Below are positions 1 through 64,000 of a DNA stretch of 64,000 nucleotides, one piece after another. The translations under genes and the position numbers were made by a program. Source of the DNA: the human T2T-CHM13v2.0 reference genome, Homo sapiens; assembly GCF_009914755.1 (NCBI RefSeq), contig NC_060934.1; one strand, 5' to 3'. The number at the start of each line of letters is the position of its first letter. Within the stretch, counting starts at the first letter, position 1. A model generated the notes under the pieces. It had not been told where the DNA came from. It saw only the letters and a list, made by a program, of their open reading frames with translations, and searched no databases.

Positions 1-1077
<1,077 letters not shown>

Positions 1078-3620
1078 TTCCCAGTCCTCCCTTTCTGATG
1101 GGAATGGGGGCTGGGGCCACAGGTTTTTCTGTGGTGTTAGGTAGATTACTGGATACAAGTTTCCTGCATTGCTAGTCTTCCTCTTTCCTGATCCTTTGGC
1201 TAGAGTGTGCAGGCTTTCTTAAATTTTTTTTTTGTGTGTGTTCCTTGTCATTTCCAGGGGCTGGCTTCTCTATCACTCATTTTAGGATACATTAGGCAAA
1301 AAGAAAATCACCATATTTTTCCTTGGGTCCCAAGCTGGTCTCACTTTTTCTCTCTACCTTTCAGAATATTGTGTTTTATATATAGTGCCCAGGGTTTTTA
1401 GCTGTATTTGACAGCAGGAAAAGGGAGAAGTATGTCTACTCCATCTTTTCCTGAAACTGGAATTCCCTGTTCTATTAAATGCTGATCAGAGTATGTTATT
1501 TCTACTCTCTATAAGTAAATTGACAAGAAGCTAAGTAGTTGACACCAAGGAAAGTAAGAGAGCTATTATTTTCAGGGTGGTTATATTTAATAGAAGAATT
1601 TTTAAGATACTCAAATCAAAGTAATGAAAAGAGGAAGAAAGATTCCACCAATTGCTGTGGGTGTTTATAAACAAGAATGATCATAATTAATTTAGGCAGG
1701 ATCAGGAAAAGCTTTTAGGAAATGGGTTTGAAAGAACCTAAGGGGGCTGGATAAGATTTTGACAGATGGGTAGAGAAGTGGAAGACGCATTGTAGGTGGC
1801 AGAAATAAAATGAGTAACATTCTTTGTCTTTCTGGGCATAAGCTCTGATGGCATACAACTGTTTGATAGGCTAATAGATGGGTGCCCCTTGGCGGTGGCA
1901 GGCAGCGCTGTTTATGTATTTATTTCACAAGGTTGTCTTTCCCTTCTTATACTCAGACCTATGCCAGAGATTATGATTTGTTGGTCTTGGGGAAATAAAG
2001 ACAGATATCATTGTTTTTGGTTTTAAAATTTCTTAGGTGGTTATAGTGTGTGGCCGGGATTGACAGATGCTACAGCTGCATCTCTAGATAAACACAGTAA
2101 ATTAATTTAATTTTGTTTAAATCAGTAAATAGTTAACTTAGTGTCTGCTACATGCTGGGGGAGTTTTAGGCTATAGAAGGTGGAACATCTAATATCTTTT
2201 AAAACTCCTGCGAACTTATAGGTACTGTGACAGATACTTTCACCTAAATTATTTCAGGAATTAATGATCTAGCAGGAGAGACAATTTAATACAAAGTTGA
2301 TTGTTTTAAATGCCATATAAATAGAGTTACAAAATTAAAAATAGAGTTATAAAATTACTGGAGTGGAGATGGGGACAGATATGAGTAACTAAATTATAGG
2401 AACTAAAAGTAAGAGGGTTCTTCGAGATGAACCAGTCCAGCCTCTGCATCTGACAAATAAGGAAACTGAGGCTCAAAAATCAGTAATTTTCTCAAGGTTA
2501 CAAGGCTTGGGAAAGATCCAAGGAAAAAAAGTTTCCCTGATTCCAAGGTCAGTGCTATTTCCACAGACCTGCAAAGGTAAACATACCTCTTTGGTGAAGG
2601 AAACAATGACTGTTTTCTTAAACATGTCTATGAAGTTACCATCTGAAAGTTTCTTTACTTAGTAGTACAGTGGGTAGAAGCTTGGTTCTGCAAAACGCAT
2701 AGGGAGGATTTGGTTGAGAATTTGTTTAGTATAAATATAGCCTTTGAACCAAAACACTTCACAAACAGCATAACAGCAGGTAGTATCTATGGAGAGCATC
2801 TGGGGTCATCACCTTATTCAATGTTTTCTAAGCTGTTTTTGCCAAATTAGCAAAAGAAAAAAGTATAATAATTTCAAAAGATAAGATTTTTATTTACTAG
2901 AATATCCTAAAGATTGTTAATTTAGTTTTTGTGGCTTTTTTTTTTCCCTTCATCAACATAGAAAATGGATCTTTTATGTTTCTGTTTTATATTGAACAAT
3001 GTGGGATCACCCTTAAATTTAAAGAAGTATTTGATTATACCTGAGTCAAAGAATGTTGATACGGAAAGTGAGAAAAATTTTTTTCATTTCAGACCGTTCA
3101 TAAGATCTGTAAACACTGTTAAACTATTATCGTAATTTTTAATACAATATTATTTTTAAGTCAGATTAATTGGTCTGAAAAAATATACATAATTTCTTTT
3201 GCAGATTTAACTGGGTATGATCATGATTTATAGGCTGATTTTCCTTAATGATATTTTAAGAGTGTTTCAGTAGATTTTTTTGTGCATATGTTTCAGTCAG
3301 TAAGGAGGCTAAGGACATAAGACCCAATATGGTTCCCTTTGTATAACATTGAACAGTTACTTTCTTGAAAAAAGTTTTTTCTGTAAAGTGAGGACATTGA
3401 AGTAAATGACATTTCAGGAGTATCGTAGTTCTGATAATCTGTGATTAAAATAAGTAAAGCTAAAAAGCCACAAGTTATTGAAATTAAAAAGCATGTCCAC
3501 GTAACCAGTGGCCTACATGTCACATTACAACATCCTGAATCTTTTTTAATGCTGTGTTGGTTTTGCTAACTTTAGCTAATGTTCTTTATTTTTACCTGCT
3601 AATCCTCTGAAAACCTGTGA

Positions 3621-3927
<307 letters not shown>

Positions 3928-4367
3928 GAAATAAAAATTTTTAGATGATAATTTTTTTGTATTGCCTGATTCACAAATTGGTGCATTTTCTGTGTGTTTA
4001 ACACCTAAAGTCTATCTCCCCCTTTAAATTCCTTCTTTTTCTGCAAAAGACTGGAATCTGCTACTTTAACAAGAGATATATGATGATAAATGTAATGTAT
4101 ACCGGAAAGAATATATTATTTCTTGTACATTGTACTACAAATATTAGAGGAAAATAATTTTTTAAAAAAATATTAAAAATAACTAGGTTTGGATTATGAT
4201 GTATTTTTAGTAATTTGAGCTGCCTGTATTTTAAAAAAATGAAATCTGTCTTCTCGTTAACACTATTGCTCTGTGTTATTTAAAAGTAAAACAAAGTATG
4301 ACTTGGTTTCTCTATTTTTTGGTTCCCTTTTTTATTATACCTCCCTACCCCATCTCTCTCTGCACAG

Positions 4368-4452
4368 GGTGGGTATTCTGCTCCCTCCTTCTCTCCTTGG
4401 CAGGGCTCCTTCCAGGGGATCCCACGGACTGTTCCACCGCACCGCAGACAGA
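4368..4452 (+). CDS. CCSER2: CCSER2 85-nt cassette exon (3n+1) encoding GGYSAPSFSPWQGSFQGIPRTVPPHRRQ plus 1 nt
   Basis: Pyrimidine tract and acceptor ctccctaccccatctctctctgcacag| (AG 4366-4367); donor AGA|gtgagt at 4453. Open in phase 0, and the leftover A joins CC at 18006 to continue as T-SSTTAFQQPS...KATTYRGPQ*, which matches my recollection of the short CCSER2 C-terminus. TGCATG at 4513 and 4620 downstream. Confidence 0.85.
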
Positions 4453-5609
4453 GTGAGTCTGTGTCTCTCACTCCTATCCTGCTCTGGCTTCCCCTTCATG
4501 GTATTTCCCTTCTGCATGACCTGTTCCTCCCCAGCACCTCCTTTTCTATCCTGAGTGCTCTGCAGGCATCTGCTAAAGCAGCACTCTCTGTGGTCTCCTC
4601 TCTTAACACTTCCTTTTACTGCATGTAAACAGACCTCTACTTAGAGCCTTATGGAAGCTGTCTGAGGTTAATTTCATTCTAATACTGTTTAAACCTATTG
4701 CCAGTGACCCTAGACCTACTGACATGCATCTGTCTTTAATGCATTTTCAAAACCTTGAAATATGTGAATAAAAATTGTTGTGTTATCTAATTGTTTTAAA
4801 AAGTGTACATGTGATCTACAATGGTATGATGGACAGATGCATAATGTGTGGGGAGCAGGCTTACTAGACCATTGCACATTTCTTTAAATAATATTTCCTA
4901 ATTAAGGGCTTGGATTGCATTTCACTGTCATCTAAAATAAAGATATTTCTAATTGTTTTTTCTAAAAGTGGTTTAAAACAACTAAGATGTTTTTGTAATT
5001 TATCAGCTTTACAGCACAGAAGAAATGGCTTTTGAATATGCATGGTTTACTAACATTTCTAATGATTTAGTTACTGTTTGACCTTAAAATTTTTGTTTAT
5101 GTTAAATCTCTTTTCCAAAACAGTGTGGGTTATTTTGTTTTATGTACTTAAGTATGCCTGGTAAGTTGGTTATATTTTATCTTTTTTGAAAAGTCACCCA
5201 TAAAAAGCTATTATTAATGAAAATGAAGTGTAAATACAGTCAATCAGAGGTATTTTTATGCCTTCTCCAAGGATTTATCATGATTTGTGATTCATTCAAT
5301 TTTTTCATTATCCATTTCCATGTGAAGTATCAAAGGTGTCAAAGGAGGAAATTTTAAGCAATTAGGAATGTGATTTATTTAAAGAAAATTTTATTTCTTG
5401 AATTAGCCAAAATTATGAGGTATCGACATGAATTCCAGAGAAGGCATGAAGTTTATTTTTTGGCTGCTACACCTCTCCTTCCCTTCTGTACTTTTTGTTT
5501 TAAAGAAAAATCGTTTCTGTAGGCTTTTATGTGATGTTCTTTAGTAGCAAGTTCGTTTGTTTACTGGAAGCAATGAGAAAAGGAGTTTTTTTGTCCTCCT
5601 CCTTTTCTA

Positions 5610-5663
5610 TCTCCCACCACCTTGGTAACTCCTCCTTCTCCCACCACCTTGGTAACTCCTCCT
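5610..5663. repeat. Perfect 27-bp tandem duplication
   Basis: tctcccaccaccttggtaactcctcct at 5610-5636 and 5637-5663. Confidence 0.95.
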
Positions 5664-6313
5664 TTTCACTTCTCTCGTCTTCAAGTAAGTTGCTTTCTTT
5701 TCTCCTCTATTTAAATAATCCCAGCACAAAAAGAATCATACTAAAATGCTAGTCAAGTCATCTGAAATTTCAAAGGGCAGATACAACAAATTATATGTTC
5801 TTAGGCTTGTGGCCAGTAAACAGCAAGGTTTGAGATTTCCCCTCAGATTAGCACACCCACCTGTGTACTTACTCAAGCCCCCTTTTAGCCTGTATCCTTT
5901 TTTGTCACCATGTTCCTCCCCCTTTCTCCTTCTCCTCAGCTAGCTGTAATACGGAATTGAAGTTTGGGATTAATTATTCTGTATTACAAATAGAGTTTCA
6001 GCTTTACTTTTAAAAACATGTTTATCAGAAATACCCATTTCATTGGTTTATTTGTATAGCATTAGAATTTTCTTGTCTTTTCCTTGAGTCAGTGGCTCTC
6101 CATTTTCAAGTGCTTCTTCTCCTTCCTTCTTGGGTTCAGAGCTTTCCTTTTTGTTTCCAACTGTGAAGCAGCACTATCCTACAATTCCTACAATACTAGT
6201 AAGACCTGCTTTTTTTTTTTTTTAAACCTTTCTAGATCAAAACTTCTTTGCATCTTCAGATTAACAAAAAGAAAGTTTTGGTTCTCCAGAGTTTGGATGT
6301 ATTAGTCATCTAG

Positions 6314-6319
6314 GGAAAA

Positions 6320-6363
<44 letters not shown>

Positions 6364-6419
6364 TCATATATATACTCATATATATATATATATATATATA
6401 CTCATATATATATATATAT
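6314..6419. repeat. poly-A followed by (TA)n microsatellite with TACTCA interruptions
   Basis: Directly visible. Confidence 0.95.
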
Positions 6420-6818
6420 GAGTCTTTTCCTGAGTAGGTTCTCACGGCCTGTGCATCTAAAAGCACTGGCCCTAGGATTTGATCTTTGAGACTTGTAGGT
6501 CCCTGTTTGTGCGAAGTAATGACCAGAGGGCCTGTTCACAGCCTTTTAATAACTATTAATGAGCTTGAAAGGTTCCTTTAGAGGGGAAATATACTCTAAA
6601 CTACTACTCTATTTTGAATTCACCCTGAGAACAGCTAAAGCAGTTTACTAATAAAGGGTTTTTTTTTAGTTATAAAATATAGAAAAGAAAGGTATGAAAT
6701 TATTAGAATAAATCTAGTGGTTTTCCAGAGGGTTTTGAAACAGATCTCTTCTTTTCCTATACTAAACTTGTAGTCAGATGATACTTGTCTCCACATTTAA
6801 TCAATATGTGGGTCCTAG

Positions 6819-7213
<395 letters not shown>

Positions 7214-7486
7214 TCTTTGATGACTTCTTGAACATCAGCTTGAGGGAACTGCCTTTATCCTCTAAATGGGGAGGCGAGGTAAAGCTTGGCTGTGAGTCTT
7301 CAGTAACAGCAGTTTGTTGTTTTTTAAGTTACGGAAGTATAGTAGACCTTCTAGTATGAAGATAGTCCGTTCTAAATATGCAGAGTGAGATAATTAATGT
7401 TTACAGGGAGTATTTAGCCCTCGTCACTCTAGAAAGCTGTAGTGGCCAGCAGTGTTCAAACTGCGTTGAAGAATATAGGAAAATAG

Positions 7487-7779
7487 GCGAGGCGCGGTGG
7501 CTCACGCCTGTAATCCCAGCACTTTGTGGGGCCGAGGCAGGCGGATCACGAGGTCAGGAGATCGAGACCATCCTGGTTAACACGGTGAAACCGCATCTCT
7601 ACTAAAAATACGAAAAATTAGCGGGGCGTGGTGGCGGGTGCCTGTAGTCCCAGTTAGCTACTCTGGAGGCTGAGGCAGGAGAATGGCGTGAACCCATGAG
7701 GCGGAGCTTGCCGTGAGCCAGATCGCACCACTGTACTCCGGCCTGGGCAACAGAGTGAGACTCTGTCTCAAAAAAAAAG
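7487..7779 (+). mobile_element. Alu (AluY-like)
   Basis: Sense Alu; TSD aagaatataggaaaata. Confidence 0.95.
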
Positions 7780-10700
7780 AATATAGGAAAATAGAGATAA
7801 ATGGAAGGTTCTGGCCTTTATTATTTTTCCTTCTCAGGAAATTTTGACTTACATTTCTTAAGTATATTACTAGTCTCTACTTCATGATACTTTTTTATTT
7901 CAAATTAAATTTTCTCTAGGTTAGCAGAAAATATCTACATTTAGGTCTTTCCTGCTGTTAGTAGGGATTTGAGCTTTTGTACAAATTCACTTAACTGGCA
8001 TTGGTGTAGTCTTTCTACTCTAATTTCCAACTGTGTAAAATTGGGAGTAATAAATAACCTACCTCAGAGTAGGAAAATTTAATAAAAATAATTGTTTTTG
8101 GCAAATAGAAAGCCTTCCTGGTAATTCCAAATAGCATTTCTTGCCAGAGCATGTACTTACAGGAATACTTGACTTTTCAAAAAGTATGTTTCGAAATAAT
8201 ACCTATTTCTTACTGTGTCTAACTAAGCTTTTAAAACTTGCTCTTTAGTACCTGGCTTGATAAATTTAGAAATCCTATTTATTTTTACCTTCCATGTGCA
8301 GTGACTTAATGCGAAGGGAAAAAGTTCTTTTAAAACAATAAAAATTACATAAATGCATCTATATTTGTCGTAATAGCCTGACAGTTTCTTGATGTAGTGT
8401 TGTGTCCACCATAATTATATTAAGAATGACAAATTTATATTGTCTTACATCTTCTTTCTCTTACAAATTTCAGGGGGTGTTTCACAAACATTTTTGACAT
8501 GCAGTGATTATAAATTTATTTTACATGACAGCCCAGTATACATTTACTGAGAGAAAGTATGTATTTACAACAACCTGATTCACTGTGTATGTATATTTAA
8601 AATTCTGATAAAAGATTCATGGGACAATACTTTCTCTTAAAATATTTGATCCTCTCATATTTTTTCTCTCTATTCTGTTTTTTTAAATGTTGCTAGCAAC
8701 CTGCAGTTAAAAAACATTGGTCTATTTTGCCCATATAAATATGAGCATTTAGGTTTTAATATACTGACTTTAAATATGAAGGCTAAGAAGTGTAGATAAT
8801 TTAATGTGCATAGATTTTGTGTGTATAATCAAAGTAAAGCTTTTTTTTTTTTTTGCAGAAATACTGTTTTTAAGTGGTGCCTCCTAAGAATTGTCTATGG
8901 CAGGAAAAAATGTTTATTGTTGAATATTAATAGAGTGGCTTAAATGGCTGATGAGCCCTTTGTAAGAGCCAGCTTTTCCTCAGTTTAACCAAAACGTTGA
9001 TCTTACTGAATGCCCACCTTTGCCATTTGCCTGCTTATCCTCGACTGCACTGTCTCAGTTTAGTAATTCACTGTACTTATTCTTTTAGTCCTTTTGGCTG
9101 GAGAATTGTTCTCTTGAAATTCATACAGTTGGATAATCTTTCTAAGAGCTACTTAAAAATTACACTTTCACAAATATTCCTATAGGAAACTCTTATGTAT
9201 ATTTTTAAAAATTTAGCCATACATTTTAAGAAAGGGGAAAAGACTAATATTAATTGAATACCTATTATGTGTTTTAATGTCTTAAGTACTTTTCTGGGCA
9301 TTTCATTTAAATTATTTGATTCTCACAACAACTCAGAGCCAGAGATATTATTCCAATTTTATAATAAGGAAGATGCAAATAAATCATAAATAAATCAATA
9401 AATGATGTAGTAATTTGCTCAGGGTAAGTGAACAAACCATAATTAAATTCTGTTCTACTTCCAGAGTCTGAACCTTAAATATTTTTTGTAAATACAATGA
9501 CTCTTCCTTCAAAATGTACATTTGTCCTATTTATAATAGTAATGTAGTGACTCATTATGGAGGAATTAGAAGAAACATTTTGGTATATTTCCTTTCAGTC
9601 TTTTAAATATTATGTTATAAAGTTGAATTTATGTATTTTCAGTCGTTCTGCTTTTTTCACATAGTATCATTTTATATATATACACACATTTTTATATGGT
9701 AAATATTTCTTGAAATTAACATTTTAATGGCCACTTGATAATGCATTATGTGGATATATTCTAAATTAATTTTTTTCTATTGGGCATTAATGTCGTTTCT
9801 AGTTACAGAGAGGAATATTGGTAAGCAGTTTATCTTTGTGTATAAATCAGTGTCAGTGTCTCTCTTTTCTTAGATTTCCTGGAAGGATATCATTTAATTA
9901 AAGGGTATACACTTTCTAAGGCCACTTGATGTGTCAAATGTGTATTTGACAATTGTTGAATTGTCAAACATGCTCATAATGTATAAATTAACAAGGCTCA
10001 ATCTGATTGACTCTAATGTGTGACTATAATCAATTTTATACATAAGAATAGCTTCAGCTTCCTTAGAAATTAGCTCTGGGAGTGACTTTTCATAAAAATA
10101 AAATATTTTTGAATGAAATGCAAACTAGAGTAACTCAGTAAAAAAACTTTACTAATTCAATTTCGTGTATGCTCATTTTTAATTTAAATATGGTTAACAT
10201 CAAATATGGTATTTTGTACCTTTTCGCAGCCAATTTCAAGGACTATCTAGTATAGTCATTGGTTAAATGACTAGAAATGTGCATCTAACTCATGGTCCAA
10301 TAGGCCTTCCACAAACGTAGGCATGGGTTAGTTTCTTGGAATTATGAGAAGTGCAGCGTTAGTGGTTTCTGTATAAAGCCTTTTATTACAATCTGCTTTG
10401 CAGCTTGTGGGATTTTTTTTAGCCAGTCTTTTTTCTGTACCATAATGCTTACAGTATTCTTGTACTCTGGATAAATATACTGTGTCTATTGATCACATCA
10501 ATGGAACTGTACTATTATGATGCCATTTAGGTTTTTTTTCCTGAACTACTCTACATCATCTGAGAGGTAGATGTTAATGGATTCTGTGTCTTTGAGATAT
10601 AGACCCACGAAATTAATCATCTAAGAGTGATTGTGCCTCTGTAGTAAATGCTTACTTAAGTCCCTCTTAATCACTTTGATACTTAAAAAAAAAAAAACCA

Positions 10701-11055
10701 AACCCGTTAACTGGTCATCAACTTAGAAAAGCCATTGAACTCTTTATTTCAGAAATTATTTTTAAACAATTTATATTATCAATCTGCTATCCTCTAAATT
10801 TTCTGAGGTCTAGAGGCACCATTTTGAGATACAGAGGAATAAGAGCATTCCTTTTTCCCAAAAAGCACTGGAAGCTGTGATTGGCTTCATGTGATCTCTA
10901 AAGCGAAAGTCTTTAAATCTAGTTGTAATACAGTATTAGGGATACAAATTAAGTCTTTCTATACTGATGTGCAGAGCCTCACTTATAATTTGCATCATAT
11001 TCAGGTTAAGATCAGATTATACCTTTAGTGGTCTTCAATGGCAATAATTAAACTG

Positions 11056-11342
11056 GCCGGGCGTGGTGGCTCACGCCTGTGATCCCAGCACTTTGGGAGG
11101 CCAAGGTGGGTGGATCACAAAGTCAGGAGTTCGAGACCAGTCTGGCCAACATAGTGAAACCCCGTCTCTACTAAAAATACAAAAAAATTAGCCGGGCATG
11201 GTGGCAGGCGCCTGTAATCCCATCTATTTGGGAGGCTGAGGCAAGGAGAATCGCTTGAACCTGGGAGGTGGAGGCTGCATTGAGCCAAGATTGCACTACT
11301 GCACTCCAGCCTGGGCAATAGTGCAAGACTCCATCTCAAAAA

Positions 11343-11385
<43 letters not shown>

Positions 11386-11387
11386 AT
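11056..11387 (+). mobile_element. Alu (AluS-like) with (AAAT)n tail
   Basis: ggccgggcgtggtggctcacgcc... ending in an (aaat)n microsatellite. Confidence 0.95.
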
Positions 11388-11852
11388 CTAACACTTATTT
11401 AATCTTATAATATGCAGAAGCCTCTGAAATTACTTAAAAATTCATTTCTACCTCCTTCATAAGAGGTTACTTGGGACTAAAACTTTTTAGGTATTTGGAG
11501 TATGAATATTAAATTTTATCAGAATTACTTTCAATATTTTGTTTGGTAAGAGTCTTCAAGTGATTCCTCTTAAGTGTGTGTGAGAAGTTTTACACATGCC
11601 TTTCTGAGGTTATGAGTATTTGTACTAACTCGCAAATTACTTTAGTAAGAAAGTATAAATCTATTTAATGTTTTTGTTATGTACAAATATATTAAATGAA
11701 ATAATGAATAATGCCTAGGAAAACACAACAATAGCAAAGCAAATACTTGTGGCTGCCACCCAGTCATGGCAATCCTTGGTGTTGTGTGTGGTCTCTGATG
11801 CCATTGTCCTGTCTTTTTCTTGTCTCTGCTCTCCCATTATGCCATTGGCAAG

Positions 11853-11862
11853 GAGTTGAGAA
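11853..11862 (+). CDS. CCSER2: Candidate 10-nt microexon GAGTTGAGAA (3n+1)
   Basis: AG at 11851-11852 follows an AG-free stretch (11764-11850) containing a CTGAT branch candidate (11795-11799), a pyrimidine tract and TGC motifs. Donor GAA|gttagt at 11863. Four (T)GCATG at 11964, 11971, 11985, 12000. Inferred from motif architecture only. Confidence 0.5.
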
Positions 11863-14800
11863 GTTAGTCCATTACTTCTCTGACAAAGCGTGGTACAGTA
11901 CAATTTCGGATTTTTTCCTACCACCTTCCTCATAATCACTTTTTTTGGTTTTTTTTTCCAGTTTGCATGATGCATGTCAGAGCCTGCATGAAAGTACAGG
12001 CATGTTACAGATGGCTCTATTTCCACCTTCCTTTTTATGGTTAAAATGTATTTAATAATAACAATAAACTTGTATGTACCCAGGAAAAAAATTAGCTAAA
12101 TTCTGTGTCTGTTATGCAGTAGCATTATTACACTTTAGAACATTTCCTGCTTTCTATTTGGTGCACTTTGACATATTTTTACTCCATCAGGACTTGACAT
12201 TTTAGCTGCCATCTTTTGCTAATAACCCTAGAACAAGAATGCTTATGAAAACTGGCATGAGTGCTTTTCCGTATGCTAATGCTGTAGATCTTTGAAGTGT
12301 CGTAAAACAGTAAAGGTGAACTGTTTTGCTCATTGGTGGGTACTACTTTGCCTTTTTTCATGTTCATTATGTTTCCCCCAATGGGTCACTGTGGAATCAC
12401 CTCTTTCCAGAAATACTGCTCCACACTGTGGCTTGAGTTTAGTATCTGAAAGTTATCCTGGGTAGGCTAGATCATCTAAGAAGGAAATAGGACATTATCC
12501 AGGAAAGTTAGTTCCTTAATATTGGTATTATATCTGCCTGTAGTGTTTTAAAATATATTAAAATAATCATCTGGTTATACTGTATATTCTGAAAGCCTGT
12601 GAACTCATCAGAACTAACCAAATTGCACAGAATATTAAATTTTAGTGCTGTATTTTAAGAAATTATCTGATGGTTCAAATTCTGGCTTTGCCACTTGCCA
12701 AAATGTTTGAATTTGAACACGTTAACATTTTTTAACCCCAGTTTACTCATTTATAGAAAGAAAAGAACAGTATGTTTCACCTAGGGGTCTCATGGTAACT
12801 AGAGATCATGCATGCAGACTCAAGAGTTTGAATCTATACCCTTGGAAAGAAGGGAACGCTGTTCTCTAAGAGCCCAGAGTATGACATTTCTCAGGTGTTT
12901 ATGTGTCAGGCATTGTACTGTTACTGGTTATTATTTGCAACAATTCCATGAAGTATATATACTGGTATTACCCTCATTTTGTAAATTATGAAATTCCATT
13001 TCAGGGTAGTGGGATTATTTTTACCCAATATCTCACCTCAGTGATAGATCTATAAGTGATAGAGCCAGGATTCAAACTCAGATCAGCCTGATTGTAAAAG
13101 CTAAGTGACTCAGTATTGTGTTGTACTACCTCCTTTGTAGAGAGAAGAAAGTTCTCTCTAAACTTGCATGTCTTTGCTCTGGTTCTTATCTCCAGGAAGG
13201 CAGTTAAAGATCCTTGACTTCTGTGTCATATTAAATATGCTTGATGTGGATTCAAAACTTATAGATAGTGTTGACATTATTGAACTATGTATTTGAAGCC
13301 TAGCAACCTCATATTCTAGTTTATTATTATATTGCTAAAGAACTTGCTTTTGTTTCGAAGACCCAGTTACAAAATAGCTATGACTTGAACTCATCATTCT
13401 TATATGCTTTAATAATCATAGAAGAAATTTATTGAGGACATACTATGTGCTAGGAAGTCCTATGCTAAATGTTTTACATATGTTGTCATATTTAATTATT
13501 AGAATTTTCTAGTAGCTGAATGCTTGTTAAGATACTTTCCCCAACCTATTTCTAGTCTTCAGATAAAAAACATTTGGTGGCTAAGATTTTAAAAGGTCAT
13601 TATGAGAGGTACTTATGTATAACATGCTTGTGTATAACATGCAGTCAGTATTTCCTGCTATCCTTCTAAACATGAATCATTAAGCTAACCAGACTTATTT
13701 GGAGGGAACAATTGTTTTTTCCTATTAGATTATTTTTCATCAGTGTTTATTTTTTGAAACTAGTTTTTATTTAATCATTAATGCTTCATCATTGACCTAA
13801 ATCACTTTGGTAATTCTTGGCCAAATAAGTAATTCTTGAATATACCACTAATATTTATTTATTCACTTATTCATTTATCTAGCAAATGTATATTTAATCC
13901 CTACTTTGTGCCAAATAATAGAAATACCAACTATAACGAAAAATGAATAAAGCATGGTACATGCCTGAAAGGAGCTCCAAGTCTTTGGCTATCTTTGTAA
14001 AGCAGCCTAAAATAGACATTTACAATTATCATTAAAGATGTCTACCAAGCCTTTGCACAACCCCCCTGTAGTGCCTATTGCTGACATTATTGAACTTGAC
14101 GCATGGAACTCTTTAATCTGAGAATTATCAGAATGGTGTGCTGAAGTTTACATGTATAACTAAAGTAAGACTTGAAGTTGCTGAGTTCAGTTAGAGGCAC
14201 TTAGCTCTGTAAGTCTGGGGATAGGTCCTCATTTTGATGCTTCAGTAACCAAGCCCTCCACAAGTTTCAGGATTAAAGTTTTACTCATTTGTGACTATAG
14301 GGAGTAGTTAAGATATGAGATCTTTCGTAGTGGGGGGATTCCTTTTGCCCTCTAGGTTTTGTGGGCTTCCGAGGCTATGAAATCCATCGATTAGCGGAAA
14401 GCCTTCCCAAAGGCCTTTTTTGGATACAAGCCAATACCTCATCTTGCCTGTCCCCTTCAAATCTTTTTCAGTCCTCTCCAGATTTTATGCCAAATAGCTT
14501 GTGATATGGTTTTTCTGACAATTTCGTCCCCACTGGTTACATTCCTCACTGGTTCCACTGGAGTGATCATTCTAAAACACACACATTAGATATTCTGATT
14601 CCTCTTCTTAAAATTCATCTATATCTCCCATCATCTACAGCACAAAGTCATAGCTACTTAGCCTGACATGAGTCCTAGGAGCTGGCCCTTAGCTATGCTT
14701 TTGCACTATCCTTTCAAATTCAGTCTAAAATTTGAAGTGACCAGAACATGGCATGTTCTTTTTTTGCCTCTGTGTTTGGCGTGTACTAGCTCATTACACA

Positions 14801-16925
14801 GAATATTCTTCCCTTCTTGTTTATTTGATAAACTCCTATTCACCCTGTTAAAACTCAGGGCAGATTGTTCGCGGTTCTGGAATGCCTCCTGTGACCTCTC
14901 CAGGCAGGCATGTTTTCTTTTTGTTCCCATATGTTGTTACGCTTAAGACATGATCTCACCATTCCTTTACCTTATTGTCTCCCTCACTAAGCTCCTCAAG
15001 CACAGGAACAAAGTTATGTTCAGCTCCAGATTTTCTCACTCCTAGTACAGTACATGATACATAATAAACATTTAAAAAGTGTATGCTTTTTGATATTCAT
15101 TCCTATTTGTCTTAGCCATGAGGATATGGGATCTTTTTATATTTACATTCTAAAAATGTCTGAGGGCATCCTTTTAATGACCATAGAAGCAGCAGTGGAT
15201 GTGAGCAAGATGAATTAACATCTGGCATTTATATGAACACAGTTGAATGTTTAGTATTTGGGGAAATTGTAGCAACAAGCCATCAGAACACATCTCTGCC
15301 TTGCTTGCTAGAGGTTAAGAGGTAGCTTGTTGTTCAACTTGCTAGCAGGGGTAATTAGCGGCAATCCAGTCCTTAGTGGGTAACCACTTCCATGTAGTCT
15401 TCCACATACCAGGAGCAAGTTGTTTCCTTGTTCCTCACATTATAGGTGTTTCTTATTCCTCGTGAAAGAGACTTTTTGTTTTTACAGTAGTGGAATTGAT
15501 TTTCCAAATATAGTTACCAAATAAATAATAAAGCAAGACACTGATTTGGGGATAGGGAAATTATATCATGCCACAAAAATTAATTTTTAATAAAAATATA
15601 AAATTTTATTTCGCATATAGAAACCACTGATTTAGTTAATGTAATTCACTAGTAGTATAGATGTCTAACTTGTAGTTTAGACATTTATTTATAAAACTGT
15701 TAAATTCCTCTCGGTTGACTCAACATTTTGTTATTCTTTAAAAACTGGATGTTTTCTAATTCATTAATATTTGATATGAAGCTTTATTGCATTTAATACA
15801 AGTAGCTTGTCTTTCTGACTCTGCTGTATTTCCGTTTATTTCTCTGATAAGCAGTGGTCAGTTGGGTACTGTGAGTAATCAAAACAGTACAAGTGGTGAG
15901 TACAAAACAGTACAAATTTATAGTGCACAATGGCCCTTTCCTGGGCATTTCTGGAGGTAGGTTGTCTTAATAATCAGTTTATTACCTGTCTTAATTGAAA
16001 AATCATCTTTTTATGCTTTTCACTGATAGCACATGTTTATACCTTTTTTCTTATTGGCAATAGACATATTACAATAAAGTCCATTTTTAAATTGTCACTG
16101 ATATTTTCAGAAGTCTTAAATTGCTTTAAGAGTTTTAACTTGGAACTAGAATATCTTACCATGTTTGAGGGTGAAAAGGAAAAACAAATCCCCATTCAAC
16201 CAACCAATTGATCGTGCCTCCTTCCTAATTACTTTTTATTCCCTTTGGTAGATTTTGGTTTGTTTAATATGGTCCTGCTCTATTTTTTCACTAATCTTTC
16301 AAGGTTTTTGATCACTTTGGCACGGTCATTTTTATCTAGGGAACCCCAGGGAGAATCTGTTGATTTAATTATGTGGTGATTTTAGTATCTTCCGTTTTGC
16401 GGGACAGTTCATTCATTTTTGTGTTGATGTGCTGTGAAAATACCCAGTGACTTTAAAGTCTGGGATATTTAGCTTGAGGCAGCAATTGAGCTGACTTGTT
16501 TATTTCAAACATTCTGCAATACGATTTGATGTGACATATTTCTGTACAGATTAATTTTGAGTAGTCACTGTCTTGATTTTTTTTTAATGCAAGTCAGCTG
16601 TATGCCATCATAGCCAACCATCCTCCATGAGTTGATGAGCCTTGCCCTCAGTCACTCCCAATCCAGCCATAATCTAATCCCTGGCTGCTGATCCTGGGCA
16701 GCCATTGTCCAGTGCTGGTCAGGGAGGTGGAAGAACTGAAAAAAACACAAATGATGCAGTATAAATAGATCCGCCCCTTCTATTGGGGAAATTAGAGCTA
16801 CTATGTAGATTTATTTGTGGATTAGCATAGCAAAAAAAACTTATTAGTGAGAAATGGCCCTCTGAATTTCATGTTGTAAAGCCCTTTGCCAAAGTTTTTG
16901 ACATTTTAGCCCACATTATTTAAAC

Positions 16926-16926
<1 letters not shown>

Positions 16927-16980
<54 letters not shown>
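16927..16980. repeat. Compound (TG)n(GA)n microsatellite
   Basis: Directly visible. Confidence 0.95.
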
Positions 16981-16981
<1 letters not shown>

Positions 16982-18005
16982 TAATGCATTTGTAGCAAAT
17001 ACCCCTGTATCAGGACAGGCCCAGTTGGCCCTGCCCATATATTTTAACTATTTGGGCCATTGAAAGATAGCTTTCAGATTTGTATTTTTTACTGGATACC
17101 CCCAAATCATGGAAATGGCATAGTTCCTCTGATTGTTTTTGAAACATAACTACACAATGAGCTTCAGGGAAGTACATGTGAGGCACACAGACCCTAAGAA
17201 CCTTGTCATAGGCTTCTGTTCTTTAGTTGCAGTTAGAGGCAACTTCACATTTGTTTTACTCTGAGCCATCATTCAAAAGGCTGATTATTCTAAATTTAAG
17301 TAAATGAATGTTTACTTTTCATTAGGGTAGATCTGTTTTTCACATGTCAGCCATAATAGGAGTGAGACAGAACAAATAAACTTTGAAACATTTTATTTGG
17401 AAACTTTTCAACAAGAATATTAAAAATAGGTTAGCATTAGCTAAATGTCTCGACCTATATTTGTTAAATAAATAGAATTTCACATAAACTGAGAATATAG
17501 TGATTTACTCTAAATCTTGTTTATCTGCTGGTGCTTTTCATTCTTGACAGAAGAACAACACTTGTTAACATGGTGTACAACTTTTTTTTTTAACTTTAAT
17601 GTAAGTAGTATTCCGAAGGTCACCGTTAACACCTGAATGTTTTGTGGAGGTTAAACCAAAAGCTGTAGAATCATTCTGTCAAGCTCTAAGGTTTAAAATA
17701 CCTAATGAATCTATTATGGCAGGAATTTTTTCTATAATAAATTAGTACTTTAATGTTTTCTTTTTCTCATTTAATTTTGGATCTTGTTCAGTGTTTACTG
17801 CCTGTATCATTTTTTGTTTGCATTATCACTCTTGTATGTGTCTAATTTGCTTGAATATTGCAGTTCATTTTTTAATTAAAAGAAACTCCACATATTTTCC
17901 ATATTAAAGCCATAATAAGTACCAACACAGCCTAATTGGTATTTATATTAAATCTGGGTGGAATTTCTAAGAACTTGCTGCTAATGTTGTTTTTAATTTT
18001 AACAG

Positions 18006-18100
18006 CCTCAAGTACTACAGCCTTCCAGCAGCCTTCCCAGACCCACAGATCACACCCAGGGAAAACTAATAAAGCCACAACGTATCGAGGCCCGCAGTGA
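18006..18100 (+). CDS. CCSER2: CCSER2 terminal exon, short frame (phase 1): (T)SSTTAFQQPSQTHRSHPGKTNKATTYRGPQ*
   Basis: Frame entered after a 3n+1 cassette; TGA at 18098-18100; peptide recalled as the end of the shorter CCSER2 isoform. Confidence 0.8.
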
Positions 18101-18824
18101 ATGCTCAATCCAAGACATGCATCAGGGCGGTGCACATCCGGAAGAAAGCTTTACACACGTCTTGCACCAAGAAAGCAACTATGGTTTGGAAGAGCAGCCT
18201 TTTTCATCAGGCCCACAATTAACAATGGATGTGGCTAAGAGTACACCTTCTGAAGCAAACTTAAACATTACTGTAAATGCTCAAGAGCCTTATCATTTGG
18301 CAAACAATCAAATTAGTGACATGCAGTTTATACCCACTTCTCTTCAGACACCTCCCGAGTCAAGTACAGTAGACCAGGCTAAGAGAGTTGGAAGAAATCA
18401 GTCTCCGCCAGTGGGTTATATGTCTCAGCCCAAGTCCTTGCAGCTTTTAAAGCCATCCATATTGAGTTCTTTGGTACCGCCTCCAGTTTCTGAATCATCT
18501 CCAAGTAGGACTCCCACTTGTAAAAAGTCACCAATAATCACAACATGTAATTCAGCAAAACTTCAGCCAACATCTAGTCAAACAAATCTTGCAAATAATC
18601 AGAATCTGAAAGCATCTAAGCTCCGCCCCCCCTCAGGCTCTTTCAAACAAAAACAAACAAACAGCCCCCAACTAGAGCCTCAAAGCTTCCAGGCCAAGAC
18701 AAGCATCCCAAGGCCACTAACACAACGAAAAGAAATCATGCAGAATCCAAATGGCAATTTGCATTCTGGGGATTGTTTGGCCTCTAATCGATATTCTCGT
18801 CTTCCTAAACCAAAGATACATTAA
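18006..18824 (+). CDS. CCSER2: CCSER2 terminal exon, long frame (phase 0): 272 aa PQVLQPSSSLPRP...KTSIPRP...YSRLPKPKIH*, S/P/Q/T-rich tail with SxIP-type motifs
   Basis: Acceptor gttgtttttaattttaacag| at 18005. The 235-aa ORF 18117-18824 extends in frame (37 codons) back to the acceptor. Stop TAA 18822-18824. Motifs SSLP 18027-18038, TSIP 18699-18710, SRLP 18795-18806. Confidence 0.88.
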   Translation, partial: PQVLQPSSSLPRPTDHTQGKLIKPQRIEARSECSIQDMHQGGAHPEESFTHVLHQESNYGLEEQPFSSGPQLTMDVAKSTPSEANLNITVNAQEPYHLANNQISDMQFIPTSLQTPPESSTVDQAKRVGRNQSPPVGYMSQPKSLQLLKPSILSSLVPPPVSESSPSRTPTCKKSPIITTCNSAKLQPTSSQTNLANNQNLKASKLRPPSGSFKQKQTNSPQLEPQSFQAKTSIPRPLTQRKEIMQNPNGNLHSGDCLASNRYSRLPKPKIH

Positions 18825-19879
18825 GTACATAGCCATCACCTGCCAATTTGTTTCTTAAAAACAATCTCTTCTGTAATAGCTTTATGTGCAGCTTGCAGCT
18901 TGCTACTGTGGTGGAGGTTCCATTGAAAGCCTGCAAATCTTAAATTAAAATGTGGAAGCTTCTACTAGTTTGGCTCCTTCATTTTATATCCTGGTTGAAG
19001 TACATGCCATTTGAGCATAATTATCTCAGGTAAACACGAAAGTTTGCTTACCCATTTCAGAGGCCTGCCAAAGGCCCAAATCATGTTATCCATCCCTCTC
19101 CACGTCAGAAAATTCATAATATTTTACTGAGCAGGCAAGAAGTGTGCTTTGCTGGTTTAGTCCTATTAAGGTCTGTATTTATTGTGGTTGTCAGAACCTC
19201 ACCCCTTTTCACTTGTCTCTCCTGTGAATATGGCTACTATTTTAACTAAAGATATGGTGATAATGGAAGATGGTAGTCTGTAAGCAGAGTTCTGGCCAGT
19301 GTTTTGTATATTTAAAAGGTCTATGCAAAAGCTTTGTGATGAATAAAGGAGATTAGGCTTTTAATGGAAAGTCTATGTAAGTTTTATTTTTCCTTGCCAG
19401 GGTCAGTCAGCTAATGTTACTGTTGATTCATTTCCCAAATTCCCCAGACTGAAAGTGTTTCTTATTACATATAAATCAGTTATATATTCCTTTACATCTT
19501 GTTTTACAAACACATGTGCATGCACACACACATATACACACACATACCATTTATGTTTGTATTTGTTACTGGGTAAATTTTGGAGCGCTTGAGATACACC
19601 TTGAAACCTGTACCTAAAGATGTATTCATTTGTAACATATGTTGGTGCTAGAGTTTTGCTGGTAATTCAGGTTTGAACCCTTAGGCTTGTGGATCCATGA
19701 TAGCCATTTTAAGGTTCCACAGCATTATGTCTTTAATTGTAATATTTATATTTATTGATTTTCTGCTAATATCTGAAGACTGAAATAATGAACTTGAAAC
19801 ATTTGCACAAAACTTTGATGGGGTATAAATATACCATATATAGGGATTGTAAACTATTTTCTATAGCAAAACAAGTTAA

Positions 19880-20253
<374 letters not shown>

Positions 20254-23046
20254 TCTATGGTGTATTTTTGAAAGACAATTTTTTAAAGGTAGATTTGGGA
20301 AAAAAATAGAATTGAAGATGGGAAATTTTGTTTTATTAAAAAGGTGCTAGAAGATGTTTCAAAGACAATATTCTTATTTTAATACGCTGTAGAAGGTAGG
20401 TGTGGAACCTCCATGCTACCATGTGCACAAACCTAATTATGCTTTGGGTCACTTGTCAGTTCAGTAAATCTGCCTTCCTCTTCTCCCAAATCATGTCATC
20501 TTTAGGTTGTTCACCTGCAGCTGCTTTAAATGAATTAGTATCTTTCAGATAGATAACCTTACAAGGAGAATGTTTGTTTTGAGCAGCTGACCAAAAATAT
20601 ATCAAACAGGATTATGGCCAAAAAGTCACTCAAATTTCTAGAGATTCCTTTAAAAGATGTATGTTGATGAAATTGCCCCTTTATAAGAAAAACAACAGCA
20701 AGTCTTTTAGTAGAAATTTGAAAGAAGTGTTTGCTACCATTTTGACCCATTATTCCCTTACCTATCAGATGAATTTGCCATTCACTGGATAGAAACCATT
20801 CTTGGATTTGGTAAGAGGTGAGCAAGACAAATCTTGTACCATACTCTTATGTACCAGCACTTCTGATGGAGAAGCAGTGAAGTTCAGAACGTTCTTCACA
20901 TAGTCCAGATACTGTTAGAGTCAGGCAAATCAGCAAAGCACTTTGTTATGGAGATGACCCATGATGGCTGCAGTTGTAAGTGGGCATACATGTTCTATCA
21001 TTTTGAAGGAGAAAGAAAACCGTTCTCACATGTTGCAAATATGTGAATCATACTATATTCCCCTAAAGTAAAACCAGTGACTTAGTGGTTTTTGGTTTAT
21101 TTAGAAGTTGGTTTAGACCCTTATGAAACATTATTTACGAGTTGGCCTTATCCTTAAGGGAAAAGTTCTAAATTTTTAAATTTATTTTTAATTCCCTAGT
21201 CTGAGGGAAATGTCTTTATTGTCCATTACATAAAAATGTTGACTCCAGTAATTTATTTTTCTCTATTTTTTCCTCCATGTATTTACTCCATTTTTCTCTA
21301 TTTTTTCCTTCCCTGATGGATTTGCAGAAATGTTAACCAATTAGCTCAACTTTTCTCTACCTTTGTTGAGTCTTAATCTTTTAGAAGATAGGCTTACCGT
21401 ATATTTATGAAGCATAATATATTAAAAGAAAACAAATCTAGGATGCTTGCATGACATAAAGTATTTGCCTGCAGTTTTCATTAAAAACTGCAAGAATATC
21501 ATGCTTGTCTGCTTCTTAGTAAATGTTAAGTCTGAAATGGAAGTGAGGATGTAACTCTACTGAATAATCAAAGATCATCTTAGATTTGGCTTGATCTGTG
21601 TTTATTGCTTCTATTAATGTAAATCAACTCTGTGCCAAATCCTCCTCCACAAACCATTTATTGTCTTAGTTCTAGTGGTATCAATGAAGATAGTTACAGT
21701 ATATGAATTCTAAGTCCTGAGGAAGAAATTTTATGGGGTTTGTTAAGTTTCACATTCGTGAAAGAGGAAATTAGTAGAGTATTCAGACTTTGATATTTGG
21801 CTGTTAATGGGATGCATATCAAATTTTTAAAAGAAGGCTTGGCCTAAGGAGTTTATTGGTACAGGTGCAGATGATTTTAAGGCATTAAAGGATTATAGAG
21901 TTATGTCATTTAGACTGTTTCTAATAACTGAGACCATCTAACATTTTTCTTTTGGAGTCTCATTTTTATTTGTGCAATATTTTCAGGCATATAGGCTACT
22001 GTTCATTGTATTTATATATATATTAGAATTTACTAAGTACTTTAACAAGTAAAAATCTGAATATGAAAGAAAATATCAGATTTGCACTTTAAATGAGCTT
22101 AATTGCTTGAAGTTGTGCCTGAAATATCGAATTGCCTCCTATTGGGTGTGGCTTTGTTGAAATAAATTTGTAATTGTTGCTGTTTGAAGATATCAGTACA
22201 GCTGTTCACAGAAATATATTCCCAGCATGTCACTTTTCCATTAAAGCACTAAGTTTTCTTTGAATGTTCCATTGTTCCGATAAGTATTTTACTTTTTTCT
22301 CAGTACATCAGAGAGAGCGTGATCCCCCTACAGCTGTCACTTCCAAATGTTCCTGTAGCATAAATGGTGTTACAGACACTGAGGTGCACTCTTGGTTTCT
22401 GAGCAGAGTTGTCATACTGGTTTCCTGGTCTCTAGGGCACTGGGGATGTACTTTGAAATCACCGAACAGGCTTGCAATTAAGATCAATAAGGCTGCAGCA
22501 CCATTTCAATTTACTTTCCATCTTACCCAGTAGTTTTTGTGTTTTTAAATTCGTTTGGGTGGTTATGTTTGCATGCTTAAGCACACATTTGAAAATTAAT
22601 TATAGCTGTACTACCCGATGTTTTTCCTTGGGGATGATGGCCTTGTTCCTTTTTAAATTCTGATGCTTGAATTCTATTTTCTAGTGATTTTTCACATCTC
22701 CCTTTAAGTTTTTGCTGCAGCAATTTGAGAGAGTACTTTTGATTAAATGATTCTGATGGTGGGCACCAATCTACAACTATGTCATTAACTGAAGATACAT
22801 GTTTTAATCTTGTTGGGAATAAGCTTACCCACTTTCTCCTTGGTAAAGCGTTTACTTAACAAAATAATACCCGAGAATGTAAGGTCTCTAAGTCATTACT
22901 AACAAAGAGCAAAAATAATATCTGCAGTATTGTTTTTCCCATTGATTTTAAGTCAGTTTAGAGTACAAACTGTATATTAGAATTTGCCTGTAAAATGAAT
23001 TCTAAAAAGCAGATGTAAAGTCTCTCCTGAAAATGTTGGCATAGTA

Positions 23047-23058
23047 AATAAAAATAAA
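23047..23058 (+). terminator. Tandem AATAAA AATAAA polyadenylation signal
   Basis: AATAAA at 23047-23052 and 23053-23058, TGTA elements upstream, T/GT-rich sequence downstream (gttctcttgtctttct). Confidence 0.8.
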
Positions 23059-23737
23059 GTTCATAATTATAAAAGTTCTCTTGTCTTTCTCAACATTGAC
23101 TCCCATAGTTTGCTTTTTCTTTGATATCTTTTTTCCCACAAAGATCTAAGATACTGTTCATTTGCTTATGTTTTTCCCAACTCTGATACTTTATTTTACA
23201 TGCTGCCTTCACACACATCTTGACACCCCAAGCCCTGATTGAGTAGGAGTTGATCAGTATTTTGTTGTTGTGTCTTCACAAATTCTGTAAGAGATCTAGT
23301 ACTTTCGTTTCCATTGTAATAAAATACCTGCTTTATCTTAGAATATTGGGATAATGGTTAATGGACATTTCAAGAAACATTAGCACCTTGGATTTAGAAT
23401 GCTGTACAAGGAAGAAAACACTTGTAATTTTAATTATTTTGTCATTGTTTTTAAGCAGTATACAAAATAGCTTGAGGCAAGAAAGGTGTTTAGTGAAATT
23501 TTACATAATTTTTAGGAACAAAAGGAGTAAGGAATATATATTTTTTCAGTTTTACAGTTTAGTCAGATGCGATAGTCCCGTAATAAGAGACAAAAAAGTT
23601 GATGCAGTGGTATGTTATTAATCCAAAATGTTTACACGAATTCTGGGAAAGGAGGGAAATTTTATTAATAGTTTGATAATAGCACTTATTACCTCTTAAG
23701 ACACCTGTATGAACTTTAAGGCCATCTGAGTTCTTAG

Positions 23738-24072
23738 TGTTGCAGAATTTTGCTCCTTAGGTCGGCTAAATCGGGGTTCTTGTGTCAGGACCAGGAAAAT
23801 GTAGACACATGGACACATTGAAGTGTGTGGGGAATGGAATTCATTGGGCAAAAAGGAAAAAAAAACTCAGCAAAGCAAGGGGGGAATCCTGCTAACAGGC
23901 CCCCACCTCACAGATAAGTTCCAGGCCACCACACATGTGAGCTGAAGAGCTCAGGCTCTTCCCTCCTGCCCAAGGCTGGAACTTCCCGTGGCTCCACCCA
24001 GTTCTCCCAGTGCACAAGCTGGTTGGAGATTCTCTGAGGACCCTCCCCCTTATTGGCCTTCTGCATCTATCA
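23738..24072 (-). mobile_element. Solo ERV1 LTR, MER61A/B-like
   Basis: TG...CA termini (tgttgcag...tctatca) and 4-bp TSD TTAG (23734-23737, 24073-24076). Minus-strand text tgatagatgcagaagg...gggtggagccacgggaagttc matches the recalled MER61 consensus. Confidence 0.75.
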
Positions 24073-24834
24073 TTAGCAAGTACTTTCTTATACTAAAAAT
24101 TTTCCCTTTTAATTTTGTCATTAAGTGTAGTCATTTCAGTTTCTTCATTTATGCTGTTGATTGCGCGTTTTCCATTGTGAAAATATTTTATCCCTACAGA
24201 AAAGACAAGCATGAGTTAAAGAATTGACTTCTTCCTCTGTTAACTTGGTTTAAGTAAGTTTGATGGGATGTCTTACCTGTGTCACTTGCTGTGCTGGCTG
24301 CAGGGTGTACAAAGGTAACGATGATACAGGTTCTGCCTTATGGAGCTTAGGAACCCTAGGGGATTTTTAACATCATCCGATCCATTGCAGCACTGAGCCC
24401 TTCCCTTGCATTCCCTGTTTATTATCTTCCTTTGAACCTACCAGTCTCTTTTGACGTTTCCTCTTCAGTTTCATTTCATTCTGGGCTTTAACTCCCTTGC
24501 ACTATTCTCCTCTTGGATTCTATATTATGTTTATTCTTGTTTGGTTGCATGCCTTCATTTCCCTAGAAAACCTGGCCTTTTATTATTTTATCCAAGAACG
24601 AACTTCCTCTTTAGCCACTATTAAATACTCTGCTTTCTACTTTAGGTTCTTGGAATTTGATTTTAAGACTTCTCGACTATCCTAAGGCCACTGTCCCTTT
24701 TAGAACCTCAACCCATAAGATGTTGCTTTCTGAAGTCTACCTTTAACATTCAAATTCATGTCCGGGCTTTTCCTTCCATCCCATTCTCTTGGATAGATCA
24801 AATATAATATGGTCTACTTGATGTTTTCAGTTTC

Positions 24835-25280
24835 TATTTTAATTTTTAATTTTTATGGATATATAATAATTATACATATTTATTAAATACCTGTTATTTC
24901 GATACAAGCATACACTATAATCTGTGTAATTGGGATATCCATTGCCTCATTTATTTCTTTGTGCTAGGAATATTTCAATACTACTCTTCTGGTTATTTTG
25001 AAATATACAATAAATTATTGTTAACTATGGTCACTGTACTGTGCTACTGAACACTAGGTCCTATTCATTCTAACTGTATTTTTGTACCCATTAACCATCC
25101 CCTCTTTATCCCACCTCCCCACCACCCTTTCCAGCCTTTGGTAACCACTATTCTACTCTCTACCTCTGTTAGATCATTTCTTTTTTATCTTCCACATGAG
25201 TGAGAATGTGCAACATTTGTCTTCCTGTATGTGGCTTATTTCACATAATGACCTCCAGTTTCATTCATGTTGTTGCTGGT
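24835..25280 (-). mobile_element. L1MA-type 3' end fragment
   Basis: Typical antisense L1MA 3'UTR text (ttattttgaaatatacaataaattattgttaactat, cccacatgagtgagaatgtgcaacatttgtc-like). Confidence 0.75.
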
Positions 25281-28200
25281 TTCCTACCATTTCTTGCCAT
25301 GGAGTCTCTAAGGAGGAATTTAGGTCATCCAGAGAAGCCTTTTCCTCACTGATGAATTCTCCCACCCACCCATGCACACAGCCCTCAAATTAGCATCTTT
25401 TCTGTGCAAAAATCAGAGAGGAAGAAACAGTTCCTCACAGGCACTTCTCTGGTTTCTCAACCTGAAAAATGGTATTGCTACTTTCCAGATCTCAAAACAA
25501 CCCACTCCTTAATCCTCACATGAATTCATTCAGACACCCATTTTGAGTATGAATAATCCTTTGGTAATACTTTAAGTGATTACAGAACAAATGCTTTCTG
25601 CAGCAAAAGTATACCTGAAATATCAGTCTACTAAAGTGAAAGGTAACTATTCCCCACAAGAAACATGGTTGAAATGCTTGTTTTGTGCACAGCCCTCGTT
25701 TCTGTCTCGTGGCAGGAGGTGGATGAGACGGAGACCCTGCGATTGAAGAGATCAAATTGCAACATGACAAGAAGGATCCCAAACAAAGCACTGTAAGAGA
25801 GCCAGTGGGCAGGAAGGGGACGTTTGGGACCACAGGTGAACTCGCTTCCAAAACCATTCATCCTTGACAAATGTGCATGTGTGTTAGGATTTCTTTTTAA
25901 TTACAGCTAAATAAAAACTAGGCCACTATCACATAACCTGTAGTGGTAACGATACATTCCACGAACCTGAGGCCTTTTTAAGCACGTATCAGTTCAAAAT
26001 ACTTCTGAATTATCAGGAATTTAAAAAATTTTCACAAGTTTTAGCTGAGGTTTTGCATTTATAGTAGGTCAAGTGCAAATGTGAATTGCAATGAAAAACA
26101 AAAGTAATAGGACTTGTGATGGATTGTTAATGCAAATGGTTTCTTAAATTGTGTTCCAGAGTTTTGCTGAGATGCAAACACAGATGCTCTAAACTCCCTG
26201 CTGCCAGGGGCCGCCTCCACCAGGTTCAAAGATTCAGGACTAGTCAGAGCTCACAGGAGGTGTTTGGGAAAGGGTTTGGGCCAGACCTGGGCACTCAGAA
26301 CCCTGGTCCTTGGTCTGACTACTCTCATTCTAAGAAAAATTTCAACTAAGGGAAGGAAAGCAGAGCACACAGTGCTTCCCTGCCTTTCAGAGCTCGTAAA
26401 GAATTCAAGGGGGAAGCAAAGGAGACCATGGACTTAGAACTATTTGTGAATATTACAAGAAGCATTACTGAAGTCACAGAACAAACCACCAAAGTACAAA
26501 GGGCCAATATAACAGAACAAATTAATGATTTTTGCTATTAGTCAAAGAGATGCAAAACAGAATGGCGTGCTACTTACATACCTTTACATGCAAAGAACTG
26601 TTTAAAAGAGTGGAGCATTGGAAAAAAAAAGTCTGACAGTAGGAGAATGATTACATTATTTATATGACAAGATGATGCCACAGTCAGCTAATGCTCTTGG
26701 GGAATATTTACTCAAAATATGTATAACAATATTTATTCAAAATATTCATATTACAACTGAGGACAAAAGCAAATTTACGAATCCATGAATGTAGTACAAT
26801 GTGAATACATATATGCTTATAAATACCTATATAAAAGAATAACTTCTTAATGGCTGAATTATTGGCCATTTTTTAATCTTTTTATATATTTTCTGTTTTT
26901 TAAAAATGGTGAGACTATGCTCTTATAATCAAAATTGCATGTGTATGTCTGTGTGTTTAATAACAGGGTCATTTCTGTTGCCCAGGCAACATTTGTAAGG
27001 CACCTGGCATATAGGCATCCAATAATTAATCTCCCTTGCCACAGATTTAATGAGTGGTCTTTGTCATCATGGGATGATGTTTCAGAAAATTTTAAGTCAC
27101 TTATTCAATGACATAGCAAATGGCCTATCTCCCTGACCTCAAAACTAGTAAGACTGCATTATTGTTTTACTCCTTTTTTTGTTCTGGTAATTGGGGTTGG
27201 GAACACATTACCTTATGAATCAGGATCCGTCCACTGTCAGTGACAAAATCTATTTCTGCCAAACTTGAATAGTTTGTTCCCTTAGCATGGAAGCTTGGAG
27301 AGATTCGTCCTTATTTATGTCAACCCTTCTCTGTGTTCTTTGTGTAGTATTTTCTTATTAGTCATCAGTTCCGTCTACACCATCCCAAATAGGAGTGCCC
27401 TAAACAAAATCTTTATAGACTGACAAGTCCTTTCCAGCGTCCTGCTGCATGAGGGCTGTTTGCTGTGGGATGTCAACTCTTAGTATATTAACTGGACCTT
27501 AGTGCGTAGTGTGACGGAATGCAAATTGCATTGAACACATTTTTATAGCATGGCTTGTGGTGCTGGAAACCAGAAAAGACAGATCCCAGGGCTTTGCCCC
27601 ACACACTAGTTACAGGATTGAGGATTCCTCTGGTTTGTTCAGCCACTGCTCTGCTGCCTCCTGCCTCCCAGGCTGGGATGAGCTAAAGAACAGGCCATCT
27701 AATTCTGCTCACTGGTTTCGAGCCACGGAAGGAGACCTTAACCTTTAATTATAACGTTTACTTATGGTTTCCTTAAAGCTAAGCCAGTGCTACTCTGGTT
27801 TGGGGTGAGTGGGGAAAGCCTACTAGAGTCCAGTTGCCCAGCTCTCAGCAGCACAAGGCCTGGTCAGAGCTTCCTTCCTTAAGGAGCAAACACACAAGAC
27901 TGCATGAAAGAAATAGGACAGGAAAAGGAATCCTAAAGCAAGCAACTGTGTTAAAATCCAAGCAGGTATTGACTTCTTTTGTACAAAGAAGTAAAATTTT
28001 TCCCACAACAACTACTTTTCTCTTTTTATCAATATTTAATTTTCTGTAACCACACTTCACCACCACTTTTCTAATAACTTTTAACTGCAAAGTTATGTGA
28101 CCATTTTTCTCTGCCTGAGAAAATGGGATTTTTTTTTCTTTTCTTCTGAATACTGCCCTCCCCGCAGCTCCTCCCAACCCCCCGCCCTGTGACAACCTCA

Positions 28201-28582
28201 GAACATCAAAGGCAAGTGTTTTATGCACCGTGTACATTCACTGTCTGGCTCTCTGCCAGGCTGGAGGGGAGAGCAGAGACTTGTGCTGGCCAGGTCAGGC
28301 TCTGTGCACAGGGATTTGGGCTGCGGGGGAAGCTGCTCTTTATCCTCTTCTGCCTTAGAGCAGGCAAGATGGGAACACTCTTCTTAGCATCTTTTAATCC
28401 ATGTTGTCTGTGCTCTGTCACTCCCGCTTCTGAGTATTCCCAATAGTCAAAAGAATTTTGCCCAGTTTCCCTCAGTCCTTTGCATTACACATTATAAATT
28501 ACATTTGAAGACACATCTTTGCATAAGGCATCAGGCCCTGTAAGCCACCCCATCCCCATCCCCACTCAACACTCACTGGTGA

Positions 28583-28916
<334 letters not shown>

Positions 28917-29070
28917 AACCATTTTTTTTCAAGTAGGTTAGTTTTCAAAAGCTGTGTGGTCTCATTTTACTGTTTTTTGTTTGTTTGTTTGTTTGAAGAG
29001 TCATTACTTTATTGAAGCACATTTTACATATATAATTTATTCCAAGTATACAATTAAGAGATTTTTTATA

Positions 29071-29286
<216 letters not shown>

Positions 29287-30744
29287 TTAGAATATTAGAA
29301 TATTTCCATTACCCCAACTGTTAATCTCTGCCCCCTCTTGATTAAGCCAAGCATCATCTACTTTTTGTCTCTATTTATTTGCTTTTTCTGGACCTTTCAC
29401 ATAAATAAAATCATATCAGATGTATTCTCTGTGTCTGCTTTCTTCCACTTAGCATAACAATTTTGAAGTTCACCAAAAATCATAGCATGAATCACATCAT
29501 TTTTATTGTTGAATAATATTCCATTATATGAGCATACTTTATTTTGTCTATTCATTCACCAGTTTGTAGACATTTACATTGTTTCTAATTTTTGGCAATT
29601 ATGAATACTACTGCTAGCAACGTTTATGTGTAAGTCTTTGGACATATTGAGAGAGGAGGAAGGAAGAAACCCATCAGGCAGGCAATTAAGGGGGGTCCTG
29701 GGTTGAGTTCTTTCAGACAAAAGAACAGCCTGCAGGCACAGATAAGAGACCTTGCACAGTGGGGCTAGCCTGAGACATGCCCACAGCCTCACAGATAAGA
29801 GCGGCTATACAGGAGATTTGTCTAGACATGCCTGCAATGGAAAATTCTGTCCCCTGACACGTGCACAGTAAGGGGAACAAAACAATGTGGAGTAACTCAA
29901 GCTAAGGACCCACATGCACATTAGGAGTGTTACCAGGGGGTCCTTGCTCCCAGAGCTCTCAAGATGGTGGCAGGCCGCTACCAAGATAGCGGCAAGCCTC
30001 TTGTTCTCTGACCTGGGATTCTTGGCCTCATGGATTCCAAGGAATGGAATCTTGGGCCATGCAGTGAGTGTTATAGCTCTATTAGAAGCCGTGGGTCACG
30101 GCAGAGAACTGTGGAACCCAGCGACTAGGGTTCAGCTCGATTAGGACAAACCTGGGCACTTAGCCATGGAGGAACAATGGCAAGCCTTTAGCCTGATCGG
30201 GAGTGGCAATGGGTGCCTCACTGGATCGGGAGCACAGCGGACACCCTGCCAGATCCGGAGGGGTGGAAGTCAGCGGCGGGTATGCGAGGGCGGCAAACAG
30301 CAGTGGTGGATGGTGAGCAAAAGCTCAGCTCGAGCTGTAACACAAACATGGACCAAAACAGTGTGCAGTTGCAAGATTTAAGAGTGAAAACAGAGCTCCC
30401 ATACAAAGGGAGGGGACCCAAATGGGGTAGCCGTTGCCAGCTCGAATGCTGGGTTTATATCCCGATCATTGTCCCTCCCGCTGTGCTCTGAGGCGATAGA
30501 TGATTGGCTATTTCTTTACCTTCTGTTTTTGCCTAATCAGCATTTTAGTGAGCTCTCTTTACTACATGATTGGTCAAGTGTGAATTAAGTTGCAAGCCCT
30601 TTGTTTAAAGGTGGATGCAGTCACCTTCCCAGCTAGGCTTAGGGATTCTTAGTTGGCCTAGGAAATCCAGCTAGTCCTGTCTCTCAGTACCCCCTCTCAA
30701 CAAGAAAACCCAAGTGCTGTTGGGGAGGTTGGCCGACGACCACT

Positions 30745-31007
30745 CTAACTGCTTCCTGCTGAATTGGGGCATAGTAGGAGTTGTGCAGTTGAGATTTCCT
30801 TGGGAGGGGTGCCTTCGATGTCATTAACATTGGAGCATGGGCTAGAAGGCCAGTCCAGGGGTCTGCAGTAGATCTTAGTTATGGACTGCATCTGGGGTTC
30901 CATTTGAAGAACCATTTATAGTTTTACAGCTTCCATTCTGGAAGAGACAAACTTAACAAGGAGGTTAAAGATACAGGGATTGAAGTGTATGGCCTGAAGT
31001 GCAGGGG
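30745..31007 (-). pseudogene. HERV-W env remnant (short SU island plus TM cytoplasmic tail)
   Basis: Minus strand reads PCIFNLLVKFVSSRMEAVKL*MVLQMEPQMQS...PNSAGSS, homologous to the syncytin-1 tail. Confidence 0.85.
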
Positions 31008-31906
31008 ATTATTTCTTTGGCATGCTTCACAGGCCCTGACTGTCTACTTGATAGTTTTGAAAAGGCCTGGTCCAGTAAATAATGATTTGGCCCTCTGATG
31101 GGTGCTATCAATGCCTAAGTGAAAGGTTTGGTGAAGGATTTTAAGTAATTTCCATTGGTTAACTATAAGCAAAAGTATTTTTTCCTTTTCAGTGGCTAGC
31201 CATCCTAAGGGGAGGAAACTATGTCCTTGTGAGGTTCCCCATTCTATTTCTTCTGCTGAGTACTGGGGCTTGGTTTCCCAGAGGGGATTACCCCATACTA
31301 GTGGTCCTTCTATAAGCATTTCTAACGGAGGGTCTCACCTTGAGGCTCCTTTGGCTTCAATATCTGCTTGGCTGTTCCCTTCTATTTCCCTTTCCTTTCC
31401 GATGAGCCTGGTAGTGTAAGACTGCCACCTCTTTAGGTTTCTGTACAGCCAATAATAATCTCCTAATGGCTTCCTGATGTGTGATAGGTGTTCCTTTGGA
31501 AGTTAGGAATTCCCTTTCTCTCCATATTGCTGCGTGGGCATGGAGGACTAGGTAAGCATACTTAGAGTCTGTATATATATATTTACCCTTTTTCCTTCTC
31601 CTAATTCTAGTGTATAATGGCCCCTGCTTTTGCTAGTATGTCTCTCCCTAACAAAGGAGTGGGGCTTTCAGGCATAATTAGAAAGGCATGTGAAAACAGT
31701 AAAGTTCCCCAGTCACAACTTAGTGGCTGGGAGAAGTATCTAGTGACTGCCTGTCCTAGGACCCCTCGGATAGTGACAGATCTGGAGGACAGTTGTCCAG
31801 GACAGGAGAGAAAGACTGAGAAGGCCGCGCCAGTGTCCAGGAGACAGTTAACCTCCTGGCCCTTAATGGTCAAACATACCCGGGGGCTCTGTGAGGGTGA
31901 TGGCAT
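31008..31906 (-). pseudogene. HERV-W pro-pol remnant (protease, RNase H end, integrase N-terminus; RT absent)
   Basis: CLLDTGAAFSV...PLLGRDILAKAGAIIH is followed directly by RNase H sequence (YTDSKYAYL codons) and integrase LHQTFHLG. Confidence 0.88.
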
Positions 31907-31919
31907 GGGCTGGCACTTG

Positions 31920-32964
31920 CCCCCGGCACCCTCAGTCCTGCTGCTGGATCATCTGGTTAGTGGCTTCTGACTCAGAGGACCTTTGTCCCCCGGGGCAGTG
32001 GGCCTTCCAGTGATTCCCTTGACATAAGGGGCATGGATGAGGGGGCGGCTTATGTCTATTCAGACAATCTTTTTTAGTGTCCTTGTAGACCATACTGGAA
32101 GCAAGCCCTATTAGGCATTCGATTTGCCCAGACTTTCTGTGTTCCAGAGCCTCCAAAGTCTGCTTGCCTGAGGGCCATGACTAAAGCAGTGGCCTTTTAC
32201 TTATCTCGTTTGTCCAGTTCTACCTGTTCCTCCTGATCTCTATTATAAAAAACCGAGGTTGCCAAGTTTAATAGGGTTTCTAAGTTTTGCTCCAGGCCTA
32301 AGGTAGACTTTTGAAGTTTTTTTTTTAATGTCTGCAGCTGACTGAGTGATAAATTTATCCTTTAAGATTAGTTGGCCTTCAATAGAGTCAGGTGACAAAG
32401 AGGTATGCTTCCTCAATGCCTCCCTTAGTCTCTCCAGAAAGGCAGTAGGATTTTCTTCCTTTCCCTGTGTTATAGTGGACATCATTGAATAATTTATAGG
32501 CTGCTGCTTAGTTTTCTTTAGTCCTTCTAGCACGCAAGTTAGTAAATGTCTGCAGCACCAATCTCCATGTTCTAATTCTGCATCCCAATGAGGGTCTACA
32601 CTGGGAACTGCCTGCTGGCCTGTGGGGAATTGTTCTCTTTCCTCTGTTGTCGTTCTATCATTGATCTGACTGAGATACCAGAGATCGCTGAACTCTCGGG
32701 CTGCAGTTATGGTGGCACTTCTCTCATTTGGGGTTAGTGTCTGATCTAGCAGTAACATTATATCTCTCCATGTCAGATTAAAGGATGATTGTCCTAACCG
32801 TTATAAAACATCAATATAGCCATCAGAGTTATCTGAGAATTTACCTGGGTCTATTTTAATTTGCTTCAAGTCTGACAGGGAAAAAGGTACATACACTCTG
32901 ACCAGGCTGAATTCTCCAGAATACATCTTAGGGTAGTTTTTGTCTTGGGGGGAATGTTTCCCAT
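31920..32964 (-). pseudogene. HERV-W gag remnant (frameshifts, matrix deletion)
   Basis: ATG at 32964 (MGNIP...); QGKEENPTAFLERLREALRKHT major homology region; CPLCQGNHWKAHC zinc knuckle. Confidence 0.9.
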
Positions 32965-35131
32965 CTGAAAAAAAAAGACAACCTTGGGAGGCCAGCACCC
33001 CTAGTCATTTCCTGATGAGCATTAGTCCTAGAGCGTCCTCTATGGTCCTAATGCTTATTCCTTTCCAGGGTGCATAATCACCCATGGACCTCTGCTTATC
33101 AGATTAGTTACGCTCACCGACGTAGCAGTCCTGCATCCTTTTTCCCACATTTCTTGACCACAAAGAAAGGGGTCTGGGCTGCTGGATTCGAATGGTCCTT
33201 TACCAGTGTGCCCAACATTGCCTTTGTGCTCAGGGATGAGTCCTAGAGCAGGGCTGGGTTCCTGAGTATTTCATAACAACCCAGTTGCCCCATCAGGATG
33301 CATTCCCATAAACAACAGTTCTTGTGCAAATTCGTTTCAGAGAGGGTGTAGGTAACCTTTTGAGTCAGGATTGAGATAGAGTTTTTTGATTCTGTAAGTA
33401 CTTTAAGACTTGGCTGAGTGCAAACAGCTCTAACATTTGAGGAGACCAATTATTAGGCAATTCTTCTAACTCTGCTTCCACAAGAGTCTCCCTATCAATT
33501 ACTGAATATCCATTGTGGTTTTTTTTTCTCAATCACCTGGGAGGAACCATCTATCCTTGTCCTGAAGGGAGTTCCTCCTAGGTCTGGTCAGACCTTTGAT
33601 TAGTAATTAATATTTAAATCTCCTGTTAGGAAACCTGCTGGGTTAAGGGAATTTTCAGTGGTTAATGTTAAGTCACCTTTTTCTAACAGAATAGCCTCAT
33701 ACTTTAAGATTTGAGTTAGTAAGCTACCTTTTTGCTTTTTTGACTAAGGATAATTCTGAACTGGTGAGGTGTGCTCACAATGAGGTTTCCTCTAAAAGTT
33801 ATTTTTCTACTTTCTTCTGTTAGCAAAGCGGTTGCTGCTACAGACTGAATGCATTTGGGTCATCCGCGGGTTACTGGGTTAAGGATTTTTGATAGGAAGG
33901 CTACGGGTTGTCAGTGGTCTCAGTGTTTTCAGGCTATGCCCTTGTTTTCACTGACAACAAGGTAGTATTGGAGTGTTATAGGGTCATGGAGAAGACCTTC
34001 AATTATCAATTATAAGTTTTAAATTTACTCTGGCTTTTAAAGGAATAGGGCACACTTTTTTCTTTACTACTTCTATCTTTCTCTTTCTTTCTCTCTTTGA
34101 CTCCCTCCTTGTCTGTCTCTCTCTCTCCCCTCTGTCTCTCTCTCTCTCTCTCTCTTTTCTCCTAGCCCTTTACAAACATGGGGGCCTGGCAAGGGTGGTG
34201 GGGAACAGGTCCCATATAACTGCCTATGTTGAGAGCTGTATGCCTAAATTGGGAGGGACAACAGGGACAAGACTCTCTGGGTTCATAGCCTAGGGGCCTA
34301 TGGATGCAGAGTAGAGCTTCCTTAGATCCCTTTGGAAATACAACTTGCTAGAGGAAATGAAAGTCTGAACCATTATTACCTAGGAGGCAGGGATTGGAGG
34401 AAGTAGATTCAGAGGTAAGGAGAATTTTGGGGCTACACTTTCAAGAAAGTTGTGGTTGGGACCCAGGAGGTATGGGTCAGAAGGAAAGGTAGGGGCGCAC
34501 ACATGGGCGACTGTTGAATAGAGACTTCTGGCTGCGCCATGATCTCAACTGGTTAATGCCGGGAGTTCAGAACGACAGCTTTCTGCCTCTAGTCGGCCCT
34601 TGGCTTCCCCAGGAAAATTGAAAGTGGAAGCTGGTTTTAGGCAGACCAACACTCCCAACCCAGAAGGGTTGGGGGTTGTTAGAAAGCCCTTCCCCAGACA
34701 GCCTCACACCTGAGTCTTAAGTCCCACGGCCACGCTAATCGTTTTTAACAGGCTGATGGGTGCCTGATATTTTCCTCCAGTTCTAAGGAAGGATAGTACA
34801 GAATAGCAAGTGAAAGTGGTCCAATGTTACTCACCGCTTTGGAGGTCCTTACATGGTTGTCAAAATGTTACTGTGGGGGGACCTTGCTCCCAGAGCTCCC
34901 AAGATGGTGGCAGGCCACTTCCAAGATGGCAGCAAGCCTCTTATTCTCTGACCTGGGGTTCTTGGCCTCACGGATTCCAAGGAATGGAATCTTGGGCCAT
35001 GTGGTGAATGTTATAGCTCTATTAGAAGCCATGGGTCATGGAAGAGAACCGTGGCATCCAGCGACTAGTGTTTAGCTCGATTAGGACAAACCCAGGCACT
35101 TAGCCATGCAGGAACAATGGCAAGTCTTTAG

Positions 35132-35428
<297 letters not shown>

Positions 35429-37985
35429 TGAGGCGATAGAAGATTGGCTATTTCTTTACCTTCTGTTTTTGCCTGATTAGCATTTTAGTGAGCTCTCTTT
35501 ACTACCTGATTGGTCGAGTACGAGCTAAGTTGCAAGACCCTTGTTTAAAGGCGGATGTGGTCACCTTCCCAGCTAGGCTTAGGGATTCTTAATCGGCCTA
35601 GGAAATCCAGGTAGTCCTGTCTCTCAGGAGGATGGGGTGGAGCTACCAGAAATACATGCCTTATGCAAATGAGACATGCAGCTCTCATTGGTTTCTTTTA
35701 AAGCCTCTGTACTCAGCTGTGAAACAGCAACCCTTTTTTAGGACCCCTCTCTGTGGCAGAGAGCTTTCTCTCTTTCTTTCCCTTATTAAACTTCTGCTGT
35801 AACCTCACCCTTGGCATGTATGTGTCCTTGATTTCCTCGGCTGTGAGACAAAGAACTTCAGGTGGCACCCCAGAAAATGAGGCCATTTCAATATATTTTT
35901 GTTTCTCTTGGGTAGATACCTAAGAGTGGAATTTGCTGGATCATATGAAAAATTGATGTATAACTTGTTAAGAAGCTGCCAAACTGTTTTTCAAGTTGGC
36001 TTCACCATTTTATGTCCCTAGTAGCGATGTATAAGTGTTCCCATTTCTCCACATTCTTGACATTTGTTACTGTATATTTTATTATAGCCATTGTGCTGCA
36101 TGTGAAATGGTGTCTCATTGTGCTTTTGCTTTGTGTTTTCCTAATGACTAATACAATGAGCATCTTTTCATGTGCTTTGCTTATTAGACATTCATACACC
36201 TTCTTTGGTGAAATATCCATTTAAATCTTTGTCCATGGTTTTTGATGGGCTTGCTTATCAAGTATGAGCATTCTTTGTATATTCTAGATACAAGTCACTA
36301 TCAGATACGTGTTGTGCAGATATTTTCTCAGTCTGTTGTTTGTCTATGTCTTTTGGGGCATAAGAGTTTTTTGATTTTGATGAAGTCAAATTTATCAATT
36401 TTTTTCTTTTGTTTTTTGCTTTTGGTGTTATATCTAAGAAATTTTTGCCTTGCCCAAGGCCTTGAGGGTTTTCTCCTATGTCATCTTCTAAAAGTCATAT
36501 TGTTTTAGCTCTTACGTGTAAGTCTGTGATCCACTTTGAGTTAATTTTTGTGTATGGAATGAGGTGGGGGTTAAAGCTCATCTTTTTGCATGTGGATACC
36601 AAATTGTCTCACCACTATTGGTTAATAGGGCTATCCTTTACCCAAGGCACTCTCTTGGCACTTTTGTTGAAAGTAAATTGAATGTAAATAAAAGAATTTA
36701 TTGTCTGGATGGTCAGCTCTGTTCTGTGGATCCATACATCTGTTCTCATGCCAGACCACACTGTCTTCATAATTGTATTATAGCTTTACAGTAAATTTTG
36801 AAGTTAGGAAATTAAAGTCCTCCAAATTTGCTCTTCTTTTTCAAAATTTATTTGGCTATTCATGGTCTTTTATAAGTCCATATAAATTTTAGGATCATAT
36901 TGTTAAGTTCTGCAAAAATGCATGCTGGAATTTTGATAGGAATTGCATGGAAACTATTCAGTTTGGGAAGAATAGTCATCTTGTCAACACTGAATTTTCC
37001 GATCCATGAACATGAAATGTCTCTAAAATTATATAGATTTTTAAAATTTCCCTCAGCAATGTTTTATAATTTTCAGTGTAAAAATCTTATACTTCTTTTG
37101 TTAAATTTATTCCTAAGTATTTTATTTTTTGTTGCTGTTGTGCAAGGAATTGTATCCTTAATATCTTTTTCAGATTGTTCATTGTTTATACATAGAAGTG
37201 CAATTGATTTTTGTATACTGATCCTGTATCCTGAGACTTACTGTGCTTACGATATGGTTTGGCTGTGTCCCCACCCAAATCTCATCTTGAATGTTAGCTC
37301 CCATAATTCCCATGTGTTCTGGGAGGGACCCAGTGGGAGATAATTGAATCGTGGGAGCAGGTCTTTCCTGTGCTGTTTTCATGGTAGTGAATAAGTCTCA
37401 CGTGATCTATGGTTTTATAAAGGGGAGTTTCCCTGATCATTCTCTCTCTTGTCTGCCACTGTGTAAGATGTGCCTTTCACCTTCTGCCACGATTGTGAGG
37501 CTTCCTCAGGTATGTGGAACTGTGAGTCCATTAATATAAATTACCGAGTTTTGGGTATGTCTTGATCAGCAGCATGAAAACAGATTAATACAGTAAATTG
37601 GTACTGAGAGTGGGATGCTGCCGTAAAGATATCTGAAAATGTGCAAGCAACTTTGGAACTGAGTAACAGGCAGAACTTGGAACAGTTTGGAGGGCTCAGA
37701 AGAAGGCAGGAAAATGTGGGGAAGTTTGGAACTTCCTAGAGACTTGGAGGGCTCAGAAGACAGGAAGATGTGGGGAAGTTTGGAACTTCCTAGAGACTTG
37801 TTGAATGGCTTTGACCAAATTGCTTACGGTGATATGGACAATAAGGTCCAGGCTGAGGTGGTCTCAGATGGAGATGAGGAACTTGTTGGGAAGTGGAGTA
37901 AAGGCCACTCTTGCTATGCAAAGAGATTGGCAGCATTTTGCCCCTGCCCTAGAGATATGTGGAACTTTGAATTTGAGAGAGATGA

Positions 37986-38324
<339 letters not shown>

Positions 38325-39686
38325 TGAAGCAGGAAAGTGTTCAAGAGGAAGCAGAGCACAAACATTTGGAAAATTTGCAGCCTGATGATGTGATAGAAAA
38401 GAAAAACCGATTTTCTGGGGAGAAATTCAAGCCGGCAGCAGAAATTGGGTAAGTAACAAGGAGTCCAATGTTAATCACCAAGCAAATGGGGAAAATGTCT
38501 CCAAGGCATGTCAGAGAACTTCAAGGCAACCCCTCCAATCACAGGCCAGAGACGTAGGAGGGTTTCCTGGGCCGGGTCCAGGGCCTTATGCTGTGTACAA
38601 CTCAGGGACTTGCTGCCCTGTGTCCCAGTTGCTCCAGCTGTGGCTAAAAGGTGCCAAGGTACAGCTCGGGCTGTGACTCCAAATGGTGCAAGCCCCAAGC
38701 CTTGGCAGCTTCCACGTGGTGTTGAGCCTGCAGGTGCACAGAAGTCAAGAATTGAGGTTTGTGAACTTCTGTGTAGATTTCAGAGGATGTATGGAAACAC
38801 CTGGATCTCCAGGCAAAAGTTTGCTGCAGGGGTGGGGCCCTCATGGAGAACCTCTGTGAGGGCAGTGCAGAAGGGAAATATGGGGTCGAGCTCTCACACA
38901 GAGTCCCTACTGGGGCACCACCTAGTGGAGCTGTAAGAAGAGGGCCACCCTCCTCCAGACCCCAGAATGGTAGATTCACCAACAACTTGCACCATGCAAC
39001 TGGTAAAGCCTCAGACACTCAATGCCAGCCTGTGAAAGCAGCCAGGAGAGGTGCTGTATCCAGCAAAGCCTCAGGGGCGGAGCTGCCCAAGGCCATGGGA
39101 GCCCACCTCTTCTGTCAGCATGACCTGAATGTGAGACACGGAGTCAAAGGAGATCATTTTGGAACTTTAAGATTTAATGACTTCCCTACTGGGTTTTGGA
39201 CTTGCATGGGACCTGTGGCCCCTTTGTTTTGGCCAATTTCTCCCATTTGGAGTGGGTTTATTTGCCCAGTGCCTGTAACCCCATTGTATCTAGGAAGTAT
39301 CTAACTTGCTTTTGATTTTACAGGCTTATAAGGTGGAAGGGACTTGCCTTGTCTCAAATGAGACTTTGCTGAAAGAAGACTTTGGGGGACTGTTGGGAAG
39401 GCATGATATGTTTTGAAATGTGAGGACATGAGATTTGGGAGAGGTTAGGGGTGGAATAATATGGTTAGGCTGTATCCTCACCCAAATCTCAGTTTGAATT
39501 GTAGCTCCCGTAATTACCACATGTTATGGGAAGGACCCAGTGGGAGGTAATTGAATCATGGGGGTGGGTATTTCCTGTGCTGCTGTTTTTGTAGTGAATA
39601 AGTCTCACGAGATCTGACGGTTTTAAAAAAGGGAGTTCCCCTGCTCATTCTCTCTCTTGCCTGCCTCCACATAAGAAATGCCTTTC

Positions 39687-40004
<318 letters not shown>

Positions 40005-42157
40005 TCATCTTCCACCAAGATTGTGAGGCCACCCCAGCCACATGAAACTGTGAGTCCATTAAACTTCTTTTCCTTTATAAATTACCCAGTCTTTGGTATA
40101 TCTCTATCAGCAGGATTAAAGCAGACTAATAGATCTTTGTATTAGTTCTGATAGTGCTTTTATGGGTTCCTTGGGATCTTCTGCACACAGGAGCTTGTCA
40201 TCTACAGTAGACAGTATTACTTTTCCTTTCCCAGTGTGGATGCCTTTGTTCCCCACCTTGTACTTGCCTGATTGCACAGCCCCCTTTTCTCTCAAGGCTG
40301 ATGCTGCTGAAGCTGGAACCCCCAAGAGAGATTGACTCCCCGTGGCCATAGACCTATGCTGTGACCTTTGGTGGCCCAGGAGGATAGCAGCAATGAGCCA
40401 CAGCTGCCTTCCAACTTTGTGGGGGTGGGAAGGCAAAGCCTGTGCTCACTGTCAGATGTCCATCACAGGCCCATGTGGCCATGGGGCATGGCCCCAGGTC
40501 TCTGGACCCTCTAATTTGGGATCCCTAGTTCTGAGAGCCCCACTGAAGATTTTGCATCTGATTCCTACCTTATTCCTCCAAACACACTGTGTAGCAAGAG
40601 ATGACTGTCTGGGCGCCACATGGTGACCCCAAATTGTTTTAATAAAGTTAGTCTTACATTATTCCTTATCAGTGAGTGAAGCAGTGGGAATCTTAGGAAT
40701 ATAGCACAGAGGGTTTGGGAAGCTGAGTATGCCAGACTGTAGGGCCTGTGGTGTTTAGATATATGCTCCCCAAACTGAGGCAAGGCCTCATGTCTAATAT
40801 TGATTTTTTAACACAGGAAGAGATTTAGAGAGGGAGGTTGAGGGGGAATCACTTCTCATGGAACCAAGGAGCTTCAGGGAAGGTTAAGCTGCCTTCAGAG
40901 GGTTAATTAGAATATCTGAGGGGGTGGAGTTTAAAGAAAGAATATTCAATACTATAATTTTAATTTTGTTTTCCAAATCTGAGTTTCTTTTGCTGTAATA
41001 TAAACTTGAAAATTAAATTCAACAAAATCATTTTTGTTCTTGGAAACAGAAAATACAGCGAGTTTCAAAGGAAACAACAGGGAGTTTGGGGGTTTCTATG
41101 GTCCTGCAGGTGGAGACTGCGCTGGAGAAAACCCAGCGTTATTACACCCACGTGGGTGTGGAATGCAGAAGCCTGGTCGCATAATAATACATGATGTTTA
41201 TTGAGTGTTCTCTGACACTCAACAATAATAGTTAATGTTTGTTGAGTGCTTTATAAATGCAACCATTATAAATGAAGGACCACTCTTGTTTAGTGTTGAC
41301 GGAGGGTGCAGTGGAAAAACTAAAACACAGTCCGGGAGCCAAAAGTTCACAATAGTGTCAACTCTTTACTTGCTTTGTCAAAAATGGTGACGGGATCCAA
41401 ATACACTGCACAATGACATTTGTAAAGAGATTTGTTCACCTCTCCAGCCCACTTCCCACAAGCCTTCCCCACAGCACAAGCTGCTCCCAGACATCTTTCT
41501 TCCCAGTGCACCTACCACATCCCTCCCTCCCCATCCAGTTTCTGACCCCAAAGAGCAGCAGGGCCAGAAGTCAGTTCTCCCACCTTGGCACAAAGAAGAG
41601 CCCATGCGGAGGCCTCATTTCCAACATCTCGTAGACCAACAGGCACAAGAGTGTCACACTGGGGTCTAGAAGCATGACTCCATGTGCTGTGCTGGGTGCT
41701 TTATGTGTTGATGATGATAATGATGGTAGCTTCTAACCCTTGATGTTCTGTGTGGCCAGGCATTGTTCTAAGCGCTTTATATCCTGCCCTCAAATTCTTG
41801 CAACATTCCTAAGAAGCAGGCACTAGCCTCACTATTTTACAGAGGAGAAACTAAGGCTTGAAGTTAGATACCTTGCCTGCACTTACAGCTATTAAATGGC
41901 GAAATAGAATTTGAAACCAGGTCATCTGCATCAGAATCCATGCACTTAATCACAAGGCTACTACTACATCTCCAGCTATATTTCATCTCAGTTCGTTTTC
42001 ACAATAGCATTTCCTTTTTCACATGATAAAACAGAGGAGAGGCTCAGAGTGTTAAAAGTCAATGGCCCAAGTCATAGAGCTATTAAAGGAGTGGAATAGG
42101 CCGGAGCGATAGTGGGGAGGGCCGGCGGGAGGCTGAAGGCGGTAGTCTATTGTACAA

Positions 42158-42174
42158 TGCTGCCATCTAGTGGT
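42158..42174 (-). promoter_or_regulatory. Strong CTCF motif
   Basis: Minus strand ACCACTAGATGGCAGCA fits CCASYAGRKGGCR; adjacent small patch with retained CpGs (42098-42142). Confidence 0.65.
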
Positions 42175-42816
42175 AAAATCTGAAACCTTCCTTATACGTA
42201 CCCCGCCCATTTCTAAAAATGATTTACAGTTGCTTGAAGTTTCAGAAGATGGAAACCCTGTCAAATCCTCAAAGTATTAAAATAAAAGTGAAAGGAAAAC
42301 AACCATATCATAATGGAGGAATAGCTGAGGCAATAGTTTTTAACTGAGAACCTACTTGGCTCTGAGTTTCCTGGCAGCCAAGGCTAAGAAGGAAACGTGT
42401 GTTCCATTGCTTATTGCACAATAAAAAGTCGATTAATCCATCACAAGACCAGCCTTGGACTTCATTTTTAATTCAACAACAATGGCACTAAAGATGTTGT
42501 AGGTGCCCTCCTGTGGACATTCATTTACCTGGAAAAGCCAACCAAGGGTCCCGATGGAACAAGTATGCTTGTTTATATAGGGGCCCTGGCTCAGCCTTTC
42601 CCCAAGCAGTCATTCCTGGGATGAGAATGACCCATGAAGGCTTTCAGCAAATGCTATCCACTAGGTCTTTCGGGCCCAGGCACCACCCACATTTGTGGTA
42701 GTTTTGGTTCAGTTATGTTTCGAAGGCAGCGCTGAGGGCCTGGCCCCTTGGTTTGGACTTTGGGTGGTGGCAGTGACAGTGCTCTGTTGTTCCATGAGCT
42801 CCAGAGATGTACTCTA

Positions 42817-43110
42817 GACCTGCGCTGTCCAATAAGGCAGTCACAGGTTACATGTGGCTCCTGAGCACTTAAATTGCAGCTGGTCTGAACTGAGATGCCC
42901 TGGAAATATAAAATCCACAGCAGATTTCATATAAAAAAGGAAAAATATCTCATTAATAATTGTTATACTCATTACATCTTGAAATAAATTATTTCATGCT
43001 GGATTAATAAAAAATAAGTTATTAATTTTACTTATTTCTTTTCACATTATAAAATGGGACTTTTAAAAAATTTAAAATTGAGTATGTGGCTGGCACTGTA
43101 TTTCTTTCAC
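42817..43110. mobile_element. MER3/MER33-like hAT-Charlie DNA transposon relic
   Basis: gcgctgtccaata...acatgtggctcctgagcacttaaa...tttaaaattgagtatgtggct. Confidence 0.6.
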
Positions 43111-44095
43111 GTCTAGAGATAGAAGAAATACTCTAGAGAGAGTATTTCTCTCTCTTCCTGGCTCCAGAGAGGTGGACTAGGCACTCTGGTCACCACGGGT
43201 AATGCCCCAAAACCCTAAGAACCTTTTGTGTTATTATGGGAGAACAGTTGTCTTTGTCTTCTAGATGCAGGCTAGCTTAGAGTTGAAGAATTTGGCTAAA
43301 GTGTTCAGTGGCTCCAAACAACTTTGCTCTGCCAGTTGGGACACGTTCTCTGTGTCAGCAGGCCAGGGATTGGGGTGGGGGTGTTGTCAACAATGGGAAA
43401 GGAGGGGCAGGGGGAAGGCAAGTTTGTTTCTCAGAAGTAGAATGAGCCACCCCTGCACCTGAAGTGGGTGTCTCTTTTGAAAAGGATTCTTTGGTCTCCA
43501 GGTATACAGTGCTCCTTCCATCACTGGGGTCCAGGTCTGGGCCCCAGGATTTGGACTTCACTCACCAAGGCCAGCTCTGATTTGCTGATGTATCAGTTAT
43601 AGTTTTCAGAAGCCAATTTGCAAATTTCCTTTCAGATCTTAAAAAGGCTGGAAAGCAGAGAGATGAGGGCATAAAGCTTTGTAAATTATCAAAATCCCAA
43701 GCACACACATCTTCAAGCGCACAGGAACCACAAGTCCCCAATCATTATTGTGGTTCTGCTTTTTCCCCTATATTATGTGTTACAATATTACGAGTCAATT
43801 TCCCAGAAGTTTTAGCTGCTTTTCTCTGGCTGCACTAATTATATCAATAACAAACTCACAATCACATCAAATGACTGTCAACATATCCCAGTGCGCCATG
43901 CTCCATGAAATGACTAAATAAAGCAAAATTCCTTTATGGATTCCTTGGAGTATAACTGATCACAAGTTTGAGAATCTTGGGCTAAATCCAAAAGATGGCA
44001 TCAAGCTCCCAGGCAGCTGGCCAAAATGTGAAGGCAATCTGCCTGGATGAACTTCTTCAAAATTTCCAGTTTACTCTTAGCACATCTAAGGTCAC

Positions 44096-44438
44096 TGTAT
44101 GAGTCTGTTTTCATGCTGCTGATAAAGAGATACCTGAGACTGGGCAATTTACAAAAGAAAGAGATTTAATGGATTTACAGTTCCACATGGCTGGGGAGGC
44201 CTCACAATCATGGCAGGAGGTGAAAGGCAGGTCTCACATGGTGGCAGACAAGAGAAGAGAGCTTGTGCAGGGAGACTCTGTTTTTCAAACCATCAGATCT
44301 CACGAGACTTATTCACTATCACAAGAACAGCACGGGAAAGACCTGCCCCCATGATTCAGTTACCTCCCACCAGGTCTCTCCCACAATAACTGAGAATTCA
44401 GGATGAAATTTGGGTGGTGACATGGCCAAACCACATCA
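44096..44438 (-). mobile_element. THE1 solo LTR
   Basis: tgtatgagtctgttttcatgctgctgataaag...ccaaaccacatca; 5-bp TSD GTCAC (44091-44095, 44439-44443). Confidence 0.9.
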
Positions 44439-45119
44439 GTCACACTCCAATTCTTGAATGAAACTGGGTAGGACCAGTGCCCACCCAAATGATCAGAAGG
44501 GAGTGTGTGCCTCCCACACAGTAACTCCCCATTAAATGTGAGTTCTCACGTCAGAGGTGCATAGGGCTGGGGAGCCAGAAGTATGTGAGGTCTCTTTCTG
44601 GGCTTAAAGCAGGGAAGGAACCCAGAAGCCCCCTGCTGAGCAGAGGACTCACTGTGGGGTTTGCCCTTTGGTAAGTCTGAATTTTGGTGGTCGAATTCAA
44701 AAGCCTCCTGTAGCGTGCAAAGGACACAGCTTCAGAGCCTTCCAGGGTGGCTAGCTCATGGTGGTCACGCCCCACCTCCTGTGGAATGAATGGATTCCAC
44801 AGGGCTTAGTTGTCTGTTACTGTCTTGTTTCCTGTTACCCTGGGCTATGTCTCTTAGGCTGCCTCCAAATCTTCAGGGCAGCCTTGGAGGAGCCTCACAC
44901 CGGACTCAGGCTAGAGCTCCCAAGGGAGAGCAAAGCCGTGGGGTGACTAGGTGCTCAGTGAGTCCCCAGGGGAAAGGGAAACTTGGGGAACAGGATGCAG
45001 GGCTGTGCTACCTGGCAGCCCTCCTTTCAAAGGGGATGCATCTCTGGCCATCATAAAAGATTCAGTTCTGTCAAGGGCCTTCCAACATGCAGAGCGTGAA
45101 TGAGGCCTGTCAAGGGGCT

Positions 45120-45890
45120 CCCGGGGCCTCCCTCCCTTCGCCTCCTTCCTCCAGATGATGTTTCTTTCCCTGGGGTCTTGGCAGCTGGTCCTGAGCTCCC
45201 GGCGGCCCATTTCCCGGACCTGCGTTCCCAGGCATGGCCACACGAGTGCGCCCGGCTCCCGCTCCGGATCCGCCTCACCGGGGCTGAGTCAGGCTAGCTA
45301 ACGGGCCGCGGGATCCCAGGGCCGGGTCCCCCGACCCTGCCTGATCATCTGAGGGGCAACTTCGCTGCGCTTGGAAATCCTCTTGACGACTTTGTCTGCC
45401 AGGACGCCCCAGCGGGGCCAGCTGAGCGTCCTGGCCTGCGGCTACAGCCTATGGTGAGGGGTGGAAACGGCGCCCTCCTCCAGTGCTGCAGAAGTGATGA
45501 AGATTCCCGCGACCTGGAGGCACCAAGTCCTTCTCAAGCGCAGGGGAGAGGGAGGGCGCGGTGCGGGGGGGTCCTGGGGGGCTCCCTCGGAATGAGGGAT
45601 GGGTCTCCCGACGGCGCCCCCAGCCAGGGCCAGAAGCGTGGGCGCGCCGCGTTCCCGGTGCTTCCGTGCAACACGTTTCTGTCTCTCCCGTTTTCCAGAG
45701 GGAAAATTTGCCGTGGGAAGCAAGGATTCCCGAGCCTCGGTCCTGTCCACGCGGTGCAGGGCACCTGTCCAAGGTGGGCCTGGCCCGGACCTGCCCAGAT
45801 TCAGCCAGGTGACCGGGGCTGCAGGCAGATCCAGATGACAACGAAGTGCTCTCCCCTCCATTCTCCAGGCCTCTCCTGCGGGGACCCAGC
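45120..45890. promoter_or_regulatory. CpG island-like region (orphan promoter/enhancer candidate)
   Basis: Abrupt rise in GC and CpG density in non-repeat sequence; AP-1 TGAGTCA 45285-45291; G-runs 45543-45581. Confidence 0.75.
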
Positions 45891-46199
45891 TGGAAGGCCT
45901 ATGGGCTCCCACCCCTCAGGGCAAAGGCTGGACTTAAGGGCCAGGCTTTCCAGGTGTCATTTCCTCTCCGAACCTCTGGGTGTCACTCACCTCGAATTTC
46001 CTGTCTTTAGTTGGGCATTGGCCGACAGAGCGCGGAATCTCTGCTGCCCTGCTCAGGCAGAAGGGCTTGGCCTCCTTCCCACAGGCCATGGTCCCCAAAC
46101 ACCACTCAGCACCCCCAGGCAGGCTGCACATCTGGATGGGCATAGGGGGAATAGGATCCCACACTCACCCTCACCATGGCCTCAGGCTGTGCAGAGCAT

Positions 46200-46600
46200 G
46201 CTTCCAGGTCCTTGACTTTGGGTTTGGGCAGATGACTTTGGCCAATGGAATATTAGCAGTCATAGGGTTAGCAGAGGCTTTCAATGTGCTTGAGAGATTG
46301 GCTTTGCATCCCCGCACTTCACTGATTGAACCTAAATGAGAAGCGTTTCCTCCTGGTAGCTGCTGCCCTTTCATCCTGGATCCCATAATAAGCACACATA
46401 GAGCAGGCCTGAGCCCAACCTGCAGTGGGAAGCCGAGCCCTGCAGTCCCACTGCCCGAAGCAGAGCCGACCTGCTGAGCCCAGCCTTGACAAGCATCCAG
46501 TTGTCTTCAGTGGGCCACACTTACAAGCATGGGAATTAGTGCTTATTGTCATATGCCACTGAGAGCTTGTGGAGGTTGTCCAGCAAAGCTGACTGACCAA
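46200..46600. mobile_element. MLT1-type LTR relic
   Basis: gactttggccaatggaatattagcag...gccactgagagcttgtggaggttg...gctgactga. Boundaries approximate. Confidence 0.55.
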
Positions 46601-46744
46601 TGTCCTTTTCTCAGTCAGGCCTGAATGACTCATAGCCCAATTCCATGATACAAATGATATCATTGAGACAATGATATTTTGAAAATTGTGCAAGCCACAG
46701 AGCTGTCTTCCTAAGAGCTTGTATGGTGTGTATGGTGTATATGC

Positions 46745-46745
<1 letters not shown>

Positions 46746-46779
<34 letters not shown>
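46746..46779. repeat. (TG)n microsatellite
   Basis: Directly visible. Confidence 0.95.
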
Positions 46780-46780
<1 letters not shown>

Positions 46781-49194
46781 TGTATGTGTGTAGGCAGGGG
46801 AGGACACTATCTTCAGTCAGAGTTCAGGCAAATGCCCTGCACCACCAGTACAAGGTGAGGGGCCAGGCTGCTACCCAGCATCACCCCGGGATGGAATTCC
46901 GCAAAGACTTGATAGAGGGGCCCAACTTGATACAACAGTGTTCTTATTAATTGTCTCCAAATCTTGTAGCCTCCACTTATGGAACAATTGACACCGCATA
47001 GAGAGATTGTGATTTTCTTTCCTTTTCTCTGTTGGGTAGGGCTAGAGCAGCTGTCTTGTCTCATTCAAAGCCATGGAAGACGCCACCGCCAGTTACGCTG
47101 GTATTTCCAAGCATCATAGCTTTCCTTCCCTGTAGCTCAAGTACAACAGCATGTTCTAAGGATCCTGATTTGCCTCGAGTTTACACACCTGATAAGTGGT
47201 TTCCTTTGCAAGAGCCATAAAACACAGTGGATGGTGACCTGCGGGCCCAGCACAGGTATTCTAAAGCAATTAGCCACCAGCCAGGAAAAGCCATTATACG
47301 AACAGTGGGCTGAGTTGTGATGGACAGGTCGTATTCCATGAAGATTCCCGATTAGAACTCTGGAAAAGGAGCGAACAGACAGATTGGCAAGCCTCCGCCT
47401 CTACTTTTACCCATTAGTAGCCCTCCGCAGGTCACGGGGTGTTACAGCTGGGCTTTGGCTACTGCAGCCCCCTCTGCCTCCCTTGCTGCAAAGCTGAACC
47501 CAGTGGTTGACTGGGGGGGATTTCTGGCCAGGCCTGGACCCCTCCCCCTCTCCACTCCTCCCCAGCCTTTACTGCCCTGTGTCTTTCTGGGGCATTGCTT
47601 TGTGCAAAGACAAGTAATACCAGGGAGTTGTCAGGAAATATGCCCCTCACAGACCCCCTAGGACTCACTGCAGCTGACATCTGAGCTGCTTCTCTTCTAA
47701 AATGTTGCTCCTAAAGCTCAAAAACAGGAGCAGATTTCAGCAGCTGCTCCAGTTTCTCTCGGCGTGATGAAATAATGAGGGAGAATTGCCCCGTGACATC
47801 TGATACAGAACGTTCCTGTTTCCAGTTTACCCACATAACAAGATAGTTTCATTGATAATGAGATAAGCAGAGAGCGGTGCTCGGGAAGGCCTGGTGTCAT
47901 TATGGAGCTATTTCTATGTTAATGGCGATGAGAGGAGAATGCAGAAACGGCTGTCACAGATTGACAAGGGTGATGTTAAATACGCCTGCTGCAATGCAGC
48001 CGCCGTGGAAGGCCCCATTCAATACGTGGGCTGAACAAACGGTGGGTGACTTGTATGCTTTGTGGAGAAGGGGGTGTTTGTGCCCCTCTCTGAACCCTCC
48101 TTGCCCTGCTCCCACAATCTTTGAAGCCGTCTCTCTCACCTTCTCTTGTCGGGCATTTGACCCTCTCTGCCTACGGGCCAGCCTCCCAGGGTTATCCAAG
48201 AAGGGTCTTTGAGATAGATACAAAGCTCAGGTCATCAGCCTGGGAGGAGGCCGATCATACTTTAAGGGGCCCAAAGTTGAAGATAGGGAAACTGACTCTA
48301 AGCTGGACAAGGGATAAAGTCATGAGATTAACTGAAGTAGATGATGGAGAACCAGATCCAAACTTGCTTAGGTGGGAGCAGTTCAGGTGTGGCTGATTTG
48401 GGTTTGACAGAAGCCGTACGGATGCTGTTTCTTTCCATCCTTCTTTACGCTCCTGTCTCCTCCATGTCATGTCTGGTCTCAGGCTCCTACCCCTGGCAGG
48501 ACAGCCACAATCTGTTAGGCTCTAGGGGGAGAGGGAGAGTCCCTTTCTAGGAAACCCAGTAAAGGTGTCACTCCCTACCTGTGACTTAGATTGGGCCATG
48601 TGTTCATCTCTAAAACTGCATCAGTTGAGAAGCAATACTCTGACTGGCCAGGCCTGGGCCATGGAGTCTACCTGAGTCACGTGGTCTGCAGGCAATGGTC
48701 TTTCGTAAGCCATTGCCAGAAGTCCAGTGAATCATACTCATCTTCTTTTGGGCTCACATTTTTTTTTTTGTTTGTTTTTCCTTCTTGAATCATTGTTGTC
48801 TGAGAAACGAGGGACAGAGAAACTGCGCATACTGCTCCTCTCCCTGTCCCATAGGAAGAGGTCTTTAGCGTGGCCCAGAGCCTTCCTGGTTAGGCCTCTA
48901 CCCTCCCACCCCAGCTGCCTCTCCGACCCATCCCGGTCCCCCAAACAGCGTGCTTTTCCATCCTTGTGCTTTTACATGAGCATCTGCCCAAGGGGCCCAG
49001 ACTTTCCTTCTCCAACCAAAAGACTCCTATGGATCCCTCAGGACCCAAATTGTCTCACCCCTTCTGTGATGCTTTCCCCGAGTTCTTCCAGGCATTTGTC
49101 TACGGTCTGACTCCCTGTAAAACTCTTTATCACATTGTTATCTCATGACCCTAGGAGGCTAGGAGCTCCTGGAAGACTGTATTTTAAAGTATTC

Positions 49195-49906
<712 letters not shown>

Positions 49907-50345
49907 TAATAGATGATAACAGCTTGCCACATTTGTTTTACCTTTGTCTCTCTCTTTGAAGAAATAAAATATTAAAAGAATACAACTAAAGCCCCAATAC
50001 TCCCATTCCCTTCCCCTCTACTCCCAGGCTTCTGAAGTTGAGTTAAATCTCTATTCAATTTCACACTCTTCAGAATTATTCATGTTAATTTATAAATATG
50101 TTTTGTTCATTTGTACCGCAGTGGAGTGCTTTTGATTGTAAGAATAAACCATGGTTACTTATCCTTTTCCCTCCTGGGGAGTACATTTGTTTCTGACTTT
50201 TCAACATTGTAAACCTTCTGCAGTGAATGTTGTTGCCTGTATCTCCTGTTGCCAAAGCAAGAATCTATCAGCAGGTACACTAGTAGTGGAATTGTTGGCT
50301 TTACATAGGGTGTGTGCATCCTCAGCTTTAAAAAACATTGTCAAG

Positions 50346-50500
50346 GCCAGGTGCCTTCCCAAGTGCCTTCCCAGCTACTCAAGAATTAGAGCAGGGAGGA
50401 TTTCTGGAGCCCAGGAGGTTGAGACTGCAGTGAGCCATGACTGCACCACTGCATTTCAGCCTGGGCAACATAGTGAAACCCTGTCTCAAAATCAACAACA
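50346..50500 (+). mobile_element. Partial Alu (old)
   Basis: cccagctactc...gagactgcagtgagccatgactgcaccactgc...ccctgtctcaaaa. Confidence 0.8.
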
Positions 50501-51579
50501 AAACATGAATAAACTTTACTTGAGTTTTCTCCAAGTTCAGTCTGACTATAAGAAAATGAAGTCATATTTTGGTTCATTTTTATTTGCCCTATGACTGATG
50601 GGGCCAAGCCTTTTTTCATATGCTCGTTGGTCATTCAAGTTTTCTCTTCCACAAATTGCTTGTTTTCCTAATTAACGGGTTGTCAGTCTCTCTGTGCCCT
50701 GGAGCCAACTCCTTTGTTTGTTATACACAACCTTGTCTTATCCATCAGTAGTACATCCCTGCATCTTTCTCAGTGCCAGACAAGGGGCCAGCCATTGATA
50801 AATTTTTACTGGAAAAGGGAGAAATGAAGAAGACAAGCCCTCTGGAACCTGCAAAGCTGTTCTGACTGTCCCCTGGGGGTGACCTGCATGAGCACAGGCC
50901 TGTTTAGGAGATGGATCTGCCTGGGAACTCGGCACTAGGTCTGAGCAGATAGACAGCAGTGACAGCCAGACTGGGCAGGGAGATGGCCGATGGGGAGGGG
51001 GCTGCTGAGTCCAGTGGACCCTTTCTGGGCTCCACCCTCCATGAAGAGTCTCTAAGCCTTGCTGACTTTGTTGCCAACAATTCTTCAAGAGGCCACCCTG
51101 AGATATCTGGAAGGCAGTAAGAAATCTGGTCACTTCTACAAAATGCCGGGATCCCAATCCCTTTCCCAAGGTGAGCCCATTAGCCGCAATCCTCAGGACT
51201 CAGTTAGACATTTAATTTCCAGTTTCTCCAAATCTTGCTCCCGTTCTGAGTCATTAAACAGGCTCCCAGGCTGTCTCCATTTGAACATGCACTTGGCCGA
51301 GGCAGCCCTGGGTGCTCTGCAGGGAACATACGCTAACAGCTCCCCTTCGAGCACTGCCTGGGAGAAGTGTGGAGCCCAATCCAGCCCTCATCACGTCCTT
51401 AATTTCCAAGCACCACTTGCAGCCATGCTGTGGCGAGAATTCAACTCTTACCTGCCTGTGAATGATTCTTTAAATAAATACAGTTTACACAAAGCTTTGA
51501 GAGGACAGGAATCATAGCTGACGTTGCCCAGTGTCCCAGCACCTAAAATGTACCTGGCACTTAGGAGGCCTCAATAGTG

Positions 51580-51883
<304 letters not shown>

Positions 51884-53144
51884 TAGTGATTTATCTAAGA
51901 AATGGATGAAGGGACCAGAACAATTGACATTATCAAGGTGGCAATTCTCTTTGAGTTTATATAGAAATAACATTTATTCGAGTAAAATATTATGAGATAA
52001 ATATCATCTTTTTTAAACATTTAATCTAATCATTTAAAAAATTTATCTAGAACATAGAAGAATAGCCACTGAAATCTTGATATGAAAAATTTCCAGATAT
52101 TAAACCTTGCTTCAGATATTAAAACCTATTATAAAGGGACAATAATTGAAAGAATATGGTACTGGTATAGAAGTGGATATATCAGTGGACAATATTAAAT
52201 TGCTGAAATATACCCAAGTAATGCAATAATTTAGTTCATAGTAAACATGGTGTTTCAAAAGGGTAGAAAATGATTATCCAGCTTCAAAGCGGGGAGTCTC
52301 TGAGCTCGGAGCTCTGAAGGGCCTTAGCAGTTTGGCGCCTTATAATTGCAAGACCCTATCTTATCAAGAGGTGACAGCTGTTGGGTGAGATGGGGGGAGT
52401 TTGCAAAGCTAGCAGTCTCTAAATGGATAAAAAAATTGCTTGTTTGAGCTATTTTAAAAATAATTGGATGTGTAAAAATTTTAGCTGGGTGCTGGCAGGC
52501 TTTTGAGCTAACAGATCTCAGCCTGCAGTGCAGAAATAAGCAATCCATGGGCTAATGTACAGAGGCCATCTTTGGCTCATTTATAAAACAAGTCCCTGTT
52601 GGCAACTTCAGCAGCTACAGCTGGTGGGATCACCTCCCCGCTCTCCAGAGGAGCTGTGTATAAAGGGACTCCATGATGCTTCCCAGTGAGAGTCCAAGGT
52701 GAGCAAGCAACTTCCCTTTCTGTGCGTTTTCCTACCCTCCTTTTTCCCATCAGCCTCTCATGATGGTCATGACAACAGGCAACATCTGAGCATTTTTTTT
52801 TTGCCAGGCACTCGGTCAGATGCTTTCATGGAAACCATCATCAAATACACAAAGCAAATTTATGAGGTAGCAAATTTATGTATCATCTCCATTCTACAAA
52901 TGAGGAAAGTGGGCAGAGAGGGGCTGAACAACTTGCCCTAGGTTTCACAGAGAGCACAAAGCAGAGCTGGGTTCTGATCCTGCAGGCTAACTCTCCCCCA
53001 GTGCCCAATGCAGGTGGGCTTCCTCACCTGCACACCTCCGCTTCCCTCCATCCCTCACCCCTAGTTTGTTCTCCTCCTTTTGGTACAAGTGTGTTTCCTG
53101 TAGCCCTCTGCAAGGCCTCCTTCTGGTTCTAGTCCTTCCTTCCA

Positions 53145-53760
53145 TATCAGTCAGGGTCCCCCTGGGAGACAGAACCACAGCACTTATTTGAGCAGAGAGT
53201 ATTTTAATATAAAGAATTGTTTACTAGGCATAAAATTGTGAACTCCATAACTGAAAGGACATAAAAAAGACTCTAAACTATCACAGACGTGGTGACTGCA
53301 GGAAGCAGCACTCACACCTAGGGCTGGAGGAATAAGGGAAGAGAATGGAATTATTAAAACTCAAGGCTTGGGCAAAGCCCCTGGAACTGGAACTCAGATT
53401 GAGTAGGGAGTGATGGCTGGTGCTTGGGTTTCTGCAATGGGTGGGAGGGTAGATGGGATGAAAAAAACTGCAGAATGAATCCAGCTGCTGCTACAGGAAG
53501 GAACTGCCTTTGCTGGGGCGAAGAGGCATTGCTAGGGTGATGCTCATAAGAGCAGAAGCCAATGGGAAGGAGCAAGTTCTGCTCCATCCTCCAGCTCCCC
53601 AGTCTCCCTGAAGTGCCCCCTACTGGTAAAGTCCAACAGGGAGCAGCCGGCAAAGCAGAAACGTGGTTTGCAGCATCCTAGCCTCAGCGTCACTGAGCTG
53701 AGATAGAAGGGTGGGTTTGGAGCTGAGAGACAATAAGTAGTACACCTTTCTGTGGCCAAG
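53145..53760. mobile_element. Old ERVL LTR, LTR41-like
   Basis: tatcagtcagggtcc...gagacagaaccac...tttaatataaagaattgtt...gagctgagagacaata. Family from recall; contains a CTCF motif. Confidence 0.5.
53613..53626 (-). promoter_or_regulatory. Strong CTCF motif
   Basis: Minus strand CCAGTAGGGGGCAC. Confidence 0.6.
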
Positions 53761-56700
53761 GTTGAAGCCTTATCACTTAGACTTCAGGATATGCGCCTCA
53801 ACCATTTCCTCTCTGCTAAGCTTTTGGGGAGCTCTGCTTCCAATTCCCACAGAGTTATTGTTCCTCTTCCATGGGGTACAGATGGCAGAGTGCCAGGGTC
53901 CCTCTCCAAACGGAACTGAGAAATGTACATACCTATTATGTCCTCTGCATGCAGGGCCTGAGACTCGGCCATGTACACATCCCCACCCTGGGTACCTTGG
54001 AGTCCATATTCTGCTAACTGTAAGTCCCCGGCATTTAGCAAGTCCTTTCCCAGAGACACTCGGGCTGGCAGAGAGGGAGGACAGCTGAGGCCACGCTTCT
54101 GTCCCTTCCCTCCCCAGCCTGTCCAGCTCATTCCTGTCATACGTGTTTGCCTGAGCGTGGCACTGACACCTCGTGGAGTTTGACCTTTCTAGAAATGAAT
54201 AATTTGATTTCTCAGGAAAGTAGTGAACGTAAGGTAAGCTTTAGCAATATCAAAGCAGCACATCGATTAAATATCTGCCTGAGAATTCTCTCTGGGTTTC
54301 TGTATTCCAAAAGGCTTACAATAAAATTAACTCCAAAGTTACTGAACTGAGAAATGTACAATTACTGTCTTGTTGATGCAATAAAATAGAAAGGACTGTT
54401 TAGGCATTTAATTGGCACCCAACAACATACGATGGTATGTTAGTTAGACATCAATTATGACAGAATGCTAATTGACATTTGATAAGCATTCTCACTGATA
54501 ACCAATGTTTGCTCTGCCAAATTAAATGCCTCAGTGGGCTGTGTCTGACAGCTGGGAGGGGGTTTACTAAACGGCTGCAAGTGCCTGGCATCCTCCAGAT
54601 GGCTGGGGCTTTCTCTAGAACATCCTGCTACTCCTTGGGAAATACTTCCAGGGTCAAGTGATTGACTTCTCCTCGTTGCTTCTGGGAAAAGAAGTCACCC
54701 TTCTCAGGGAGCCTGGCCTCGCTTACCTTCAATGCCCAATACCTTCATCTTCCCATCACCTGTCTTCTCTTCTCAGTCTGTGCAGCCCCACATTTCAGCC
54801 CACTTTCTGTAGCCTTTACAGTCAAGCCTATTTGAATGCTAAACCTGGCTCCACCATTTTCTAGCTGTGGGCCCTGACTCTGGGCTTCGGTTTCCCCTTT
54901 CTGCAACAGGAATCTTGCCTAAGTATTAGGACTAATGGGAAGAAAGCGGTGACCTCAATTTTTAGCACAGAGCTGGAGCTCAGTAACTTTGATTTTCTGT
55001 TCTCTCCCCTCGTTTTCCCTTCTGGCCTCCTATTCCTACTCCTGGGCTATGGCTTTGTGCCACACTGTTAGACTGTGACCCTGATGCCATGGTTCTCAGC
55101 CCTCCATCTGAGCTGAGACCAAGCTTTGACTACCATCAGAGAACAAATGTGTCTTGAGCTTCAGATTTAAGTGCTGGTCCCACCATGCATTAGCTGTGTG
55201 ACATTGAGTCAGTTGCTTCACTTCTCTGTTCTTTGGTTTTCTCATCTGTGTTGTGGGGATGATAATAATAGTACTTACCTTCAGGTAAGGTAAGATGCAA
55301 GCACTTAGGGTGGTGCTTGTGCATGGAAAGTGCTCAGCATATATCAGCTTGCAAACATCGTAAACATTAGACCCAGCCATCTAGGGTGATGCCACTGAAT
55401 TTGATTCTCAATCAGGTTTTTTTTTTCCCCACAGCAACCAGCTCTTGAGTGGATTCAGGCTTCCACAGTCTCTTGTTTCTAGGTGGCAATGCAACAAGTG
55501 GCCTCATTCCCTCTCCTTTGCTTCCTGGACTTCTGGATCATTTCAGAAAGACTCTGGCTGCTGTAATGCGGCCACTGCATGTTTTGTTAAAAGATCGCAC
55601 ACGTGTGTGTGTGTGTGTGTGCACACTTGCTGGTACACACAGTGGTTAGGAGTTAGTGAGTCCTAATTCCTTTAGAGTACAAGAAATATGTGACTCTTTC
55701 TTTCTTTGCTACCAGTTAGTATTCTATTCTTTTACCTGGGAACTTAGATTGCCTATGGATCTAGGTCAAGTCAATGAAAACTAATTTACTGAATGGCTTA
55801 TTTGCCAAAAGCCAACTCCCCAAGAGTTAATTTGCTGAAAATCCATTTGCTGAATCATCAAATTACTGAATGGCCAATTCCCTGAACACTGTCCAACCCT
55901 TAACCATATGTAGGCTGGGTGGCCGCAGACAGTTTGCTGTCAGAGCAAGAAATACATGTAGAAGTAGACTCAGAAGGTAAGCAAAGAGTAAGGCAAATGT
56001 CTCCAAAAGTAAAGAAGATAGGAAGCTGAATCTACGAGAAAGTCTAACTGTTCACAGTTAAATGATGTCCACTTAAGAAGTGCTCTGCCTTTGAACCGTG
56101 AAATAGACAAGGATTTCAAGCCTGGGCAGGCTGCTTTGTGGTTAAATACCTGTAAGAAAGTGACACTGAAACTAAAACAAAAATCAATTTTCAATAATTT
56201 GGTAGCTCAATCATTTACAAATTGGCTGTAGCAAGCGGATTTTCAGTCAATCAGTCTATTTCCTTCCCTACCATAGCCTAGCCCTCAGGTATGCTAGGTA
56301 ACACTAAGAAAAGCCCTTTTAGAGAGGGCGGCCATCTGTCCATAGAGAACGGGGCAGAAGGTGGCATCTGGTCTGACATCTACATCTCAGCCAGGGCTGG
56401 GGCAGGGAAACCTGGGAGTGGGAAGTGGGGCCCAATAGCCTGAGCTATTGGTGGTGGTCAGGTTAATGATTGAGCCAGTGGTAGCTCTCTGTTCCTAGAG
56501 GCATGCTTACCTCTAAGGCAGACCCCAAACACTGCCAAGAACAGGACACGCAGAAGCTCAGAGGAGGTAGCCTTGGTCCAAGACAATAGGTAGGGCTATG
56601 GGGCAGGATCCCTCTTCAGCCCCAGACCTCTTTTTAGGAGCAAAACAAAATTATCAGAGGCTGGGGACAGACTCTGGCGCTCAACCTGAGCTGGGGACTC

Positions 56701-58640
56701 CAGGTTCCCTGAATATAGGTAAACTTATTCATTAAAAAATAATTACTTTGTGCTCATAATAGTAAAAAGAAACAATATTAACTGAATATATTGAACATTC
56801 ACTGTGTCCCAGACCCAGAACCATGCTGAACACTTGTGTGCATTATCTCACTTAATCATGAGAGCAACTCTATAAAGGAGATGCCATTTTAATTCCTATT
56901 TTACAAAGAGCCAAGGCTCAGAGACATTAAGAAGTTTGGCCAAGATCACAGAGCTCACAAAGAATCAGAGATTGTCTTCATATCTAGATTTGTACAGCTC
57001 CAGATCTATGATTTTGACCCAAACCTCACCTTGCCTTCTAACTATGAGTCAAGCATTGCTCTGGGTTCTGGGAACAAATCCGGCAGACCCATTTTCTTAT
57101 CTGTAGAGCCATCACATGCAGTTGCCAGACCTCATCCTACTCTAGGGATCCCTCCAGGTATTTGTAGGAAAGAAGGGGCTGGGCTTTGAGAAGGCCTGAG
57201 TATGGATAGGACAGTTGTCAGCAGCAGGTGGCACTGGATTCCCACATCCTACCTGCTCAGCCTCACACTGCGGGCTTCTTTCCCAGCAAGCATTCTCTGA
57301 CACTTGCTGATTACTGCCGGACAGAGTTAAGCTGGCCTGGGAAACATCTAGGAAAAAAAAAACCATGGTCAGCTAAAGGCTGGTGAAGACAAAAAGATTA
57401 TGGGATGGGTAGTGGAAAATTTTAATCACTAAATATGGCCTCATGTCTAGTTGAAGAAATGAGGATTGTGATGTCTATACATATTCTTCCTCACCTTGAT
57501 ATGCATATATTTTTATATATTAATTAATTTCCCCTTTCTTCTCTCTCTACTGGTTGATATTATGTATGTTAGTTGGAGTTAACCTTGTAACTTTTGGCTA
57601 CCCAGGAAAGCATACTAGAATTGTAATTAACATGAAGAATGAGTATCACTCAAACATGGATACAGGAACTTATGGGCTCTGGGCCTTCCCTTTTTGGGGA
57701 GAGGGTTTGTACACCTTTGTGTTAGTTAGTACACCTTTGTACTAGTTGCATTACATTAGATAGAAGCATGTTATTATTTGCAAGTTTAAATATAGGCATT
57801 TTTTCCTTGGTGTGTCATACATATGATAATATATTTTAATTATATTTTTTATCCATCTTCTTTTTGATGTTATTTTATGTGGGGCATTGTGTACAGAATA
57901 TCAATATATAGAACTAGAAAAGGATTGGGCATTACACAGTGAGCCTAGATATGGAGCTGGGTAAAATACCCAATAAGGCATTGCTTTAGGGAACATGAGT
58001 ACATATTTCTGGGGGTAGTTTTATTATTTCAGATGAGACCATTACTGTTGTGTGATTGGGAAGATTAAGTATAGAAGAAGGTCATGTGCTGTGTTGGACA
58101 GTTAAAGGAGTGAACTACAGTAGACATTTCTCATTCTCTTTGGCCATCCAGAAGCATTGGATATATTTCCTGTGCTTGAGGAATTTCCCACTTTATGTAT
58201 CATGGTGAGAGGTAAAGACTATCTCCTCCATGGATATTTCCTAGCCTCCCTTGTAGCTGAAAATTAGGCATTTGACTCTGGCTTTGCCACTTAGTTATAC
58301 TTTTCCAGACTTTGATTCAGAAGCTAATAACATAGAAAGAAATACCGAAGCATTCTGGTAGGGTTTGTGGCAGATACGTGAAGCCTGCAGAGGCAGATTT
58401 TCTCATTGTGACAGACAGTGCTTTACATCCATTGGGTCAATGAGGCAAGCTGCAATGTCTGTGCCCAGGGAGGATGGCAATGGTGACTCCACTGTTTCAG
58501 TTCTGTGGAGTAATTTGGGGGCCCTTCTCTGATGAAATACCAGGTCTGATTTTCTGGTCCTTCCAGAGTTTTCCTGTCTTTTAACACATTTTATTTCTGT
58601 TTAAAATAGCTTGACTTATTTGTTTACATTAAGAATTCTG

Positions 58641-59022
<382 letters not shown>

Positions 59023-59108
59023 TCACCAAATCACATTCACTTGAATTCATCATAACAGTACTTTTAAAATGAGTCTCTTCAAGGAATACTATTGTGTCAT
59101 ATATAAAT

Positions 59109-59231
59109 TAATGCTAAACGACGAGTTAATGGGTGCAGCACACCAACATGGCACATGTATACATATGTAACAAACCTGCACGTTGTGCACATGTACCCTA
59201 AAACTTAAAGTATAATAATAATAATAAAAAA
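59109..59231 (+). mobile_element. Very short, young L1PA 3' end
   Basis: taatgctaaacgacgagttaatgggtgcagcacaccaacatggcacatgtatacatatgtaacaaacctgcacgttgtgcacatgtaccctaaaacttaaagtataat plus tail. Confidence 0.92.
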
Positions 59232-60503
59232 GATAATTCTCTTTCTTTTTTTTCCCAAGTAATATAATGGATGAAAGTATGGTTGGTAGAATTAATCAAT
59301 AGTCACTATTCCTTGTGTCTGTTCAACTGGCTGCAAATGCTAGGTTCCTGTATTCCTTTACTCAGGGCTGTCCTGTGAGCAGACTAGGGATTGCTGTGGT
59401 CTAAGATAAAGCAAATTTTGGCCTGGATATAATTAGTACCAAAACTCTCTTGCCTGTACAGCTTGGCTTGGTGATGGCCAAATGTAAATACTATAAAATG
59501 TAAATGGATCCTAATGAGTAGAGATGGTTACCTACAAAATGCAGCTAAAAGTAGAATGAACCAAAGTACTTAAAGAAGGACAAGCTAAAAAACAAGACTT
59601 TATTAAAGTTGCAAAAGTCAGGAGAAAGCAGAGAGAAAGATAAGAAAGTGAACTCAGAATCAGGAACCAGGAAAGACTGGGATGAATCAGGAAAAAGACT
59701 AAAAGCAAAACGAGAGAAGTACTAGGTGGTGGGCAATGATCTGTAGTCTCCGGTTTACCTCTATTAATTATAAGATGAATAGTGTGTGAATTGCTTGAAC
59801 AAACCATAGATGCCCAGAGTTTATAAACTGAACCCTTATTCCCACAGAACTAGACTCCTGCTTTGACTCTCCACTCTGCAGTTAGTTTGATCACCTGCTT
59901 AAAGCAGGGCTAAGCTCCCAAATGGGAGGAAATGTATTATTGCTCTGAATTAAGCCTGTCCTTAGAGGTGGATTGGACTATTATCTAATCATTGCCAGAA
60001 GTAGGACATTAGATCAATATTCCAAAACCCAAGTCATTATTTTTTATAAGTGTCTGCCAAAATTTAAAAAGTATATGGAAACCTTTTTACAAAGTTTAGA
60101 CATTAAAGCAAGAACCGTCTGCATGAATGTGTACATGTGTTTTTGTATATGTATATTGTGTATATGAGTGTGATTTACATATATAAATCACTATAAATAA
60201 ATACACACGGTAAATTTAACACTACAAAAGGTAAAAGCCTTCTTCTATTTTCAGTACTATCCCTTAAAGGTAGCCACTACTGACAGTTTCTGTGTATATT
60301 TCCTAAAAGGTTTATATAATTATAGTGTATTAATATATGTAAATATTTATACATTTGTATCCTTTCCTTTTTAATACATATAAGAAATATACTATTTATC
60401 CTTTTACTCTATTCATTTAAAAACATGAATTGGAATTTTTTCTGTGCAAGCACATATAAATGCTTCATTCTTTTTAAAAAGTCGAGTGGTATTCCATTGT
60501 GTG

Positions 60504-60883
60504 TGTGTCAGTCCATTCTTGCATTGCTATAAAGAAATAACCTGAGACTGGGTAATTAATGACGAAAATAGGCTTAATTGACTCACATTTCCACTGGCTG
60601 TATAGGAAGCATGACTGAGAGGCCTTAGGAAACTTACAATCATGGAGGAAGTGAAAGGAAAGCAGGCACCTCTACAGGGAAGGAGAAGAAGGAAGAGAGA
60701 GAGTGAAGGGGGAGGTGCTACACACTTTCAAACAACCAGTGAGAACTCACTCACTATCATAAGAACAGTAAGGGGGAAGTCCGACCCCCATGATTCAATC
60801 ATCTCCCACCAGGCCCTCCTTCAACACTGAGGATTACAATTCAACATGAGATTTAGGTGAGGACACAGACCCAAACCATATCA
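60504..60883 (-). mobile_element. MST-type (MaLR) solo LTR within L1M
   Basis: gtccattcttgcattgctataaagaaat...gacacagacccaaaccatatca. Confidence 0.85.
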
Positions 60884-61276
60884 GTATGGATCTGTTGAAC
60901 CATATTTTATTTAACATATATGAGAGTTCCAATTGCTGTACTAAACAATGCTTAGTATTGCCAACCTTTTTAAATTTAGACATTCTCATGGGTGTAAAAT
61001 GGTATTTCATCGTGGCTTTAATATATAATTTCTTAATGACTAATAAAATTGAGCACATTTTAATATGTTTATTGGCCATTTTTTCTATACTTTTTTTGTG
61101 AAGTACTTGTTCAAGTTTCCCACTTTATGTATCATGTACATAAAGCTATTGCATTTTTCTATTGCATTATCTGCGTTATTCTTATTGACTTGTAGTAGAT
61201 CTTTATATATTCTGGATTTAAGCCCTTTTAAAATTATACATATATAATATTATATTGTAACTTTTGCTACATACAC

Positions 61277-61312
<36 letters not shown>

Positions 61313-61539
61313 ATACATATGTAGCAAAAGTTCTCTTATTCTGTGACTTGTTTTTGATTCTCTTAACAGTATTTTTTGGAGTACAGCAGTTCCCAGTTTT
61401 AATCAGGTCTAATTTAGCAATTACTTCCTTTATTGCTAGTGCCTTTGGGTTCCTGTTTAGTTAATCTCTTTTTATCCTAAAATAATAAAAAAAAATCTTA
61501 ACATTATCTTCTAGGATCTTATTGTTTTGTTTCTTTTAA

Positions 61540-62153
<614 letters not shown>

Positions 62154-62759
62154 CTGTTTCCTTTTAAATCTACAATCTGCATGTTTGATTTCTTTGTGAA
62201 TGGTATAAAGTAGAAGTTAAGATCCAATAATTTTTCCAAATGTTTATCTAGTTGACCCAGCACCATGTTTATTAAAAGACCATCATATTCTCCTCCGATA
62301 TGCAACATTACCTTTGTTATAAACCAAGTAGTTGTATTGTGTGGGTTTTATTTCTGGATTCCATTTTCCATTTCATTGACTTAATTACTGCTTTAATTAT
62401 TTTGGCTTTTAAGTCTTGATATTGAGGAGCTCATATTAGCCACATAGTTTTTCTTTCTAAGATCTTCCTGGTTCTTCTTCCTAAGTCTTTCCAAGATTTT
62501 TATAAAATCTTTAAGAGGGTTTTCACTTTTTTTGGCCTTTTGCATTTCCATATACATTTTAAAATCAGCTCATAAATTTCTAAGCCAAATTGGAAAACCC
62601 TGCTGATATTCTGATAGGAATTGCATTGAACCTATAGATTAATTTGGGGAGAAATTAACATCTGTATAATATTCTCTTCCACTTCATGAATATGGTATAT
62701 CTCTCCATTTATTTAGGTCATTTTCAATTTTTCAAAATGTTGTATAGTTTTCTGTGTAG

Positions 62760-63382
<623 letters not shown>

Positions 63383-64000
63383 TAAATTAATAGATGAAGA
63401 AGGTCCCCTTCTAATTCTATTTTGCTAAAAGATTTTATTGTGAATACATATACAATTTATCAAATGATTTATCTTTGTTTATTAAAATGATCATGTGATT
63501 TTTCTCCCTTATTCTGTTTATGTGGTACATTAAATTAATTGAGTTTTAAATGTTAAGTTCCCTTTCTTGGAATATGCACATCTAGGGTTGTGATGTATTG
63601 TTATTTTTATAAATTGCTAGATTTGTAATGCTTTCAATTCTGTTTTAAGAGAGATTGGCTCGTGATTTTCTTTTCTTATAATAACCTTGTCAGAGTTTGG
63701 AATCTAAGGTTATACTTCTACATAGAACAAGTAGGGAAGTGTTTCCCAGTTGCTGTTCTCTGGAAAAGTTTGGGTGTGACTGGCATTATCTTTCTTTAAA
63801 TGTTTGGAAGAATTCACCAATGCAGTTATCTAAGCCTAAATCTTTTGATAAAAGGCTTTCAGATATGTGTTTAATTTCTTTAAAATGTATAGTACAATTC
63901 AAATTTCTATTTCTTTTTTTCTTATGAATTCATTCTTTCTATCTAAATATGTAAATCAGTAAATGTACTGACAACAGATTACACATTATTTTCACTTAAT

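What the first reader, a model, noticed from the sequence alone, without database searches (positions are those of the whole stretch)
11760..12010. Hidden 10-nt neural-type microexon (GAGTTGAGAA), a second frame-shifting key for the same terminal exon
Seen: ~87-nt AG-free zone, CTGAT branch candidate, pyrimidine tract, TGC motifs just before the AG, several YCAY (11764, 11801, 11834, 11842, 11869), a gttagt donor, and four (T)GCATG within 41 nt starting ~100 nt downstream. A perfect TACTAAC lies at 11623. Established: UGC near the 3' splice site (SRRM3/4), downstream UGCAUG (RBFOX) and YCAY (NOVA) are the signature of neuronal microexons, and most of those preserve frame. Inference: this one does not. 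Alone it gives ELR-TSSTTAF...GPQ* (short frame, no SxIP). It is invisible to the ORF track and would be easily missed by aligners.
Basis: partly seen in the sequence, partly recalled or inferred. Interest (0 to 1): 0.8.

Follow-up and report, generated by a model that had tools for sequence, protein, structure and literature searches.

The report
Known 40-base brain exon of CCSER2

Summary
The acceptor (AG at 11851-11852) is the acceptor of RefSeq exon 11853-11892, a 40-nt alternative penultimate exon of CCSER2 whose donor is at 11892/11893, not 11862/11863. The exon is not hidden. It is in the list of 145 GTEx brain-specific micro-exons of Li et al. 2015. It is also in a table of exons changed in RBPMS2-null human cardiomyocytes. 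The four GCATG in 41 nt, 71 nt past the annotated donor, are the only such cluster in the 64 kb (0 of 200 simulations) and fit an RBFOX enhancer. The frame-shifting idea holds. Together with the 85-nt exon 4368-4452 it opens the third frame of the terminal exon, a triple-coding arrangement already in print. I found no support for the 10-nt form: it is absent from the hub's RefSeq exon list and from 310 novel micro-exons mined from 428 GTEx samples, and its predicted U1 pairing is poor. Without reads I cannot exclude low-level use. Verdict: already known, low interest.

The parts
11764..11850 (+). AG-exclusion zone (87 nt) with the pyrimidine-rich tract and a branch-point candidate (CTGAT 11795-11799, A at 11798, 54 nt before the AG). 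TCTT/TCTCT (PTB-like) words at 11792, 11812, 11818, 11823. TGC at 11827 and 11840.
   Evidence: 75% pyrimidines in 11800-11850. The roles of the branch point and of the PTB, SRRM4 and NOVA motifs are inferred, not tested.
11851..11852 (+).
   Evidence: context. The hub's RefSeq table gives an exon starting at 11853.
11853..11892 (+). The real feature: a 40-nt alternative penultimate (cassette) exon of CCSER2. A brain-specific micro-exon by the 51-nt-or-less definition.
   Evidence: RefSeq exon 11853-11892 (hub table). Li et al. 2015 Supplemental File 2: chr10:86267049-86267089 +, 40 nt, FAM190B. PMC9770155 Table S7: hg38 10:84507294-84507333 +, 40 nt, exon 16 of 17.
11853..11862 (+). No support found.
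   Evidence: sequence. Absent from the hub's RefSeq exon list, from Li et al. Supplemental File 1 and from the files searched.
11863..11868 (+). GTTAGT, the candidate alternative donor. In the annotated exon it is exonic and holds the in-frame TAG (11865-11867) that ends the phase-0 reading after four codons.
   Evidence: The stop ends 25 nt before the last exon junction.
11893..11900 (+). Annotated donor (GTG|GTACAGTA). It is poor in the canonical register, but 8 base pairs with the U1 5' end are predicted if C(+4) is bulged.
   Evidence: dG -6.4 kcal/mol, top 4.8% of 3509 GT sites. One-nucleotide bulge registers are validated in print.
11964..12004 (+). Cluster of three TGCATG and one GGCATG, 71-111 nt downstream of the annotated donor. 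Candidate RBFOX intronic splicing enhancer.
   Evidence: only such cluster in the window; 0 of 200 simulations. Li et al. report RBFOX CLIP density in the 3' flanks of their 145 brain-specific micro-exons as a class. Binding at this exon was not seen by me.
4368..4452 (+). Partner 85-nt alternative exon (also annotated as 133 nt to 4500; a 49-nt form from an inner acceptor at 4404). It is the first frame-shifting exon. Alone it gives the frame +1 tail; together with the 40-nt exon it gives frame +2.
   Evidence: Hub table. Mouse Gcap14 has cassettes of the same 85 and 133 nt.
18006..18824 (+). Coding part of the terminal exon, read in three frames. Frame 0 is 272 aa with the SxIP-type motifs. 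The frame reached after one +1 exon stops at 18098-18100. The frame reached after two +1 exons stops at 18067-18069.
   Evidence: Triple coding of this exon is in print. SxIP function is in print.

Best explanation
The feature is the annotated 40-nt alternative penultimate exon of CCSER2 (11853-11892). It is a brain-enriched micro-exon that switches the protein's C-terminus.

Shown by sequence and annotation: it has a weak AAG acceptor behind an 87-nt AG-free pyrimidine-rich zone. Its donor is weak in the canonical register. It is 1 mod 3 in length.

Inferred mechanism:
- Inclusion is activated in neurons, and to some degree in muscle or heart, by RBFOX proteins binding the four (U)GCAUG 71-111 nt downstream.
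- U1 recognises the donor GUACAGUA in a register with C(+4) bulged.
- The pyrimidine and UCUU words upstream may give PTBP1 repression elsewhere.

Consequences read from the sequence:
- Spliced alone between the constitutive exon and the terminal exon (phase 0), the exon adds four codons and a TAG. The 272-residue tail with the EB1-binding SxIP motifs is then removed. The stop ends 25 nt before the last junction, so by the 50-55-nt rule the mRNA should escape nonsense-mediated decay.
- Spliced together with the 85-nt (or 133-nt) exon, the two +1 shifts add up and the terminal exon is read in its third frame for 21 codons.

Its 'gttagt' is most likely an unused or rarely used internal GT.
For: - RefSeq exon 11853-11892 (hub table).
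- The same 40-nt exon is in the list of 145 micro-exons with median PSI of at least 25 in GTEx brain and an 80th percentile of at most 10 elsewhere (Li et al. 2015, Supplemental File 2).
- The same exon, at hg38 coordinates offset from the hg19 ones by one constant, is among exons changed in RBPMS2-null hiPSC-cardiomyocytes.
- The GCATG cluster is unique in the window: 0 of 200 simulations reach it.
- Li et al. report higher RBFOX CLIP density in the 3' flanks of these brain-specific micro-exons as a class, and weaker 3' splice sites for RBFOX-activated micro-exons.
- Predicted U1 duplex: annotated donor -6.4 kcal/mol with 8 bp and one bulge, equal to the 85-nt exon's donor (-6.5). Candidate donor -1.7, no better than 61.8% of all 3509 GT sites.
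- One-nucleotide bulge registers are experimentally validated.
- Translations of the splice combinations. SxIP-type matches occur only in frame 0, and SxIP regions are needed for plus-end tracking.
- A 2026 preprint states that the CCSER2 terminal exon is read in three frames, all with peptide support and conserved across jawed vertebrates.
- A GT scoring at least as well as the candidate on the PWM is expected 0.21 times in any 40 nt, so its presence inside the exon needs no special explanation.
Against: - I saw no reads, CLIP data or alignments of other species. RBFOX, PTBP1 and U1-bulge steps are inferred.
- A position weight matrix that I recalled (approximate) ranks the candidate donor above the annotated one: top 9.7% against top 28.8% of GT sites.
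- A U at +3 can pair with pseudouridine in U1 (abstract seen). ViennaRNA does not model this, so the candidate donor may be better than -1.7 suggests.
- The orthology tool used in PMC9770155 found no zebrafish counterpart for the 40-nt exon ('NO_CLUSTER', 'UNCLEAR_D'). This sits uneasily with conservation of the third frame across jawed vertebrates if that frame depends on this exon.
- That only combinations with this exon reach the third frame is my inference from the exons annotated in this window. Events upstream of the window could also shift the frame.
- Which of the two outcomes (early stop or third frame) dominates in brain is unknown.
Confidence: 0.85

Rival explanations
1. In some neurons the GTTAGT at 11863 is used as the donor, giving a 10-nt SRRM3/4- and RBFOX-dependent microexon. 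Alone, it shifts the terminal exon into the frame +1 tail (stop at 18098-18100), the same tail the 85-nt exon opens.
For: - AG and GT flank the 10 nt.
- GTTAGT matches the consensus at +4 to +6, and the recalled PWM puts it in the top 9.7% of GT sites, above the annotated donor.
- U-pseudouridine pairing can support +3U donors.
- TGC lies 12 and 25 nt before the AG.
- The 10-nt and 40-nt forms differ by 30 nt, so both are compatible with the third-frame route.
- Aligners do miss such short exons (Li et al., legend of Supplementary Figure 3).
Against: - The hub's list of exons from the 18 RefSeq transcripts has no exon ending at 11862.
- It is not among the 310 novel 6-51-nt micro-exons found by an insertion-based search of 428 GTEx brain, muscle and nerve samples. 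No FAM190B, CCSER2 or KIAA1128 name and no coordinate of this region appears in that file.
- No CCSER2 event of class MIC appears in the 12 of 18 files searched from a VastDB-based study.
- No hit by gene name in the MicroExonator (7 files, mouse) or VastDB atlas supplements. These tables may use other identifiers or list only selected events, so this is weak.
- A at -1 and U at +3 both mismatch U1, and the predicted duplex is -1.7 kcal/mol and out of register.
- The TGC and YCAY counts are within chance.
Confidence: 0.06
2. The GCATG cluster is not an RBFOX enhancer of this exon. It would be a chance or otherwise functional element (for example part of a decoy 3' splice site after the long T-run at 11941-11961, or a DNA-level element), and brain specificity would come from other factors such as relief of PTBP1 repression or SRRM4.
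For: - No CLIP or knock-down result for this exon was seen.
- PTB-like TCTT/TCTCT words lie in the upstream tract.
- The exon also responds to loss of RBPMS2 in cardiomyocytes, and two CAC words lie downstream at 11922 and 11937.
- A strong acceptor-like T-run plus CAG abuts the cluster.
Against: - Four GCATG in 41 nt is the only such cluster in 64 kb and is never reached in 200 simulations.
- It lies 71-111 nt downstream of a weak donor of a brain-specific micro-exon, the position where RBFOX binding was reported to be enriched and activating for this class.
Confidence: 0.12
3. The 40-nt exon is splicing noise or a non-productive 'poison' exon without a protein-level role. Its in-frame TAG would simply inactivate a share of transcripts.
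For: - Alone it introduces a stop after four codons.
- Li et al. note that up to 22% of alternative micro-exons may introduce in-frame stops.
- No zebrafish ortholog was assigned.
Against: - The published list requires a median PSI of at least 25 in GTEx brain and near-absence elsewhere, which is regulated, not noisy.
- The stop ends 25 nt before the last junction, inside the 50-55-nt zone that does not trigger nonsense-mediated decay (established rule, recalled).
- The preprint reports peptides and purifying selection for all three frames of the terminal exon. From the exons annotated in this window, the third frame is reached only through this exon.
Confidence: 0.07

Closest known systems
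Brain-specific micro-exons of 51 nt or less regulated by RBFOX and PTBP1 (Li et al. 2015, Genome Res, PMC4317164)
   Same: This exon is itself entry chr10:86267049-86267089 (40 nt, FAM190B) of their list of 145. It has the class features: very short, a weak 3' splice site, and a downstream GCAUG cluster.
   Different: Nothing differs for the 40-nt exon.
SRRM4/nSR100 (eMIC)-dependent neuronal microexons of 3-27 nt (Irimia et al. 2014; recalled, paper not held)
   Same: UGC close to the 3' splice site, neural inclusion, and flanking RBFOX motifs.
   Different: The annotated exon is 40 nt, outside the 3-27-nt class, and it shifts the frame whereas most of that class preserve it. SRRM4 dependence was not tested. 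The TGC count is not above chance.
Triple-coding terminal exons such as SH2B1 and CCSER2 (bioRxiv 10.64898/2026.05.28.727796)
   Same: The preprint already describes the CCSER2 last exon as read in three frames, all conserved and with peptide support. My translations show how the 85-nt and 40-nt exons select the frames.
   Different: The passages I read do not give exon lengths or the splice-regulatory motifs.
ARL6 13-nt micro-exon that changes the C-terminus by frameshift (cited in Li et al. 2015)
   Same: A tiny, tissue-specific, penultimate, non-symmetric exon that swaps the C-terminal tail.
   Different: In CCSER2 the exon alone ends the protein inside the exon. A new tail arises only in combination with a second shifting exon.
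5' splice sites recognised by U1 with a bulged nucleotide (Roca et al. 2012, seen only as a reference entry; Tan et al. 2016, PMC4856993, passages seen)
   Same: GUACAGUA gives 8 contiguous U1 pairs if C(+4) is bulged.
   Different: This is only a thermodynamic prediction. This donor was not shown to me in their lists.

Membership tests
Annotated CCSER2 cassette exon 11853-11892 | Canonical AG...GT flanks at the annotated borders | tested here: met
   caag|GAGTTG ... GCGTG|gtacag
Annotated CCSER2 cassette exon 11853-11892 | Seen as an exon in independent transcript-based resources | tested here: met
   Hub RefSeq table; Li et al. 2015 Supplemental File 2; PMC9770155 Table S7. The hg19 and hg38 places differ by one constant offset. 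The intron to the 85-nt exon is 66 nt longer in this assembly, and microsatellites in it are a plausible cause.
Brain-specific micro-exon (Li et al. 2015 definition) | Internal exon of 51 nt or less | tested here: met
   40 nt
Brain-specific micro-exon (Li et al. 2015 definition) | Median PSI of at least 25 in GTEx brain and 80th percentile of at most 10 in other tissues | not testable with these tools
   Taken from the published list and its stated thresholds. No reads were seen here.
RBFOX-activated exon | (U)GCAUG in the downstream intron within a few hundred nt | tested here: met
   Three TGCATG and one GGCATG at 11964-12004, 71-111 nt after the donor. 0 of 200 simulations reach 4 in 41 nt.
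RBFOX-activated exon | RBFOX CLIP signal on the motifs and loss of inclusion on RBFOX depletion; motif conservation | not testable with these tools
   No CLIP, knock-down or vertebrate alignment data were available. The Rbfox target paper was not held.
SRRM3/4-dependent neuronal microexon (3-27 nt) | Length 3-27 nt | tested here: not met
   The annotated exon is 40 nt. Only the unsupported 10-nt form would qualify.
SRRM3/4-dependent neuronal microexon (3-27 nt) | UGC-containing enhancer just upstream of the AG | tested here: inconclusive
   TGC at 11827 and 11840, but 8.2% of all 30-nt windows hold 2 or more TGC.
SRRM3/4-dependent neuronal microexon (3-27 nt) | Response to SRRM4 loss or gain | not testable with these tools
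   No CCSER2 MIC event in the 12 of 18 files searched of PMC7935315. Irimia 2014 was not held.
NOVA-regulated exon | YCAY cluster near the exon | tested here: inconclusive
   5 YCAY in 110 nt is reached by 4.6% of windows; 3 in 49 nt by 5.0%.
Bulged-register 5' splice site | More base pairs or a lower free energy with U1 when one nucleotide is bulged than in the canonical register | tested here: met
   GGUA-C-AGUA pairs with UACUUACC, -6.4 kcal/mol. The canonical PWM rank is poor (28.8%). In silico only.
Stop codon that escapes nonsense-mediated decay | Stop less than about 50-55 nt upstream of the last exon-exon junction | tested here: met
   TAG at 11865-11867 ends 25 nt before the exon end at 11892. 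The rule itself is recalled.

The most novel reading that the evidence does not exclude
Besides the annotated donor, the internal GTTAGT (11863) is a regulated alternative 5' splice site in particular neuron types. It would turn the 40-nt stop-carrying exon into a 10-nt read-through microexon. One acceptor would then offer two outcomes, truncation or the frame +1 tail, without needing the 85-nt exon. This would be a fourth route through a terminal exon already known to be triple-coding.
Probability: 0.06. Interest if true: 0.4.

Novelty: already known. Interest (0 to 1): 0.15.

Why it matters
CCSER2 (Gcap14) is a microtubule plus-end-tracking partner of NDEL1 and dynein with roles in neurodevelopment. 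Its EB1-binding SxIP motifs lie only in frame 0 of the last exon. The 85-nt and 40-nt exons therefore decide whether the brain makes a plus-end-tracking form, a truncated form, or forms with two other short tails. That logic is biologically interesting, but it is already annotated and in print.

This check adds the following. It ties the published brain micro-exon to its likely RBFOX enhancer. It offers a bulged-U1 explanation for the odd donor. It also shows that a reader working from raw sequence can find a true acceptor yet pick the wrong one of two nearby GTs.

Tried and rejected
- Full-text search for CCSER2 together with microexon gave 0 papers. FAM190B with splicing gave 11 papers, none of whose listed titles or abstracts concerns this exon (listing only).
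- Irimia et al. 2014 and Weyn-Vanhentenryck et al. 2014 are not held. VastDB neural-microexon tables and Rbfox target tables could therefore not be checked.
- MicroExonator supplements (7 files) and the VastDB atlas supplements (8 files listed, two not read) gave no hit by gene name. This is uninformative, since they may use coordinates or list selected events only.
- Mouse cortex data (PMC5989265) list Gcap14 cassettes of 80, 85 and 133 nt. They also list a 'novel, coding, under selection' cassette (CA-sr-chr14r-2100, PSI about 0.85 falling to about 0.68) whose coordinates I could not see. Whether it is the mouse 40-nt exon is open.
- PMC7935315 listed only a 49-nt CCSER2 event.
- Retrocopy test. 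A chr9 processed pseudogene (82% identity) joins the last constitutive exon directly to the terminal exon, with no 85-, 40- or 10-nt exon. This reflects a germline canonical mRNA and says nothing about neurons.
- TACTAAC at 11623 was rejected as the branch point, because 7 AGs intervene.
- Donor scoring gave conflicting ranks: the recalled PWM favours the candidate and the U1 duplex energy favours the annotated donor. Neither is decisive. MaxEntScan and SpliceAI were not available.
- No Rfam family lies in 11300-12500.
- The region 11780-12010 is single-copy in the genome.
- Protein, structure and prokaryote-collection tools were not used, because they do not bear on a human intronic splice element.
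Full report
OBSERVATION.
- GAGTTGAGAA occurs once in the window, at 11853-11862.
- It is preceded by AG at 11851-11852 and an AG-free stretch of exactly 87 nt, 11764-11850.
- CTGAT is at 11795, and TGC at 11827 and 11840.
- YCAY is at 11764, 11801, 11834, 11842 and 11869.
- gttagt follows at 11863.
- TGCATG is at 11964, 11971 and 11985, and GCATG at 12000, all within 41 nt.
- TACTAAC is at 11623.

Against chance, the GCATG cluster stands out. It is the only place in the 64 kb with three or more GCATG in 60 nt. None of 200 first-order Markov simulations reached four in 41 nt, and 9 reached three. AG-free gaps of 87 nt or more are 19 of 4301.

The YCAY and TGC counts are unremarkable: they are reached by 4.6% and 8.2% of equally long windows. 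TACTAAC cannot serve this acceptor, because seven AGs lie between them.

WHAT IT IS. The hub's RefSeq table lists an exon 11853-11892 in other CCSER2 transcripts.

The same 40-nt exon appears twice in print.
- As chr10:86267049-86267089 (+, 40 nt, FAM190B, hg19) it is in Supplemental File 2 of Li et al. 2015. The main text defines that file as the complete list of 145 micro-exons with median PSI of at least 25 in GTEx brain and an 80th percentile of at most 10 in other tissues.
- As hg38 10:84507294-84507333 (40 nt, exon 16 of 17) it is in Table S7 of PMC9770155. There it is listed with the 85-nt exon 10:84499875-84499959 as changed ('UP') in RBPMS2-null hiPSC-cardiomyocytes.

The hg19 and hg38 places differ by one constant offset. 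The intron between the two exons is 66 nt longer in this assembly than in hg38. Several microsatellites in that intron ((AT)43, T21, (AAAT)12) could account for this (inference). So the exon is neither hidden nor new. By the 51-nt-or-less definition it is a published brain-specific micro-exon.

THE 10-NT VERSION. I found no support for a donor at 11862/11863.
- The hub's list of exons from the 18 RefSeq transcripts has no exon ending there.
- Li et al. searched 307 brain, 74 muscle and 47 nerve GTEx samples for 3-51-nt insertions at annotated exon junctions and reported 310 novel micro-exons. That file holds no FAM190B, CCSER2 or KIAA1128 name and no coordinate of this region. A caveat: a read with the 10-nt form might have been aligned to the 40-nt-containing cDNA as a deletion and so missed.
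- A VastDB-based study lists for CCSER2 only a 49-nt event, in the 12 of 18 files searched.
- Two other supplements gave no hit by gene name, which is uninformative.

Sequence-based scoring is equivocal. A donor weight matrix that I recalled (approximate) ranks the candidate in the top 9.7% of the 3509 GT sites of the window, and the annotated donor only in the top 28.8%. Free energies of pairing with the U1 5' end say the opposite.
- The annotated donor forms eight contiguous pairs if C(+4) is bulged: -6.4 kcal/mol, top 4.8%. This is as good as the 85-nt exon's canonical donor at -6.5.
- The candidate reaches only -1.7 in an off-register pairing, a value that 61.8% of GT sites equal or beat.

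One-nucleotide bulge registers are experimentally validated. The same paper notes that U-pseudouridine pairs can help some donors, which would favour the candidate's +3U and is not modelled by my calculation. A GT scoring as well as the candidate on the matrix is expected 0.21 times in any 40 nt, so its presence inside the exon needs no explanation.

HOW IT MOST LIKELY WORKS. Shown: the exon is 1 mod 3, has a weak AAG acceptor behind a pyrimidine-rich AG-exclusion zone, has a donor that is weak in the canonical register, and has four (U)GCAUG 71-111 nt downstream.

Inferred:
- RBFOX proteins bind that cluster and promote inclusion in neurons. Li et al. report RBFOX CLIP density in the 3' flanks of this class and weaker 3' splice sites among RBFOX-activated micro-exons.
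- U1 uses the bulged register.
- TCTT/TCTCT words upstream may give PTBP1 repression outside the brain.

Consequences follow from translation. The terminal exon's coding part (18006-18824) is 273 codons including the stop, so the exon before it is entered in phase 0.
- The 40-nt exon alone adds four codons and stops at TAG 11865-11867.
- The stop ends 25 nt before the last junction. By the 50-55-nt rule (recalled) it should not trigger nonsense-mediated decay. A protein lacking the 272-residue tail is therefore expected.
- That tail carries the only SxIP-type matches, at residues 8, 232 and 264 of the exon's frame-0 reading; there are none in the other two frames. Deleting both SxIP-motif regions abolished microtubule binding in an overexpression study, and deleting either one reduced the plus-end comets.
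- With the 85-nt or 133-nt exon (4368-4452 or 4368-4500, each also 1 mod 3), the two shifts add up. The terminal exon is then read in its third frame, to a stop at 18067-18069.
- The 85-nt exon alone gives the other short frame, with a stop at 18098-18100.

A 2026 preprint states that this exon of CCSER2 is read in three frames, all with peptide support, all conserved across jawed vertebrates and all under purifying selection. It also states that CCSER2 has brain-specific transcripts (passages read; its supplements are closed). From the exons annotated in this window, the third frame is reachable only through the 40-nt exon. That is my inference, and events upstream of the window could add routes.

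One discordant note: the orthology tool in PMC9770155 matched the 85-nt exon to an 82-nt zebrafish exon (also 1 mod 3) but found no counterpart for the 40-nt exon.

Its solo product is a truncation, not the frame +1 tail.

OTHER CHECKS.
- The region 11780-12010 is single-copy in the genome.
- No Rfam family matches 11300-12500.
- A processed pseudogene on chr9 (82% identity over 825 nt) joins five consecutive CCSER2 exons to the terminal exon exactly at its first base, without any of the alternative exons. This confirms the exon border at 18006 and the canonical junction, but it says nothing about neurons.
- Mouse cortex tables list Gcap14 cassettes of the same 85 and 133 nt. They also list one novel cassette whose place I could not read.

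COMPARISON AND NOVELTY. The feature is a member of the published set of brain-specific micro-exons of Li et al. It works like RBFOX-activated exons: the motif criterion is met, and binding and response are untested. It fails the length criterion of the 3-27-nt SRRM4 microexon class. It belongs to the triple-coding arrangement already described for CCSER2.

Novelty: already known. The only open, mildly novel possibility is regulated use of the inner GTTAGT donor, which I put at about 6%.

VERDICT. The finding is explained by an annotated and published exon. Interest 0.15.

Noticed in passing
L003 (G000:C9:114690171-114693975); match at C9:114691070-114692475 and on to about L003:2833: A processed pseudogene of CCSER2 on chromosome 9, about 82% identical. 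It joins five consecutive chr10 exons and the terminal exon at exact exon borders, with the canonical junction (no 85-, 40- or 10-nt exon).
   Followed up: partly
window 4368-4452, inner acceptor at 4403/4404: The 85-nt alternative exon contains an internal pyrimidine tract plus CAG. A VastDB event (HsaEX0024309, hg38 chr10:84499911-84499959, 49 nt) uses it. 49 nt is also 1 mod 3, so it is an in-frame 12-codon-shorter form of the same frame-shifting exon. The hub table does not list this form.
   Followed up: partly
window 11905-11961: A T-rich stretch (T6 at 11911-11916, then T7-GG-T9-CCAG ending at 11961) lies between the 40-nt exon's donor and the GCATG cluster. It looks like a strong 3' splice site only 69 nt from the donor, or like a U-rich (TIA1/PTB-type) element. 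No exon is annotated there.
   Followed up: no
window 11922 and 11937: Two CAC words 15 nt apart lie downstream of the exon. The exon is listed as changed in RBPMS2-null cardiomyocytes, and RBPMS proteins are said to bind tandem CAC (recalled). Two CAC words are not remarkable in themselves.
   Followed up: no
window 4453-11852 (intron): The intron is 66 nt longer in this assembly than implied by the hg38 coordinates in PMC9770155. Length-variable microsatellites (AT)43 at 6328-6419, T21 at 6911-6931 and (AAAT)12 at 11340-11387 are candidates for the difference.
   Followed up: partly
mouse Gcap14, PMC5989265 Dataset S5, row 991: A cassette exon not previously annotated (CA-sr-chr14r-2100), labelled coding and under selection. 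Its PSI is about 0.85 in embryonic cortex, falling to about 0.68 in adult. Its coordinates were not visible, so it may or may not be the mouse counterpart of the 40-nt exon.
   Followed up: partly
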